Of a stretch of 50,601 bases of DNA, positions 1 to 50,601 are shown one piece after another; position 1 is the first letter of the stretch; every line of letters starts with the position of its first letter. A program made the position numbers and the translations under genes. The notes under the pieces are model-generated. The model was not told where the DNA came from. It worked only from the letters and a program-made list of their open reading frames with translations, and did no database searches. This DNA comes from an uncultured Bordetella sp. (GTDB taxonomy: Bacteria > Pseudomonadota > Gammaproteobacteria > Burkholderiales > SG8-39). The DNA lies in the NCBI GenBank assembly GCA_964385505.1, contig CAYLPI010000004.1, positions 1 through 50,601 of the forward strand, written 5' to 3'.

Positions 1-504
1 GCTGCCGCGGCAGCCGGGCTCGATGCGAACGACCACGGCTACGAAGCGCTGATGCTGCGCGGACTGACGCAGTCACACCGCGAGTGGTTGCAACGCAACG
101 CCGAGCGCCAGCGACTGCGTGACGCGTGGGAGGGGTGGTTCCGTGACATTGACGTGCTGGTCGCACCGGTGTCGCCGACGCCGGCCTTCCCGCTGATGCA
201 TGACGTGCCCAAACCCGAACAAACATTGCAGCTTGACGGGGCGGTGCGGCCCATGGCCGACACCTATTTCTGGATCGCGCTTGCGTCGGTGGCCTACCTG
301 CCCGCGACGACGATTCCCGCCGCGCGATCGGCCACGGGCCTTCCCGGCGGCCTGCCAGTCGGGCTGCCAAGCGCCTTGTCAATCGGGCTGCCAATCGGGC
401 TGCAACTCATCGGCCCCGACTACGCCGACCTGCGCTGCATTGCGCTGGCGCGTCTGCTCGAAACCGCGCACCGCGGCTTCGCGCCGCCGCCGGGCTACGA
501 CTGA
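1..504 (+). CDS. Amidase-signature family protein, C-terminal part (5' truncated by window edge)
   Basis: DVLVAPVSPTPAFP...LPATTIP...GLPIGLQLIGPDYAD is the typical amidase C-terminus; the frame is open from base 1. Confidence 0.85.
   Translation, partial: AAAAAGLDANDHGYEALMLRGLTQSHREWLQRNAERQRLRDAWEGWFRDIDVLVAPVSPTPAFPLMHDVPKPEQTLQLDGAVRPMADTYFWIALASVAYLPATTIPAARSATGLPGGLPVGLPSALSIGLPIGLQLIGPDYADLRCIALARLLETAHRGFAPPPGYD
337..408 (+). repeat. Six degenerate 12-bp tandem units inside the amidase gene (GLPG-GLPV-GLPS-ALSI-GLPI-GLQL)
   Basis: ggccttcccggc ggcctgccagtc gggctgccaagc gccttgtcaatc gggctgccaatc gggctgcaactc. Confidence 0.75.
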
Positions 505-526
505 AACGCCGCCCGGGGCGGTGCGC

Positions 527-1519
527 CTACTCCGGCCGGATGCCGGCGTAGGTGATGATCTTCTTGAAGTCCTCGGCGTCGGCGCGCATCAGCGCGCCCA
601 TTTCGGTGCCGCCGACAAACGCCACCTCGAGGCCGCCGCCGACGATGCGCTGCGCCACGTCGGGCATCGCAACCACCCTGCGCACGTCGGCTTCGATTTT
701 GGCGACCACTTCCTTCGGCGTACCGGCCGGGGCCATGAAGCCGTAGTAAACGCTGGTGCCAAAGCCCTTGAGCTCGGGCAGGCCCGATTCGCTGAAGGTC
801 GGCACATCGGGCGCCGAGGCGGAACGGGTTTTCGAGGTCACCGCCAGAATCTTCAGCTTGCCCGAGACCTGGTGCGGCAACAACGTGTTGAGTGAGGAGA
901 TCACCGTGTCGATCTGTCCGCCGACGGTATCGACCACCGCTGCCGCGCAGCCGCGATACGGGATGTGCAGCGCGAAGGTCTTGGTCAGCGACTTGTAGAG
1001 TTCGAACGCAAAGTGGTGCGAGGTGGCGACGCCGCAGGTGGCATAGGAGACCTTGCCCGGCGCGGCGCGCAGCGCGGTGGTGAATTGCTTGAGGTCATTG
1101 ACCTTGAAGCTCGGGTTGACCGCGACCGCCATCGGCGAGGAGGTCGCCAGCGCGACGGGCGTGAAATCCTTGAACAGGTCGAAGGGCAATTTGGAATAGA
1201 GCGCCACGTTGATCGGGTTGGCCGTCGAGGCGAGTAGCAGCGTATAGCCGTCGGCCGGCGAGCGGAACACCGCCTCGACGCCGATGTTGCCGCCGGCGCC
1301 GATGCGGTTTTCGATGATCACCTGCTGCTTCCACATTTCGGACAGCTTTTCGCCGATCAGGCGCGCGGTGAAATCGGCCGCACCGCCGGCGGTAAAGGTG
1401 ACGATCACCCGCACCGGCTTGGTCGGCCAGGCGCCCTGCGCGAGCAACGCGCCCGAGGCCGTGGTGAGCATGCAGGCGGCAAGTGCGCGTAACAACAGGC
1501 TTCTGGCAAGAGTCGTCAT
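527..1519 (-). CDS. Bug/TctC tripartite tricarboxylate transporter substrate-binding protein
   Basis: Signal peptide, WPTKPVRVIV, GGAAD, ENRIGAGG, HIPYRG motifs. Confidence 0.92.
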   Translation of the reverse strand: MTTLARSLLLRALAACMLTTASGALLAQGAWPTKPVRVIVTFTAGGAADFTARLIGEKLSEMWKQQVIIENRIGAGGNIGVEAVFRSPADGYTLLLASTANPINVALYSKLPFDLFKDFTPVALATSSPMAVAVNPSFKVNDLKQFTTALRAAPGKVSYATCGVATSHHFAFELYKSLTKTFALHIPYRGCAAAVVDTVGGQIDTVISSLNTLLPHQVSGKLKILAVTSKTRSASAPDVPTFSESGLPELKGFGTSVYYGFMAPAGTPKEVVAKIEADVRRVVAMPDVAQRIVGGGLEVAFVGGTEMGALMRADAEDFKKIITYAGIRPE

Positions 1520-1587
1520 GGTCGGTTCCTTTTCATATGAGATGCGTGAAAATCATCGTGTTGCTTTCGTTACGTTGGGCACCGTGC

Positions 1588-3927
1588 TTACCTTGGTTGG
1601 CTTGCGCGCCCGGCGGCGTGTTCAATCAGGCGCCAGACGTTTTGCGCCGACAGCGGCAGGTCGCGGATTTCAACACCCAGCGGCGCGAGCGCCGCGGCCA
1701 CGGCGTTGGCAATGACACCGGCCACCGGAATGACGCCGCCTTCGCCCGCGCCCTTGGCGCCGAGCGGGTTATTGGGCGAGGGGTACTGCTCAAGCACCAC
1801 CGCCCGCAACTGCGGAAAATTGTCCGCGCGCGGCAGGGCGTAGTCCATCAACGAACCGCTCAGCAACTGACCCTGGTCGTCATAGACCAGTTCTTCGAGC
1901 AGCACACCACCGAGGCCCTGCACCAGCGAGCCTATGGTCTGGCCGTGCAGCGTGGCCGGGTTGATGATGCGCCCGACATCCTCGACGGCGACGTAGTCGA
2001 GCACGGCGACCTCGCCGGTGGCGACATCGACGGCGACATGCGCCGCATGTGCGCCATAACTGTAGGTGCGCTTTTTACTGGCAAAGGTGAATTCGGCAAC
2101 AAGGCCTTGCGTACCGGCGAGTTCGTACCAGGTGAGCGTGGCGCCGCCGGGCGCGATTGCCCTGCCATCTTTGAGCGTCACCTGCTCCGGCGTGCAGGCA
2201 AACCGGGCCGCAGCGGCGTTGCGCATCATGCCCAGCAGCTTGGTTGCGGCGCCGAGCAGCGCCGAGCCGCCCATCACCGTCGAGCGCGAGCTGTAGCTGC
2301 CAAAGCCCTCGGCGACACCGGTGGTAGAACCGTGGAACACGCCGCGAATGCGCGTCATCGGCACACCCAGCGCGTCGGCGGCAATTTGCGTGAATGCCGT
2401 CTCCAGACCCTGGCCCACCGCAGATGATCCGGTATATACGGCAAAGCGGCCATCGGGCTCGAGCGCAAGGCGCACGTTCTCGCTCGGGCCGGAGGCACCG
2501 CCCTCGATGTAGCAGCCCAGCGCCATGCCATGGCGGCGGCCATCGACCAGCTTGCCGTTGAGCGCGGACTTGGCCGGCCAGTCGAATTCGTCGAGGCAGC
2601 GATTGAGCGTCAGCGCGTAATCGCCGCTGTCGGTTTCGGTGGCGTCGCCAAAGGGTTCGACCCGGGCGAGCGCATAAGGCATCTCGGCGGCGCTGATGAG
2701 GTTGCGGCGGCGGAATGCGACGCGGTCGATGCCGAGGTCGGCGGCGACGAGATCGAACAGGCGTTCGCGAAAAAAATCGGTTTCGTAACGACCGGGCGCG
2801 CGGTAGGTCGCCACCGGCGTCTTGTTGGTCATCATCAGCGCCACCGCCATCCTGATGTGGGGAATGCGATAGGGCCCGGAGCACACCTGCGCGATGTTGC
2901 GCGAGGGCGTGACGCCAACGGTACGCAAATAGGCGCCGACGTCGGTGCGGGCGTGGCCGCGCAGCGCCAGGATGTCACCGTCGCGCGTGCAGGCGATCTC
3001 GATGTCGCAATCGGCGTCGCGCGCGTGGTTGGTGGCAAGAAAATGGTCGCTGCGTGTCTCCAGCCATTTCACCGGACGGCCGAGGTGTTTTGCCGCGAAT
3101 GGGATGAGGAAGTCCTCGGGATAAAACTCGCCGCGCGCGCCAAACGCGCCACCGATGTCGCATTCGAGCAAATCGACGGCCGACTCTTCCAGTTTCAGCA
3201 TGCCGGCGAGGATGCGACGATTGGCAAACGGCACCTTGCCCGCACCATCGACGACCATCCGGCGCTGCACCGCGTCCCAGTCGGCAAGCAGACCGCGCGT
3301 CTCGAGCGGAATCGCCGTATGCCGGTGCATGCTCAGGCGTTCGCGTCGCGTATAGGGCGCGTCACGAAACGCCGCGTCGGCGTCGCCGCGCACGGCGCGC
3401 AGGGTGATGGCGCAGTTGGTTTTTGCGTCCTCGTGCAGCAGCGTGTCGCCGCGCTCGGCCGTGTCGCGATCACTGACGACGGGCAGTTCCTCGATGTCGA
3501 GCACAATGGCTTCGAGCGCGTCCTCGGCGCGGGCGCGGGTGTCGGCGACCACCACCGCCACCGGCTCACCGACGTAACGTACCCTGCCGACGGCGATCAC
3601 CGATTGCTCGAACACCAGCAGCGAGGGGTGGGTCTCCTGGCGCAGCGGAATGCGCGGCACTTCGCCGACATTGGCGCCGACTTCGGCGGCGGTGATCACC
3701 GCGACAACACCGGGCATCGCCAGACAGGCGGTGGTGTCGATGGAACGGATGCGGCCATGGGCGACCGGGCTGCGCAGGATGGCCGCCGACAACATGCCGG
3801 CGCGCGACATGTCGGCAAGGTAGGTGCCGGCACCCTGTAAAAAGCGGCCATCCTCGACACGCTCGACCGGCCGCCCGACAAAGGGTCCGGCGTTTTTCAG
3901 GGCTCTGAGGTCACTGTGGTCAGTCAT
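1588..3927 (-). CDS. Xanthine dehydrogenase family molybdopterin-binding large subunit (paralog 1)
   Basis: 779 aa; RSPVAHGRI, GGAFGARG, active-site loop TYRAPGR, GQG-ET, GAKGAGE (catalytic Glu). Confidence 0.93.
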   Translation of the reverse strand: MTDHSDLRALKNAGPFVGRPVERVEDGRFLQGAGTYLADMSRAGMLSAAILRSPVAHGRIRSIDTTACLAMPGVVAVITAAEVGANVGEVPRIPLRQETHPSLLVFEQSVIAVGRVRYVGEPVAVVVADTRARAEDALEAIVLDIEELPVVSDRDTAERGDTLLHEDAKTNCAITLRAVRGDADAAFRDAPYTRRERLSMHRHTAIPLETRGLLADWDAVQRRMVVDGAGKVPFANRRILAGMLKLEESAVDLLECDIGGAFGARGEFYPEDFLIPFAAKHLGRPVKWLETRSDHFLATNHARDADCDIEIACTRDGDILALRGHARTDVGAYLRTVGVTPSRNIAQVCSGPYRIPHIRMAVALMMTNKTPVATYRAPGRYETDFFRERLFDLVAADLGIDRVAFRRRNLISAAEMPYALARVEPFGDATETDSGDYALTLNRCLDEFDWPAKSALNGKLVDGRRHGMALGCYIEGGASGPSENVRLALEPDGRFAVYTGSSAVGQGLETAFTQIAADALGVPMTRIRGVFHGSTTGVAEGFGSYSSRSTVMGGSALLGAATKLLGMMRNAAAARFACTPEQVTLKDGRAIAPGGATLTWYELAGTQGLVAEFTFASKKRTYSYGAHAAHVAVDVATGEVAVLDYVAVEDVGRIINPATLHGQTIGSLVQGLGGVLLEELVYDDQGQLLSGSLMDYALPRADNFPQLRAVVLEQYPSPNNPLGAKGAGEGGVIPVAGVIANAVAAALAPLGVEIRDLPLSAQNVWRLIEHAAGRASQPR

Positions 3928-3945
3928 GTCGTTGGCGTGCGCCGC

Positions 3946-5220
3946 TCAGAGCGTCGTTTTGCGCACATTGCCGCCCGCTTCGACAAACCAGCTCGCGCTC
4001 TCGAATGGAAGGCCGTTCAGACGGTCGCGCATCCAGTCGGCGCTGAGGCTGGGCGGATTGGGACCGAGCACGGTCGAGGGCACATTGCCCACGGTATGGC
4101 GCGACTCCTGATAGACGACGAGTTGCTTCGGTCCGCGCATGTCGCCCAGCGTACGCTCGGCCCAGATGATGGGGCATAACTCATCACGCTCACCGGCGAC
4201 GCACAGATAGGGCATGCGTATGCGTTCGGCGTGGCCTTTGAGCGTGATGCTTTTGCGCAAGCGCTCGAAGCGCGCCTCATCGGCGATGGCCGACATGTAC
4301 ATGAAACGGCGCTTGAAAGTCGGCGAGGCCTGATCAAAAATCGTCTCACCACCCGGTTCAAAGCAGATCGACGACACGCCGACGGCGCGGTAGCGCGGCT
4401 CCCAGGCGGCGGCGACGGTGGCGAAAAACGAACCGAAGCTGTTGCCTATGATGCCGACGCGCCCGGCGTCGATCTCGGCGCGCCGGCCCAGCCATTCGTA
4501 GGCCGCCTTGCCGGCGGCTTTCCAGGCCGGCACGCTGAACGGGATGTCGAGCAGTGCGCTCTCATACTGCCCCGGGCCGTCGATGACCAGCACCGCGATG
4601 CCGCGCGACAGCCAGCGGTCGCCGGCGAGCGCGATATTGGATTCCTTGAAGCCGTCCATGCCGGGGATGGACACCACGGCGGGTACGCGTCCCGATTTAT
4701 AACCATAGGGCAGGTGAAACCAGCCGGGCATTTTCTTGCCGCCGGGCAGCGTGATCCAGGCCGCTTCCACCTGATGGTCGGCGAGGCCGGCATAGGCGGC
4801 AAAGCATTCGCGCTTGCGCGTGTTGTTGGCGTGGTTGTGGGCGTCATTGGCAAGCAGCGTCCATTGCGATGCCGCCCAGAACACCGAGGCAATGAAATAA
4901 TTATCACGCGCCGTGACCGGGTGCTTGTCGGCCTGCGCCTGCCGCGCCACCGCCTCGCGTCGCCGCGCCGCGGCCTCGAAGGCCGGGTTGATGTCGGCGT
5001 ATTTTTGCACCCGAGCACGGATGGCCGCGATGTCCCCTGTCGCCAGCGGACCGCAGGCGGTGGCGTAGTTGCCGAGGCGCGGCTGGTCCCACTCGATGCC
5101 AACCGCACGGATGGTGTTGTCGATCAACCAGCGCTGCTCGTCCCAGCGTCGCATTCTCGGGCCGGCGTCTTCGGCGAACTGTTCGCGCGCAGGCACCGAC
5201 TTCTTTTTCGCTACGACCAT
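3946..5220 (-). CDS. Alpha/beta hydrolase, FrsA / 2,6-dihydroxypseudooxynicotine-hydrolase-like
   Basis: PGMDGFKE, DGPGQYE, nucleophile elbow GNSFG, GERDEL, C-terminal His (ESRH); helical N-terminal cap. Confidence 0.8.
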   Translation of the reverse strand: MVVAKKKSVPAREQFAEDAGPRMRRWDEQRWLIDNTIRAVGIEWDQPRLGNYATACGPLATGDIAAIRARVQKYADINPAFEAAARRREAVARQAQADKHPVTARDNYFIASVFWAASQWTLLANDAHNHANNTRKRECFAAYAGLADHQVEAAWITLPGGKKMPGWFHLPYGYKSGRVPAVVSIPGMDGFKESNIALAGDRWLSRGIAVLVIDGPGQYESALLDIPFSVPAWKAAGKAAYEWLGRRAEIDAGRVGIIGNSFGSFFATVAAAWEPRYRAVGVSSICFEPGGETIFDQASPTFKRRFMYMSAIADEARFERLRKSITLKGHAERIRMPYLCVAGERDELCPIIWAERTLGDMRGPKQLVVYQESRHTVGNVPSTVLGPNPPSLSADWMRDRLNGLPFESASWFVEAGGNVRKTTL

Positions 5221-5294
5221 CCGGCCCTCCGTGTCAGTGCTGCACGCCGCTGTCGATGGCTGGACAAGGCCGACTGGCGGCCCTTTCCAACCTA

Positions 5295-5322
5295 TCGTCT
5301 GTCGTCTGTCGTCTCTCGTCTT
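5295..5322. repeat. Heptamer tandem repeat (tcgtctg)x4, intergenic
   Basis: tcgtctg tcgtctg tcgtctc tcgtctt. Confidence 0.7.
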
Positions 5323-5326
5323 TTGC

Positions 5327-7672
5327 CTACGCGCTCTTGCGCCGCGCGCCGTCCACCATCTGCCACACCCGCATCGGCGACAGCGGCATCACGTTCGGCT
5401 GGACCCGCAACGACGACAGCGCGTTGGCGAGCGCATTGGCGATGACGCCGCCGACGACAATGGTGCCACCCTCGCCGGCGCCCTTGGCGCCGAGCGGGTT
5501 GAGCGGCGACGGATACTGCTCCAGTGTCACGGCGCGCACCTGCGGGTAGTCGGTTGCGGTCGGCACGAGGTAATCGGCGAGCGAGCCGGTCAAGAGCTGG
5601 CCCTCGCTGTCGTACACCAGGTGCTCAAGGAACACGCCGCCAAGGCCTTGCACCGTGCCGCCGATGACCTGGCCGTGCACCGTCAGCGGGTTGATGGCGC
5701 GGCCGACATCCTCGACCACCAGATAATCAATCAGCTCGACGCCGCCGGTGCCCGGATCGACCGCGACATGCGCCGCGGCGGCGCCGTAGGCATAGGTGTG
5801 GTGATGGCTGGCAAACGTGCCGTCCACTTCAATGTGCGCTGTTTCGGCGATCTGCGCGAAGGACACGGCATTGCCCTTTGGCGACACCGCCTCGCCGCCG
5901 GCGACATGCACCTCGGCCGCGCTGCAGCCGAGCAACGCCGCGGCCTTGTCGCGGATCATCGCCTTCAGGTTCTCGGCGCCGTTGAGGATGGCCGAGCCGC
6001 CCATGACGGTGGAGCGCGAGTGATACGAGCCCCAGCCCTCGCGCAGCAGGTTGGTCGAGCCGTGTAATAGGCGAATGTCGTCCATGGGCATGTCGAGCGC
6101 GTCGGCGGCGATTTGCAGCAGCACCGTCTCCAGGCCCTGGCCGACGCCGGTGGAGCCGACGCTGACCGTGACCCTGCCGTCCTTGTCCAGGCGCAGCCTG
6201 GCGTTCTCGCGCGGCCCGGACGCACCGCCTTCAATGAAGCAGCCAAAGCCGATGCCGTGGTAGCGGCCATCAATGAGTTTGCCCTGCAGTTCGCGTTTCT
6301 TCGCCCAACCGAAATCCTGCACGCAGCGATCAAGGGTGTTGCGGTAATCGCCGCTGTCGCACGAGGTATCGGATGTGTTCGGTACGATCGAGGGCGAAAT
6401 CGTCGGCAGCGCCCAGGGCATGTCGCGCTCGGTCAGCACGTTCTTGCGCCGCATTTCCACCGGGTCGAGGCCGAGGTCCTGCGCCGCCATATCGACCAGG
6501 CGTTCGCCGAAAAAATTGCTTTCAAAGCGCCCGGGCGCGCGGAAGGTTCCCGAACCGGTCTTGTTGGTAAACACGCAACGGCATGACAGGTCGATGTTGG
6601 TGACGCGGTAGGGGCCGCAGACGAACTGTGTCAGGTTGCGCGGCGCCACCAGGCCGTTGGTGCGCGGATAGGCGCCGAGGTCGTAGTTCATCGTGCCGCG
6701 AAAGGCGAGGATAATGCCGTCGCGGTCGCAGGCGATCTCGATATCGGCGTCGCATTCGCGCGCCTGGTTCATGGACAACAGGTTTTCGCGCCGGTCTTCA
6801 ATCCATTTGACCGCACGGCCGAGGTGGCGCGCGGCAAAGGGAATGAGGAAGTCCTCGGTATAGAACTCGCCGCGCGCACCAAAGCTGCCGCCGACGTCGT
6901 TCTCGATCAGCGTCACCGCGTCTTTTTCCATGCCCAGCATCTGTGCCACCGCGCCGCGGTTAAAGAACGGCACCTTGGCCGCGCCATACACCATCAGCGT
7001 TCCGGTCGCCGTGTCCCAGACCGCCATCAGGCCGCGCGGTTCCATCGTCATTGCGGTGATGCGCTGCACTTCAAAGCGCTCGCGGCGCGTGTAGGGTGCG
7101 CCGGCAAATACCGCATCGGCGTCGCCCTTTTTGGCGGTGTAGGTCAGCGGCGCATTGCTGTCGGTGCCCTCGAACAGGAGGGCGCCGTCCTTTTTGGCGA
7201 CGGCGCTCGCCACATCGGCGGCCACCGGCAGCGACTCGATGTCGAGTTCGATGGCGTTCATCGCGTCCTCGGCGATGGCGGCGCTCACTGCGACGATGAC
7301 GGCGACCGGCTCGCCGACGTGCCGCACCTTGTCGGAGGCGATGACCGGCTGCTTGTACGGCTCGAGCACCGGTATCGGGTGCAGGCGGATCGGGATCAGC
7401 GGCACCGCGCCGCACGAGGCGATGATGTCCTCGGCGGTGATGATCGCGTGCACGCCCTCGATCTTGCGCGCGGCACTCGCGTCGATGCCGCGAATGCGGC
7501 CGTGGGCGACGGGGCTGCGCAGGATCACCGCGTGCAGCACGTCCTGCTCGAGTATCACGTCATCGACATAGGTGCCCTTGCCGCGCAAAAAGCGCAGGTC
7601 CTCGATGCGTTCGATGGATGAACCGACATAGCGTTTTTTGTCGGCGGCGGGTTTGCGCAGGGGCTGGGCCAT
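5327..7672 (-). CDS. Xanthine dehydrogenase family molybdopterin-binding large subunit (paralog 2)
   Basis: Start placed at MAQPLRKP just after the small-subunit stop; GGSFGARG, TFRAPGR loop, GAKGAGE. Confidence 0.93.
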   Translation of the reverse strand: MAQPLRKPAADKKRYVGSSIERIEDLRFLRGKGTYVDDVILEQDVLHAVILRSPVAHGRIRGIDASAARKIEGVHAIITAEDIIASCGAVPLIPIRLHPIPVLEPYKQPVIASDKVRHVGEPVAVIVAVSAAIAEDAMNAIELDIESLPVAADVASAVAKKDGALLFEGTDSNAPLTYTAKKGDADAVFAGAPYTRRERFEVQRITAMTMEPRGLMAVWDTATGTLMVYGAAKVPFFNRGAVAQMLGMEKDAVTLIENDVGGSFGARGEFYTEDFLIPFAARHLGRAVKWIEDRRENLLSMNQARECDADIEIACDRDGIILAFRGTMNYDLGAYPRTNGLVAPRNLTQFVCGPYRVTNIDLSCRCVFTNKTGSGTFRAPGRFESNFFGERLVDMAAQDLGLDPVEMRRKNVLTERDMPWALPTISPSIVPNTSDTSCDSGDYRNTLDRCVQDFGWAKKRELQGKLIDGRYHGIGFGCFIEGGASGPRENARLRLDKDGRVTVSVGSTGVGQGLETVLLQIAADALDMPMDDIRLLHGSTNLLREGWGSYHSRSTVMGGSAILNGAENLKAMIRDKAAALLGCSAAEVHVAGGEAVSPKGNAVSFAQIAETAHIEVDGTFASHHHTYAYGAAAAHVAVDPGTGGVELIDYLVVEDVGRAINPLTVHGQVIGGTVQGLGGVFLEHLVYDSEGQLLTGSLADYLVPTATDYPQVRAVTLEQYPSPLNPLGAKGAGEGGTIVVGGVIANALANALSSLRVQPNVMPLSPMRVWQMVDGARRKSA

Positions 7673-7674
7673 GG

Positions 7675-8148
7675 CTATTTCCCCCCGTTCTTGTAGGCGG
7701 CGCGTGCATCGAGCACCGCCTCGACGATGGGGATGTAGCCGGTGCAGCGGCAGATGTTGCCCGAAAGCACTTCGCGCACGCGGTCGGCGTCGCAGTCGGG
7801 TTCTTCGGACAACAACGCATGGGCGGTGGTGATCATGCCCGGCGTACAAAAGCCGCATTGCAGCGCATTGTGGCGGCGAAACGAAGCCTGCAGGGGCGAC
7901 AGCGCCGCCTCGCTGGACAAACCCTCGACGGTGACGACCTTGCGCCCCTCGACCTGTACCGCCAGCGTGAGGCAGGCGCGCACCGCCTCGCCGTCAATGA
8001 GCACGGTGCAGGCGCCGCACACGCCGTGCTCGCAGCCGACATGGGTGCCGGTGAGGTGCAGTTCATGGCGCAGGCAGTCGGCCAGCGACATGCGCGGCTC
8101 GACCTCGACCTCGACGGCCCTGCCGTTGACTTCAAATTGTGTGGGCAT
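7675..8148 (-). CDS. Mo-hydroxylase small (2x[2Fe-2S]) subunit
   Basis: GCEHGVCGACT...C, QCGFCTPG, CRCTGY. Confidence 0.95.
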   Translation of the reverse strand: MPTQFEVNGRAVEVEVEPRMSLADCLRHELHLTGTHVGCEHGVCGACTVLIDGEAVRACLTLAVQVEGRKVVTVEGLSSEAALSPLQASFRRHNALQCGFCTPGMITTAHALLSEEPDCDADRVREVLSGNICRCTGYIPIVEAVLDARAAYKNGGK

Positions 8149-8171
8149 GCTCTCTTCCTTTTGTGCTTTTT

Positions 8172-9038
8172 TTACCGCGCAGCAGCGGTGGTGAGCGCGC
8201 GCCCGACCATGGTCGCGGCGAGCGCGCGGCGGTAGTCCGCGCTGGCGTGAATGTCGTTGAGCGGATCGACCGCGGACGATGCGGCGGCCGACGCCGCGGC
8301 AATGGTTGCGGCATCAGGCAGCTTGCCGTTGAGCACGGACTCGACAGCGGCAAGCCGGCGTGGCCGGTCGCTGAGGCCGATGACGCCGACGTGGGCGTTG
8401 GCGGCACGGCCGCCGGCATCAAGGTCAAACCAGACCGCGGCGCCGGCCAGCGCAAAGTCGCCGCGGCGGCGTGCAAATTCCTCAAAACCCCAGCGCCGCG
8501 CCGCAGGCCAGGCCGGCAGCAGCACTTCGACGATCAATTCGTCATGGCCGAGCACGGTTGACAAGGGCCCGGTGAAAAAATCAGCCGCCGCGACGACGCG
8601 CTCGCCGGCGACGCCGACGATGCGAATGCGCGCATCGAGCGCCACGGCAAGGCCGGGCATTTCGGCCGCCGGGTCGGCGTGCGCGATGCTGCCGCCGACG
8701 GTGCCGCGATTGCGTATCTGGTAGTGCGCCACGTGTTCGATACCGGCGCAAAGCAACGGTTGGCCGCCGGCTGCGGCCAGCGCGGCGCTTTTTTCGATGT
8801 CGCGCCAGCGCACCCGGGCGCCAAGGCGCGTGCCCTCGGCGGCGACGACAATGCGATCGAGGTCGGGCAGCTTGCGCAAATCCACCAGCAACGAGGGCGC
8901 GGCAAGGCGGAAGTTGAGCACCGGCATCAGGCTTTGCCCGCCGGAGATGGGTTTGGCCGCGCCCTCGTGCTGCGCCAGCAGCGCGACCGCTTCGGCAACC
9001 GTCGCCGGCACGGCATAGTCGAATGCGGCAGGCTTCAT
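8172..9038 (-). CDS. Mo-hydroxylase medium (FAD-binding) subunit
   Basis: MKPAAFDY, SGGQSL, IRNRGTVGGSIAHADPAAE, RRGDFA. Confidence 0.95.
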   Translation of the reverse strand: MKPAAFDYAVPATVAEAVALLAQHEGAAKPISGGQSLMPVLNFRLAAPSLLVDLRKLPDLDRIVVAAEGTRLGARVRWRDIEKSAALAAAGGQPLLCAGIEHVAHYQIRNRGTVGGSIAHADPAAEMPGLAVALDARIRIVGVAGERVVAAADFFTGPLSTVLGHDELIVEVLLPAWPAARRWGFEEFARRRGDFALAGAAVWFDLDAGGRAANAHVGVIGLSDRPRRLAAVESVLNGKLPDAATIAAASAAASSAVDPLNDIHASADYRRALAATMVGRALTTAAAR

Positions 9039-9096
9039 TGCGGTGTGTCCTTTTCGTGCTTGATGATCATGCGCATGGTCGGTTCAGTTCTTCAGT

Positions 9097-10080
9097 TCAG
9101 TCGGGTTTGACGTTAGCGGCCTTGATGACGCGCCCCCAGCGCTCCATCTCGGCACGCATGTGGGTGTTGAGGGCTTCAGGGGTGCTGCCAACGGCGGTGG
9201 CGTTCAGGCTGGCAAGCTTGTCACGGGCATCGCCCGAACGCAGGCCTTTGGCGAGGGCGCCCTGCAGCGCCGCGACAATGTCGGGCGGCGTGCCGGCCGG
9301 TGCGTAGATCGCATACCAGGCGGTGACTTCAAAGCCCTGCAGGCCGGCTTCGGCCAGCGTCGGCAGATCTATGCCCGGCACGCGCTGCGGCGTGGCGACG
9401 GCAAGCGCCTTCAGCTTGCCGCCCTTGAGGTTGCCGGCGGCGGCGGTGTACTCGATGGACATGAACTGGATCTGCCCGCCGATGAGGTCGGACATGGCCG
9501 GGCCCGAACCCTTGTAGGGCACGTGCACCACGTTCACGCCGGCGAGCATCTTGAGCATTTCACCGGCGAGATGGTGCGGTGAGCCGGTGCCAGCCGAACC
9601 GTAGGTGAGCCCCGGCTTGGCCTTGGCATAGGCGATGAATTCCTGGATGGTGTTGACCGGCAGTTGCGGGTTGATGACGATGATGTGGGGAATGGTCGCC
9701 ACCAGCGACACCGGCGCGAAATCCTTGATCGCGTCATAGGGCAGTTTTTGCAGCACCGGGTTGATGCCGTGGGTCGTGGTTGCCCCGAGCAGCAGCGTGT
9801 AACCGTCGGCAGGCGCACGCGCCACGAACTCCGAACCGATGGCACCGGCCGCGCCGGCGCGGTTCTCCACCACCACCGTCTGGCCGAGTTGCTCCGACAT
9901 CACCTGCGCCGCGGTGCGCGCAATCAGGTCGAGCGCGCCGCCGGGGGCGAAGGGCGCGATGAGGCGTATCGGCTTGGTCGGAAATTTTGCCGGCTGCGCC
10001 TGGGCAAGCGGCGCGCCTGCAACGAGACAGGCGGCGGCGAGCGCGGCCAGAGCGACGCGGCGGGTGAATATCGGGTTCAT
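9097..10080 (-). CDS. Bug/TctC substrate-binding protein
   Basis: PTKPIRLIAPFAPGGALD, ENRAGAAG, HVPYKGSGP. Confidence 0.93.
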   Translation of the reverse strand: MNPIFTRRVALAALAAACLVAGAPLAQAQPAKFPTKPIRLIAPFAPGGALDLIARTAAQVMSEQLGQTVVVENRAGAAGAIGSEFVARAPADGYTLLLGATTTHGINPVLQKLPYDAIKDFAPVSLVATIPHIIVINPQLPVNTIQEFIAYAKAKPGLTYGSAGTGSPHHLAGEMLKMLAGVNVVHVPYKGSGPAMSDLIGGQIQFMSIEYTAAAGNLKGGKLKALAVATPQRVPGIDLPTLAEAGLQGFEVTAWYAIYAPAGTPPDIVAALQGALAKGLRSGDARDKLASLNATAVGSTPEALNTHMRAEMERWGRVIKAANVKPD

Positions 10081-10175
10081 TGGTGCGTCCTTTCGGGATA
10101 GGCTGAAAATTGTTCAGGCGACGACGCGGGTCGCCTGTCGAATGCAAAACATGCGGGCCGGCATCGGCCGGGGGT

Positions 10176-11159
10176 TCACTCCGCCTTGATGTTGGCGCTC
10201 TTTACCAGCGCCCGCCACTTTTCGGTGTCCTTGCGCACGAACTCGCCGAATGCCGGCGGCGCCAGCGCACCGGGCGTGGCGCCCAGTTCACGCAGCTTTT
10301 GCTGGCCTTCGGGCGATTGCAGCACGCGGCGGATGTCGGCGTTGATCTTGGCCACGATATCGGGCGCGAGGCCGGCCGGACCGAGCAGGCCCATCCAGGC
10401 AATAGCCTCGAAGCCGGGCACCACCTCGGCGATGGCCGGCACATCGGGGGAGACGTTGCTGCGCTCGAGGCTTGCCACGCCGAGCGCACGCAGGCGGCCC
10501 GACTGCGTGAAGGGCAAAATCGCGGTGATCTGGTCAAAGCCGAGCGGCACATGGCCGGCCATCAGGTCGTTGAGCAGCGGGCCGGTGCCCTTGTAGGGCA
10601 CGTGGACCATTTGCGTGCCGGTTGCCTGCTGGAACAACTCGCCGGTGAGGTGGGTGGAGCTGCCGTTACCCGAACTGCCATAGCTCAGTTTTCCGGGATT
10701 CGCCTTGAGCTGCGCAATCAGTTCGGCCAGCGTCTTCGGTCCCGAAGGGTGCACCACCAGCACGTTGGGGAAGGTCGCGATCAGTGCCACCGGCGTGAAA
10801 TCACGCAGGTTGTCATAGGGGATTTTTGGATTGAGCGCCGGCGACACGGCGTGGCTGGAGGTGGTGCCGACGACAAAGGACAGGCCGTCGGGCGCGGCCT
10901 TGGCCACCAGGTCCGAACCAATGGTGCCGCTGGCACCGGAGCGATTTTCAATCACCACCGGCTGCCCCCAGACCTCGGACAGGCGCAGCGCGACAAAGCG
11001 GCCGAGCAGGTCGGTTGCACCACCCGGCGGGAAGGGCACGATCCAGCGCACCGGCTTGGACGGGTAGGGCGCCGGCTTGGCCGGCTGCGCCTGCGCAGTC
11101 GCGGCCAGCATGGAACAGGCACAAAGCGCGATGGCGATGACGCGGAGTATGGCGGTCAT
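10176..11159 (-). CDS. Bug/TctC substrate-binding protein
   Basis: Start at MTAILRV (signal peptide); PFPPGGATD, HVPYKGTGP. Confidence 0.93.
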   Translation of the reverse strand: MTAILRVIAIALCACSMLAATAQAQPAKPAPYPSKPVRWIVPFPPGGATDLLGRFVALRLSEVWGQPVVIENRSGASGTIGSDLVAKAAPDGLSFVVGTTSSHAVSPALNPKIPYDNLRDFTPVALIATFPNVLVVHPSGPKTLAELIAQLKANPGKLSYGSSGNGSSTHLTGELFQQATGTQMVHVPYKGTGPLLNDLMAGHVPLGFDQITAILPFTQSGRLRALGVASLERSNVSPDVPAIAEVVPGFEAIAWMGLLGPAGLAPDIVAKINADIRRVLQSPEGQQKLRELGATPGALAPPAFGEFVRKDTEKWRALVKSANIKAE

Positions 11160-11208
11160 GAGAATCCTCTTTACTGTGTGGGGGGAGCGACTGTCCGGCC
11201 GTCTATAA

Positions 11209-11229
11209 CGAATAGCGAATAGCGAATAG
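11209..11229. repeat. Heptamer tandem repeat (cgaatag)x3 in the 5' leader of the Bug-Mo hydroxylase operon
   Basis: cgaatag cgaatag cgaatag. Confidence 0.7.
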
Positions 11230-11283
11230 CGCGGGACAGACGCGCCCGGCGCGCGGTCTGGCACCGGTGCCGGATGCGAATCG

Positions 11284-11312
11284 AGATTGACCTAGCGGTC
11301 AAGAAAAGTCAA
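11284..11312 (-). promoter_or_regulatory. Sigma70-like promoter with TetR/RutR-like operator TTGACCtagcGGTCAA (11287-11302)
   Basis: Minus strand TTGACT-17 nt-CAATCT; a palindrome with perfect 6-bp arms lies in the spacer and overlaps -10. Confidence 0.75.
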
Positions 11313-11397
11313 GCCGCGCATCCGGACATGCGCATGGCGCACACCGCGCCCCGGCCGGGTGCGATTTCGAATGCGGGTTGGCACTGTCGGGTGTGCG

Positions 11398-12171
11398 CTA
11401 GCGCGCGCGGGCTTTGGCGCGGGAGCGGGCCGCCGGCGCGCGATCGCACAGCAGGTAGCGCACCACCATGTCGGCGGCGTGCTCGAGGCGTTGTTTCAGC
11501 CGCTGCGGGGTCATCAGCCGGCGCTGGAAAATCGCCTCGAAGGTGTGCTGGTGGCTGACGTAGTGCGCCGACAGCGAGGTGATGGAAATGTACAGGTCGA
11601 TCGGGTCGATGTCCTTGCGGAACACCCCGGCGGCGGCGCCGCGCCCGAGCAGGTCGCGGATGGCGTCCAGCAGCGGGTTGTACATGCGCGGAATGGTCTT
11701 GGACGCCTTGATGTGGCGGCCCTTGTTGATGTTCTCGCTTTGCAACAGGCGCAGGAACTCCGGATGGCGGCCCCAGTTCTGGCCGGTGAAGAACACCAGT
11801 TTGCGCATCGCCTCGACCGGATCGGCATCGAGGTCGCCGATGCCGGCCGCTTCCTGGTGGGCGCGGATCGACTCGTAAGTGCGCTCAAGCACTGCGGTAA
11901 AAAGGCCTTCCTTGCTGCCGAAGTAGTAGTAGAGGACGTTCTTCTGGATGCCCGAGCGCACGGCGATCTCGTCCATGTGCGCGGCGTAAAAGCCGTTCTC
12001 GGCGAACTGCGTGGTGGCGGCGGCGAGAATCGCCTCGCGCGTGCGCAGCGAACTCTCGCGCATGCGCGGCGTGGCACCACCGGCGGCGGCGAGGCTCGAT
12101 TCACGATGGACAGCCACCGGTGCAGCGGCGGCACCGGGTCGGACTTTGGCGGAAACGGGCTTGCGGCGCAT
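11398..12171 (-). CDS. TetR-family regulator (RutR/NicS-like)
   Basis: ILAAATTQFAENGF...IAVRSGIQKNVLYYYFGSKEGLF HTH; C-domain FLRLLQSEN...GVFRKDIDPIDLYISI. Confidence 0.9.
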   Translation of the reverse strand: MRRKPVSAKVRPGAAAAPVAVHRESSLAAAGGATPRMRESSLRTREAILAAATTQFAENGFYAAHMDEIAVRSGIQKNVLYYYFGSKEGLFTAVLERTYESIRAHQEAAGIGDLDADPVEAMRKLVFFTGQNWGRHPEFLRLLQSENINKGRHIKASKTIPRMYNPLLDAIRDLLGRGAAAGVFRKDIDPIDLYISITSLSAHYVSHQHTFEAIFQRRLMTPQRLKQRLEHAADMVVRYLLCDRAPAARSRAKARAR

Positions 12172-12340
12172 GGGCGCGGATTTTAGCAGGCTGGCGGGAA
12201 ATGCCAACAGCGCGGTAACGCGGCAAGAACCCCTGAACCAGCAGGAATACCGTCCCCTCAAGCGCTTCCTGCCCGGGCTTCAACAGGGTTCTGGGTTCAA
12301 ACGGGGTATCACCCCCTTTGTTCAGCGCCTGGCCGGGGGA

Positions 12341-12886
12341 TCAGGCGGTCTTCGCGGCGGAATCCACCAGATGGGCGGCGCGTCGCGCATACAGTTCATC
12401 GTCGGCGTAACCCATGGTCTCGGGCTTGGCGCGACCGAGCATGACCTGGAAATACACCGGCGAAAGGCTGTCGTTGACGTAGCCGTGGATGACGCCGGGC
12501 GGGCAGGCGATGCACTCCCATTTGGTCAGCCGCGCCTCGCGCCGGCCGCCCTGCTCGTCCTCGATGAACACCGTCAGAATGCCATCGAGCACGAAAAAAA
12601 TCTCCTCGACCTCGTGCGTGTGGGCGGCGTTGCCCTGGCCCGGCTCGACATACATGATGGACAGCGTGAAACCGCGCGCCGGAATCACCGACGGGTCGTT
12701 GTGCTTGCCCGAGCCGCCGGCGCCGATGAAGCGGTGCTGGGCGCGTTTGAAGCCCTCGATCTTGGCGTCCTCGAAGGCGGCCCAGTCGGGCTTTTTCTGG
12801 CTGAAGCGGCCGGTGTAGCGGGACATCACATCGTCCAGCGGGACGCCGACGAGTTCGGGGGGCAGGGGGTGACGGGCAGCGGACAT
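12341..12886 (-). CDS. Cupin domain protein
   Basis: PGQGNAAHTHEVEEIFFVLDG and PPGVIHGYVN cupin motifs 1 and 2; RBS gaggag. Confidence 0.9.
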   Translation of the reverse strand: MSAARHPLPPELVGVPLDDVMSRYTGRFSQKKPDWAAFEDAKIEGFKRAQHRFIGAGGSGKHNDPSVIPARGFTLSIMYVEPGQGNAAHTHEVEEIFFVLDGILTVFIEDEQGGRREARLTKWECIACPPGVIHGYVNDSLSPVYFQVMLGRAKPETMGYADDELYARRAAHLVDSAAKTA

Positions 12887-12949
12887 CGGGGCTCCTCTTT
12901 GTTGCGTAGATAGGACGAAAAGACATTTTGCGAAAAGCGGGATGATAGA

Positions 12950-12978
12950 ACCTTACCGTTTATTGACCGATCAGTCAA
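12950..12978 (-). promoter_or_regulatory. Promoter for cupin-TetR with operator TTGACCgatcAGTCAA (12963-12978) overlapping -35
   Basis: Minus strand TTGACT-17 nt-TAAGGT; operator has one mismatch to the palindrome. Confidence 0.7.
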
Positions 12979-13026
12979 ACTTGTGCCTTGCCACACCGTC
13001 CAAGCGACGGCATCCGGATGCGCCCC

Positions 13027-13058
13027 GTAACGGACCGTGGCTGTAACGAACCGTGGCT
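13027..13058 (+). repeat. 16-bp direct tandem repeat immediately upstream of a -35 box
   Basis: gtaacggaccgtggct gtaacgaaccgtggct (1 mismatch). Confidence 0.75.
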
Positions 13059-13086
13059 TGACAGGTCTTGACCGTCTGGTCAAACT
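13058..13086 (+). promoter_or_regulatory. Promoter for Bug-ALDH-hydrolase with operator TTGACCgtctGGTCAA (13068-13083)
   Basis: TTGACA-17 nt-CAAACT; same geometry as the 11284-11312 promoter. Confidence 0.75.
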
Positions 13087-13200
13087 CGGTGCCGACTTCG
13101 CGCTGCCTGCAGCGCACCACGCTTCAGGCCAGCCCGCATCGTGCGCCCCCCCGCCCCTCGCGCCATAACCCGATCCGAGCCAAAACCCAGGGAGACCATC

Positions 13201-14232
13201 TTGATTCGCACTTCACGCCTTATAACCGCCCTGCGTCCGGGTCTGCTGGCCGCGACGCTCGCCATCACCGCCGCGCTTGCGGCACCGTCCCAGGCGCTGG
13301 CACAGGTCGCCTCGACCGGCTCTGGACAGGCATGGCCGACCAAGCCGGTGCGCGTGGTCGTCACGCTGTCGCCGGGCTCGACCTCGGACATTCTCGCCCG
13401 CGTGGTGGCCGAGCAGATGAGCAAAAGCCTCGGCCAGTCCTTTGTCGTCGAAAACCGGCCCGGCGCCGGCGGCAACATCGCCGGCGATTATGTCGCACGC
13501 CAGCCGGCGGACGGCTACACCATCATGCTCGCGTCCATCAGCTCCCACGGCATCAACCCGGCGCTGTACGCAAAAATGCCCTACGACGCGCTGCGCGACT
13601 TCGTGCCGGTCATCGCCCTCGCCTCCAGCCCCAACGTGCTGATCGCCTCCAACGAAACCCCGGTCGCTTCGGTGAGGGAGCTCGTCACCTGGCTGAAGGG
13701 CCAGCCTGCGGGCACGGTCAACTATGCCTCGGCCGGCAACGGCACATCGATGCATCTCGCCGGCGAACTGTTCAACACCCTCGCCGGGGTCAAGGCCACG
13801 CACATCCCGTACAAGGGTTCGCCCGAGGCGGTGACGGCGGTAATGAAAAACGAAGTCGCCATCATGTTCCCCAACGCCCCCAACGCGGTGTCGCTGGCCA
13901 GGAGCGGCAAGATCAAGCTGCTCGCCGTCACCTCGCCCAAGCGCCTGCCCTCCATGCCGGAAGTCCCCACCGTCATTGAGGCCGGCCTCGCCGGCTTTGA
14001 TGTCGTCGCCTGGTTCGGTTTTGTCGCGCCGGCCGGCACGCCACCCGACATCGTCGCCAGACTCAACGCCGAGGGGCAGAAGGCGCTCGCGCTGCCGGCA
14101 GTGCGCGAAGCGCTGACCAAGCAGGGCTTTGATGTCATGGGCGGCTCGGCCCCGGACTTCGGCCAGTTCATGCGCGGCGAAATCGACAAATGGACGCGCG
14201 TCGTCAACGGCGCAAACCTGCCCAAGCTCTGA
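13201..14232 (+). CDS. Bug/TctC substrate-binding protein
   Basis: TTG start after GGAG; WPTKPVRVVV, ENRPGAGG, HIPYKGS. Confidence 0.92.
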   Translation: MIRTSRLITALRPGLLAATLAITAALAAPSQALAQVASTGSGQAWPTKPVRVVVTLSPGSTSDILARVVAEQMSKSLGQSFVVENRPGAGGNIAGDYVARQPADGYTIMLASISSHGINPALYAKMPYDALRDFVPVIALASSPNVLIASNETPVASVRELVTWLKGQPAGTVNYASAGNGTSMHLAGELFNTLAGVKATHIPYKGSPEAVTAVMKNEVAIMFPNAPNAVSLARSGKIKLLAVTSPKRLPSMPEVPTVIEAGLAGFDVVAWFGFVAPAGTPPDIVARLNAEGQKALALPAVREALTKQGFDVMGGSAPDFGQFMRGEIDKWTRVVNGANLPKL

Positions 14233-14255
14233 CCACATTCAAAGCACACGACACC

Positions 14256-15689
14256 ATGGCCCTGCAAAGACTCGAACCCTTTATCGACGGCAAGACGGTC
14301 GCCGTCACCGGCCAGGCGACGACGCTGGTGTCGCCGGTGGACCTCGCGCCCGCGGCCGAGCTGACCGAAGCCGACGCCGCCTGCGTGCTGCGCGCGACAC
14401 AAAGCGCGCACGCCGCCTATGTCGCCAACCGCAAGGCAAGCCTCGCGCAGCGCACCGGCTGGCTCAATGCCGCCGCGGCGCTGGTGGAAAAAGCCGCGCC
14501 TGAGATCACCGCCATGCTGATCCGCGACATCGGCAAGCCGCGCCGCGCCGCGAGTTTCGAGGCCAACCGCTCGGCGGCCTTTTTACGCGCCACCGCGACC
14601 GAGGCGCAAGGCTTGCGCGGCGAGACCATACCGGTCGATGCCGCCCCCACCGGCGCCGGCCGCATGGGCTTCACGCGTCGTTACCCCTACGGCGTCGTCG
14701 CCGGCATCACGCCCTTTAACGCGCCGATCAACCTGTTGATCCAGAAGGTCGCGCCGGCGCTGGTGGCGGGCAACGCCATTGTCGTCAAGCCGCACCCCGC
14801 GGGTACGCGTGTGGCGCTGCGCGTGGCGGAACTCTTTACCGAGTCGGGCCTGCCCAATGGCCTGTTCAACGTACTGACCGGCGACCGCGCACCGGCCGCG
14901 GCCCTCGCCGCCGACGAGCGCGTCATGGCGGTCACCTTTACCGGCGGCACGGCGGCCGGCGATGCGCTGGCGCGCGCTGCCGGCGCAAAAAAATTCCTCG
15001 CCGAACTCGGCTCCAGTGCGGCCAACATCATTCTGGCCGATGCCGACATCGCCGATGCAGCCAAGCGCATCGCCTCTGCGGCCTTCGAGGCCAGCGGCCA
15101 GCAATGCATTTCGGCGCAGCGCATCATTGTCGAGGCGCCGGTGTACGAGGCCTTTCTCGAGGCTTTTGTCGCGGCCTCGCGCGCGCTCAAGGTCGGCGAT
15201 CCCGATGACGAAAAAACCGACGTCGGCCCGATGGTGTCGATGGCCGCCGCCGACCGCGTGATGGCCATGGTCGAGGATGCGCGGCAGCGCGGTGCGCGCA
15301 TTGCACTCGAACCGCAGCGCCGCGACTGCATCGTCAGCCCCGGCATCATCGCCGGTGCGCCGCGCGATTCCAGCGTCTGGCGTGACGAAGCCTTCGGCCC
15401 CATCGTCACCGTCGAATCGGCGCGCGACGCCGATGACGCGCTGGCCATGGCCAACGACTCCATTTTCGGTTTGCAGGGTGCGCTGTTCACGCGCAGCCTG
15501 AAGCAGGCGATGCGCTTTTCCGAGGATTTTGAGGTCGGTTCGCTGTGGGTCAACGAAGCCAGCCGCTTCAGGCTCGACATGTATCCCTTCGGCGGCGCCA
15601 AGCGTTCGGGCTTTGGTCGCGAGGGCGTGCGCTACGCCATCGAGGAACTGTCACAATTGCGCTTTACCGGTATCCGGTTCGACACCTGA
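14256..15689 (+). CDS. NAD(P)-dependent aldehyde dehydrogenase
   Basis: ITPFNAP, FTGG, ELG, catalytic GQQCIS, EAFGP, PFGGAKRSGFGREG. Confidence 0.95.
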   Translation: MALQRLEPFIDGKTVAVTGQATTLVSPVDLAPAAELTEADAACVLRATQSAHAAYVANRKASLAQRTGWLNAAAALVEKAAPEITAMLIRDIGKPRRAASFEANRSAAFLRATATEAQGLRGETIPVDAAPTGAGRMGFTRRYPYGVVAGITPFNAPINLLIQKVAPALVAGNAIVVKPHPAGTRVALRVAELFTESGLPNGLFNVLTGDRAPAAALAADERVMAVTFTGGTAAGDALARAAGAKKFLAELGSSAANIILADADIADAAKRIASAAFEASGQQCISAQRIIVEAPVYEAFLEAFVAASRALKVGDPDDEKTDVGPMVSMAAADRVMAMVEDARQRGARIALEPQRRDCIVSPGIIAGAPRDSSVWRDEAFGPIVTVESARDADDALAMANDSIFGLQGALFTRSLKQAMRFSEDFEVGSLWVNEASRFRLDMYPFGGAKRSGFGREGVRYAIEELSQLRFTGIRFDT

Positions 15690-15698
15690 GTCCAGCCC

Positions 15699-16628
15699 AT
15701 GCCCGCGCCCTCTTTGAACCTGCCGCAAATTCCCGACGCCCTGGCCGCGCGCATGGCCGAGATCGGTCCGGTCTGGGGAACCAATGTCGGCGGCCACGTG
15801 CGCGAAACCATCGCGCTATACAGTGCCGTGCTGGCACAGACGCCGCGCGAGGGCATCACCACGACGCGCGACATCGCTTACGCAGCGCACGCGCGCCAGG
15901 TGCTCGATGTGTACGTACCCGATGGCGTCACGAAAGAAAACGGCGCGGCGCCGGTGGTGGTGTTTGCGCACGGCGGCGCCTTTGTCGAGGGCGACAAGGA
16001 ACGCACGCCCGAGGTCTATGGCAATGTGCTGCGCCGCCTGGCGCGCGGTGGCGTGGTCGGCGTCAACATGGAATACCGGCTCGCACCCGAGTTTAAATAC
16101 CCGGCCGCCAGCGATGACGTCGCCGGCGCCCTCGCCTGGACGCGCGCCAACATCGCCCGGTTTGGCGGTGACCCGGCGCGTATTTTCCTGATGGGACACT
16201 CGGCCGGCGCGGCGCACACCGGCTCATATGCCTATGACGCGCGGCGGCACGGCAAGGACGGCCCGCGCATCGCCGGCCACATCGTGGTCAGCGGCCGCGT
16301 GCGCGCAGAAATGCGCGCCGACAATCCCAACCGCAGCAAGGTCGCCGCGTATTACGGCGAGGACGCCGCCTTGCAGGAGGACTGCTCCGCGGTGAGCCAC
16401 ATCAACGCGGCGAGCGTGCCGACAATGATTGCGATGGCCGAGTTCGACAATCCGCTCATCGACATCCATTGCATCGAACTCGCACACCGGCTGGCACAGG
16501 CGCAAAACCGCGCGCCGCGCACGCTGTGGCTCGAAGGCCACAATCACACTTCTATCATCGCTGCCATGGACACCGCGGATGACAGACTGGGCGGCGAAAT
16601 ACTCGACTTCATCCGGCACGGGCGCTAG
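15699..16628 (+). CDS. HSL-family alpha/beta hydrolase (carboxylesterase/arylformamidase-like)
   Basis: HGGAF oxyanion motif, YRLAPE, GHSAG nucleophile, HNH. Confidence 0.88.
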   Translation: MPAPSLNLPQIPDALAARMAEIGPVWGTNVGGHVRETIALYSAVLAQTPREGITTTRDIAYAAHARQVLDVYVPDGVTKENGAAPVVVFAHGGAFVEGDKERTPEVYGNVLRRLARGGVVGVNMEYRLAPEFKYPAASDDVAGALAWTRANIARFGGDPARIFLMGHSAGAAHTGSYAYDARRHGKDGPRIAGHIVVSGRVRAEMRADNPNRSKVAAYYGEDAALQEDCSAVSHINAASVPTMIAMAEFDNPLIDIHCIELAHRLAQAQNRAPRTLWLEGHNHTSIIAAMDTADDRLGGEILDFIRHGR

Positions 16629-16636
16629 CGCGCCGC

Positions 16637-18790
16637 TCAGGGCCGGGCGGCGAGCAGGTCTTCGAGCGCAGGCAGCGTGTTCACCGGGGCAAGACACGTC
16701 ATACCGCGGCACAGGTACGCGCTGACACCGCTTGACGGTGCCGGTTTGTCCAGCAGCGGCGGCAGGCGCTGGGACTTTGACGGCACCGCAATCACCAGTG
16801 TCATCGGCTGGAAACCCTTACAGAGCGTGCTTCGGCCGGCAGGCCGAAGCTGCTCGCTAGGCGCCGGGAATTCTCGGCGAAACCCCTGGCTCGCCCCGTC
16901 CAGCGCGGCCCTCCAGCGGGTCATCTCTTCTTCATCACCGCGCAGCACCAGTACCGCGGGTGGTGTCAGGTATTCCTCCAGCGCCATGCACAACGTGGCG
17001 TAGCCGCCCGGGCTTTTGCGCATGGCCGGATAAAACAGCGCGATGCAGCGCTCGGCCGCGGTCAGAAATCGCGTTTCGCCACCGATATGTCCGAGACGTT
17101 GCAGCGCCAGCGCGGCGACGCCGTTGCCCGAGGGCGTGGCGTTGTCGTGGCCGGGCTTGGTGCGCTGGATCAGGCGCTCGTGGTCGTGGCTGGTGAAGCA
17201 AAAGCCGCCGCCCGCGCGGTCTTCGAATTGCTCCAGCAGCACTTCGGCCAGTTCCTCGGCGAAATCGAATTCATCGACGCGAAAGTCCGTCTGCATCAGC
17301 TCGAGCAGCGCCGCCAGCAGGAACGCGTAATCGTCCAGATAGGCATTGAGGTGGGCGCGGCCGTCCTTGTACGTGGCGAGCAGGCGCTCGCCTCCGGCCG
17401 CGTCGCTGCGCGCCTGCCACATGGTGGCACGAATGAAGGCGAGGGCCTTGCGCGCCGAAGCCAGCCAGTCGGGGCGACCGAACACGCGCGCCGCGCGCGC
17501 CATGCCGGCGATCATCAGCGCGTTCCAGGCGACGAGGATCTTTTCGTCGCGGCCCGGCCACACACGCTCGCCGCGCACGGTGAGCAGCTTGTCGCGACCG
17601 CTCGCCAGCAACGCCTCGCATCGCCCGACGCCGCAGCCGAGCTTTGTCGCAATTTCGGTCAACGGCACCGCGACAAGAAAGTGCCAGTGCCTGCCCTCGA
17701 AGTTGGGGCTGCGCTCGAGGCCGTAGTGTGGCGCCAGCACCGCATACTCATCCGCGGTGATCGCGGCGGCAACCTGTTCTTGCGTCCAGACATAAAACCG
17801 GCCTTCCTCGCCCTCGGAGTCGGCGTCGAAAGCCGAGTAATAACCGCCCTCGGCTGATTGCATTTCACGCATCGCCCAGTCGGCGGTTTGCTCAGTGATA
17901 GCGCGGTACAGGACATTGCCGGTCGCGGCAAAGGCATCGGCATAGCGCGAGAGCAGCGGGCCGTTGTCGTAGAGCATTTTTTCGAAATGTGGAATCGCCC
18001 ACTGCGCATCGGTGCTGTAGCGGGCGAAGCCGCCACCGAGCTGGTCAAAAATGCCGCCCAGCGCCATGTTCTCCAGGGTAAACAGCGCGGCGTGCAAGGC
18101 CTGGCTGTCGCCGTTCGAGGCATGACGGCGCAGCAGCAATTCGAGATCGGTCGGATGCGGAAACTTTGGCGCGCCACCAAAGCCGCCGAACTGCGGATCG
18201 AACGCGGCCTTGAGCGAGGCCACCGCCCCGTCCACGGGCTCGGCCGAAAACTCCGAGTGATGCACGGCGCCCGACGGTTGCATGCGCGCAAGGGCTTCGA
18301 GCAGCGAAGCGTTTTGTTCGCGTATTTCGGGCTGGCGCTCGCGATACATCGAAGCCACGCGTTCGCACAAATCGGCAAAGCCCGGCCGGTTGTAGCGCGC
18401 GGTCTTGGGAAAATACGTGCCACCGAAAAACGGCGTGCCCTCGGGCGTCAAAAACATCGTCAACGGCCAGCCGCCGTTTTGCTGCGTCAGCAGGTGGTGT
18501 GCGCTCTGATAAATCTGGTCGAGGTCGGGCCGCTCTTCGCGATCGACCTTGATGTTGACGAACAGGCGGTTCATCACCGCGGCCACTTCTGTGTCCTCAA
18601 AGGACTCGTGCGCCATCACATGGCACCAGTGGCAGGCCGAGTAGCCCACCGACAGCAGGATCGGCTTGCCCTCGTCGCGCGCCCGCGCCAGGGCCTCCTC
18701 TCCCCAGGCAAACCAATCGACCGGATTGCCCGCGTGCTGCTGCAGGTAGGGGCTGGTTTCCTTGGCGAGGCGGTTCATGCGCATGGCCAA
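16637..18790 (-). CDS. yyaL: YyaL/SSP411-family protein (DUF255 thioredoxin domain plus six-hairpin glycosidase-like domain)
   Basis: [62 protein letters not shown]. Confidence 0.93.
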
Positions 18791-19609
18791 TCAGCCGCCC
18801 GCGCGCATCTGAGCGCGGCGCACCCGGGCGCTGATGGCGTCGACGAACACCACCAGCACCAGCATGGCGATGATGACCGTACTCGCCTGCGCTTCATGCA
18901 GCAGCGACAACTCGTAGTAAAGCATCTGCCCCAGCCCGCCGGCGCCGACAAAACCGAGCACCGTGGCCATGCGTATGTTCATTTCCCAGCGGTAGAGGCT
19001 GTAGGCAATGAGTTGCGGCGTGATCAGTGGCAGCGTGCCGTAGATGAAGGTCAGACCGGCCGGCGCGCCGCTTTCGGCCAGCGCGCGCGCCGGTTCGGTC
19101 GGCGCGTTCTCCAGCGATTCGGCGAACAGCCGCCCGAGCACACCGGAGGTGTGCAAGGCCAGCGCCAGCGTGCCGGCGAAGGGCCCGAGGCCGGCGGCGA
19201 GCACCATCAGCGCCGCCCACACCAGCTCGGGCACCGAGCGCAGAAAGTTAAGGAAAAACCGCGTCAACGCCTTGGCCGCACCACCGAAACGCCCCGATGC
19301 CGGCAAGGCCAGCGCGAGGCCTGCCGCTGTGGCAAGCAGGGTGCCAACGGCGGAAATAGCCAGCGTCTCGAGCGCGCCCTTGCCGATTTTTTGCAGAAAA
19401 TCGGCAGACATGTCGGGCGGAAAAAACCGCCTCACAAACTCGGCCATGTAGCCGCGCGATTCGGCGGTAAAGAGGCGCCGCGGTTCGATGGCGAGATAGG
19501 CAAAGCTCGCCCAGATCACGACGGCCAGCGCAGCCAGACCGAGCCAGCAATAAATGCAAAAGCCCAGCGCGCGCCGGCGTTCTTCAAAGGTAACGGTGGC
19601 GTTATTCAT
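18791..19609 (-). CDS. PhnE/PtxC-family ABC permease
   Basis: RSVPELVWA, LGRLFAE, YRWEMNIRMATVLGFVGAGGLG; overlaps the upstream permease stop. Confidence 0.9.
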   Translation of the reverse strand: MNNATVTFEERRRALGFCIYCWLGLAALAVVIWASFAYLAIEPRRLFTAESRGYMAEFVRRFFPPDMSADFLQKIGKGALETLAISAVGTLLATAAGLALALPASGRFGGAAKALTRFFLNFLRSVPELVWAALMVLAAGLGPFAGTLALALHTSGVLGRLFAESLENAPTEPARALAESGAPAGLTFIYGTLPLITPQLIAYSLYRWEMNIRMATVLGFVGAGGLGQMLYYELSLLHEAQASTVIIAMLVLVVFVDAISARVRRAQMRAGG

Positions 19610-20439
19610 GCCAGCAGCTTGCGGATGGACGCGCTGATGGCATCGGCGAGCAGCACCAGCAGCAGGAACATGATGAGAATGGTCGAGACCTCGCCGCCAT
19701 TGAGCATTTTCATCGACTGGTCCATCAACTGGCCGAGACCACCGGCCCCGACAAAGCCCATGATGACCGAGGCGCGCACGGCACATTCCCAGCGATAGAC
19801 GGTGTAGGAGGCGAGCTCTTGTGAGGCGCCGGGCAACAGCCCGTAAAAGAACGCCATCAGGCGGCCGCTGCCCGATTCGAGCAGCGCGCGTGCCGGGCGG
19901 GTGTCTCCGGATTCGAGAATTTCAGAATAGACCTTGCCCAGCATGCCACCGTAAGTGACGGCGATGGCAAGCACGCCTGCGGCCGGCCCGAGGCCGAAGG
20001 CGCGCACCAGCAACAGTGCCCAGACAATCTCCGGTATGCCGCGCAACACCAGCAGCGTGACGCGCGCCAGCGCGCGCAACGCCTCGCCAAAGCCGCGCCC
20101 CGGCCCCGGCCCGATGCGCGATATCGACAGGCTGTGCGAGAGCACGAGCCCCAGCGGCGCGGCCAGCAGCATCGCCAGCGCGGTACCGGCCGTGGCCATG
20201 GCCAGCGTCTCGACGGTGGCCTTCAACACCAGTTGCAGGAACTCGCCCGTCAGATCAGGCGGGAAAAACTGCCCGACGAATCCGCCCATGACCTTGAGGT
20301 TGCGCGCATCGAACAACTCGGCCGGATTGAATTGTGCGATATGCAGCAGCGGCCACAAAACCAACAGCGCGGCCGCCACCCATAGCGCACGCCCTGCCGC
20401 GTCCGGATCGCGCAATGCCATAGTCGCCGGTCCGTTCAT
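19606..20439 (-). CDS. PhnE/PtxC-family ABC permease
   Basis: RGIPEIVWA, LGKVYSEILE, YRWECAVRASVIMGFVGAGGLG. Confidence 0.9.
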   Translation of the reverse strand: MNGPATMALRDPDAAGRALWVAAALLVLWPLLHIAQFNPAELFDARNLKVMGGFVGQFFPPDLTGEFLQLVLKATVETLAMATAGTALAMLLAAPLGLVLSHSLSISRIGPGPGRGFGEALRALARVTLLVLRGIPEIVWALLLVRAFGLGPAAGVLAIAVTYGGMLGKVYSEILESGDTRPARALLESGSGRLMAFFYGLLPGASQELASYTVYRWECAVRASVIMGFVGAGGLGQLMDQSMKMLNGGEVSTILIMFLLLVLLADAISASIRKLLA

Positions 20440-20446
20440 CGCCCCT

Positions 20447-21277
20447 CTAGATGATGCGCGGCGGCGCCACGACTCTGAGTCGGTCGGTCGCCGGTGCCAC
20501 GTCGAACGGCTGATTGTCCTGGGTCGGCAGGGTGCCGGTTTCGGACGCATACAGGTCGCGCAACACGCTATCGCTGACCTTGACCGCCGCCAGGTCGAAG
20601 GCGATCTCGCCGGCACGCAGGCCGATGACGCGCGGAAACCAGCGCAGCGCCACGTCCACCGCGTGCAGGCTCGCCACCAGCGTGACGCCGCGCGTCGACG
20701 CTTCGCTGTGCAACTGGCTGACAGTGAGATCGGCAAGCGCCGGGTCCATCGCCGATACCGGCTCGTCGGCCAGCAACAGGTCCGGTTGCTGGTAGAGCGC
20801 ACGCGCCACGCCGACGCGCTGCAACTGCCCGCCGGAGAGCCGGTCGCAGCGCTCGAACAGGCGGTCGGCGAGATCAAGACGCGCCAGTTGCTCGCGCGCA
20901 CCGGCGATGTCGGCCGGATAGACCAGCGACAGCGCCGATTTCCACCATGGCCACACCCCCAGACGCCCGGCCAGCACCGCGGTAATGGCGCGCTGACGCG
21001 GCGGGATGGGCGGCGACTGGTGCACGACGCCGATGCGCGCGCGCAGCTGCCGCAATTGTGCGCCGGAGAGTTGCCACGGATTGGCCTGCAACACCGACAC
21101 GCGGCCTTCGGTCGGCCGCAGCGATGTCGCAAGAATGCGCAACAGCGAGGTCTTGCCCGCACCCGAGGGGCCGATGATGGCGATGCGCTCGCCGCGCCCG
21201 GCGCTGAGCGTGACCGCGCGCAGCGCGCGCTGGCCGTTGGCGTGAGCGAGGCCCACTTGTGAGAGTTCGAAACTCAA
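20447..21277 (-). CDS. PhnC-like ABC ATP-binding protein
   Basis: [26 protein letters not shown]. Confidence 0.92.
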
Positions 21278-21327
21278 GAAGGGTGTCTTATGACATGGTC
21301 GCGCATAGAGCTTGTATCAAACTATTT

Positions 21328-21432
21328 TGTCATTCCGGGGCCTTTGCGACTGCGCTCAGGGCAGGCTCCAGCCGAGGAATCTGCTTTTTGCCACAATCGA
21401 GAAGCAGATTCCTCTGTGCGCTCGGAACGACA
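21328..21432. repeat. REP-like palindromic element (TGTCATTCCG...GGAATCT / AGATTCC...CGGAAtGACA family) with a nested insertion at 21341-21367
   Basis: Inverted arms shared with copies at 25090 and 38985. Confidence 0.8.
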
Positions 21433-21463
21433 AGTTTTGAGTTTGCCGTTAATCCGTTGTTTG

Positions 21464-22333
21464 TTACTTGATCAGGCCGGCCGACTTGGCGGCGTTCTCG
21501 ATACCGTCATAGTTGGAGGCCTTGGTCGGGATGAACCTGGAGGCACGCTGCAAATCCATGATGGCCTTGTGCGCCGGGTTGCCGGCGTCGAGCTTCAAAA
21601 AGGCGGCCGTGAGTTTTTTAACCACCACCGGGTCGAGGTCGCCACGCACCGTCCAGTTGTAATCATAATAGGGCGGCGTGGTAGCGAGGACCTTCACTTT
21701 CATCGCATTGGGGTTTTTCGTTTCAACCAGCTTGTCCCACACCGACGCATTGAGCACGCCGGCCTCGGCCTTGCCACCGGCGACAAAGGCAACGGTGGCG
21801 TCATGCGCGCCGGAAAAAGCGACGTTCTTCAGATCCTTGTCCGGATTAATGCCCGCCTTCAGCATGAAGTAGCGCGGCATCAGGTGGCCCGAGGTCGATG
21901 AGGGCGACCCGAAGGCGAAGGACTTGCCCTTGATATCGGCGAGCGTCTTGGCGGTGCTGTCGGCGGGCACGATAAAACGGCTGATGAATTTTTCGTCCTC
22001 GGCGCGCTGCACGATGGGTATGGCCGTGCCGTTGGTACGCAGTTTGGTTTGCACGAAGGTAAAGCCGCCAAGCCAGACGAGGTCGAGCTTGCGCGTGGCG
22101 AGCGACTCGACCACGGCGGCGTAGTCGGTTACCGGCGTGAACTCGACCTTCATCCCGGTTTCCTTTTCCAGGTACTCGCCCAGCGGTTTGAACTTGCGCT
22201 GCAACTCGGTCGGCGCTTCATCGGGAATGGCAGAAACCCTGAGTACGGCCTGCGCCAGAGCCGTATCAAAGAAGGCCAGCGAAAGCATGACGGCGGCGAG
22301 AATGGATGAGAACTTGCGTGGCAAAACACTCAT
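21464..22333 (-). CDS. PhnD-like periplasmic binding protein, putative selenate ABC transporter type
   Basis: Signal peptide; VSAIPDE, TDYAAVV, WLGGFT, STSGHLMPR, SGAHDAT, YYDYNW; lies next to sen genes. Confidence 0.85.
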   Translation of the reverse strand: MSVLPRKFSSILAAVMLSLAFFDTALAQAVLRVSAIPDEAPTELQRKFKPLGEYLEKETGMKVEFTPVTDYAAVVESLATRKLDLVWLGGFTFVQTKLRTNGTAIPIVQRAEDEKFISRFIVPADSTAKTLADIKGKSFAFGSPSSTSGHLMPRYFMLKAGINPDKDLKNVAFSGAHDATVAFVAGGKAEAGVLNASVWDKLVETKNPNAMKVKVLATTPPYYDYNWTVRGDLDPVVVKKLTAAFLKLDAGNPAHKAIMDLQRASRFIPTKASNYDGIENAAKSAGLIK

Positions 22334-22371
22334 GACGACTCCTGGACGAATTAAAAAGGTAATGGAAAACT

Positions 22372-22530
22372 TCAGGTCACCGGCACACCCGACCCGGGGT
22401 TAAAAGCCCTGATCTTGCGCGCACCGGCAAACCCGCCCGCGTTAAACAGCGTGAGTGCGCCGGGTGCGACACTGCAGCCACCGCCGTGGGCGGGCGGGGC
22501 AAGGCGGAACGCGGTACTCATCTGGTTCAT
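22372..22530 (-). pseudogene. selD: 52-aa ORF: internally deleted selenophosphate synthetase (selD/senC) remnant, N-terminus fused to C-terminus
   Basis: Manual translation MNQMSTAFRLAPPAHGGGCSVAPGALTLFNAGGFAGARKIRAFNPGSGVPVT*; RBS GGAG 8 nt upstream; resembles SelD N-terminal RLxxxxHGGGCGCKIAPG and a SelD-like C-terminal tail; located between senA and the ABC transporter. Confidence 0.7.
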
Positions 22531-22595
22531 GGCGATGACTCCGGAATTTGAGCGCGCAGTTTAACAGGCCGCTGCAGTCCTTCTTCAGGCCCGGC

Positions 22596-23843
22596 TCAAC
22601 ACGCCTGCTGCTGTACGCGTTGCAATTGCGCATCGATGGCCTTGAGTTGCGCCCCGCCACCGGCGTTTTTTACCGCCATGGCCTGCGCTTTTGCCAGCGA
22701 GGTTTTCGCAGGGCCCCACTGCAGCAGCGTGCATTGCGCGCTACCCAGATCGAGGTAGCCGCCCGCCAGCGTGAAGGCGCGAAATTCCGGCTGGCCCGTC
22801 GCGGTTGAGGCCTCCAGCGCCGCCGTGGATTTGCCGAATGCCCGTAGCGCTTCGTCGCTGCGGCCCTGCTGCCGGTAAATCAGTACCAGCCCGCGATAAA
22901 TTTCCGCAACGAGATAGACACGGTCCGCACCGAATTTCGACTGGATATCGGCCTCGCGCAGTTTCAGCACCACGCGCAGCGCTTCTACCCCGGTGCGCTC
23001 GGCCTCGTTCAGGCGCTGCATGGACCAGTACAGTGTGCCGGTGCGGTAAACAACAAAGGCCACCTGCGGACTGTCGGCGCCAAAGGTCTTGGCCGCGACA
23101 AGCGCCCCGGCATACAACGCCATTGCATCGTCCGGACGTTTGTTGCGGTAGGCTTCAAGACCCTGTTGCAGCTTTGCCGGCCATTGATTCTGGTCTGCCG
23201 GCGCCTTGGGGACCGGGCCGGCTTCCGGAGCCGGTGTTGCGACCGCTGCCGCCGCTGCGACTGGCGGCGCCGGATACAGTATCCATTCGACACTCAGCGC
23301 TACCAGTCCCGGTTTGGCGCTGCGTATCCTCAGCTTTGCCAGATTGCCTTCGGTGGTACGAACGGCGATGACCGTGCCGTCCTTGATTTCGGCACCGGCG
23401 CCCGATGCCGGCAGCCGCACCAGATCGTATCGGAGTGTGGCAAGAAAGGCCGCGTCCATCGCCGGGAAATCGCGGCCCCCTGCGTCTGGGATGCGCGCCA
23501 TCAAAGCGCTGTTCCTCAAATCCAGCGAGCGGTCGGTCTTGGTGGCGAAATGCCACCACAGGTCGGCAGCCTTGAGGGCGGCGGTATCGCCGGTCTCCAG
23601 ATCCAGCGTGAAACTGGGCTTCACCGTCGCCGACATGACCGACTCGGCGACGACCCTGGGCTTCACCGCAGGCAGCGTCGTCGGCACGGGAATGCGCTGC
23701 AACAGCGCCTTGAGCTCCGGGGCATAGCGCACCGCCGCGACCACTGCGGCGGCGACCAGGGCGACCAGCACCCACATCCAGTCGGATCGACTGCTGCGAT
23801 TAACTTCGCCAGGGGACCCGCCCCGATCAAAATTGCCATTCAT
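22596..23843 (-). CDS. Membrane-anchored protein with beta-rich domain and C-terminal TPR repeats
   Basis: TM segment WMWVLVALVAAAVVAAV; GTVIAVRTTEGNLAKLRI domain; Pro/Ala linker; TPR-like helices; ATGA overlap with the senA stop. Confidence 0.7.
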   Translation of the reverse strand: MNGNFDRGGSPGEVNRSSRSDWMWVLVALVAAAVVAAVRYAPELKALLQRIPVPTTLPAVKPRVVAESVMSATVKPSFTLDLETGDTAALKAADLWWHFATKTDRSLDLRNSALMARIPDAGGRDFPAMDAAFLATLRYDLVRLPASGAGAEIKDGTVIAVRTTEGNLAKLRIRSAKPGLVALSVEWILYPAPPVAAAAAVATPAPEAGPVPKAPADQNQWPAKLQQGLEAYRNKRPDDAMALYAGALVAAKTFGADSPQVAFVVYRTGTLYWSMQRLNEAERTGVEALRVVLKLREADIQSKFGADRVYLVAEIYRGLVLIYRQQGRSDEALRAFGKSTAALEASTATGQPEFRAFTLAGGYLDLGSAQCTLLQWGPAKTSLAKAQAMAVKNAGGGAQLKAIDAQLQRVQQQAC

Positions 23844-25036
23844 GACACGGCGCAGGTGCGAAAGCCGCAAAACATGTCGGCGCGATCGGGTTTGTAAAAA
23901 TTGCGCAAGGCCGGGCGCTGCAGTCGCGCCGGCGTGACGAAACTGCCGCCGCGCAGCACGCGATGATGCTCGGCAAACCACGGCGCCGAGTAGTCCTTGT
24001 AAGGGTCAGCGGCAAAGCCGGCAAAGGGTGAGAAGCGGCTGGCGGTCCATTCCCAAGCGCAGCCTGTGTCGAACTGTTCTGGCGCGCTGCGCGCTGCATG
24101 TTCGAATTCGGCCTCGGTCGGCAGGCGCCGGCCGGCCCAGCGGCAATACGCCTCGGCCTCGTGGGCGCTGACGTGCATGACAGGCTCATCGTTGGCAAGA
24201 GGCAACCAGGCGTCGAAGCGACGAACCAGCCAGGCGCCTTTCTCGCGGCGCCAGTAGCGCGGATGGTCGAGCGCGAGCGACTCGCGCATCGCCCAGCCCT
24301 CGTCGCTCCACAAGGCGCGCCGCGCATAACCGCCGGTGTCGACGAACTCGCGGTACTGGCCGTTGCTGAGCACGCCGCGGGCGATGGCGAAAGGCTCGAG
24401 CGTCACTTCGTGCCGCCATTTCTCGTTGTCGAACACGAAGCCCGTTCCGGGGGCTGATCCGAGCATGACCGCGCCCCCTGACAGGGCGATGTCGCCTTCG
24501 GGCAGCGCCGACAAAGCCGGCGTATCGGGCAGCGCAAAACCCAGCGTCTGCCAGCTGTAAGTGAAGGCCTCGTTGTGCATGTCGTGGTGAAAGCCGACCA
24601 GTTGGGCGAAATAGGCGCGCTCATCGTCCGCCTCGTCCTGCAACAGCGCGAGGCTTTTCGCCAGCACGGCGGCGGCATAGGCGCGCATCGCGGCGAAATC
24701 GGGCAGGTCCAGCGTCCAGCGCGTGTCATGCGCGACGTTCGAAGAGTCGTACCAGCGGTCGGCATCAGCTAGCAGGGAGGGCGTGTTGAAATCGCCGCCG
24801 CGATGCAGCCAGAATTCCTCGAACCATGCGACGTGACCGATTTCCCAAAGCGGCGGGTTGACGATCGCGAGCAGTGGCACCTCCATGCTGCGCGTGGCGA
24901 ACCGCGCGAACAACTGTCGTGTGCGCGCGTGCGCTTCGGTCAGCCGCCCGCGCAGTACGGTCGCCGCCGGATGCGGGCGAAACTGCGCGAAATCGGGCCA
25001 GCCGGCGCGATGCGCTCGCTCTGCTATATTGCTCAT
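23840..25036 (-). CDS. senA: Selenoneine synthase SenA (EgtB-like DinB + FGE-sulfatase domains)
   Basis: NPPLWEIGHVAWFEE, YDSSNVAHDTRW, HHDMHNEAF metal triad, FVFDNEKWRH, RRLPTEAEFE, WEWT, DPYKDYSAPWF, RGGS, GFRTC; divergent from senB. Confidence 0.9.
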   Translation of the reverse strand: MSNIAERAHRAGWPDFAQFRPHPAATVLRGRLTEAHARTRQLFARFATRSMEVPLLAIVNPPLWEIGHVAWFEEFWLHRGGDFNTPSLLADADRWYDSSNVAHDTRWTLDLPDFAAMRAYAAAVLAKSLALLQDEADDERAYFAQLVGFHHDMHNEAFTYSWQTLGFALPDTPALSALPEGDIALSGGAVMLGSAPGTGFVFDNEKWRHEVTLEPFAIARGVLSNGQYREFVDTGGYARRALWSDEGWAMRESLALDHPRYWRREKGAWLVRRFDAWLPLANDEPVMHVSAHEAEAYCRWAGRRLPTEAEFEHAARSAPEQFDTGCAWEWTASRFSPFAGFAADPYKDYSAPWFAEHHRVLRGGSFVTPARLQRPALRNFYKPDRADMFCGFRTCAVS

Positions 25037-25089
25037 CGGACACGACTACCAAGATTAATGCTGCGTTTTAACATGACCATCCCGAACCT

Positions 25090-25169
25090 TGTCATTCCGG
25101 GCGCAAAGACCGAGGAATCTGCTTTTGCGTCAAACAAAAAGCAGATTCCTCACTGCGTTCGGAATGACA
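25090..25169. repeat. REP-like palindromic element in the senA/senB divergent intergenic region
   Basis: tgtcattccg...gaggaatctgctttt / aaaagcagattcctc...cggaatgaca. Confidence 0.82.
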
Positions 25170-25199
25170 CGTTGTTTTGAATCAAGTACCACTCCGACC

Positions 25200-26147
25200 A
25201 TGCGCATCGTCATTGTAACGCCGGCACGACCGGGCTCGCGCCACGGCAACCGCAATACCGCGCTGCGCTGGGCGGCGCACTTGCGCGCGCTGGGTCATCG
25301 AGTACTCGTCACGCTCGAATGGAAAGACCAGGCGTGCGACCTGCTGATCGCACTGCACGCGCGGCGCAGCCACGCCTCGATCAAGGCCTTCAAGGCTGCA
25401 CACCCGAACAAACCGCTGGTACTGGTACTGACCGGGACCGACCTTTACCGCGACATTCGCAGCGACAAGGATGCGAAGCAGTCTCTCAAACTCGCCGACC
25501 GCATGGTGGTGTTGCAGCCCGGTGGGCTGGATGAGCTCAAGGCCGGCGCACGCGCAAAGACCCGTGTGATTTTCCAGTCAGTGCGCGCGATGAGGCGACA
25601 GGCACCGCCCGCCAGCTATACCCTGGTCACGGTGATCGGCCATTTGCGCGAGGAAAAAGACCCGTTTCGCGCCGCGCTGGCACTGGCGCGCCTGCCGGCC
25701 GATGACAATGTCCGCGTTGTCCACCTGGGCCAGGCCATGTCAGCCGAATACGCGCGCGAAGCGCGGGCGCTGATGAAATACGAACCGCGCTACCGCTGGC
25801 TGGGCGAGCTTGACCACGCCGGTGCGATGCGCTGGCTCGCGCGCAGCCACGCCATGGTGATTTCCAGCCTGATGGAGGGCGGCGCCCACGTCGTGTCCGA
25901 GGCCATCGCCATCGGCGTGCCGGTCATTGCATCGGATGTGCCGGGCAATATCGGCCTGCTGGGCCAGGGCTATCCGGGCTGTTACCCGGTCGGCGATGAC
26001 AAGGCGCTTGCCGCGCTGCTCGCGCGCGCCGCGGCCGATCCGGCATGGCTGGCGCGGCTTGCCGCCAAAACCACCGCACGCCAGGGCATTGTCGATCCGG
26101 CGCGCGAGCGCGCCGGGCTGGCGCGGCTGGTGGCTGATTTGCATTGA
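25200..26147 (+). CDS. senB: Selenosugar synthase SenB (GT-B glycosyltransferase)
   Basis: IVTPA...GNRNTALRW, IALHARRS, LTGTDLYRD, GHLREEKDP, SSLMEGGAHVVSEA. Confidence 0.92.
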   Translation: MRIVIVTPARPGSRHGNRNTALRWAAHLRALGHRVLVTLEWKDQACDLLIALHARRSHASIKAFKAAHPNKPLVLVLTGTDLYRDIRSDKDAKQSLKLADRMVVLQPGGLDELKAGARAKTRVIFQSVRAMRRQAPPASYTLVTVIGHLREEKDPFRAALALARLPADDNVRVVHLGQAMSAEYAREARALMKYEPRYRWLGELDHAGAMRWLARSHAMVISSLMEGGAHVVSEAIAIGVPVIASDVPGNIGLLGQGYPGCYPVGDDKALAALLARAAADPAWLARLAAKTTARQGIVDPARERAGLARLVADLH

Positions 26148-26196
26148 AGTTTGCAGCGCGCGTCTACCATCTTGCACCGTTACGGAGCCTGAGCCG

Positions 26197-26895
26197 ATGA
26201 AACCACTGCCAGAGCACGAAGACCAGACCCGCATGCGCCGCCGCGTCATTGCCGGCCTGCTCGCCGGCGGACTATCCGCAAACCCGCTGATACGTCAGGC
26301 ACTGGCGCAGCAAACCATCACCCAGGGCATGCAACGGGTGCAGGGCGAGGTACGCGTCAATGGCGTGCTGGCCGAGGCCGGCACCGCAGTACGCCCCGGC
26401 GATAGCGTCACCACCGGGCGCCGCGCCCTCGCCATGTTCGTCGTCGGCCAGGACGCGTTTTTGCTGCGCAATAACAGCCGCGCCGATCTGGCCGGCGCCG
26501 ATTTGTTCATCGACGTGCTGCGCCTGGTCAGCGGCCGCTTGCTCAGTGTGTTCGGCAAGGGCGGCGATCGACGCATCGTCACGCCGGCGGCGACCATAGG
26601 CATACGCGGCACCGGCGGCTACGCCGAGGCCGAGAACACACGCACCTATTTTTGCCTGTGCTACGGCACGGCCGACATCGCCACCACCGACGGCGCCGCA
26701 CGCGACAGCTATACCACCGCGCACCACGAGTCGCCGCGCTACATTTACGGCGACGGGCGCGGCAACGCCATCGTTCCGGCGAGCGTGTCCAATCACACCG
26801 ACTACGAGCTGATCATGCTCGAAGCACTGGTCGGGCGGCGTCCGCCCGACTCGGTGATGAACGCGCCGATGATGAGCAATCCCTACGCCTATTAA
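26197..26895 (+). CDS. FecR-domain protein with Tat-like signal peptide
   Basis: RRRVIAGLLAGG...ALA; GEVRVNG, PGDSVTTG, TPAATIGIRGT. Confidence 0.78.
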   Translation: MKPLPEHEDQTRMRRRVIAGLLAGGLSANPLIRQALAQQTITQGMQRVQGEVRVNGVLAEAGTAVRPGDSVTTGRRALAMFVVGQDAFLLRNNSRADLAGADLFIDVLRLVSGRLLSVFGKGGDRRIVTPAATIGIRGTGGYAEAENTRTYFCLCYGTADIATTDGAARDSYTTAHHESPRYIYGDGRGNAIVPASVSNHTDYELIMLEALVGRRPPDSVMNAPMMSNPYAY

Positions 26896-27041
26896 GTATT
26901 AGCGCGCTCGCCCACGCCGGGGGCATAGGCGGTAAGATTGCAGGTGCGTGCATCGTGGGCAAACGCGGCGACACGCCAGCACAATAAAACCATATCCGGA
27001 TCCGCCCCCTTGCCGGTCCGCGCATCGAAGGAGGAGGGTCA

Positions 27042-27911
27042 ATGAAAGCCCCTGCATTCGCCTACGCCAGGCCGGCGTCGCTTGGCGAGGTGTTCACGCT
27101 GCTGGCGCAGCACGGTGACGGCGCACGGCTGCTCGCCGGCGGCCAGAGCCTGCTCGCCACGCTCAACCTGCGCCTGTCGGCACCGGACATTTTGATCGAC
27201 ATCACCGGCCTGCCCGGCATGGCCGGCATCACGATTGAAAAGGACACGCTGCGCATAGGCGCGCTGGCGACGCACCGCGAACTCGAGCACTCCCACGCCA
27301 TCAGCCATCACCTGCCGCTGCTGGCGCAGGCGGTGCCGCATGTCGCGCATATCGCCATCCGCAACGTCGGCACTTTCGGCGGCAGTATCGCCATGGCCGA
27401 CCCGGCAGCCGAGTATCCGGCGGTGTGCGTCGCGCTCGATGCGCAATTCGTGATTGCCGGCGCCAAGGGAGAGCGCCGCGTCGCCGCGCGAGAGTTCTTC
27501 AAGGGCATGTACGAGACCGCGCTGCGGCCGGGCGAAGTACTGGTCGCAGGCGAGTTCCGCATCCGGCCCGAGGGCTATCGCTCGGCCTTCATCGAACTGG
27601 CGCGCCGTCACGGCGACTACGCCATTGTCGGCCTCGCCGCCCAGGCCAATTGCAGCGACGGCAAGTACAGCGATGTCAGCCTGGCCTTTCTCGGTGCCGG
27701 CGGCGAACCGGTGCTGGCGCGCGCCACCGCAGCAGCGCTCGAGGGCAAGGCGTTCGGTGCCGACACCATTGCGCTGGCCCAGGCTGCACTGGCAAAAGAG
27801 CTCGATCCGCCGGCCGACTTGTATTCCTCGTCCGCCACCAAGCTGCACCTCGCGCGCGTCATCACCGGCCGCGCGCTGGCGACACTTGCAACGCTGGCCG
27901 CAGCGACATGA
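27042..27911 (+). CDS. Mo-hydroxylase FAD-binding subunit (CoxM/CutM-like)
   Basis: MKAPAFAY, AGGQSL, IRNVGTFGGS, ADPAAE, RRHGDYA. Confidence 0.95.
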   Translation: MKAPAFAYARPASLGEVFTLLAQHGDGARLLAGGQSLLATLNLRLSAPDILIDITGLPGMAGITIEKDTLRIGALATHRELEHSHAISHHLPLLAQAVPHVAHIAIRNVGTFGGSIAMADPAAEYPAVCVALDAQFVIAGAKGERRVAAREFFKGMYETALRPGEVLVAGEFRIRPEGYRSAFIELARRHGDYAIVGLAAQANCSDGKYSDVSLAFLGAGGEPVLARATAAALEGKAFGADTIALAQAALAKELDPPADLYSSSATKLHLARVITGRALATLATLAAAT

Positions 27912-27922
27912 ACGGAGCGATC

Positions 27923-28423
27923 ATGAACCACGACATCGAAACCACAATCACCGTCAACGGCAAACCGGTGACGCGGCGTATTGCGCCGCGCACCCACCTT
28001 ATTGATTTTTTGCGTGACGAGCTGGGCCTGACCGGTTCGCACATTGGCTGCGAGCACGGCGTCTGCGGTGCCTGCACCATCCGACTCGATGACAAGATCG
28101 TACGCGGCTGCCTGACGCTGGCGGTGCAGGCCAACGGCCGGCGTGTGGATACCATTGAAGGCCTGTCCGATTCAGGCGAGCTCGCCGCAATACAGAAGGC
28201 CTTTCACGAACGCAACGCGCTGCAATGCGGCTTTTGCACGCCGGGCATGCTGATGGCGGCGCAGGACCTGCTGCTGCACAAGCCCGATGCGACGCGCGAA
28301 GAAATCCGCGAACACATTTCCGGCAACTACTGCCGCTGCACCGGCTACCAGGCCATCGTCGATGCCATCGAGATCGTCTTGACGCAAAATCGAGCGGGAC
28401 GTAAATCGCAGGTGACGGCATGA
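27923..28423 (+). CDS. Mo-hydroxylase 2Fe-2S subunit (CoxS/CutS-like)
   Basis: GCEHGVCGACT, QCGFCTPG, NYCRCTGY; alternative start at 27908. Confidence 0.95.
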   Translation: MNHDIETTITVNGKPVTRRIAPRTHLIDFLRDELGLTGSHIGCEHGVCGACTIRLDDKIVRGCLTLAVQANGRRVDTIEGLSDSGELAAIQKAFHERNALQCGFCTPGMLMAAQDLLLHKPDATREEIREHISGNYCRCTGYQAIVDAIEIVLTQNRAGRKSQVTA

Positions 28424-30810
28424 ACGCCCGCGCCGAACTGCCGCTGCACGCCCCCGGCACCACCACCGACCGCGGCTACATCGGCAAGAGCGAGCCGCGC
28501 GCCAATGCCAAGCGCCTGCTGCAAGGCCGCGGCACGTATGTGGACGACATGCGTTTTCCCCGTCTCGCTCATGCGGTGTTTTTCCGCAGCCCGCATGCGC
28601 ACGCCAAGCTGACGCGCCTCGACCTGTCCAAGGCCGCGACGCAACCCGGCGTCATCGCCGCGTTCGACGGCCGCGCGGTGGCCGAACACTGCACTCCCTG
28701 GGTGGCGGTGTTGGGCCACCTCAAGGGCATCAAGTCGCCGCCGCAGCACGCCATCGCCATCGGGCGCGCCTGCTGGCAGGGCGAGGCCGTTGCGGTGATC
28801 GTGGCCGAAACCCGCGTGCAGGCCGAGGATGCCCTCGCGCTGATCGAAGCCGACTGGGAGGAACTGCCTGTCGTCACCGACATGGAGGCCGCGCTTGCCG
28901 GCAAGGTGCTTATCCACCCCGAGCTTGGCGACAATATCTGCTTTTCGCGCGAACTCGTCACCGCAGGCTTCAACGAAGCCTGGAGCAAGGCTGATGTCGT
29001 CGTCGAGCAGACTTACGAATTTGGCCGCCACACCGGCGTCACCATGGAAGGCCGCTCGATACTGGCTGACTACAACGTGGCGGAACATTCGCTGACGGTC
29101 TATCACTCGACCCAGGCGCCGCACATGATGCAGGATATTTTTTCGCGCCACCTCAATATTCCCGAGTCGAACGTGCGCGTGATCTGCAAGGACGTCGGCG
29201 GCTCGTTCGGCATCAAGGTGCATGTGTACCCCGATGAAATGGCCACCGCCGCGCTGTCGGTAATGCTGCGCCGCCCGGTGAAGTTCGTCGCCGACCGGCT
29301 GGAGAGCTTTCTGACTGACATTCATGCGCGCGAGCACAAGGCCACGGTGCGCCTCGCCTGCACCAAAGAGGGCGAGATCCTCGCCTTCGACCTTGAAGAC
29401 CTCACCGCCATCGGCCCCTACTCGGTCTATCCGCGCACCAGCGGCATCGAGGGCAACCAGGTGGTCAACCTCACCGGCGGTCCCTACCGCCACAAGCAAT
29501 ACCGCGCCAAACTCAACGTGGTGTTCACCAACAAGAACGTCACCTGCCAGTACCGCGCCGTGGGCCACCCCATCGCCGTGGCGCTGACCGAGGCCATTGT
29601 TGACCTGGCAGCGCAAAAAATCGGCATGGACCCGGCCGAGTTCAGGCGCCGCAACATCATTCCCGATGACGCCTATCCCTATACCGCGCCATCGGGCATC
29701 AAGTTCGAAAAGCTGTCGCACCAGCAGACGCTGGAAAAACTGCTCACACTGATGGACTACGACACGCTGCGCGCGGAGCAAGTCGATCTGCGCAGGCAAG
29801 GCATTCATCGCGGCATCGGCCTCGCAGCCATGATTGAAGTGACCAATCCTTCGCCGGCGTTTTACGGTGTCGGCGGTGCGCGTATTTCGGCGCAGGACGG
29901 CGCAACGCTGCGCCTCGACCCGGCCGGGATGGTCTATGTGACCTGCAGCGTGACCGAACAAGGCCAGGGCACCGAAGGCATATTCGGGCAAATCGCCGCG
30001 AGCGTGGTCGGCGTCAGCATGGACAAGGTGCGCGTCGCCACCGGCGACACCGGCACCATGCCCTACGGCGGCGGCACGTGGGCCTCGCGCGGCGCCGGCA
30101 TCGGCGGTGAAGCGGTGTTGCAGGCGGGCAAGGCGCTGCGCTCCAACATCCTTGACGTTGCAGCCGCCATCCTGAATGAAGACAAGGCCAAGCTCGACAT
30201 CGTCAACAACGAAGTCACCGACAAGCTCAGCGGTGCGAGCAAGCTGACGCTGGCCGAATTGGGCCGCGTCGCCTACTTCAGGCCCGATACGCTGCCAATG
30301 AAGTTCCAGTCCGAACTCACGGTCACGCGCCACTATACGCCGCGCGAATACGGCTTTGTCTTCACCAACGGCATCCAGGCTTCGCTGGTGGAAGTCGATA
30401 CCGAGACCGGTTTCGTGAAGCTGCTCAAGCACTGGTGCGTCGAGGACTGCGGCACCGTCATCAACCCGATGCTGGTGGATGAACAAATCCGCGGCGGCGT
30501 GGTGCAAGGCATAGGCGCGGCGCTGTTCGAGCACTGCCTCTACGACGAGCACGGCCAATTGCTCAACGGCAACATGGCCGACTACCTCGTGCCGATGTCA
30601 GGCGAAATGCCCGACATCATCGTCGGTCACGTCGAAACGCCGACCAAGACATCCGAGCTCGGCGCCAAGGGCGCCGGCGAAGCCGGCACCGCCGGCGCAC
30701 CCGGCGCAGTGATGAACGCCATCAACGACGCACTGGCACCGTTCAAGGCCTACGTCAGCAACCAGCCGGCGACACCGGAGCGGATTTTGCGGGCACTGGG
30801 AAAGGTCTGA
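28420..30810 (+). CDS. Mo-hydroxylase large subunit (paralog 3)
   Basis: GGSFGIK, active-site loop QYRAVGHP, GAKGAGEAG. Confidence 0.93.
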   Translation: MNARAELPLHAPGTTTDRGYIGKSEPRANAKRLLQGRGTYVDDMRFPRLAHAVFFRSPHAHAKLTRLDLSKAATQPGVIAAFDGRAVAEHCTPWVAVLGHLKGIKSPPQHAIAIGRACWQGEAVAVIVAETRVQAEDALALIEADWEELPVVTDMEAALAGKVLIHPELGDNICFSRELVTAGFNEAWSKADVVVEQTYEFGRHTGVTMEGRSILADYNVAEHSLTVYHSTQAPHMMQDIFSRHLNIPESNVRVICKDVGGSFGIKVHVYPDEMATAALSVMLRRPVKFVADRLESFLTDIHAREHKATVRLACTKEGEILAFDLEDLTAIGPYSVYPRTSGIEGNQVVNLTGGPYRHKQYRAKLNVVFTNKNVTCQYRAVGHPIAVALTEAIVDLAAQKIGMDPAEFRRRNIIPDDAYPYTAPSGIKFEKLSHQQTLEKLLTLMDYDTLRAEQVDLRRQGIHRGIGLAAMIEVTNPSPAFYGVGGARISAQDGATLRLDPAGMVYVTCSVTEQGQGTEGIFGQIAASVVGVSMDKVRVATGDTGTMPYGGGTWASRGAGIGGEAVLQAGKALRSNILDVAAAILNEDKAKLDIVNNEVTDKLSGASKLTLAELGRVAYFRPDTLPMKFQSELTVTRHYTPREYGFVFTNGIQASLVEVDTETGFVKLLKHWCVEDCGTVINPMLVDEQIRGGVVQGIGAALFEHCLYDEHGQLLNGNMADYLVPMSGEMPDIIVGHVETPTKTSELGAKGAGEAGTAGAPGAVMNAINDALAPFKAYVSNQPATPERILRALGKV

Positions 30811-30825
30811 TTAAGGAGGGGATAT

Positions 30826-30858
30826 GCTGGAAAGCCCCGACTGGCGCGGGTTTCCAGC
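30826..30858. repeat. Imperfect hairpin motif also present (inverted) at 37556-37585
   Basis: gctggaaagccccgactggcgcgggtttccagc; its reverse complement matches 26/30 with ggaaacccgcgccggacgggcgtttccagc. Confidence 0.65.
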
Positions 30859-30943
30859 CATCGGCACCATCACTAAACTAACCAGGGTGAGCGAAACTTT
30901 TCGACCGAAGGCCAAGCGGTTGACTTTGGGAAAGTCACCCCGT

Positions 30944-31276
30944 TTACCCAACATGTTTAGAGAGCGCGTCTATGGTCTCTCGTGTCTTTGGCGAAAGGCA
31001 TTGCAGTTCATCTCTCGATACAAGGCCGTGCGAAACAATGACGGCAAACTGAAGCACGATGTTTGACCGCCTCGAATCGTTAAATGCCTGCGCAATGTCG
31101 TGGTCACGGCGCTCGATAAATTTGAAGATCTCAATATAGCGCGCATGGTACGAATCATCGTTGTTTGATGCGATGGTTTCGACTTCGTCGATGATACGAG
31201 CACAAAAGCGATCCAAGGCAACGGCTTGCAATTTGCGACATGCTTTCCAATCAGCTTCGGGCAGATCGCGTGGCAT
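30944..31276 (-). CDS. Small hypothetical protein (helical, lower GC)
   Basis: 110 aa EADWKACRKLQAVALDRFCARII...HARY...IAQAFND; protein-like composition. Confidence 0.65.
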   Translation of the reverse strand: MPRDLPEADWKACRKLQAVALDRFCARIIDEVETIASNNDDSYHARYIEIFKFIERRDHDIAQAFNDSRRSNIVLQFAVIVSHGLVSRDELQCLSPKTRETIDALSKHVG

Positions 31277-31347
31277 CGAGTTGGGGCGCCTGCCGTCCGC
31301 AGAGAACAGCGTCCTTTGCTCCTGCTCTCGCCTGCCTGACCGCGCCC

Positions 31348-31668
31348 TTATGCCACGACTTTGGCATAGCTGCCAGGTGCAAGTGTCGCCAGCATCTTCT
31401 CCAGACCAGGAACGAGCGGCAGCAAGGCAGAAAGTTCATTTGAATATGCGTCCAACACGACTATGGATATCGGCGGGGAAGAAAGATTTTGCTGATATGG
31501 GAGATTTTTGTCGACAGTTACGAGGGCGTCAAAATCGGCCGCCGCCAGCCCCATTAGATTGCCATTCCTGAAGCCGCCCCAGCCCATCTTAACGACAGTC
31601 TTTACGACGTGGTTCGGCGAGGTTCGCCGCAGGCGACTTGGAACTGACTCCTCAAGCAACAGGCGCAT
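31348..31668 (-). CDS. DUF5615 PIN-like toxin (possibly attenuated)
   Basis: MRLLLEESVP, HVVKTV..MGW, FDALVTVDKNLPYQQN; overlaps the upstream DUF433 gene. Confidence 0.8.
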   Translation of the reverse strand: MRLLLEESVPSRLRRTSPNHVVKTVVKMGWGGFRNGNLMGLAAADFDALVTVDKNLPYQQNLSSPPISIVVLDAYSNELSALLPLVPGLEKMLATLAPGSYAKVVA

Positions 31669-31870
31669 CGGCGAAGAATCGTTCCCGAGCGGCTGCAATA
31701 ACTGCTGCCGCAGTTACGCGGGGAACAGACGGAAAGTCTTCCAGGATATCTTCGAGAGAGGAGCTGCCCTCCAGGTAGTCGAAAAGATTCTGAACAGGTA
31801 CCCTGGTGCCCGTAAAGCAGAGCGATCCACTCATGATCTCCGGGTTCCGGTTGACCAGTAATTTTTCCAT
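31652..31870 (-). CDS. DUF433 antitoxin
   Basis: NPEIMSGSLCFTGTRVPVQNLFDYLEG..LEDILEDFPSV; GGAGG RBS before ATG 31870. Confidence 0.88.
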   Translation of the reverse strand: MEKLLVNRNPEIMSGSLCFTGTRVPVQNLFDYLEGSSSLEDILEDFPSVPRVTAAAVIAAARERFFADAPVA

Positions 31871-32177
31871 AGCGGCCTCCAATCTCCCGATGATTACTCT
31901 TCTATTCGTGAATCTACACGTCTATCAAAGCATCTGGAATAGCACTGCGGTGACAGACCAATGAGTCCACGGATATCGGGCGGTTTGCGGAGATCGCGCG
32001 GCTGGGGAAGATACAACCCGAATAATTTAATCCGAGCCAGTCCCTTTGACTCATTCAATTCGAACCCGGTCCATCCAGTCAGGTGCGTGGTCACATCGCA
32101 ATAGCTGTAATAGATGGCAATAGCAGGCTTGGCGTGCCTTGACTTTCGTCCCTCGGCCGCTAAGATGAGTTCACACA

Positions 32178-32212
32178 TTGGGCTGCTGTTTCAAAGGTAA
32201 AACAGCAGCGCA
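32178..32212. other. Stem-loop upstream of the Bug-Rieske operon
   Basis: gctgctgttt-caaaggta-aaacagcagc inverted repeat. Confidence 0.5.
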
Positions 32213-32215
32213 ACG

Positions 32216-33283
32216 GTGACGACTTTTCAGGAAGGACTTTCTTTCGTGCAGATATCGAATATTCGCATTCCGTTTTTTTCGTCCATGCGTCCGGCGCGTG
32301 TGCTCGCATTGTTTGCGGCCTGCCTCGGCCTGGCATCCACCGCCGCGCAGGCGCAAAGCAGCTCTGCGGGCGCGGCAGCCTGGCCGAGCAAACCCATTAC
32401 CATCGTCGTGCCCTTTCCGCCCGGCGGCGGACCGGATTTGTTCGCGCGCATCCTCGGCGAAAAACTGCCGCCGCGCCTCGGCCAGCCCGTCATTGTCGAA
32501 AACAAACCCGGCGTCGGCGGTCTTGCCGGCGCCAATGCGGTGGCCAAGTCCGCGCCCGACGGCCAGACTTTTCTGATTGCGCCCAATACCATCGCCATTT
32601 CGCCGCACGTGCTGAGCAAGGGCGCGGGCGGCGGCGTGGACGTGTTGACCGACCTGATGCCGGTAATCACGCCGGCATCGACGCCGATGATCCTGGTGGT
32701 GAGTCCGACGCTGGGTGTCAAGTCGGTCAAGGAGCTGGTGGCCCTGGCGAAGCAAAAGCCGGGCATGCCGTATGCAAGCGCGGGCAACGGTTCGCCCATG
32801 CATATCGCCGGCGAATTGTTCCGCAAAGCCGCCGGTGTGGACATGCAACATGTGCCCTTCAAGGGGGTCGCGCCCTCGGTGGTGGCGGTGCTGGGCGACC
32901 AGGTGCAGGTGCTGTTTGTCGCCATGGGCGGCGGTATTTCCCAGCATCTTCGCTCGGGCAAGCTCATTGTGCTGGCGGTGACCGAAAAAAACCGCACGCC
33001 GCTGCTGCCCAACGTGCCGACCATGGCCGAACTCGGCTTCAAGGGCGTGGAGACCGATGCCTGGTATGGCGTGTTTGCGCCCACCGGTACGCCGGCCGCA
33101 GTGATTACGCGCATGAACCGCGAAATCAACGCCGTGCTGGCCATGCCGGACGTGCGCGAGCGCATGAACCAGGCCGGCATGGATGTGCGCGGCGGCACGG
33201 CCGAGGCCTTTGGTGCCGAAATGCGCGAAGACTTCGCCCGCTATGGCCGCCTCGTGCAGGAGTTCGGCATCAAAGCCGACTGA
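32216..33283 (+). CDS. Bug/TctC substrate-binding protein (true start probably GTG 32246 or ATG 32285)
   Basis: WPSKPITIVVPFPPGGGPD, ENKPGVGG, HVPFKG. Confidence 0.92.
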   Translation: MTTFQEGLSFVQISNIRIPFFSSMRPARVLALFAACLGLASTAAQAQSSSAGAAAWPSKPITIVVPFPPGGGPDLFARILGEKLPPRLGQPVIVENKPGVGGLAGANAVAKSAPDGQTFLIAPNTIAISPHVLSKGAGGGVDVLTDLMPVITPASTPMILVVSPTLGVKSVKELVALAKQKPGMPYASAGNGSPMHIAGELFRKAAGVDMQHVPFKGVAPSVVAVLGDQVQVLFVAMGGGISQHLRSGKLIVLAVTEKNRTPLLPNVPTMAELGFKGVETDAWYGVFAPTGTPAAVITRMNREINAVLAMPDVRERMNQAGMDVRGGTAEAFGAEMREDFARYGRLVQEFGIKAD

Positions 33284-33298
33284 TCATTACGGCCCACC

Positions 33299-34423
33299 AT
33301 GAACGCCCCCGCAACAGTGCCTGAAATCGCCCCCGGCATTCCCGCCGGCCTGCCACTGGGCCTGCGCAATTACTGGTATCCGGTGCTGCAGTCGGAACAA
33401 CTCGGACGCGACCGGCCCACCGGCTTCGGGGTCCTCGGCGAGAGCTTCGCTGCCTGGCGCGATGCCGACGGCAAGCCCTGCGTCGTTACCGATCGCTGTC
33501 CGCATCGCAGCATTCAACTGTCCGTCGGCCGTGTGCTTGACGGCGAATTGCAGTGTGCATTGCACGGCCTGCGCTTTGACGGCAGGGGCAGCTGCACGCT
33601 CATTCCGTGGGAGAAGGAGCGCAACAAGGTGCATGACATGGTCGGCGTGCGCGCCTATCCGGCCGAGGAACTGGGCGGCTACATCTGGGCTTACATCGGC
33701 GACGCCAAGGCCTTTGCGCCGCCGCCGCTTGCGGCCGAAGTGCCCGAGGAACTGGGCAAGCCGGACGAGTTCATTTGTTTTCGCCTGCCGACCTCGGTGT
33801 GGAAGGCCAACTGGCTGATCGCCATCGACGGCAGCGACGGTTTTCATGCGGTGACCCTGCATACCTCTTCGCAATCGCAATCGGATGCGCTGCGCCAGGG
33901 TGACGTCAGGCTGGCCGACCGGCGCGTTGAAATCGTGCGCACCTCGCACGGCATACGCGGCGTGTCGGTCGATCTGACCGGCAAGCCCATCGGCCACGGC
34001 CACTTCACCCGCGACGTCAAAGGCGCGCGCTTTGCGCTGCCCTGCCTTACGACCAACCCCATAACACCGGCGCCGAACGTGCCGTCCTATGCCGCGCGCC
34101 TGTGGCAGATTCCGGTCGATGAAACCCACACCATGATCGTGCGCTTTCTCGCCTTTCGCGCCCGCACCGAAGCCGAACGCACCGCCGCGAAAAAAACCTT
34201 CGAGGAAGTGGCCATCCACCGCCTCGACAAGGTCAATGAAGAAGACGCCTGGGCCGCCGAGGCGCAGGGCGACCTGGTTACCGCGCGCACGACGGAGTTT
34301 TTGCTCGGGCCGGACGAGGACGTGGTCAAGGTGCGGCGCATGATCGCCGCAGCCTTTGTCAGCCAGCTTACGGAAGGCAAGCGCCACGCTGTGCGCCCCG
34401 GCGCGCTCGATTGCCCGGTTTGA
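33299..34423 (+). CDS. Rieske non-heme iron oxygenase alpha subunit
   Basis: LRNYWYPV, CPH...CALH Rieske ligands, DGFHAVTLH mononuclear iron motif, C-terminal EED. Confidence 0.92.
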   Translation: MNAPATVPEIAPGIPAGLPLGLRNYWYPVLQSEQLGRDRPTGFGVLGESFAAWRDADGKPCVVTDRCPHRSIQLSVGRVLDGELQCALHGLRFDGRGSCTLIPWEKERNKVHDMVGVRAYPAEELGGYIWAYIGDAKAFAPPPLAAEVPEELGKPDEFICFRLPTSVWKANWLIAIDGSDGFHAVTLHTSSQSQSDALRQGDVRLADRRVEIVRTSHGIRGVSVDLTGKPIGHGHFTRDVKGARFALPCLTTNPITPAPNVPSYAARLWQIPVDETHTMIVRFLAFRARTEAERTAAKKTFEEVAIHRLDKVNEEDAWAAEAQGDLVTARTTEFLLGPDEDVVKVRRMIAAAFVSQLTEGKRHAVRPGALDCPV

Positions 34424-34440
34424 CTGCCGCAGTGCGGCCA

Positions 34441-35217
34441 TCACATGATGGACGTGCCGCCGTCCACCATCAATGATGCGCCGGTCATGTAAGAGGCTTC
34501 GGTCGAAGCCAGCCACAGTATCGGATACGCCACTTCCTTTTCCTCCGCCCAGCGCTTGAGCAGGGTGTCAGCCTTGGCTTCGGCGCGCATCGCATCCTCG
34601 CTCTGTCCGCGCGCCTCGCCACGGCCGATGGTAAAGGGCGTCAGCGTGCCGCCGGGGCAGACTGCATTGACGCGCACGCCGTGTGCGGCTTCTTCGAAGG
34701 CGAGGGTACGGGTAAGCGAAATGAGCGCCGCCTTGGACGCGTCGTAGGCACCAAAATGCCGGCGCCCGACCACGCCGTAGGTGGAGGCGACATTGACCAC
34801 GCTGGCGCCGGGGTGCTTGCGTAACTCGGGCAACGCGGCCTTGCACAGATTGACCGCACCCAGCACATTGACGGACAACAGCGCGCTCCATTTGGCCGTT
34901 TCGGCATCGGCGACCGGACTGAGGTAGCGAATCGCCGCGTTGTTGACGAGCACATTGAGGCCGCCGAACTCTTCAAGGCATTGCGCCACGGCACGCGCGG
35001 CGTCGCCGGCATCGGTGACATCGGCCGCGCAGCCTGCCACAGCGGCGCCCGCAACGCGCTCGCGAATCGCAATCACCGTGCGCGCAAGCGCAGCTTCGTC
35101 GCGGTCAACGAGCAACACCTTGCCGCCCTGCGCGCAAAACAATTCGCCCGCCGCCGCGCCAATACCGGCGCCGCCGCCGGTGATGAGTGCAATGCGTCCC
35201 GCCATCCTGTCGTTCAT
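34441..35217 (-). CDS. Short-chain dehydrogenase/reductase
   Basis: TGGGAGIG, NNAA, YDASK, VRVNAVCPG, VDGG. Confidence 0.95.
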   Translation of the reverse strand: MNDRMAGRIALITGGGAGIGAAAGELFCAQGGKVLLVDRDEAALARTVIAIRERVAGAAVAGCAADVTDAGDAARAVAQCLEEFGGLNVLVNNAAIRYLSPVADAETAKWSALLSVNVLGAVNLCKAALPELRKHPGASVVNVASTYGVVGRRHFGAYDASKAALISLTRTLAFEEAAHGVRVNAVCPGGTLTPFTIGRGEARGQSEDAMRAEAKADTLLKRWAEEKEVAYPILWLASTEASYMTGASLMVDGGTSIM

Positions 35218-35386
35218 GCGCGCGCCTGTGCCGTTTGGGTATCAGCCTGCATTCTAGCGCCGTGAATTTATTCCCGACGTTCAATACCCCGGGAATAGCG
35301 GAAGGTGAGATGCGATGGGTGCACCTTTCCCGCTACCAAGCCGAGTAATCCAGAGTAATTAAGGGCCAGGCTAACCCTATTGATTC

Positions 35387-36607
35387 CTACGCGGCACGCT
35401 GCGCCCCGTTCAGCTCGATATCGAGCGTCGGCTCGCACGGGCCGTGCAGCAACGCGTGCAGGTAGCAGGTGTTTTGCGCCATCACGAGCAGCTTTTCCAT
35501 CCGCTCGTCGCTCTCCTCGCCATGCAGGAACACGTGCGTGTCGAATGGATGCGCAACGGCCTTGATGGCGCCACCGGCCCCGGCGACCAGTTCGAACGGG
35601 CTGTCTTGCACCATGCGAATCGCACGGATATTCATCTTGTGCACTTCGGTGTAGCGCAAAAGCTGCGTCGTGAGGCAGTACGCGATCCCGGCCGCGGCGA
35701 TCGCCATGCCGCTCGGCGCCTGATCGTGATTTGTACGCTCGTCGCTTTTCAGGCCAAAGCGTGAACCGACCGGAACGCTGAGCCAGGTCTCGGCATCGGT
35801 GGTGCCGCCCGCGATGCTTGCGCTACCTCGAATATCGATGCCGCGTTTGATCGTCGCGCTCGGGTCGACCGACATACCGAACTGCGGCGCACTGGCGGGC
35901 GGTGGCGGCGCATTTGAAATCTTCGAGATCATGTCGGCGAGTTCGTCGCTGCCCGCGAGCGGCTTCGGGATGCCGGTCCAGGTCTTCAACGGATCGGGTG
36001 CGTCCGGGGCGCTAGACGGTGCCGGAGCGCGGAGCATGCGCCGTTTGCCGTTGATGTACAGCGCGAAGGTATTCGCCAGGGATGCACGGCAGATCGCGAT
36101 GATCGGCGACGCGTCGAGGGCCGCGCGTGCGACCGCTTGCACTGCGCCGGGTGGGGCATCGGTCTTCACGCGCAGCTTGATGCGCGGTGCCTCCGCAGAG
36201 CCTTTGCCGTCGCCGCGAAAGAACGAGCCGTTGAATTCGTAAATGCTGACGAGCTCGGTCGTCACGTCGCTGACCGCCAGTTTGTTGACTGCGGCGAGCG
36301 CGATAAACCGATTCAGAAAATCGGCCTGCAGACCGGCGCTGAAAAACCCGAGCGGGAAGGGTGCAAGATCGGAACCCTTTAACGCCGCGCCCTCATCGCA
36401 GACCGAGCGATACGCCGAGCCGGTCGCGCCCTCGGTGACAACCGCTTCTTTTTGATGGCCGCCGAGCGCGCGCAACTCGACGCGGAAAAGATCACGCGAT
36501 GGTTCGAGGCCGATAACACCGGGTCGCTCCTTACCGTGCCGTACTTTGAAGCCCAACGGAAAACCCGAACCCTCGATCGAGTCGGTACGCAGGATAGTTT
36601 CAGCCAT
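35387..36607 (-). CDS. Tandem OsmC/Ohr-like domain protein
   Basis: Two repeats of the DE...D(L/Q)AP-x-P/G motif; C-terminal domain has AYCLTTQ and NTCYLH cysteines. Confidence 0.7.
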   Translation of the reverse strand: MAETILRTDSIEGSGFPLGFKVRHGKERPGVIGLEPSRDLFRVELRALGGHQKEAVVTEGATGSAYRSVCDEGAALKGSDLAPFPLGFFSAGLQADFLNRFIALAAVNKLAVSDVTTELVSIYEFNGSFFRGDGKGSAEAPRIKLRVKTDAPPGAVQAVARAALDASPIIAICRASLANTFALYINGKRRMLRAPAPSSAPDAPDPLKTWTGIPKPLAGSDELADMISKISNAPPPPASAPQFGMSVDPSATIKRGIDIRGSASIAGGTTDAETWLSVPVGSRFGLKSDERTNHDQAPSGMAIAAAGIAYCLTTQLLRYTEVHKMNIRAIRMVQDSPFELVAGAGGAIKAVAHPFDTHVFLHGEESDERMEKLLVMAQNTCYLHALLHGPCEPTLDIELNGAQRAA

Positions 36608-36847
36608 CGTGAGCCTCCAAATTTGCAGTGTCGTGATTAGAGGCGATAAATTTCGAAGTTCTCTTCGCGCAGAGCATTCGATTTCGCCTGTTTTGCCGGA
36701 TCACCCTGAAAACGGGTAAAGGATGCTATCGCCGCCGCCCCTGTGCCGTCAAGCGTGCCTGGCTCCAGTGTGCCTGCCTCCAGGCTCACACCTCGGCGGA
36801 AAAGATTGCGTCTTTCGAATATGTCGAAAATGACATAGCATGCCCTT

Positions 36848-37180
36848 GTGAGCCCAGGAGATAAACCACTCGTCTGGCTGCATGGCGAACTCAAAACCCC
36901 GCCCTTGTCGCGCGAAGCACGAATTGAAACAGGATTCCTGCTCCGAAGGTTACAGCGCGGTGGGTCACCGGGTATGCCTCACTCCTGACCGATGTCCAAT
37001 ATGGGAGTGCGGTGTCAGGAATTGCGGGTGACCGATACGAACGCAACATGGCGTGTGATATTCAGAACTGATGAAGGCGCAATAGTGCTCGTGGAAATCT
37101 TCGCGAAGAAGGCTCAGAACACACCACAGTATGTGATCAAAACTGGTAAGAAGCGCATAAAGGATTACGAAGTTGGATGA
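36848..37180 (+). pseudogene. RelE/ParE (Gp49-like) toxin with internal TGA at 36986-36988
   Basis: GTG start; MSPGDKPLVWLHGELKTPPLSREARIETGFLLRRLQRG..GMPHS*PMSNMGVRCQELRV..WRVIFR..FAKKAQNTP in one frame. Confidence 0.85.
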
Positions 37181-37484
37181 CCGGAAGCGTAAACGTCTGG
37201 AAACAAAAAGATGGCGGGTCGGTTCCGCGAAGGACTTGCTCCAACTCTCCGACGAAGAAGCGTACATTGAATTGCGCTTGAAACTGGCTGAAGGCCTGAA
37301 GGCTCGACGCGCTGACAAGGGCCTCACGCAGATTGCATTCGCCAAGGCCATACAGTCGAGCCAATCGCGAGTGGCCAAAATGGAGGCCGGGGACCCCACC
37401 GTTTCTCTGGATCTACTCGTGAGATCACTCCTCGCTCTCGGCGCATCGAACAGCGAACTGGCAAAAATCATCGCACGGCGCTGA
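37173..37484 (+). CDS. XRE-family HTH antitoxin
   Basis: WRVGSAKDLLQLS, LTQIAFAKAIQSSQSRVAKMEAGDPTVSLDLL; overlaps the toxin 3' end. Confidence 0.9.
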   Translation: MDDRKRKRLETKRWRVGSAKDLLQLSDEEAYIELRLKLAEGLKARRADKGLTQIAFAKAIQSSQSRVAKMEAGDPTVSLDLLVRSLLALGASNSELAKIIARR

Positions 37485-37491
37485 CCGGGAC

Positions 37492-37524
37492 GCCCAACGT
37501 AAAGCTAAGGGGCGCCGCGCTTTT
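37492..37524 (+). mobile_element. Left half of an integron attC-like site (truncated)
   Basis: RYYYAAC inverse core GCCCAAC 7 nt after the antitoxin stop, followed by gtaaagctaaggggcgccgcgctttt; no matching right half. Confidence 0.5.
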
Positions 37525-37625
37525 GTGCCCCCAAAGCTTTTCCCATGTAACACCCGGAAACCCGCGCCGGACGGGCGTTTCCAGCCGATGTCGCCCTGGC
37601 ACCGCGGTGGTGTTGAACTTGATTC

Positions 37626-37865
37626 CCGTAGGGGACGCCGAGAAGCACAGCGCCCGCAGGAGGTGTCCGGTCCCGCATGTCTGAGCCCCGCGTCCTTTGC
37701 GGGGCGAGTTCGGGACCGGCCCGGGGGCGCGAGCATCGCAGGGCAGTCGCGCAGCGACCGTCACCTTCGGGTCGCCTTTTCTTCGTTAGTTCTTTCGACC
37801 GAAGGAAGTCCCCGGAGGGGATGGCGAAGCAAAAGAAGTGACTCGCCCCCGGCAGGGGGTGAAAC
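37626..37865. repeat. Multi-hairpin intergenic repeat element with a nested 26-bp insertion (37796-37821)
   Basis: Stems ccggtcccg/cgggaccgg, gccccgc/gcggggc, gtcgc/gcgac, ttcttttg/caaaagaa (restored when the insert is removed). Confidence 0.65.
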
Positions 37866-37905
37866 AGTCGCGTTCGGCAAGCTGGGGAAGCATGCCAACT
37901 TTCAC

Positions 37906-38059
37906 CCTCCCTTGCAGGGCGCGCGACCCGTTGCACCGGGTCGCCGTTCGGCGGGCGCGGAGCATGCTCCGCGAGTTCCCCGCCTCCCTTGCAGGGCGCG
38001 CGACCCGTTGCACCGGGTCGCCGTTCGGCGGGCGCGGAGCATGCTCCGCGAGTTCCCCG
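37906..38059. repeat. Perfect 77-bp tandem duplication with internal palindromes
   Basis: Units start at 37906 and 37983; each has gcgacccg/cgggtcgc and the 18-bp palindrome cgcggagcatgctccgcg. Confidence 0.92.
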
Positions 38060-38134
38060 CCTCACCCCTAACCTCTCCGCACGGGGGCGAGGGGATACAT
38101 CGCGAGGGATCGGGTCTCGCGTTAGCGGACTTCC

Positions 38135-38926
38135 CTAGTGGGCGTCCAGAAAAGCTTTAATAATTGCGTTGAAGCCCGCTTCATTCTGCAGGTTCGCAAT
38201 ATGCGCCGCGCCCGGCACCGGCTCGTAGCTCGCACCCGGCACTTTGGCTGCGATACCTTGCATGATGTCGGCCGGGCCGCCGATGCGGTCTTCGGCGCCG
38301 CCGACGAACAGGGCCGGGGTGTTGATGTTCTTCAACTGGTCTTCGAGGTCGAGGCCGCGAAAGGCGGCGACCACGCCAAGGTAGCCTTCCTTGCTGGTGA
38401 TGCGGATCATTGCGCGCACACGATCGATCACTTCGGGGTTGGCGGCCTTGAAATCGTCGGAGAACCAGCGCTGCGCAGTCTGCTCGACAATGGGCTCGAT
38501 GCCGCCGGCGCCGACGGTGTCGGACAGCTTTTGCCACATGGCGTCAAAGTCGGGAACCATCTTGGCGCGGCAGCAGCAGGGGATGAGGCTGATGAGGCGT
38601 TGCGGGTCCTTGATGGCGACCTGCATGGCGACGCAACTGCCGAGGCCGAGGCCGACGAGGTGGGTCTTCTGAATCTTGAGTGCGTTCAACAGCGCGATCA
38701 GGTCGTCACCGAGCGAAGCAATGGAGTAAGGGCCGGGCGTGGACTCGCTCTTGCCCTGGCCGCGCAAGTCGTAGCGCAGCACGCGGTAGTTGCCGGCGAG
38801 CGCCTTGACCTGGCCGTCCCACATGGTGACGTCATTGGCGATACCGGTGACCAGGGTGACGACGGGCGCATCGATGGGGCCGTCGACGCTGTAATGCATT
38901 CTGATGCCGTTTACCTGTGCGTACAT
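38135..38926 (-). CDS. PcaD-like alpha/beta-fold protein lacking the canonical nucleophile Ser
   Basis: MWDGQV, RYDLRGQGKS, elbow GLGLG (not GxSxG), RWFS, AHIAN. Confidence 0.82.
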   Translation of the reverse strand: MYAQVNGIRMHYSVDGPIDAPVVTLVTGIANDVTMWDGQVKALAGNYRVLRYDLRGQGKSESTPGPYSIASLGDDLIALLNALKIQKTHLVGLGLGSCVAMQVAIKDPQRLISLIPCCCRAKMVPDFDAMWQKLSDTVGAGGIEPIVEQTAQRWFSDDFKAANPEVIDRVRAMIRITSKEGYLGVVAAFRGLDLEDQLKNINTPALFVGGAEDRIGGPADIMQGIAAKVPGASYEPVPGAAHIANLQNEAGFNAIIKAFLDAH

Positions 38927-38984
38927 GGAATGGTCACCGGGAAAATAGGTTGTAAGGGCCGAAGGTGCGCGTCAGCATCGCTGG

Positions 38985-39051
38985 TGTCATTCCGAGCGCA
39001 GCGAGGGATCTGTTGTTGAAGAGCAGATTCCTCGCTGCGCTCGGAATGACA
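38985..39051. repeat. REP-like palindromic element
   Basis: tgtcattccgagcgcagcgagggatct / agattcctcgctgcgctcggaatgaca. Confidence 0.88.
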
Positions 39052-39091
39052 AGCTGTGGCAGGTTCATGTTGAAACGGGTATTCAGCTGCG

Positions 39092-39928
39092 CTACGACTG
39101 CTCGTTCATGAACTTGACCAGCGCGGCGGCGATGGCCGGCTCGTGCTCTTTCCAGCCGGAGAATTGTATGACCGGCACGTCCTGGTCTTCGACCGGCAGG
39201 CGGAGTAGTTGCGCGCCGGGAACGAGCTGGTGCACGGCAAGACCGCTTTTCAGCGAGTGGGTCTTGTCGTTGCCGGGAATGACGATGACCGGCTTGTTGA
39301 TGGCGCGCAATTCGTCTTCGCCGATGGCGATCAGCGGTTCCTTTGGGCCGGCCATGAAAATTTCCAGCCATTTTTTCATGACGCGGATGAATTCGGGCGG
39401 GTCCATGGCCATCATGCGCGTGCCGATGGCCGGGTTGGCGGCGATGCGCTCCTTGTATATTTCGGTAGCACAGACCGCGGCCATACCGCCGCTTTCGGCG
39501 GCGCGTATGTACTGGCCGTAATAGTTTTCGGGCAGGCGGCCGGCGGCGAATGGGCCGCCCGTGCATTGCATCAATAACAGACCGCGCACCGCTTCGGGAT
39601 GGCGGCGATGGAGCAGCAACGAAGTGCGCGAGCCCGACGAGGCGCCGCCGATAAAGGCCGGCAACGCGCCAAGCTGCGTCAGCAGCAGGTGCAGGTCGTC
39701 GGCCCAGATCGCCTCTTCGCCCTCGTCGCCGGCAATGAGGATGTCCGAGGCGCCGGTGTTGCGCCTGTCATGCAGCACGACGCGAAAGCCGGCCCTGGCG
39801 ATGAGCCCGGCGAGATCGACGAACTCGGAATGATCGCGCCGGCCGCCGGTAACCAGCGCCAGCCACGGGCCTTGTTCGCCGATGATCTTGTAATTGATCT
39901 TGACGCCACGGATTTCAGCGATGGGCAC
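39092..39928 (-). CDS. Alpha/beta hydrolase
   Basis: GTG start with GGAG RBS; HDRRNTGAS, GASSG elbow. Confidence 0.82.
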   Translation of the reverse strand: MPIAEIRGVKINYKIIGEQGPWLALVTGGRRDHSEFVDLAGLIARAGFRVVLHDRRNTGASDILIAGDEGEEAIWADDLHLLLTQLGALPAFIGGASSGSRTSLLLHRRHPEAVRGLLLMQCTGGPFAAGRLPENYYGQYIRAAESGGMAAVCATEIYKERIAANPAIGTRMMAMDPPEFIRVMKKWLEIFMAGPKEPLIAIGEDELRAINKPVIVIPGNDKTHSLKSGLAVHQLVPGAQLLRLPVEDQDVPVIQFSGWKEHEPAIAAALVKFMNEQS

Positions 39929-40119
39929 GGACTTTTCTCCTGGGAGAATGCCGGCGCGATGGGCCGGCACGTTGGCGGGAATTCTTCGCGACCGATTATA
40001 TGGGTTCCGTAGAACTTGCACTCATTCGCGATAGCGAATAAGTGCCGTTCTCACCCTGTCCCGCGGGAGAGGGTGGCGGCTTCGCGACGCTCGTTCGGCC
40101 GGTGTTAAAGTTGCGCACC

Positions 40120-40818
40120 GTGAAACTATCGCAAATCCTTTTTTCCCAGGGCTTCGGCACGCGCCGCGAATGCGCCGGCCTGATCGCATCTGGACAGGTC
40201 ACCATCGCCGGTGCCGTGTGCGACGACCCCGACCATGATGTGGCAACCGACGGACTCGCCTTTGGCGTGCGCGGCGAGTTGTGGCAATACCATGCCAGGG
40301 CGCTGGTGCTGCTCAACAAGCCGGCCGGTTATGAGTGTTCGCAAAAGCCCAAGCACCATGCCAGCGTCTACAGCCTGCTGCCGGCGCCCTTGCGCAACCG
40401 CGAGGTGCAGGCGGTCGGGCGGCTGGATGAGGACACCACAGGGTTGTTGCTGCTGACCGACGACGGCCAGCTCATTCACAAACTCACTTCACCCAGGCAC
40501 CATGTGCCCAAGGTCTATGACATCGATTGCGCCGAAGCAGTGAACGAGGCGCAGGTGAAGATGCTGCTCGATGGCGTAATGCTCAGCGACGAGCGCACAC
40601 CGGTGCGCGCGGCGGCCTGCGAGATGCTCGGCGACAAGCGCCTGCGCCTGACGCTGACCGAGGGCAAGTATCACCAGGTCAAGCGCATGCTGGCGGCGGC
40701 CGGCAACAGCGTGACGGCCTTGCATCGCAGCGCCTTTGGTGCGCTGCTGTTGCCCGAAGATCTCGCGCCGGGGCAGTGGCGCTGGCTGCCGGGGCCGGAG
40801 GTGTTGTACCTGCTATGA
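40120..40818 (+). CDS. rsuA: RsuA-family 16S rRNA pseudouridine synthase
   Basis: S4-like N-terminus, LNKPAGY, GRLDEDTTGLLLLTDDG, EGKYHQVKRM. Confidence 0.9.
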   Translation: MKLSQILFSQGFGTRRECAGLIASGQVTIAGAVCDDPDHDVATDGLAFGVRGELWQYHARALVLLNKPAGYECSQKPKHHASVYSLLPAPLRNREVQAVGRLDEDTTGLLLLTDDGQLIHKLTSPRHHVPKVYDIDCAEAVNEAQVKMLLDGVMLSDERTPVRAAACEMLGDKRLRLTLTEGKYHQVKRMLAAAGNSVTALHRSAFGALLLPEDLAPGQWRWLPGPEVLYLL

Positions 40819-41126
40819 GCCGTTACCCTCGTTACCTGCCACCCGTGGCCGTGCCGTTCATTGCGCAAGAAGCCCGGTTGCACGGTTAAAGCATAACTTC
40901 GGCGGTAGGCACGTCTGCCTCTGACCCAAATTGGTGGCGGGCGACAGCAGCAAGACGGCCCTGCGCCGACAGGGCGCCCGCATCATTTCAGGCGGCGCAC
41001 GCCGACGCCATGCGGGTGCCCGAACCCGCTACAATCAACGCGCTACAATCGGCGTGTCAAAAAAACCGGCGGCTAAGATGCCGGCGACGGGCGGTGCTGC
41101 GTAACCATTCAAGGACGAGGTTAAAC

Positions 41127-42347
41127 ATGAATACATTGCCATTTCCAAGAAACGCCGCTTCACAGGCGGTGCGCCTGACACATGAATCGGCGCTGGCTGC
41201 AGCCGCTGCGATCGCGCCGCGCCTCGCAGAGCGCGCCGCCGAATGCGAGCGTCTGCGCCGCATGCCGGACGCCACCGTTGCCGAGTTGCATGCCTCCGGC
41301 CTGATGCGCCTGATGCAACCGACGCGCTTCGGCGGTTCGGAACTCGGACTCGACACGCTGATGCATGTGGTGCTCGAGCTGTGCAAGGGCTGCGCGTCAA
41401 CGGCCTGGATTTACTCCAACCTCGCATCGCATTCCTGGAATATCGGGCAAATGGACTTGCAGGCGCAGGAGGACATGTGGCGCGACGACCCGGACGCGAT
41501 TGCTGCAACGGGGCTGGCCTTCCCCTGCGGCAAGGCGACGCCGGTCGAGGGTGGATACCGGCTTACCGGGCGCTGGCCCTTTGGCAGCGGCATCGACGCG
41601 TCGGGCTGGATTTTTGTCGGTGGTATGGCTGAACAAGCGGGCGGCGCACCGGAGCGGCGCTTTTTCCTGGTGCCGCAGGCCGATTTCGTGAGCCTCGACA
41701 ACTGGCAGGCTTTCGGCCTGACCGGCACCGGCAGCCATGACGTCGAAATCAAGGAGGCCTTCGTGCCGGTGCATCGCAGCATCTCAGCCGAAATATTCGC
41801 CGCGGGCCAGAACGTGCCGGGGGCGAAACTCTACAAGAACCGCCTGTTCCAGATGCCGGTGTTCGCGGCGTTTGCCTATGTGCTGTCGATCGTGCCGCTG
41901 GGTACCGCCAAAGCGGCGGTGGAACAATTCACCAAGGGCATGCGCCAGCGTGCCGGCACTTATACCGGCGTGCGCGTGGCCGAACTGAGCTCGGTGCAGG
42001 CGCGCATCGCCGAGGCCGCGGCTTGCGTCGAGTTCGCCGAAACCGTGCTGCGCAACGACTGGCAGGAGCTTGAGGCGAGCGTCGAGCGCGGCCAGTTCCC
42101 CAGCATTGAAACCAAATTGCGCTGGAAGCGTAACGCCGCGTTTGCGACACAGCTTTCAGTGCGCGCCATCGACGCGCTGATGCCCGCAGCGGGCGCCGGC
42201 GGCTTGTCGCTGCACCTGCCGCTGCAACGGCAGTTTCGCGATATCCATGCCGCGTCATCGCATATCGCCCTGACCTGGGACGTGCACGCCGCAGCCTACG
42301 GCCAGAGTGCGCTCGGCCTGCAGCCGCAGGGCGGCTTGCTGCTCTAG
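41127..42347 (+). CDS. Acyl-CoA-dehydrogenase-fold flavin-dependent monooxygenase (HsaA/IacA-like)
   Basis: RLMQPTRFGG, CASTAW, GRWPFGSG, WQAFGLTGTGS, QRQFRDIHA. Confidence 0.88.
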   Translation: MNTLPFPRNAASQAVRLTHESALAAAAAIAPRLAERAAECERLRRMPDATVAELHASGLMRLMQPTRFGGSELGLDTLMHVVLELCKGCASTAWIYSNLASHSWNIGQMDLQAQEDMWRDDPDAIAATGLAFPCGKATPVEGGYRLTGRWPFGSGIDASGWIFVGGMAEQAGGAPERRFFLVPQADFVSLDNWQAFGLTGTGSHDVEIKEAFVPVHRSISAEIFAAGQNVPGAKLYKNRLFQMPVFAAFAYVLSIVPLGTAKAAVEQFTKGMRQRAGTYTGVRVAELSSVQARIAEAAACVEFAETVLRNDWQELEASVERGQFPSIETKLRWKRNAAFATQLSVRAIDALMPAAGAGGLSLHLPLQRQFRDIHAASSHIALTWDVHAAAYGQSALGLQPQGGLLL

Positions 42348-42360
42348 GCACCGCCTACCG

Positions 42361-43254
42361 ATGGAGTTTCACGTTTACGACCCGCGCTTCAACGCGCTCG
42401 TCATCCCGCCCGCCGCGCTGGAAAAACTGTGGACCGGCGGACGCTGGACCGAGGGACCGGCGTGGTTTGGCGACAGCCGCACGCTGCTCTTTTCCGACAT
42501 TCCCAACGATCGCATGCTGCAATGGGTAGAGGGTCTGGGCGTGCGCGAATTCCGCGCGCCCGCGCACTACAGCAACGGCAATACGCGCGACCGTGAAGGC
42601 CGGCTTGTAAGCTGCGAGCACGGCCGGCGCTGCGTCAGCCGCACCGAAACCGATGGCCGCGTCACGGTGCTGGTCGATCGCTACCAGGGCAAGCGCCTCA
42701 ATTCACCCAATGACCTGGTGGTCAAATCAGACGGCACGATCTGGTTCACCGACCCGTCTTACGGCATCGATTCGGACTACGAAGGCCTCAAGGCCGAGGG
42801 CGAGATCGGCGCCTGCAATGTCTATCGCTTTGCTCCGGCCGATGCGTCATTGACCATTGTGGCGGACGATTTTGTACGCCCCAACGGCATTGCCTTTGCG
42901 CCGGATGAACAAACCCTTTATGTCGCCGACAGCAGCCGCACCCACGACCCCGAGGGCAAACGCCATATCCGCGCGTTCGATGTAATCGAGGGCAAACGCC
43001 TCACCGGGGGGCGCCTGTTCACCGAGGTCAGCCCGGCGTTTCCGGACGGCTTTCGCTGCGACACGACGGGCAATGTCTGGTGCAGCTCGGGCGACGGCGT
43101 GCAGGTGTTTGCACCCGACGGTACGCGCCTCGGGAAGATTGCCTTGCCCGAGCAGGTGTCCAACCTGTGTTTTGGCGGCGCGAAGAAGAACCGCTTGTTC
43201 ATCACCGCGACGACGTCGCTGTATTCGCTGTACGTCAATGTGAAAGGCGCATAG
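42361..43254 (+). CDS. SMP-30/gluconolactonase family protein
   Basis: WTEGPAW, FSDIPN, SNGN, NSPND, PNGIAF, PDGFRCD. Confidence 0.92.
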   Translation: MEFHVYDPRFNALVIPPAALEKLWTGGRWTEGPAWFGDSRTLLFSDIPNDRMLQWVEGLGVREFRAPAHYSNGNTRDREGRLVSCEHGRRCVSRTETDGRVTVLVDRYQGKRLNSPNDLVVKSDGTIWFTDPSYGIDSDYEGLKAEGEIGACNVYRFAPADASLTIVADDFVRPNGIAFAPDEQTLYVADSSRTHDPEGKRHIRAFDVIEGKRLTGGRLFTEVSPAFPDGFRCDTTGNVWCSSGDGVQVFAPDGTRLGKIALPEQVSNLCFGGAKKNRLFITATTSLYSLYVNVKGA

Positions 43255-43301
43255 CCGCAGCACGCAATCGCATCACGCCGCAACAATACAAAGGAGGGAA
43301 C

Positions 43302-43763
43302 ATGCCAGTCACCGAATTGAACCACTATTTTGTGCGCGCCAACGACCTCGAACGCACCAAGGATTTTTACGTCAAGGCGCTGGGCTTTGATGTCATGCCG
43401 CGGCCGAACTTTCCGTTCAAGGGGTACTGGCTGGGCGTCAACGGCAACATCCAGGTGCACATGGGCCAGGCCGGCATCGACAATGAGGGGCTTTATTACC
43501 TCGGCACAACGCCCAAATCGGCCAAGGACAATTCGGGCACCATAGACCACATCGCCTTTCTTGCCACCGACCCGCAGGCCTTTCTCGACCGCTTCAGGCA
43601 AATGGGCGTCGGCGTTCGGCCGCGCAGCCTGCCCGAGTTCGAGCTCTATCAGCTGTTCATAGAAGATCCGGACGGCCTAACCGTAGAGCTCAATTTCCAG
43701 GGTATCAAGGACGCGCCCGACTGGGGCGGCGAAAACTATGCGGCCATGCCACGCGTTTCATAG
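43302..43763 (+). CDS. VOC (glyoxalase/extradiol dioxygenase superfamily) protein
   Basis: ELNHY, FYVKALG, QVHM, DHIAF, EDPDGLTVELN; strong RBS. Confidence 0.88.
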   Translation: MPVTELNHYFVRANDLERTKDFYVKALGFDVMPRPNFPFKGYWLGVNGNIQVHMGQAGIDNEGLYYLGTTPKSAKDNSGTIDHIAFLATDPQAFLDRFRQMGVGVRPRSLPEFELYQLFIEDPDGLTVELNFQGIKDAPDWGGENYAAMPRVS

Positions 43764-43772
43764 CGTTCCGGA

Positions 43773-44981
43773 ATGAACGCCCCCGTCGGCACCACCCCGG
43801 GCTTCGCCGGCGTCAGCCTGGACGAGGCGGTCCGTCGCGCACGTGAGCTGGTGCCGGCGCTGCGCGCGCGTGCGAACGACGCCGACGCGGCACGCGCCAT
43901 GCTGCCCGACACCGAGGCCGACCTGCACCGCACCGGCCTGTTTCGCTTCATGCAGCCGGCGCGTTACGGCGGCATGGAGCTTGACTATGTGTCGTTTTTT
44001 GACGTGCCGGCCGAAATCGGGCGCGGTTGCGCCTCGACCGGCTGGAATGTCGCCAACCTCGGCATTCATCACTGGATGCTGGCACTGTACGACGAGCGCG
44101 CCCAGGATGAAGTCTGGGGCGACAACCCGGAGGCGCTGATTGCCTCGGGCATCGCCTATCCGCAGGGGCGCGGCCGCAGGGTCGATGGCGGCTTTGTCAT
44201 CAGCGGGCGCTGGAATTTTTCCAGTGGCGTCGATGTCAGCGAATGGAACATGCTGGCGGCGATGATCCGTGACGGCGACACCGTCACCGATTACCGCATG
44301 TGCCTGCTGCACAAATCCCAGTACGAGGTGATAGACGACTGGCACGTGCTGGGCATGCGCAGCACCGGCAGCAAGACCGTGGTCGCCAACGAAGTGTTGG
44401 TGCCCGAACATCGCGCGCTGTGCACGCTGGATGCGCGCGGCGGCGGCGGCTTTCCGGGCGCGCGCGCCAACCCGCACCCGGCCTATCGCGTGCCGATGTC
44501 CTCGCTCGGGGCACACGGCATAGGCGGGGCGGCCGCGGGCAACGCACAGGCCGCGCTGGAACTGACCATTGCGACTGTGAGGGAGCGCAGCACCAGCTAT
44601 ACCGCGTCAAAAATGCGCGACTTCCAGGCGGTGCAATTGCGCGTCGGCGCGGCCAGCGCAAAAATCGACGCGGCGACGCTGATGATGCGCACCGACTGCA
44701 TCGAAGGCCAGGCCATCGCGGCGCAAGGCCTGGTGCCCGACGCCGCGACCAAGCTGCGCTTCAAGCGCAACCTCGCCTACGGCGTGCAATTGTGCACCGA
44801 GGCGGTGGACCTGCTGCACAGCATGGCCGGCGCCAACGGTATTTACGACCACTATCCGATACAGCGTATTTTTCGTGACGCGCACGCCCTCGCCGGGCAT
44901 TTCAGTTTCAGCTTCGACGCGCAGGTCTCGGCCTGGGGCCTGGTGGCGCTGGGCGGCGAAGCCGGTAGTCCGACGCTTTAA
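43773..44981 (+). CDS. Second ACAD-fold flavin-dependent monooxygenase
   Basis: RFMQPARYGG, GCASTGW, GRWNFSSG, WHVLGMRSTGS, QRIFRDAH. Confidence 0.88.
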   Translation: MNAPVGTTPGFAGVSLDEAVRRARELVPALRARANDADAARAMLPDTEADLHRTGLFRFMQPARYGGMELDYVSFFDVPAEIGRGCASTGWNVANLGIHHWMLALYDERAQDEVWGDNPEALIASGIAYPQGRGRRVDGGFVISGRWNFSSGVDVSEWNMLAAMIRDGDTVTDYRMCLLHKSQYEVIDDWHVLGMRSTGSKTVVANEVLVPEHRALCTLDARGGGGFPGARANPHPAYRVPMSSLGAHGIGGAAAGNAQAALELTIATVRERSTSYTASKMRDFQAVQLRVGAASAKIDAATLMMRTDCIEGQAIAAQGLVPDAATKLRFKRNLAYGVQLCTEAVDLLHSMAGANGIYDHYPIQRIFRDAHALAGHFSFSFDAQVSAWGLVALGGEAGSPTL

Positions 44982-44995
44982 CCCGGGAGTTTGCC

Positions 44996-45808
44996 GTGAC
45001 ACGCAAGATCATCGACCTGTCCATTTATCTGGAAAACGACGTGGTGTCGGACCCGCCTGCATTCGGGCCCAGGATCACCTATATGGACCACGAAACGACG
45101 TTTCCACAAATGGCGCCGTTTTTCCCCGGCCTGAAAAAGGAAGACCTGCCCGACGGCGCCGCCTGGGCCATCGAAAAAGTCGAGCTGATCACCCACAACG
45201 GCACCCACCTCGATGCGCCCTATCATTTTCATCCGACCATGAACGCCAGTACGGGCAAGCCCGAACGCGCGATCAGCATTGATGAAGTCGATCTCAACTG
45301 GTGTTTCCAGCCCGGCGTGAAACTGGATTTCCGCCACCTGCCCGACGGCTATGTCGTCACCGCCGATGATGTCGAAAAGGAATTGCAGCGCATCGGACAC
45401 ACGCTCAAGCCCCTGGAGATTGTTGTCGTCAACACCGGCGCCGGCGTGCGCTACGGCCACAACGACTATGTCAGCGCCGGTTGCGGCATGGGTTACGCCG
45501 CGACCATGTACCTGCTCGAGCGCGGCGTGCGGCTCACCGGCACCGACGCCTGGAGCTGGGATGCGCCCTTTGTCCATACCGCCGAAAAATACAAACAGAC
45601 CGGTGATGCCAGCCTGATCTGGGAGGGGCACAAAGCCGGCCGCGATATCGGCTACTGCCACCTTGAAAAACTGCACAACCTGGAAGCGCTGCCCGACGAT
45701 GGTTTTATTGTCTCGTGCTTTCCGCACAAGATTCGCGGGGCTTCGGCCGGCTGGACGCGCGCCGTGGCCATTGTTGACGACAGGTTGTTCGCAGCGGCGA
45801 CGGCCTGA
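44996..45808 (+). CDS. Cyclase-family metal-dependent hydrolase (kynurenine formamidase-like)
   Basis: HNGTHLDAPYH motif, GTDAWSWD, HLEKL. Confidence 0.9.
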   Translation: MTRKIIDLSIYLENDVVSDPPAFGPRITYMDHETTFPQMAPFFPGLKKEDLPDGAAWAIEKVELITHNGTHLDAPYHFHPTMNASTGKPERAISIDEVDLNWCFQPGVKLDFRHLPDGYVVTADDVEKELQRIGHTLKPLEIVVVNTGAGVRYGHNDYVSAGCGMGYAATMYLLERGVRLTGTDAWSWDAPFVHTAEKYKQTGDASLIWEGHKAGRDIGYCHLEKLHNLEALPDDGFIVSCFPHKIRGASAGWTRAVAIVDDRLFAAATA

Positions 45809-45832
45809 GCGCCGCCCCGGCGGTCGCCGGGA

Positions 45833-46600
45833 TCAGGCCGCCGAACCGAGGTAATAATTCTTCACCAGGTCGTTGTTCTGCAACTCGGCTACCTTGCCCT
45901 CAAACACAATTTCGCCATGAACAATGATGTAGCCGCGATCGACAATGCGGATGGCCTGGTGGAAATTCTGCTCGGCGATGAGTACGGTGAGGCCGTACTT
46001 GTCCTTTAATTCCTTGATCGTGGTGATGGTGGTCGAAACCAGCAGCGGCGACAGGCCGACCGAGGGTTCGTCCACCAGCAACAGCCGCGGCGAGGACATC
46101 AGCGCGCGCGCAATCGCCAGCATTTGCTGCTGGCCGCCGGACATCGAGCCGGCAAGCTGGTTGCGCCGCTCCTTGAGCACCGGAAAGGCCTCGAAGCTGA
46201 ACGCCAGGTTCTTGGCGATGTGCGGGCGCGCCGCCGGCCGGAAGGCACCGAGCAGCAGGTTCTCTTCCACAGTCAGTTTGGGAAACAGGCGCCGGCCTTC
46301 GGGAACGATGGCCACACCGAGGTTGACAATCTCTTCGGTGGACAGGCGCGCGAGGTCGTGGCGCGCACCGTCGAGCTCCAGCTCCAGCGTGCCGCGGGTC
46401 GGCCGCACCATGCCCATCAGGCATTTCATCAGCGTGCTCTTGCCGTTGCCGTTGGTGCCGAGCAGGGCCACGGTCTCGCCCAAGTCAATGTCCATCGACA
46501 GCCCGTGCAACGCGCGCACTGCACCGTAGCCGGCATCGACGTCGCGCACCGAAAGCCGCAGTGATTGTGCGTCAGACGCCAAGATAAGCCCTTTGTACAT
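45833..46600 (-). CDS. LivF-like ABC ATP-binding protein (start may be TTG 46582)
   Basis: GTNGNGKST, MSGGQQQM, LVDEPS. Confidence 0.92.
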   Translation of the reverse strand: MYKGLILASDAQSLRLSVRDVDAGYGAVRALHGLSMDIDLGETVALLGTNGNGKSTLMKCLMGMVRPTRGTLELELDGARHDLARLSTEEIVNLGVAIVPEGRRLFPKLTVEENLLLGAFRPAARPHIAKNLAFSFEAFPVLKERRNQLAGSMSGGQQQMLAIARALMSSPRLLLVDEPSVGLSPLLVSTTITTIKELKDKYGLTVLIAEQNFHQAIRIVDRGYIIVHGEIVFEGKVAELQNNDLVKNYYLGSAA

Positions 46601-47312
46601 TGGGGTCCTGCACGATGGATTCGGGCGTGCCCTGGCAGATGATGGCACCCGCGTCGAGGCAGATCACGCGCTGAGAAAAACGCATCACCGCCTGCATGAT
46701 GTGTTCGATCATGATGATGGTGATGCCGGTGTCGTTGAGTTTGAACAGGATGTCGAGCACCTCGGTCACTTCGTTGCCCGACAGCCCGGCCATGGCCTCG
46801 TCCGAGATCAGCAGTTTGGGCCGCGCCGCCATCGCCCGCGCCAGCTCCATTTTGCGCAACTCGACCTGCGACAACTGGCTGGAGGCGGTGTCGGCCTTGT
46901 CGGCAAGCCCCATGCCCTCGAGAATGTGCATCGCCTCGGCGTGCGTATCAGCCTTGTGCAGCGAGCCGCGATGCGCGACAAATTCCAGCGGTACGATCAG
47001 GTTTTCGACCACCGACATGCTTTTGAACGGCCGCGGGATCTGGAAGCTGCGGGCGATGCCGCGGCGCGTGCGCTGGTAGGCGGGAAGGCCGGAAATCTCC
47101 TCGCCGGCAAAGCGTATGCTGCCGCCGTCATTGCGCAGCGCGCCGGAAATGCAGTTGATCAGCGTGGTCTTGCCCGAGCCGTTCGGGCCGATCAGGCCAA
47201 AGCGCTCGCCGCGCGCGACCTCGATACTGACCTGTGACAACGCGGCAAAGCCGCCAAAGTTTTTCGACACGCCGTCGACGTGCAACAGGGTTTCAGGCAC
47301 GGCGACGCTCAT
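46572..47312 (-). CDS. LivG-like ABC ATP-binding protein
   Basis: GPNGSGKTT, RSFQIPRPF, DEAMAGL, IEH, AYLG. Confidence 0.92.
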   Translation of the reverse strand: MSVAVPETLLHVDGVSKNFGGFAALSQVSIEVARGERFGLIGPNGSGKTTLINCISGALRNDGGSIRFAGEEISGLPAYQRTRRGIARSFQIPRPFKSMSVVENLIVPLEFVAHRGSLHKADTHAEAMHILEGMGLADKADTASSQLSQVELRKMELARAMAARPKLLISDEAMAGLSGNEVTEVLDILFKLNDTGITIIMIEHIMQAVMRFSQRVICLDAGAIICQGTPESIVQDPNVQRAYLGV

Positions 47313-48274
47313 GGTGCCTTCGCCGCGCCGGGACGTTTGCGCCAGAGCTTGTTGAACAGGCCGACAATGCCGTCGGGTGCGGCCACGACAAACACCACCA
47401 GCAGTACGCCCACCACCATGACGTTGAGTTCCGAGGTGATGGTGACGGTGACAATCTGCTGTACCGAACCAAGCAGGAATGCGCCGATGACCGGCCCTAT
47501 CCAGTGCGAGGTGCCGCCGATGATGGGCATTGCCAGCGCCGACACCGAATAATTGAGGTTGAAGGCCGAGGCTGGTTCGACAAAGCTCTGGTACATGGCG
47601 AGTGGTGCGCCTATCGCCCCCATCAGCGCGCCCGACACGGCGCAGGCGAGCAGCTTGAGTTTGAGCGTCGGCACGCCGGCGCACTCGGCGGCTTCTTCAT
47701 TGTCACGGATGGCGCGCAGGCCGCGCCCTATCCACGAGGTCTGGATATAGCGCGCCGTGGCCACGGCAATAATGGCCAGCAGGGCCGCCACGACAAATAT
47801 CATCTTGGTGTACGAGTCGAAGGGCTCCATCACCGGCGGGCGCAGGATTTGCACGCCGGTGGCGCCGCCGACAAAGCGCCAGTTGTTGATGACGGTCTCG
47901 AGGATGATGGCGACGGCGACGGTGGCAATGGAGAAAAAGATGCCGCGCAGGCGCAGCGTCAGCAGGCCGCAACTGACCCCCATCAGCGCGCCCACCCCCG
48001 CCGCCGCGATAATCTGCAGCGCCAGCGGCGCGTTCATGAACTTGATCAGCATGACGGCGATATAGGCGCCGACGCCGAAAAAGGCGCTGGTGCCGAAATT
48101 CACATAACCGGCATAGCCGCCGAGGATGTTCCAGGCGGTGGCGAGCACGACGAATTGCAGCACCACGTAGCCGGCGAAAAAAAAGTACTCGTTCTTGATA
48201 CTGAAGGCCGCGAACAGCGCGAGTCCCAGCGCCGCAGCGGCGCCGACCCAGAACATGCTTATGCGCTTGGTCAT
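47309..48274 (-). CDS. LivM-like ABC permease
   Basis: WNILGGYAGYVNFG, LRLRGIFF, GLRAIRDNEEAA. Confidence 0.92.
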   Translation of the reverse strand: MTKRISMFWVGAAAALGLALFAAFSIKNEYFFFAGYVVLQFVVLATAWNILGGYAGYVNFGTSAFFGVGAYIAVMLIKFMNAPLALQIIAAAGVGALMGVSCGLLTLRLRGIFFSIATVAVAIILETVINNWRFVGGATGVQILRPPVMEPFDSYTKMIFVVAALLAIIAVATARYIQTSWIGRGLRAIRDNEEAAECAGVPTLKLKLLACAVSGALMGAIGAPLAMYQSFVEPASAFNLNYSVSALAMPIIGGTSHWIGPVIGAFLLGSVQQIVTVTITSELNVMVVGVLLVVFVVAAPDGIVGLFNKLWRKRPGAAKAP

Positions 48275-48281
48275 CGCAGGC

Positions 48282-49154
48282 TCATCGTCCGAACAGTCCC
48301 TGCGGCCGCAGTCCCAACACGATGAGAAGCAGGCCGAAAGACACGGCCGGCGCCCACGAGGCGCCGAGCAGGGTCAGCACGATGGATTCGGACACGCCGA
48401 GGATGAGGCCGGCCACCAGCGTGCCGCTCATGCTGCCAAGGCCAGCGAGCACGACGACGCAGAAGGTGCGGCCGATATAGACGCGGCCCATGCCCGGTTC
48501 GACCGGCCCGATGATGATCAGCAGCGCGCCGGCCAGTGCCGCCACCGCAGTGGCGATACCGAAGGCCCATTGCTTGATGCGCACCGGGTTGGCGCCCATC
48601 AGCCGCAGCGCGGGCTCGTCCTGCGCCACCGCCTTGATGGCGCGGCCGGTGAAGGTCCTGGACAAATACAAAGTCAGCGATACGGTGAGTATCAGCGCCA
48701 TGCCAAAGGCAACGAGCATGCGTATCGGTATGCGCATTTCGCCAAGGGTCAGGCTCTTGCCGATGTAGCTCGCCTCGACCATGCGCTGATCGACGCCGAA
48801 ACCCAGGATCAGGCTGACTTCGACAATAAAAGCGACGCCGAAAAAAAACGCCAGACCGCGCACGCCGGCATCACCGCCGCGTTTCTCGAAGGTCTCGTAG
48901 TAAAAACGGTAAACGAGAACGCCGAACAGGAAGAACAGCGGCATCAGCGTGATGCCCGATACGATCGGGTCCATGCCGTAGGTGCCGAGCAGGTAGGTGC
49001 CGTAAGAGCCGAGCACGACAAAGGCCGGGTGGGCGATATGCGGTACATCAAGCAGGCCGAAGGAGACCGACAGACCGATGCTGACGGCGGCGTAGAAGCA
49101 GCCAAGCAGCAGGCCGAACACGATGGCGTCGAAAAGCAGGTCAAACGAGAACAA
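48282..49154 (-). CDS. LivH-like ABC permease
   Basis: GLSVSFG...AH, GRAIKAVAQD, VVVLAGLGS. Confidence 0.92.
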   Translation of the reverse strand: MFSFDLLFDAIVFGLLLGCFYAAVSIGLSVSFGLLDVPHIAHPAFVVLGSYGTYLLGTYGMDPIVSGITLMPLFFLFGVLVYRFYYETFEKRGGDAGVRGLAFFFGVAFIVEVSLILGFGVDQRMVEASYIGKSLTLGEMRIPIRMLVAFGMALILTVSLTLYLSRTFTGRAIKAVAQDEPALRLMGANPVRIKQWAFGIATAVAALAGALLIIIGPVEPGMGRVYIGRTFCVVVLAGLGSMSGTLVAGLILGVSESIVLTLLGASWAPAVSFGLLLIVLGLRPQGLFGR

Positions 49155-49253
49155 GCGTTCTCCTTTTACGACTAGGGGCGGTCAATGCAAGGATGGGCAA
49201 GACGGCGCGACCCGGCCGCGCCGTTTGCAATGCGAAAAAACCGGACTGTCCGC

Positions 49254-50480
49254 CTACTTCGACGAAAAAGGCGTCACCTCGCCGCTCTTGTACTGCGACG
49301 GATAGACGATGAACTGCTTGCCCGGCTGGCGGAACTGGTCGAGGTTCTTGTCAACAACGCCGCGGAACTGGATCATCGGCACCACCGGCTTGGCGCGCTC
49401 GCCGTCCGGGCCGAAGGCGATCGGTCCGACGATGGTCTTCATCTCGTTCTTGCGCAGGTACTCGGCGAGCTTTTTGTGGTCCAGGCTCTTGGTTGCGCCG
49501 ACCGCCTGCTCGAGCATCTGCCCGATGGCGTAGTTGAAGGGCGGCAGGTAAAAGCCGAGCGGATCAACCTTGGCGTCGCCGGCTTTCTTGGCGTAGCGGT
49601 CGAAGAAGTCCTTGATGCCGGGGAAGTCCATGCCGGGGGCGAAGCTGGTGTAATTGACGATGCCGTTCAGTTGCGAGCCGAGGGATTCCATGATCGGCGT
49701 GAACTGCAGGCCGACCATGCCGCCGCCAAATAGCTTGACCGAAGGACCGACGCCGACTTCGTTGACGGCGCGCACGATGGCGACCGAGTCGCCCGGATAG
49801 GACGCGACGAACACCATATCGGGTTTGGACGCACGGATCGCGCGCATCATGGCCGAGAAGTCAACCGTGGCCGGCGGGTAGTTTTGCTCGTACACGGTTT
49901 TGAGGCCGAGCTTTTTCGCCTGCTCCTTGGCACCGCCCACCAGGTTTTGTGCAAACTCCTGGTCTGCCGCGAGGAAGGCGACAGTCTTGCCGTTGAGACC
50001 CTTGCTCGCCAGGAAGAAGCCATCGAACCAGCTGCTGGCGTCGGCCCAGGGCGCGTTGTTGAACCACATGTCGTGCTTGACGGTGTGGTTAACCTGGAAG
50101 GAGAAGTTGCCCATCAGCAGCAGGCCGCGCTGCTTCACCAGCGGCATCAGCGGCGCCGTCGGTACCGTCCCGTAAGGCGCGATCAGCAAGTCAACCTTGT
50201 CGATGTCGAGCAGCTTGGTGTAAATGCCCGGGGTCAGCGCCGGATTGCCCTGGTCGTCGTAGGAGATCAGCTCAACCTTGCGGCCGAGCATGCCGCCCTT
50301 GGCGTTGACATCGTCGCGCCACATTTGCAGCGCCAGCAGCGCCGCCTTGCCGCCGCCACCGAGCGGGCCGGTCTGCGGCATGGAAAGACCAATCTTGATG
50401 GGTTGCTGCGCGAATACCGCCGCCGACGCGGCGAGCGCAATGGCTCCGAAAAGCCGTGCGAACAGCCTGGCAAATTTCAT
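49254..50480 (-). CDS. Liv-type ABC substrate-binding protein (aromatic/amino-acid class)
   Basis: Signal peptide, IKIGLSMPQTG, YDDQGNP, APYGT, TIVGPIAF. Confidence 0.92.
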   Translation of the reverse strand: MKFARLFARLFGAIALAASAAVFAQQPIKIGLSMPQTGPLGGGGKAALLALQMWRDDVNAKGGMLGRKVELISYDDQGNPALTPGIYTKLLDIDKVDLLIAPYGTVPTAPLMPLVKQRGLLLMGNFSFQVNHTVKHDMWFNNAPWADASSWFDGFFLASKGLNGKTVAFLAADQEFAQNLVGGAKEQAKKLGLKTVYEQNYPPATVDFSAMMRAIRASKPDMVFVASYPGDSVAIVRAVNEVGVGPSVKLFGGGMVGLQFTPIMESLGSQLNGIVNYTSFAPGMDFPGIKDFFDRYAKKAGDAKVDPLGFYLPPFNYAIGQMLEQAVGATKSLDHKKLAEYLRKNEMKTIVGPIAFGPDGERAKPVVPMIQFRGVVDKNLDQFRQPGKQFIVYPSQYKSGEVTPFSSK

Positions 50481-50566
50481 GTTTCCTCCTCAGGAACAGT
50501 AAATTCATTTGGCGCCTGCCTCTTCGGGCCGTGACGCAACCATGCTACACGGAAACGCCCGCCTGT

Positions 50567-50601
50567 GTCACTTGTCCAGGTCACTGGTCCAGGTCACTTG
50601 T
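50567..50601. repeat. 13-bp direct repeats upstream of the Liv-type operon (runs off the window)
   Basis: gtcacttgtccag gtcactggtccag gtcacttgt. Confidence 0.7.

Follow-up and report, generated by a model that had tools for sequence, protein, structure and literature searches.

The window, a stretch of 50,601 nt on contig CAYLPI010000004.1 (assembly GCA_964385505.1), derives from an uncultured Bordetella sp. whose genome, here labelled G000, is a draft of 308 contigs and 93% completeness. Gene families were assigned using the curated NCBIfam cut-offs (in bits) together with Pfam. Within the window, a selenoneine (sen) cluster was found in which senB, on the forward strand, diverges from a reverse-strand run comprising senA, a TPR gene, a 52-codon ORF, genes for a binding protein, an ATPase and two permeases of an ABC transporter, and finally yyaL. 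All of the genes named in the original prediction, which was made from the DNA letters and their translations, were recovered in place by ORF calling and family searches.

The senA gene (23840–25036, reverse strand) is full length and encodes selenoneine synthase, a non-haem-iron selenoxide synthase, scoring 493.1 bits against NF041186 (cut-off 420). Assignment of its product to EgtB was rejected, the EgtB model giving 272.7 bits against a cut-off of 360, while the SenA model was passed. The true EgtB of this genome, encoded on contig C119, scored the opposite way, with 560.8 bits for the EgtB model and 378.5 for the SenA model. SenA residues 11–396 matched the solved structures 8ryz and 8k5i (Variovorax paradoxus SenA; E about 3e-88). 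The full-length senB (25200–26147, forward strand) encodes selenosugar synthase, a Se-glycosyltransferase (TIGR04348, 403.2 bits, cut-off 300), and residues 3–314 of its product matched the V. paradoxus SenB structures 8jjn and 8fbx (E about 1e-65). The senB ORF spans 25089–26147, with the ATG at 25200 as the likely start, leaving a spacer of 163 nt between the two divergent genes.

Directly after senA lies a gene (22596–23843, reverse strand) for a membrane-anchored TPR protein of 415 aa (PF13424), whose ATG shares the tetranucleotide ATGA with the stop codon of senA. A single helix is predicted at the N-terminus of the protein, followed by an unmodelled domain of roughly 170 aa and then by the TPR repeats. 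In the AlphaFold model, the helix (19–49) and the TPR region (221–411) had pLDDT values of 70–89, and residues 50–216 were below 50. The gene was absent from all 80 sen loci searched and from the congeners G001–G003, and a search of 5.8 billion proteins returned only the protein itself and one 59%-identical protein. From its distribution, the TPR gene appears to be a lineage-specific insertion between senA and senC.

The 52-codon ORF that follows (22372–22530, reverse strand), described in the original prediction as a mini-SelD, proved to be a genuine remnant of a 349-codon senC by tblastn, blastn and alignment to the senC of the congener G002. About 26 codons from either terminus of senC persist in frame, along with its start and stop codons. 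Against the 1050-nt senC of G002, the 5′ part aligned to nt 1–85 and the 3′ part to nt 991–1050. In tblastn, the scar and the N-terminal end of the full-length SenC proteins of loci L006 and L015 were 58–62% identical, and by blastn the scar matched the L015 senC at 75.6% over 82 nt (5′ end) and 90.5% over 42 nt (3′ end). An in-frame internal deletion of about 891 nt, removing 297 of the 349 codons, has reduced senC to this dead scar, and the Cys/Lys motif is destroyed (GGGCGCK to GGGC-S). The 52-aa product gave no NCBIfam match at E ≤ 10. It was also considered as a selenophosphate synthetase and rejected, having neither the full AIR-synthase-like fold nor the N-terminal Cys/Sec-x-x-Lys motif.

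The scar was present in contigs of all four other metagenome runs that were compared, with an identical set of three base variants within it in each. A 3806-nt contig from run X2 (depth 18) covered positions 21360–25165 with 0 gaps, and a 580-nt contig from the estuary run X12 covered 22370–22931. Since contigs of other runs cross this stretch and agree with one another in the scar variants, it is not an assembly artefact. It could still be argued that genomes with an intact senC coexist in the population, or that senC lies in the unassembled 7%, so that most cells would run the canonical pathway. The completeness of 93% leaves room for this, and one contig from run X11, entering from the transporter side, agrees with the window as far as 22439, within the deletion junction, and then continues with 255 unlike letters. 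However, this loose end may stem from a different species, the scar form was bridged in four of four runs, and the G000 assembly (93% complete) contained no second SelD-type match. Polymorphism of this kind is therefore considered very unlikely.

The transporter genes lie downstream of the scar on the reverse strand. The first encodes a PhnD-like periplasmic binding protein (21464–22333; PF12974) of a "putative selenate" ABC importer, with 367.2 bits to TIGR04553 (cut-off 250), a family of NCBIfam type "hypoth_equivalog" whose selenate role is a comparative-genomics prediction. It is followed by a phnC-like ATPase gene (20447–21277; PF00005; TIGR02315, 212.3 bits, below the cut-off of 266.1) and two phnE-like permease genes, the first at 19606–20439 (PF00528; TIGR01097, 202.6 bits, below the cut-off of 216.7) and the second at 18791–19609 (240.5 bits to the same model), its ATG overlapping the stop codon of the first (ATGA). 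Amino acid identities to G002 were 93% for the binding protein, 90% for the ATPase, and 90 and 92% for permeases 1 and 2. The ligand of the binding protein is putatively selenate or another Se oxyanion. Import of a Se species through this PhnCDE-like system, as originally suggested, is plausible given the TIGR04553 membership; it is not new, the link between such a transporter and sen clusters having been published.

The last gene of the co-oriented run is yyaL (16637–18784, reverse strand), which begins 6 nt past the stop codon of the second permease gene. Its product belongs to the YyaL/DUF255 family (PF03190, E 1.6e-74, 249.7 bits), with a thioredoxin-like DUF255 domain carrying a CHWC motif and a long C-terminal domain; residues 3–580 matched PDB entry 7tkv, a "Thioredox_DsbH domain-containing protein" (E 4e-125). 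It is 75% identical in amino acid sequence to the orthologues that occupy this position in G001 and G002, and yyaL adjoins sen genes in this genus alone. Two copies of a REP-like nested-hairpin repeat were also found, one separating the binding-protein gene from phnC (21311–21445; −59.4 kcal/mol, z −4.8) and one in the divergent senA/senB spacer (25090–25170; −48.4 kcal/mol, z −7.6). The former contains a direct repeat (D2) shared with 25123–25173 at 80% identity, and the family has 76 matches genome-wide, counting both strands.

The remaining functions of the pathway were located on other contigs. A single SelD match above the cut-off was found in G000 (C3:13373–14293; TIGR00476, 295.1–298 bits, cut-off 125); a second, weak match was identified as ThiL. 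A further selD may lie in the unassembled part of the draft. The C3 protein carries the motif CGGCGAK and is a fusion, its SelD part being preceded by a pyridine-nucleotide-disulfide oxidoreductase domain (TIGR03169, 518.9 bits, cut-off 310). It was also compared with the "fusion_not_SelD" family TIGR04369 and rejected as a member (462.9 bits, cut-off 700). As had been predicted, egtD is missing from the window; the only two EgtD-family matches of the genome are on C119 and C18, and on C119 egtD (382 bits) and egtB (561 bits) are side by side. A selU gene is present on C15, selA was not found in G000 and selB scored below its cut-off, leaving SelU and SenB as the visible selenophosphate users. 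Supplies of both selenophosphate and hercynine are thereby encoded in the genome (SelD on C3, EgtD on C119), and of the three alternatives in the original prediction, the genome supports the first, selenophosphate borrowed from a distant selD.

The alternative that the chemistry has been re-routed, either with SenB taking another donor such as thiophosphate or with the transporter importing ready-made selenosugar or selenoneine, so that the locus serves another product or salvage, could draw on the missing local senC and on the hypothetical-equivalog status of TIGR04553 with its putative ligand. Against this, an intact SelD exists in G000, and thioglucose is a very poor SenA substrate according to the available text of 10.1101/2022.04.13.486033. 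The transporter also adjoins an intact senC in G002, G008, G011 and L036, and is therefore no substitute for SenC. Re-routing is thus regarded as extremely unlikely, and the sulfur donor of the original prediction found no support.

The origin of the arrangement was traced by comparison with congeners. G002 (locus L105) has a full cluster as well as a fused SelD; its senC, of 349 codons, is intact and separates senA from the binding-protein gene, and the TPR gene is missing. The flanks and gene order of G002 are otherwise like those of G000 (ORF26, senB, senA, binding protein, phnC, phnE, phnE, yyaL), with 75–87% nucleotide identity throughout. The standard extended sen cluster of the genus thus appears to be ORF26-senB diverging from senA-senC-binding protein-phnC-phnE-phnE-yyaL. 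G001 has senA-senC-yyaL with neither the transporter nor a fused SelD, G003 has the fused SelD and no sen genes, and G000 combines the fused SelD with the senC scar. The G000 fusion shares 83–84% identity with the orthologous proteins of G002 and G003. Split clusters are common: among related genomes holding both senA and senB, 12 of 22 had SelD on a different contig, although with draft contigs the true distance may be small, and among 35 public loci in which senB is flanked on either side by 5 kb of sequence or more, 7 had no SelD within reach.

Because an intact selD sits elsewhere in the genome, an outcome that the original prediction had itself named, together with ordinary selenoneine production, as telling against its "undescribed variant of Se-metabolite biosynthesis", that reading is not supported and the locus is a simple split cluster of a kind frequent among relatives. 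It is likely that the split arose through loss of a redundant senC, and that the fused SelD can supply selenophosphate from its own locus; redundancy with this fusion was probably the reason for the loss. In the proposed route, the ABC system would import an inorganic Se oxyanion, and the fused SelD, as the sole remaining SelD, would make selenophosphate in trans, presumably serving SelU too. From selenophosphate and a UDP-sugar, SenB would then form a selenosugar, and SenA would join this selenosugar to hercynine provided by the egtD-egtB pair on C119. The gene identities, the scar, the SelD, egtD and selU genes on other contigs and the comparative pattern are direct observations; we infer the feeding of SenB by the fusion, the transporter cargo and the production of selenoneine. 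The fusion may instead be dedicated to another pathway, since it has its own locus, where its neighbours encode an ArsS-type radical SAM enzyme and TIGR04283/TIGR04282 glycosyltransferases.

A decaying locus, whose inactivation began with the loss of senC and in which senA and senB are still open but unused, with no selenoneine made, was also weighed. senC is indeed destroyed, and in the relative G010 senA is broken into two pieces beside senB, so sen genes do decay in the family. Furthermore, divergence within the syntenic block is greatest in senA and senB (72–76% amino acid identity, compared with 86–96% for CoxM, CoxL, ALDH and the transporter genes). Against congeners, dN/dS was 0.24–0.25 for senA and 0.21 for senB, and somewhat lower for the same genes between G001 and G002 (0.15–0.19). 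With this divergence and the somewhat raised dN/dS, some relaxed selection on senA and senB is possible. However, these values are far below 1, and both ORFs are intact and above the curated cut-offs. SenA has the consensus residue in 71 of the 72 columns conserved at ≥95% among 80 homologues, and SenB in 53 of 53 conserved columns. The transporter genes beyond the scar are under strong constraint (dN/dS 0.055–0.12, with 0.055 for the binding protein), an alternative SelD is present and split clusters are the majority among relatives. Decay is accordingly judged improbable, and loss of a redundant senC remains the preferred reading.

The V. paradoxus cluster is senC-senB-senA, and the available text of Kayrouz et al. 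2022 (10.1101/2022.04.13.486033) also places a putative selenate transporter near many sen clusters and expects egtD, the source of hercynine, outside most of them. The G000 SenA and SenB are orthologous to, and align end to end with, the solved V. paradoxus enzymes, and egtD is outside the cluster, in line with that expectation. Unlike V. paradoxus, senC is a 52-codon scar, selenophosphate would have to come from the unlinked fused SelD, a TPR gene follows senA and yyaL closes the operon; the published three-gene cassette, with the SelD homologue SenC inside the cluster, is not found in G000. Since the chemistry, enzymes and transporter link were already known, the locus matters little for pathway discovery; what it offers is a clear evolutionary snapshot. 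A single genus contains a complete cluster, one lacking the transporter, a genome without sen genes and a still recognisable in-frame senC scar, and so illustrates how split clusters arise beside a second SelD. Genome mining that requires selD beside senA and senB would miss many producers.

Fusions of an NADH-dehydrogenase-like domain to SelD are said to have been reported by Zhang et al. in 2008 and tied to selenocysteine use. They are the commonest SelD fusions, with activity predicted to be kept, in the available portion of Mariotti et al. 2015 (PMC4561486), which also ties them to selenocysteine use. The G000 protein resembles these fusions in its N-terminal extra domain and Cys-form SelD. 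It differs from those described there in its genomic setting, in which SelU and SenB, rather than selenocysteine synthesis, are the visible selenophosphate users. Fusions of this common type offer a candidate source of selenophosphate for SenB that can be tested. A bolder and improbable extension is that in this lineage the fusion took over the role of SenC as a second, reductase-coupled class of selenophosphate supplier for Se small-molecule biosynthesis, in which the N-terminal flavoprotein domain might reduce the Se oxyanion after its import. The YyaL protein (thioredoxin plus a sugar-binding-like barrel) and the TPR protein would then be accessory factors, for example in reductive release of selenoneine from the hercynyl-selenosugar selenoxide.

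Fusions of the same type were also observed inside the sen clusters of G028 and L008. In the relative G028 (locus L109), the fused SelD directly follows senB and is 69% identical to the G000 fusion over 755 residues, and the locus also holds senA, the same transporter family and egtD, in contrast to G000, where the fused SelD and egtD are on other contigs. In L008, the fused SelD adjoins senA and is 90% identical to the G000 copy.

The source genome is a draft of 308 contigs and 4.15 Mb (completeness 93%, contamination 3%), and the window is the leading 50.6 kb of its contig C4, with a G+C content of ~65%. ORF calls and family searches showed that the genes placed at 16637-26147 by the original prediction, and their order, were correct. 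The selenosugar synthase gene senB (an ORF from 25089, with the model start at ATG 25200 and the end at 26147) lies on the plus strand and matched TIGR04348 at 403.2 bits (cut-off 300). The remaining genes are on the minus strand. The selenoneine synthase gene senA (23840-25036) matched NF041186 at 493.1 bits (cut-off 420) and fell under the EgtB cut-off; its stop codon overlaps, as ATGA when read from the sequence, the ATG of a gene for a 415 aa TPR protein (22596-23843). A 52-codon ORF (22372-22530) is followed by genes for a PhnD-like binding protein (21464-22333; TIGR04553, 'putative selenate ABC transporter substrate-binding protein', 367.2 bits, cut-off 250), a PhnC-like ATPase (20447-21277) and two PhnE-like permeases (19606-20439 and 18791-19609, with an ATGA overlap between the two). 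The yyaL/DUF255 gene (16637-18784) starts 6 nt past the end of the last permease gene and has a convergent alpha/beta hydrolase gene as its downstream neighbour.

In the closest public sen loci, senA is followed by a full-length SelD homologue (SenC). The 52-codon ORF matched no protein family in the family search; against the first residues of SenC from two of the public loci (L006 and L015) it showed 58-62% identity. In translation, the N-terminus begins MNEM in the relatives (22 further letters not shown) and reads MNQMSTAFRLAPPAHGGGC--SVAPGAL in the window ORF, while the end of the ORF, ...GFAGARKIRAFNPGSGVPVT, matches the SenC C-terminus, ...GFADARKIGCFVEGAGLSVS. In an alignment with senC from G002, a genome of the same genus in which this gene is 1050 nt long, nt 1-79 of the ORF corresponded to nt 1-85 and nt ~100-159 to nt 991-1050; a 6-nt loss in the 5' part takes out the Cys/Lys portion of the loop at the active site. 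With the L015 senC, two pieces aligned at 75.6% (82 nt) and 90.5% (42 nt) identity. In all, 297 of 349 codons are missing in frame, with the start and stop codons and the ribosome-binding site retained. The ORF cannot be a selenophosphate synthetase and, at the level of sequence comparison, was confirmed to be a deletion scar of senC. The local lack of a working senC, as originally predicted, was thereby borne out, and a senC scar caught in the act is one of the modestly new points of the locus.

That the scar is genuine DNA is shown by contigs from other metagenome runs. One of 3806 nt (X2) spans 21360-25165 with no gaps, and one of 580 nt from an estuary run (X12) spans 22370-22931. Since three identical base differences within the scar were common to all four of the other runs compared, each of these has a contig across it. 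One contig of run X11 follows the window up to 22439, within the deletion junction inside the scar, beyond which its next 255 letters are unlike those of the window; its source may be a relative or strain whose senC differs and is perhaps intact.

The genome search proposed with the original prediction located selD on contig C3, selU on C15 and egtD on C119; selA was not found in the genome, and selB remained under its cut-off. The C3 match was the only SelD above the cut-off (298 bits, cut-off 125), the sole other SelD match being ThiL. The C3 protein is a fusion in which a pyridine-nucleotide-disulfide oxidoreductase domain (518.9 bits for TIGR03169, cut-off 310) forms the N-terminal part and precedes a SelD domain with CGGCGAK; the protein is not a member of the 'fusion_not_SelD' family. 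Its orthologues in two same-genus genomes (G002 and G003) are 83-84% identical, a divergence in line with that of other genes, and C3 was therefore assigned to the same organism. A published study (PMC4561486) describes fusions of SelD to an NADH-dehydrogenase-like domain as the most frequent type of SelD fusion and as probably active. In a genome of the same order and a different family (G028:C21:24000-40000), an oxidoreductase-SelD fusion directly follows senB in a compact five-part cluster of phnE-phnE-phnC-binding protein (-), egtD (+), senA (-), senB (+) and the fusion, and the transporter is of the same family as that in the window. In locus L008, a fusion 90% identical to the C3 copy adjoins senA. 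We infer that the fused SelD could serve SenB; there is a hint that oxidoreductase-SelD fusions are SenC equivalents, which would be modestly new. The ovoselenol preprint mentions neither selD nor senC. Selenophosphate for the sen cluster of the window would most likely be borrowed from this distant, fused SelD.

Around the fused SelD gene on C3 (3170-16321) lie a radical SAM (seleno)protein gene of the ArsS type (TIGR04167, 458 bits) and a glycosyltransferase gene in which TIGR04283 and TIGR04282 ('arsenosugar biosynthesis') are fused; a membrane protein and a flavoprotein disulfide reductase are also encoded there. The locus may represent a second SelD-dependent small-molecule pathway. On C119, egtD (382 bits) and egtB (561 bits) adjoin each other. 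A second EgtD-like methyltransferase (G000:C18:17931-18824) scored 278.8 bits, just below the cut-off of 290.9, on a contig where no EgtB/SenA-type gene was found. SelD matches with one in-frame TGA each, consistent with a selenocysteine-containing SelD, were seen in three related genomes (G023:C86, G030:C28 and G038:C12).

In a set of 41 related genomes that includes this one, 22 had a SenA above the cut-off, 23 a SenB and 32 a SelD. Where both SenA and SenB were present (22 genomes), SelD was on the same contig within ~3 kb in eight, on another contig in 12 and not found in two, which are 74% and 85% complete. Of 80 public loci, 40 had 5 kb or more of DNA on each side of senA; 35 of the 40 had senB, and seven of those 35 had no SelD in reach. 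In locus L007, the binding-protein gene comes straight after senA, and the spacer of 52 nt shows no scar. The original paper on the sen cluster (10.1101/2022.04.13.486033) reports 827 three-gene clusters among 2,353 SenB sequences, a putative selenate transporter close to many sen clusters and, as the usual hercynine source, an unlinked egtD. Given these counts and that paper, the missing egtD, the presence of a transporter and the missing local selD are all ordinary. The original interpretation was supported in part: a distant selD, here the fused one, is the most likely source of selenophosphate. With this supply the locus is simply a split cluster of the known pathway, and the proposal of an undescribed variant was not upheld.

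SenA and SenB both align end to end with the solved V. paradoxus structures. SenA has the consensus residue in 71 of the 72 columns that are at least 95% conserved among 80 homologues, the exception being F for W at residue 311, and SenB in all 53 conserved columns (67 homologues). Relative to the same-genus genomes G001 and G002, dN/dS was 0.24-0.25 for senA and 0.21 for senB, well under 1. Lower values were obtained for the transporter genes (0.055-0.12) and CoxL (0.056), in a comparison that leaves out PhnE1 and CoxS, and senA and senB compared between G001 and G002 gave 0.15-0.19, a little below the window values. Mild relaxation of selection on senA and senB is possible, and pseudogenisation is not indicated. 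In another related genome (G010:C75:18054-19990), a senA in two pieces (18986-19597 and 19619-19990), which may be broken, lies beside an intact senB.

Synteny of the region extends to two same-genus genomes, with a nucleotide identity of 75-87%. The layout of G002 (ORF26-senB <> senA-senC-binding protein-phnC-phnE-phnE-yyaL) is that of the window, except that senC is intact and the TPR gene is lacking; in G001 the order is senA-senC-yyaL, and the transporter is missing. SenC and the fusion occur together in G002. G001 has SenC alone, G003 has the fusion alone and no sen genes, and the genome studied here has the fusion plus the scar, as would be expected if redundant paralogues had been lost differentially. 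The 90-93% identity of the transporter-block proteins to those of G002, compared with 72-76% for SenA and SenB, raised the possibility that the block had been transferred horizontally. It was ruled out, as the flanks are equally alike (CoxL 95%, ALDH 93%) and dS is similar across the block; judged by sequence, the outliers are senA and senB, not the transporter.

The TPR gene was not found in G001, G002 and G003 (one query) or in any of the 80 public sen loci. A search of 5.8 billion proteins gave a single relative (59% identity), the ESM Atlas gave no usable match, and among the related genomes one relative was found, in G011 (34% identity), outside a sen cluster. The AlphaFold model, built with three sequences, had a mean pLDDT of 58, with residues 50-216 under 50. 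This lineage-specific gene is a further modestly new point. For yyaL, the tight adjacency makes co-transcription with the run likely. As a component of the sen pathway it received no support from wider co-occurrence: PF03190 is present in 27 of 41 related genomes, some without senB, yyaL adjoins sen genes in this genus only, and yyaL and senA are on different contigs in all 16 other genomes holding both. No relevant literature linking YyaL, DUF255 or SPATA20 to selenium was found.

Adjoining senB, ORF26 (26197-26895, plus strand; 232 aa, signal-like N-terminus) had no match in Pfam or NCBIfam. Beside senB it is conserved in G001 and G002 (67-68% aa identity, dN/dS ~0.4), and the other 79 public sen loci lack it. 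Just past it lies a CoxM/CoxS/CoxL-like molybdenum hydroxylase operon (27042-30810, plus strand; names judged from translations), with 87% nucleotide identity to congeners.

A cluster-specific regulatory RNA at the long hairpins 25090-25170 and 21311-21445 was ruled out, because these are copies of a repeat of ~80 nt, a REP-like nested hairpin with arms GTCATTCCGG/CCGGAATGAC on the outside and GAGGAATCTGCTT/AAGCAGATTCCTC on the inside, which gives 76 matches across the genome, both strands counted. A third window copy lies at 38984-39057, and a folding energy of -48.4 kcal/mol (z -7.6) was obtained for the copy in 25085-25195. In 16000-27000, Rfam gave no riboswitch in the spacers and, in E-value mode, two sRNA matches at chance level (E 0.35 and 0.66). 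The scans found one promoter-like site (1.8 expected) and 17 terminator-like sites (11.1 +/- 4.0 expected), and these numbers do not serve to delimit the operon. The repeat also accounts for the apparent joints 21383->25134 and 21389->25137 in short-read contigs, which are false. An extra C behind 25134, inside the REP-like element of the senA/senB spacer, was present in contigs of three of the four runs.

Follow-up and report, generated by a model that had tools for sequence, protein, structure and literature searches.

The 52-codon ORF at 22372..22530 on the minus strand of the window (the whole stretch of DNA that was analysed, 50,601 nucleotides) is very probably a decaying pseudogene remnant of senC, the selD homologue of a selenoneine cluster, left behind by an in-frame internal deletion. 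By descent the ORF is senC, judging from its likeness to SelD at both ends and from its senC position in the gene order. It starts with an ATG at 22530, stops with a TGA at 22374-22372 and encodes 52 amino acids. A GGAG ribosome-binding site (RBS) inherited from senC (22539..22542, minus strand) lies 8 nt before the ATG, and a comparable GGAG-to-ATG distance is found before selD in three relatives (G001, G002, and G008); upstream of the GGAG, the remnant and its relatives show no further alignment. Between the stop and the ATG of the next gene (22333), which encodes the binding protein of a putative selenate transporter, lie 38 nt (22371-22334). The ORF, its peptide, the GGAG and the 38-nt gap had all been reported in the original prediction, and we re-read them identically from the sequence.

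We searched the source genome and 60 relatives in six frames with the 52-aa peptide. Residues 1-28 match the very start of a frame of about 350 aa in G001 and G002 (both of the same genus), G020, G008, and G011, with 61-64% identity and E-values from 4e-5 to 6e-4, and residues 24-51 (21-51 in G011) match the very end of that frame in G001 (E=0.003), G011, G002, and G020. In G001, G002, G011, and G020 the N-terminal and C-terminal pieces both match, at opposite ends of one frame, and a match over the full span (residues 1-52) was found in the source genome only. The G001 frame (P0005) is a 349-aa SelD, with scores of 527 bits for NF002098 and 429 bits for TIGR00476. In pairwise BLASTP against the same-genus 349-aa SelD, remnant residues 1-27 pair with residues 1-29 (18/29 identical, E=8e-10) and the remnant tail with residues 301-349 (E=3e-07). 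SelD/SenC is 349-351 aa long in the related genomes; the remnant pairs with its first 29 and last 25 residues, and in an alignment with five orthologues nothing in the remnant matches their residues 30-324. The origin put forward in the original prediction, a fusion of the SelD N- and C-termini to be checked by aligning the halves with SelD/SenC, is borne out: both halves do align to the SelD termini, and the ORF sits in the same gene-order slot. Its figure of roughly 300 lost codons holds as to an in-frame internal loss, which we measured at 295 + 2 codons against the orthologues.

The peptide matched no Pfam or NCBIfam family at E<=10, as expected for two short end pieces, and a genome search with TIGR00476 (cut-off 125 bits) gave no match on the remnant's contig at E<=10. 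The remnant lacks both the SelD family-profile match and the AIR-synthase-like N- and C-domains by which SelD is recognised. Judged from its sequence, its product cannot make selenophosphate, both SelD domains being gone. A weak match to the SelD N-terminus on contig C144 of the source genome (E=0.6) was treated as chance, and small frames matched in G050 (57 aa) and G058 (52 aa) were set aside as composition-like; their fetched loci contained no sen gene.

At the codon level, remnant codons 1-27 (22450..22530, minus strand) correspond to orthologue codons 1-29 minus two and cover the N-terminal glycine-rich loop region, and codons 28-52 (22375..22449, minus strand) correspond to the orthologues' last 25 codons, with an identical stop position. 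The loop contains a lysine (Lys20), neighbouring the selenide-binding cysteine, that is essential in SelD. The catalytic loop reads H-G-G-G-C-G-C-K-I-A-P-G in the orthologues and H-G-G-G-C-S-V-A-P-G in the remnant; the Lys-Ile that follows the Gly-Cys units in the orthologues reads Ser-Val, and the codon after the GGC-TGC of the remnant, where the orthologues have the loop Lys, is AGT (Ser). In E. coli SelD, the selenide-binding Cys17 lies within the N-terminal glycine-rich region (PMC3956282). The remnant has a lone GGC-TGC unit (22474..22479, minus strand) where all five orthologues in the codon alignment have a tandem GGCTGC-GGCTGC, marking the site of a 6-bp in-frame slip. The first Cys had been described as kept and the Gly-Cys-Lys as lost; one Cys is indeed kept and the Gly-Cys-Lys spoiled, but the surviving Cys is not assignable to either unit, the 6-bp loss lying within the tandem. 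More broadly, the stretch R-L-T-S-L-A-H-G-G-G-C-G-C-K-I-A-P-G-V-L-T is invariant in the five orthologues, which represent four genera, and the remnant departs from it by six substitutions and the two-codon loss.

The surroundings of the remnant are those of a selenoneine cluster, as had been proposed: senA and senB adjoin it. The selenoneine synthase gene senA (23840..25036, minus strand) is intact (NF041186, 493 bits against a cut-off of 420), and senB, encoding selenosugar synthase (25089..26147, plus strand; TIGR04348, 403 bits against a cut-off of 300), is divergent from it. The true start of senB is probably near 25200, as the profile match opens at residue 40. The first gene past the remnant encodes the putative selenate ABC transporter substrate-binding protein (21464..22333, minus strand; TIGR04553, 367 bits against a cut-off of 250), which is 93% identical to the product of the G002 gene that follows intact senC. 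By family matches and gene order, the same transporter also comprises an ATPase of the PhnC type (20447-21277) and two permeases of the PhnE type (about 19606-20460 and 18791-19786), likewise encoded on the minus strand. Conservation of the block ends with a further minus-strand gene, for a DUF255 thioredoxin-domain protein (16637..18790; PF03190), which closes the block in G001 and G002 too. The bioRxiv preprint in which Kayrouz and colleagues defined the sen cluster (10.1101/2022.04.13.486033) describes it as senA (an egtB homologue), senB (TIGR04348), and senC (a selD homologue), reports a putative selenate transporter next to some of the clusters, and gives 827 three-gene clusters among 2,353 TIGR04348 genes; in its assay, SenC supports the SenB-dependent formation of the selenosugar.

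We compared gene order by searching 16 loci, fetched from 15 relatives, with the proteins of the stretch (tblastn). In G002, G008, and G011, senB is divergent from senA-selD-binding protein-PhnC-PhnE-PhnE(-DUF255); G001 has the order senA-selD-DUF255, and in G049 senA-selD lies at a contig end. The studied stretch matches this order, its selD slot being taken exactly by the 52-codon ORF, and has one extra gene. This gene (P0002; 22596..23843, minus strand) lies between senA and the remnant, and the gap from senA to selD, about 0.1-0.2 kb in G001 and G002, measures 1.3 kb here. It encodes a 415-aa membrane-anchored TPR protein (TPR_12) with an N-terminal membrane helix, a family-less middle domain, an Ala/Pro linker, and C-terminal TPR repeats, and its ATG overlaps the senA stop (ATGA). 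We read the TPR gene as an insertion between senA and the remnant, since the three same-genus genomes gave no match to the protein and G011 gave only one of 34%, on another, unrelated contig; there is no composition break at the insertion.

Some further features of this region were recorded. The four transporter genes (18791-22333) share 87-93% protein identity with G002, and senA and senB (23840-26147) and the DUF255 gene (16637-18790) only 72-76%, a contrast that may reflect uneven constraint or a recombined or transferred block. The ORF after senB (25927-26895, plus strand) carries a twin-arginine-like signal, matches no family, is 67-68% conserved at the same place beside senB in G001 and G002, and is possibly an as yet uncharacterised partner of the sen genes. 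G001 lacks the whole transporter block between senC and DUF255, and the gap (L025, about 11530-11730) holds repeated, inverted-repeat-like sequence, which suggests a separate deletion there. The source genome also carries a second SenA/EgtB-like gene (contig C119:1784-3058) that, at 379 bits, falls short of the SenA cut-off (420) and is probably an EgtB-type paralogue.

Short direct repeats can lead to deletions by replication slippage or illegitimate recombination, and to pseudogene remnants in bacteria. Both ends of the large deletion carry such a repeat in the orthologues. The N-site reads GGC GT(G/A) CTG ACC in five of five orthologues, in which codons 27-28 are GTG-CTG, and the C-site reads GA(A/G) GTG CTG GC(C/G) in three of five (G002, G011, and G020). 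The ancestral order would have been senB divergent from senA-senC-selenate ABC transporter-DUF255, which is still present in a same-genus relative. From it, 885 bp (295 codons) of senC would have been lost between the short in-frame direct repeats GTG-CTG, joining codon about 27 to codon about 323. The alignment with the orthologues places the junction zone in remnant codons 25-27 (22450..22458, minus strand), which read GCA CTC ACG; finer placement is impossible because these codons have since changed. A second event, a 6-bp slip in the tandem GGCTGC-GGCTGC, would have taken one Gly-Cys unit out of the catalytic loop, and later substitutions would have altered the loop lysine and other invariant residues. 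Because both deletions are in-frame by nature, the RBS, start, frame, and stop could have been retained without selection.

Constraint on the retained codons looks relaxed from the codon comparison. Across the 52 codons in common, the remnant differs from the orthologues by a dN of 0.29-0.34, compared with 0.08-0.19 among the orthologues, so that nonsynonymous divergence is about 2-3 times that among the orthologues; the corresponding dS values are 0.68-1.18 and 0.75-1.35, with the exception of G001 vs G002 (0.23). Three-point estimates with G020, G011, or G008 as the outside sequence give a branch dN/dS of about 0.4-1.2 for the remnant and about 0.1-0.5 for G001, values that are indicative only, with 52 codons and near-saturated dS. 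The dN/dS test proposed in the original prediction therefore gives a partial answer: dN is raised in the remnant, and a branch value of about 0.4-1.2, from 52 codons with dS near saturation, would also be compatible with some constraint. The open frame itself is easily kept. Among 477 possible single substitutions, 11 give a premature stop or a lost start (four stops and seven start losses), and the frame survives 20 random substitutions with a probability of about 0.63. The intact frame is accordingly no argument for function, because the deletions keep the frame mechanically and the chance of a stop is low.

The short form is real and varies between strains. In a public protein collection we found one cluster of three 52-aa variants, each on one to six contigs of up to 33 kb: the studied sequence, A37T, and L26H + N30T + A37T (P0004, on six contigs). 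Twenty runs from 18 studies contain part of the stretch; among 22 runs none is on record as RNA, which says nothing on expression. The contigs of four runs (X11, X12, X13, and X16) were compared with the stretch. X16 does not cover the remnant; the other three share 22422 C>T, 22442 T>G, and 22454 A>T, which together make up the triple variant. An independent X13 contig (record 21) spans 22370-22931 gap-free, with no joint or loose end there. The three strain differences in the 159-nt remnant compare with about six in a partly covered flank of about 4.5 kb, a density about 10-fold higher, with a Poisson P of about 0.001-0.004 in a post hoc comparison of small numbers. This excess is more than plain neutrality would give, and a recombination patch, a mutational hot spot, selection, and small numbers are possible causes. 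A search for metagenome contigs carrying P0004 matched 594 pattern stretches and confirmed none; records near the source genome may be left out of it.

Beyond this species the short form was not seen: in the six-frame search of the 60 related genomes every good match fell on an end of a full-length SelD, and a low-stringency SelD tblastn of the 16 fetched loci and the stretch gave no remnant-like match outside the studied stretch. The original prediction had taken presence in only one genome as evidence against a repurposing of the ORF, and this is nearly what we find, with one species and yet three variants.

These observations bear on the alternative that the ORF is a co-opted micro-protein, a peptide consisting of the Cys-loop and the SelD C-terminal strand that binds selenide or selenite, or partners the transporter, SenB, or the fused SelD described below. 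We consider this very unlikely. Its RBS, start, frame, and stop are present, three variants drawn from several metagenome studies all keep the ORF intact, as a functional small gene would, and it lies inside an intact selenium operon; the excess of nonsynonymous changes between strains can moreover be read as diversifying selection. However, no short form was found among the 60 related genomes, residues invariant in SelD are altered, the loop lysine included, and all three strain differences in the remnant are nonsynonymous, an outcome with a neutral probability of 0.39. The mechanism of deletion, together with the 11 disruptive substitutions in 477, is enough to explain the open frame. It is likewise very unlikely that the collapsed senC lives on as a translated selenium-handling or regulatory factor of the operon of senA and the selenate transporter, with the strain differences reflecting selection.

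A second alternative places the function in the act of translation, with the remnant serving as a leader or spacer ORF that tunes the transporter genes by ribosome retention or by Cys- or Se-dependent stalling. The remnant does end 38 nt before the binding-protein start, and no promoter-like or terminator-like site was found on the minus strand in 22200-22800; the stretch from the TPR gene to the binding-protein gene holds none, suggesting one transcript. The mark of a leader peptide, however, is a conserved short ORF with an attenuator or stalling signal, and in its place the relatives have full-length senC or nothing. We found no attenuator-like structure near the remnant, and Rfam gave one chance-level match only on 22100-22800 (E=0.5). 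In addition, the stop and the next start are neither overlapping nor close, and the peptide has no run of regulatory codons. Relatives either have the transporter 60-280 nt after a full-length senC or lack it, so that the arrangement of remnant and transporter appears inherited and not that of a dedicated leader. We regard this role as highly improbable.

Finally, although the genome is fragmented (308 contigs) and short open frames are common in GC-rich DNA, it is barely credible that the ORF is a random SelD-like frame or an assembly collapse of full-length senC: the former is ruled out by both halves matching the ends of one gene in the matching gene-order slot, and the latter by the gap-free junction in contigs of other runs and by the variants among public proteins.

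A decaying senC thus remains the preferred reading. Since the genes are co-directional with no terminator-like site between them, the remnant is probably co-transcribed with the operon and carried on its transcript, and a functionless 52-aa peptide may be translated from it via the inherited RBS. Of the two possibilities first offered, a decaying pseudogene fits the changes at invariant residues, the raised dN, and the nonsynonymous variants; a repurposed peptide or leader ORF is disfavoured by the lack of a short form in 60 relatives, by the faster evolution of the codons, by three of three strain differences being nonsynonymous, and by a frame that is explained mechanically.

The loss of senC raises the question of the selenophosphate supply. 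A search of the source genome for an intact selD, suggested in the original prediction, returned one: the only intact SelD domain found is part of a fusion on contig C3 (L001 1381-3660, minus strand), with an N-terminal pyridine nucleotide-disulfide oxidoreductase (TIGR03169, 519 bits) and a SelD part that scores 295 bits for TIGR00476. Within the same genus, G001 has senC only, G002 has both types, and G003 has the fusion only and no senA. Across the 61 genomes searched, SenA was over its cut-off in 29, and 50 have a SelD. Six of the 29 SenA genomes apparently have the fused type only (G000, G013, G028, G029, G040, and G055); the fusion was confirmed by tblastn in G000, G013, and G040, and judged by score and open-frame length in G028, G029, and G055. 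No SelD was detected in two of the 29, G015 (74% complete) and G052 (85% complete).

In G040, a fusion 68% identical to that of the source genome (L044 5665-7932) immediately follows senB, and senA and the selenate transporter are its neighbours. In G013, senA-senB has no nearby SelD match and the fusion is on another contig. Nine of the 15 relatives with fetched sen loci show no SelD match near senA-senB, and none of the nine shows a remnant. Because the G040 fusion directly follows senB, such a fusion appears able to occupy the senC role in a sen cluster, and by analogy with this neighbourhood in another genome the C3 fusion most likely supplies selenophosphate to SenB in the source genome. 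Redundancy with the fusion is likely the reason why senC could decay.

For annotation, this means that a 'hypothetical protein' is a senC remnant, and that the sen cluster here is a senA-senB cluster without its own selenophosphate synthetase. The locus also amounts to a natural experiment, in which senC is lost, senA, senB, and the selenate transporter are intact, and the sole SelD of the genome is an oxidoreductase-SelD fusion. It predicts that this fusion is able to feed selenoneine synthesis, for which the G040 neighbourhood is supportive. The remnant is in addition a clean case of a deletion between in-frame repeats that leaves a gene-like ORF, and as such a trap for small-protein discovery. 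In the literature we found no paper combining selenoneine, selD, and pseudogene; Supplementary Fig. 1 of the preprint may show senC-less clusters. The ORF is most likely a tidy but ordinary pseudogene remnant, with its main value lying in annotation and as a pointer to a possible role of the fusion in selenoneine synthesis.

Compared with known systems, the remnant shares with SenC/SelD (TIGR00476, NF002098) its gene ancestry, RBS, start, and stop, its first approximately 27 and last 25 codons, and the slot after senA and before a putative selenate transporter. Unlike them, it is missing both AIR-synthase-like domains and in all about 85% of the protein, has one Gly-Cys unit deleted and the loop Lys replaced by Ser, gives no profile match, and is not a functional member of the family. 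The fusion, a separate gene from a different contig, is no kin of the remnant locus; its identity to the senC-type SelD is only about 34%, yet it resembles senC in its G040 position after senB. The remnant also resembles the bacterial pseudogenes that arise by deletion between direct repeats, with which it has in common the in-frame repeats at both orthologue sites, the raised nonsynonymous change, and a second gene of the same function in the genome. It differs from the usual remnants of this kind in being unusually tidy, a complete ORF with translation signals in an otherwise intact and probably active operon.
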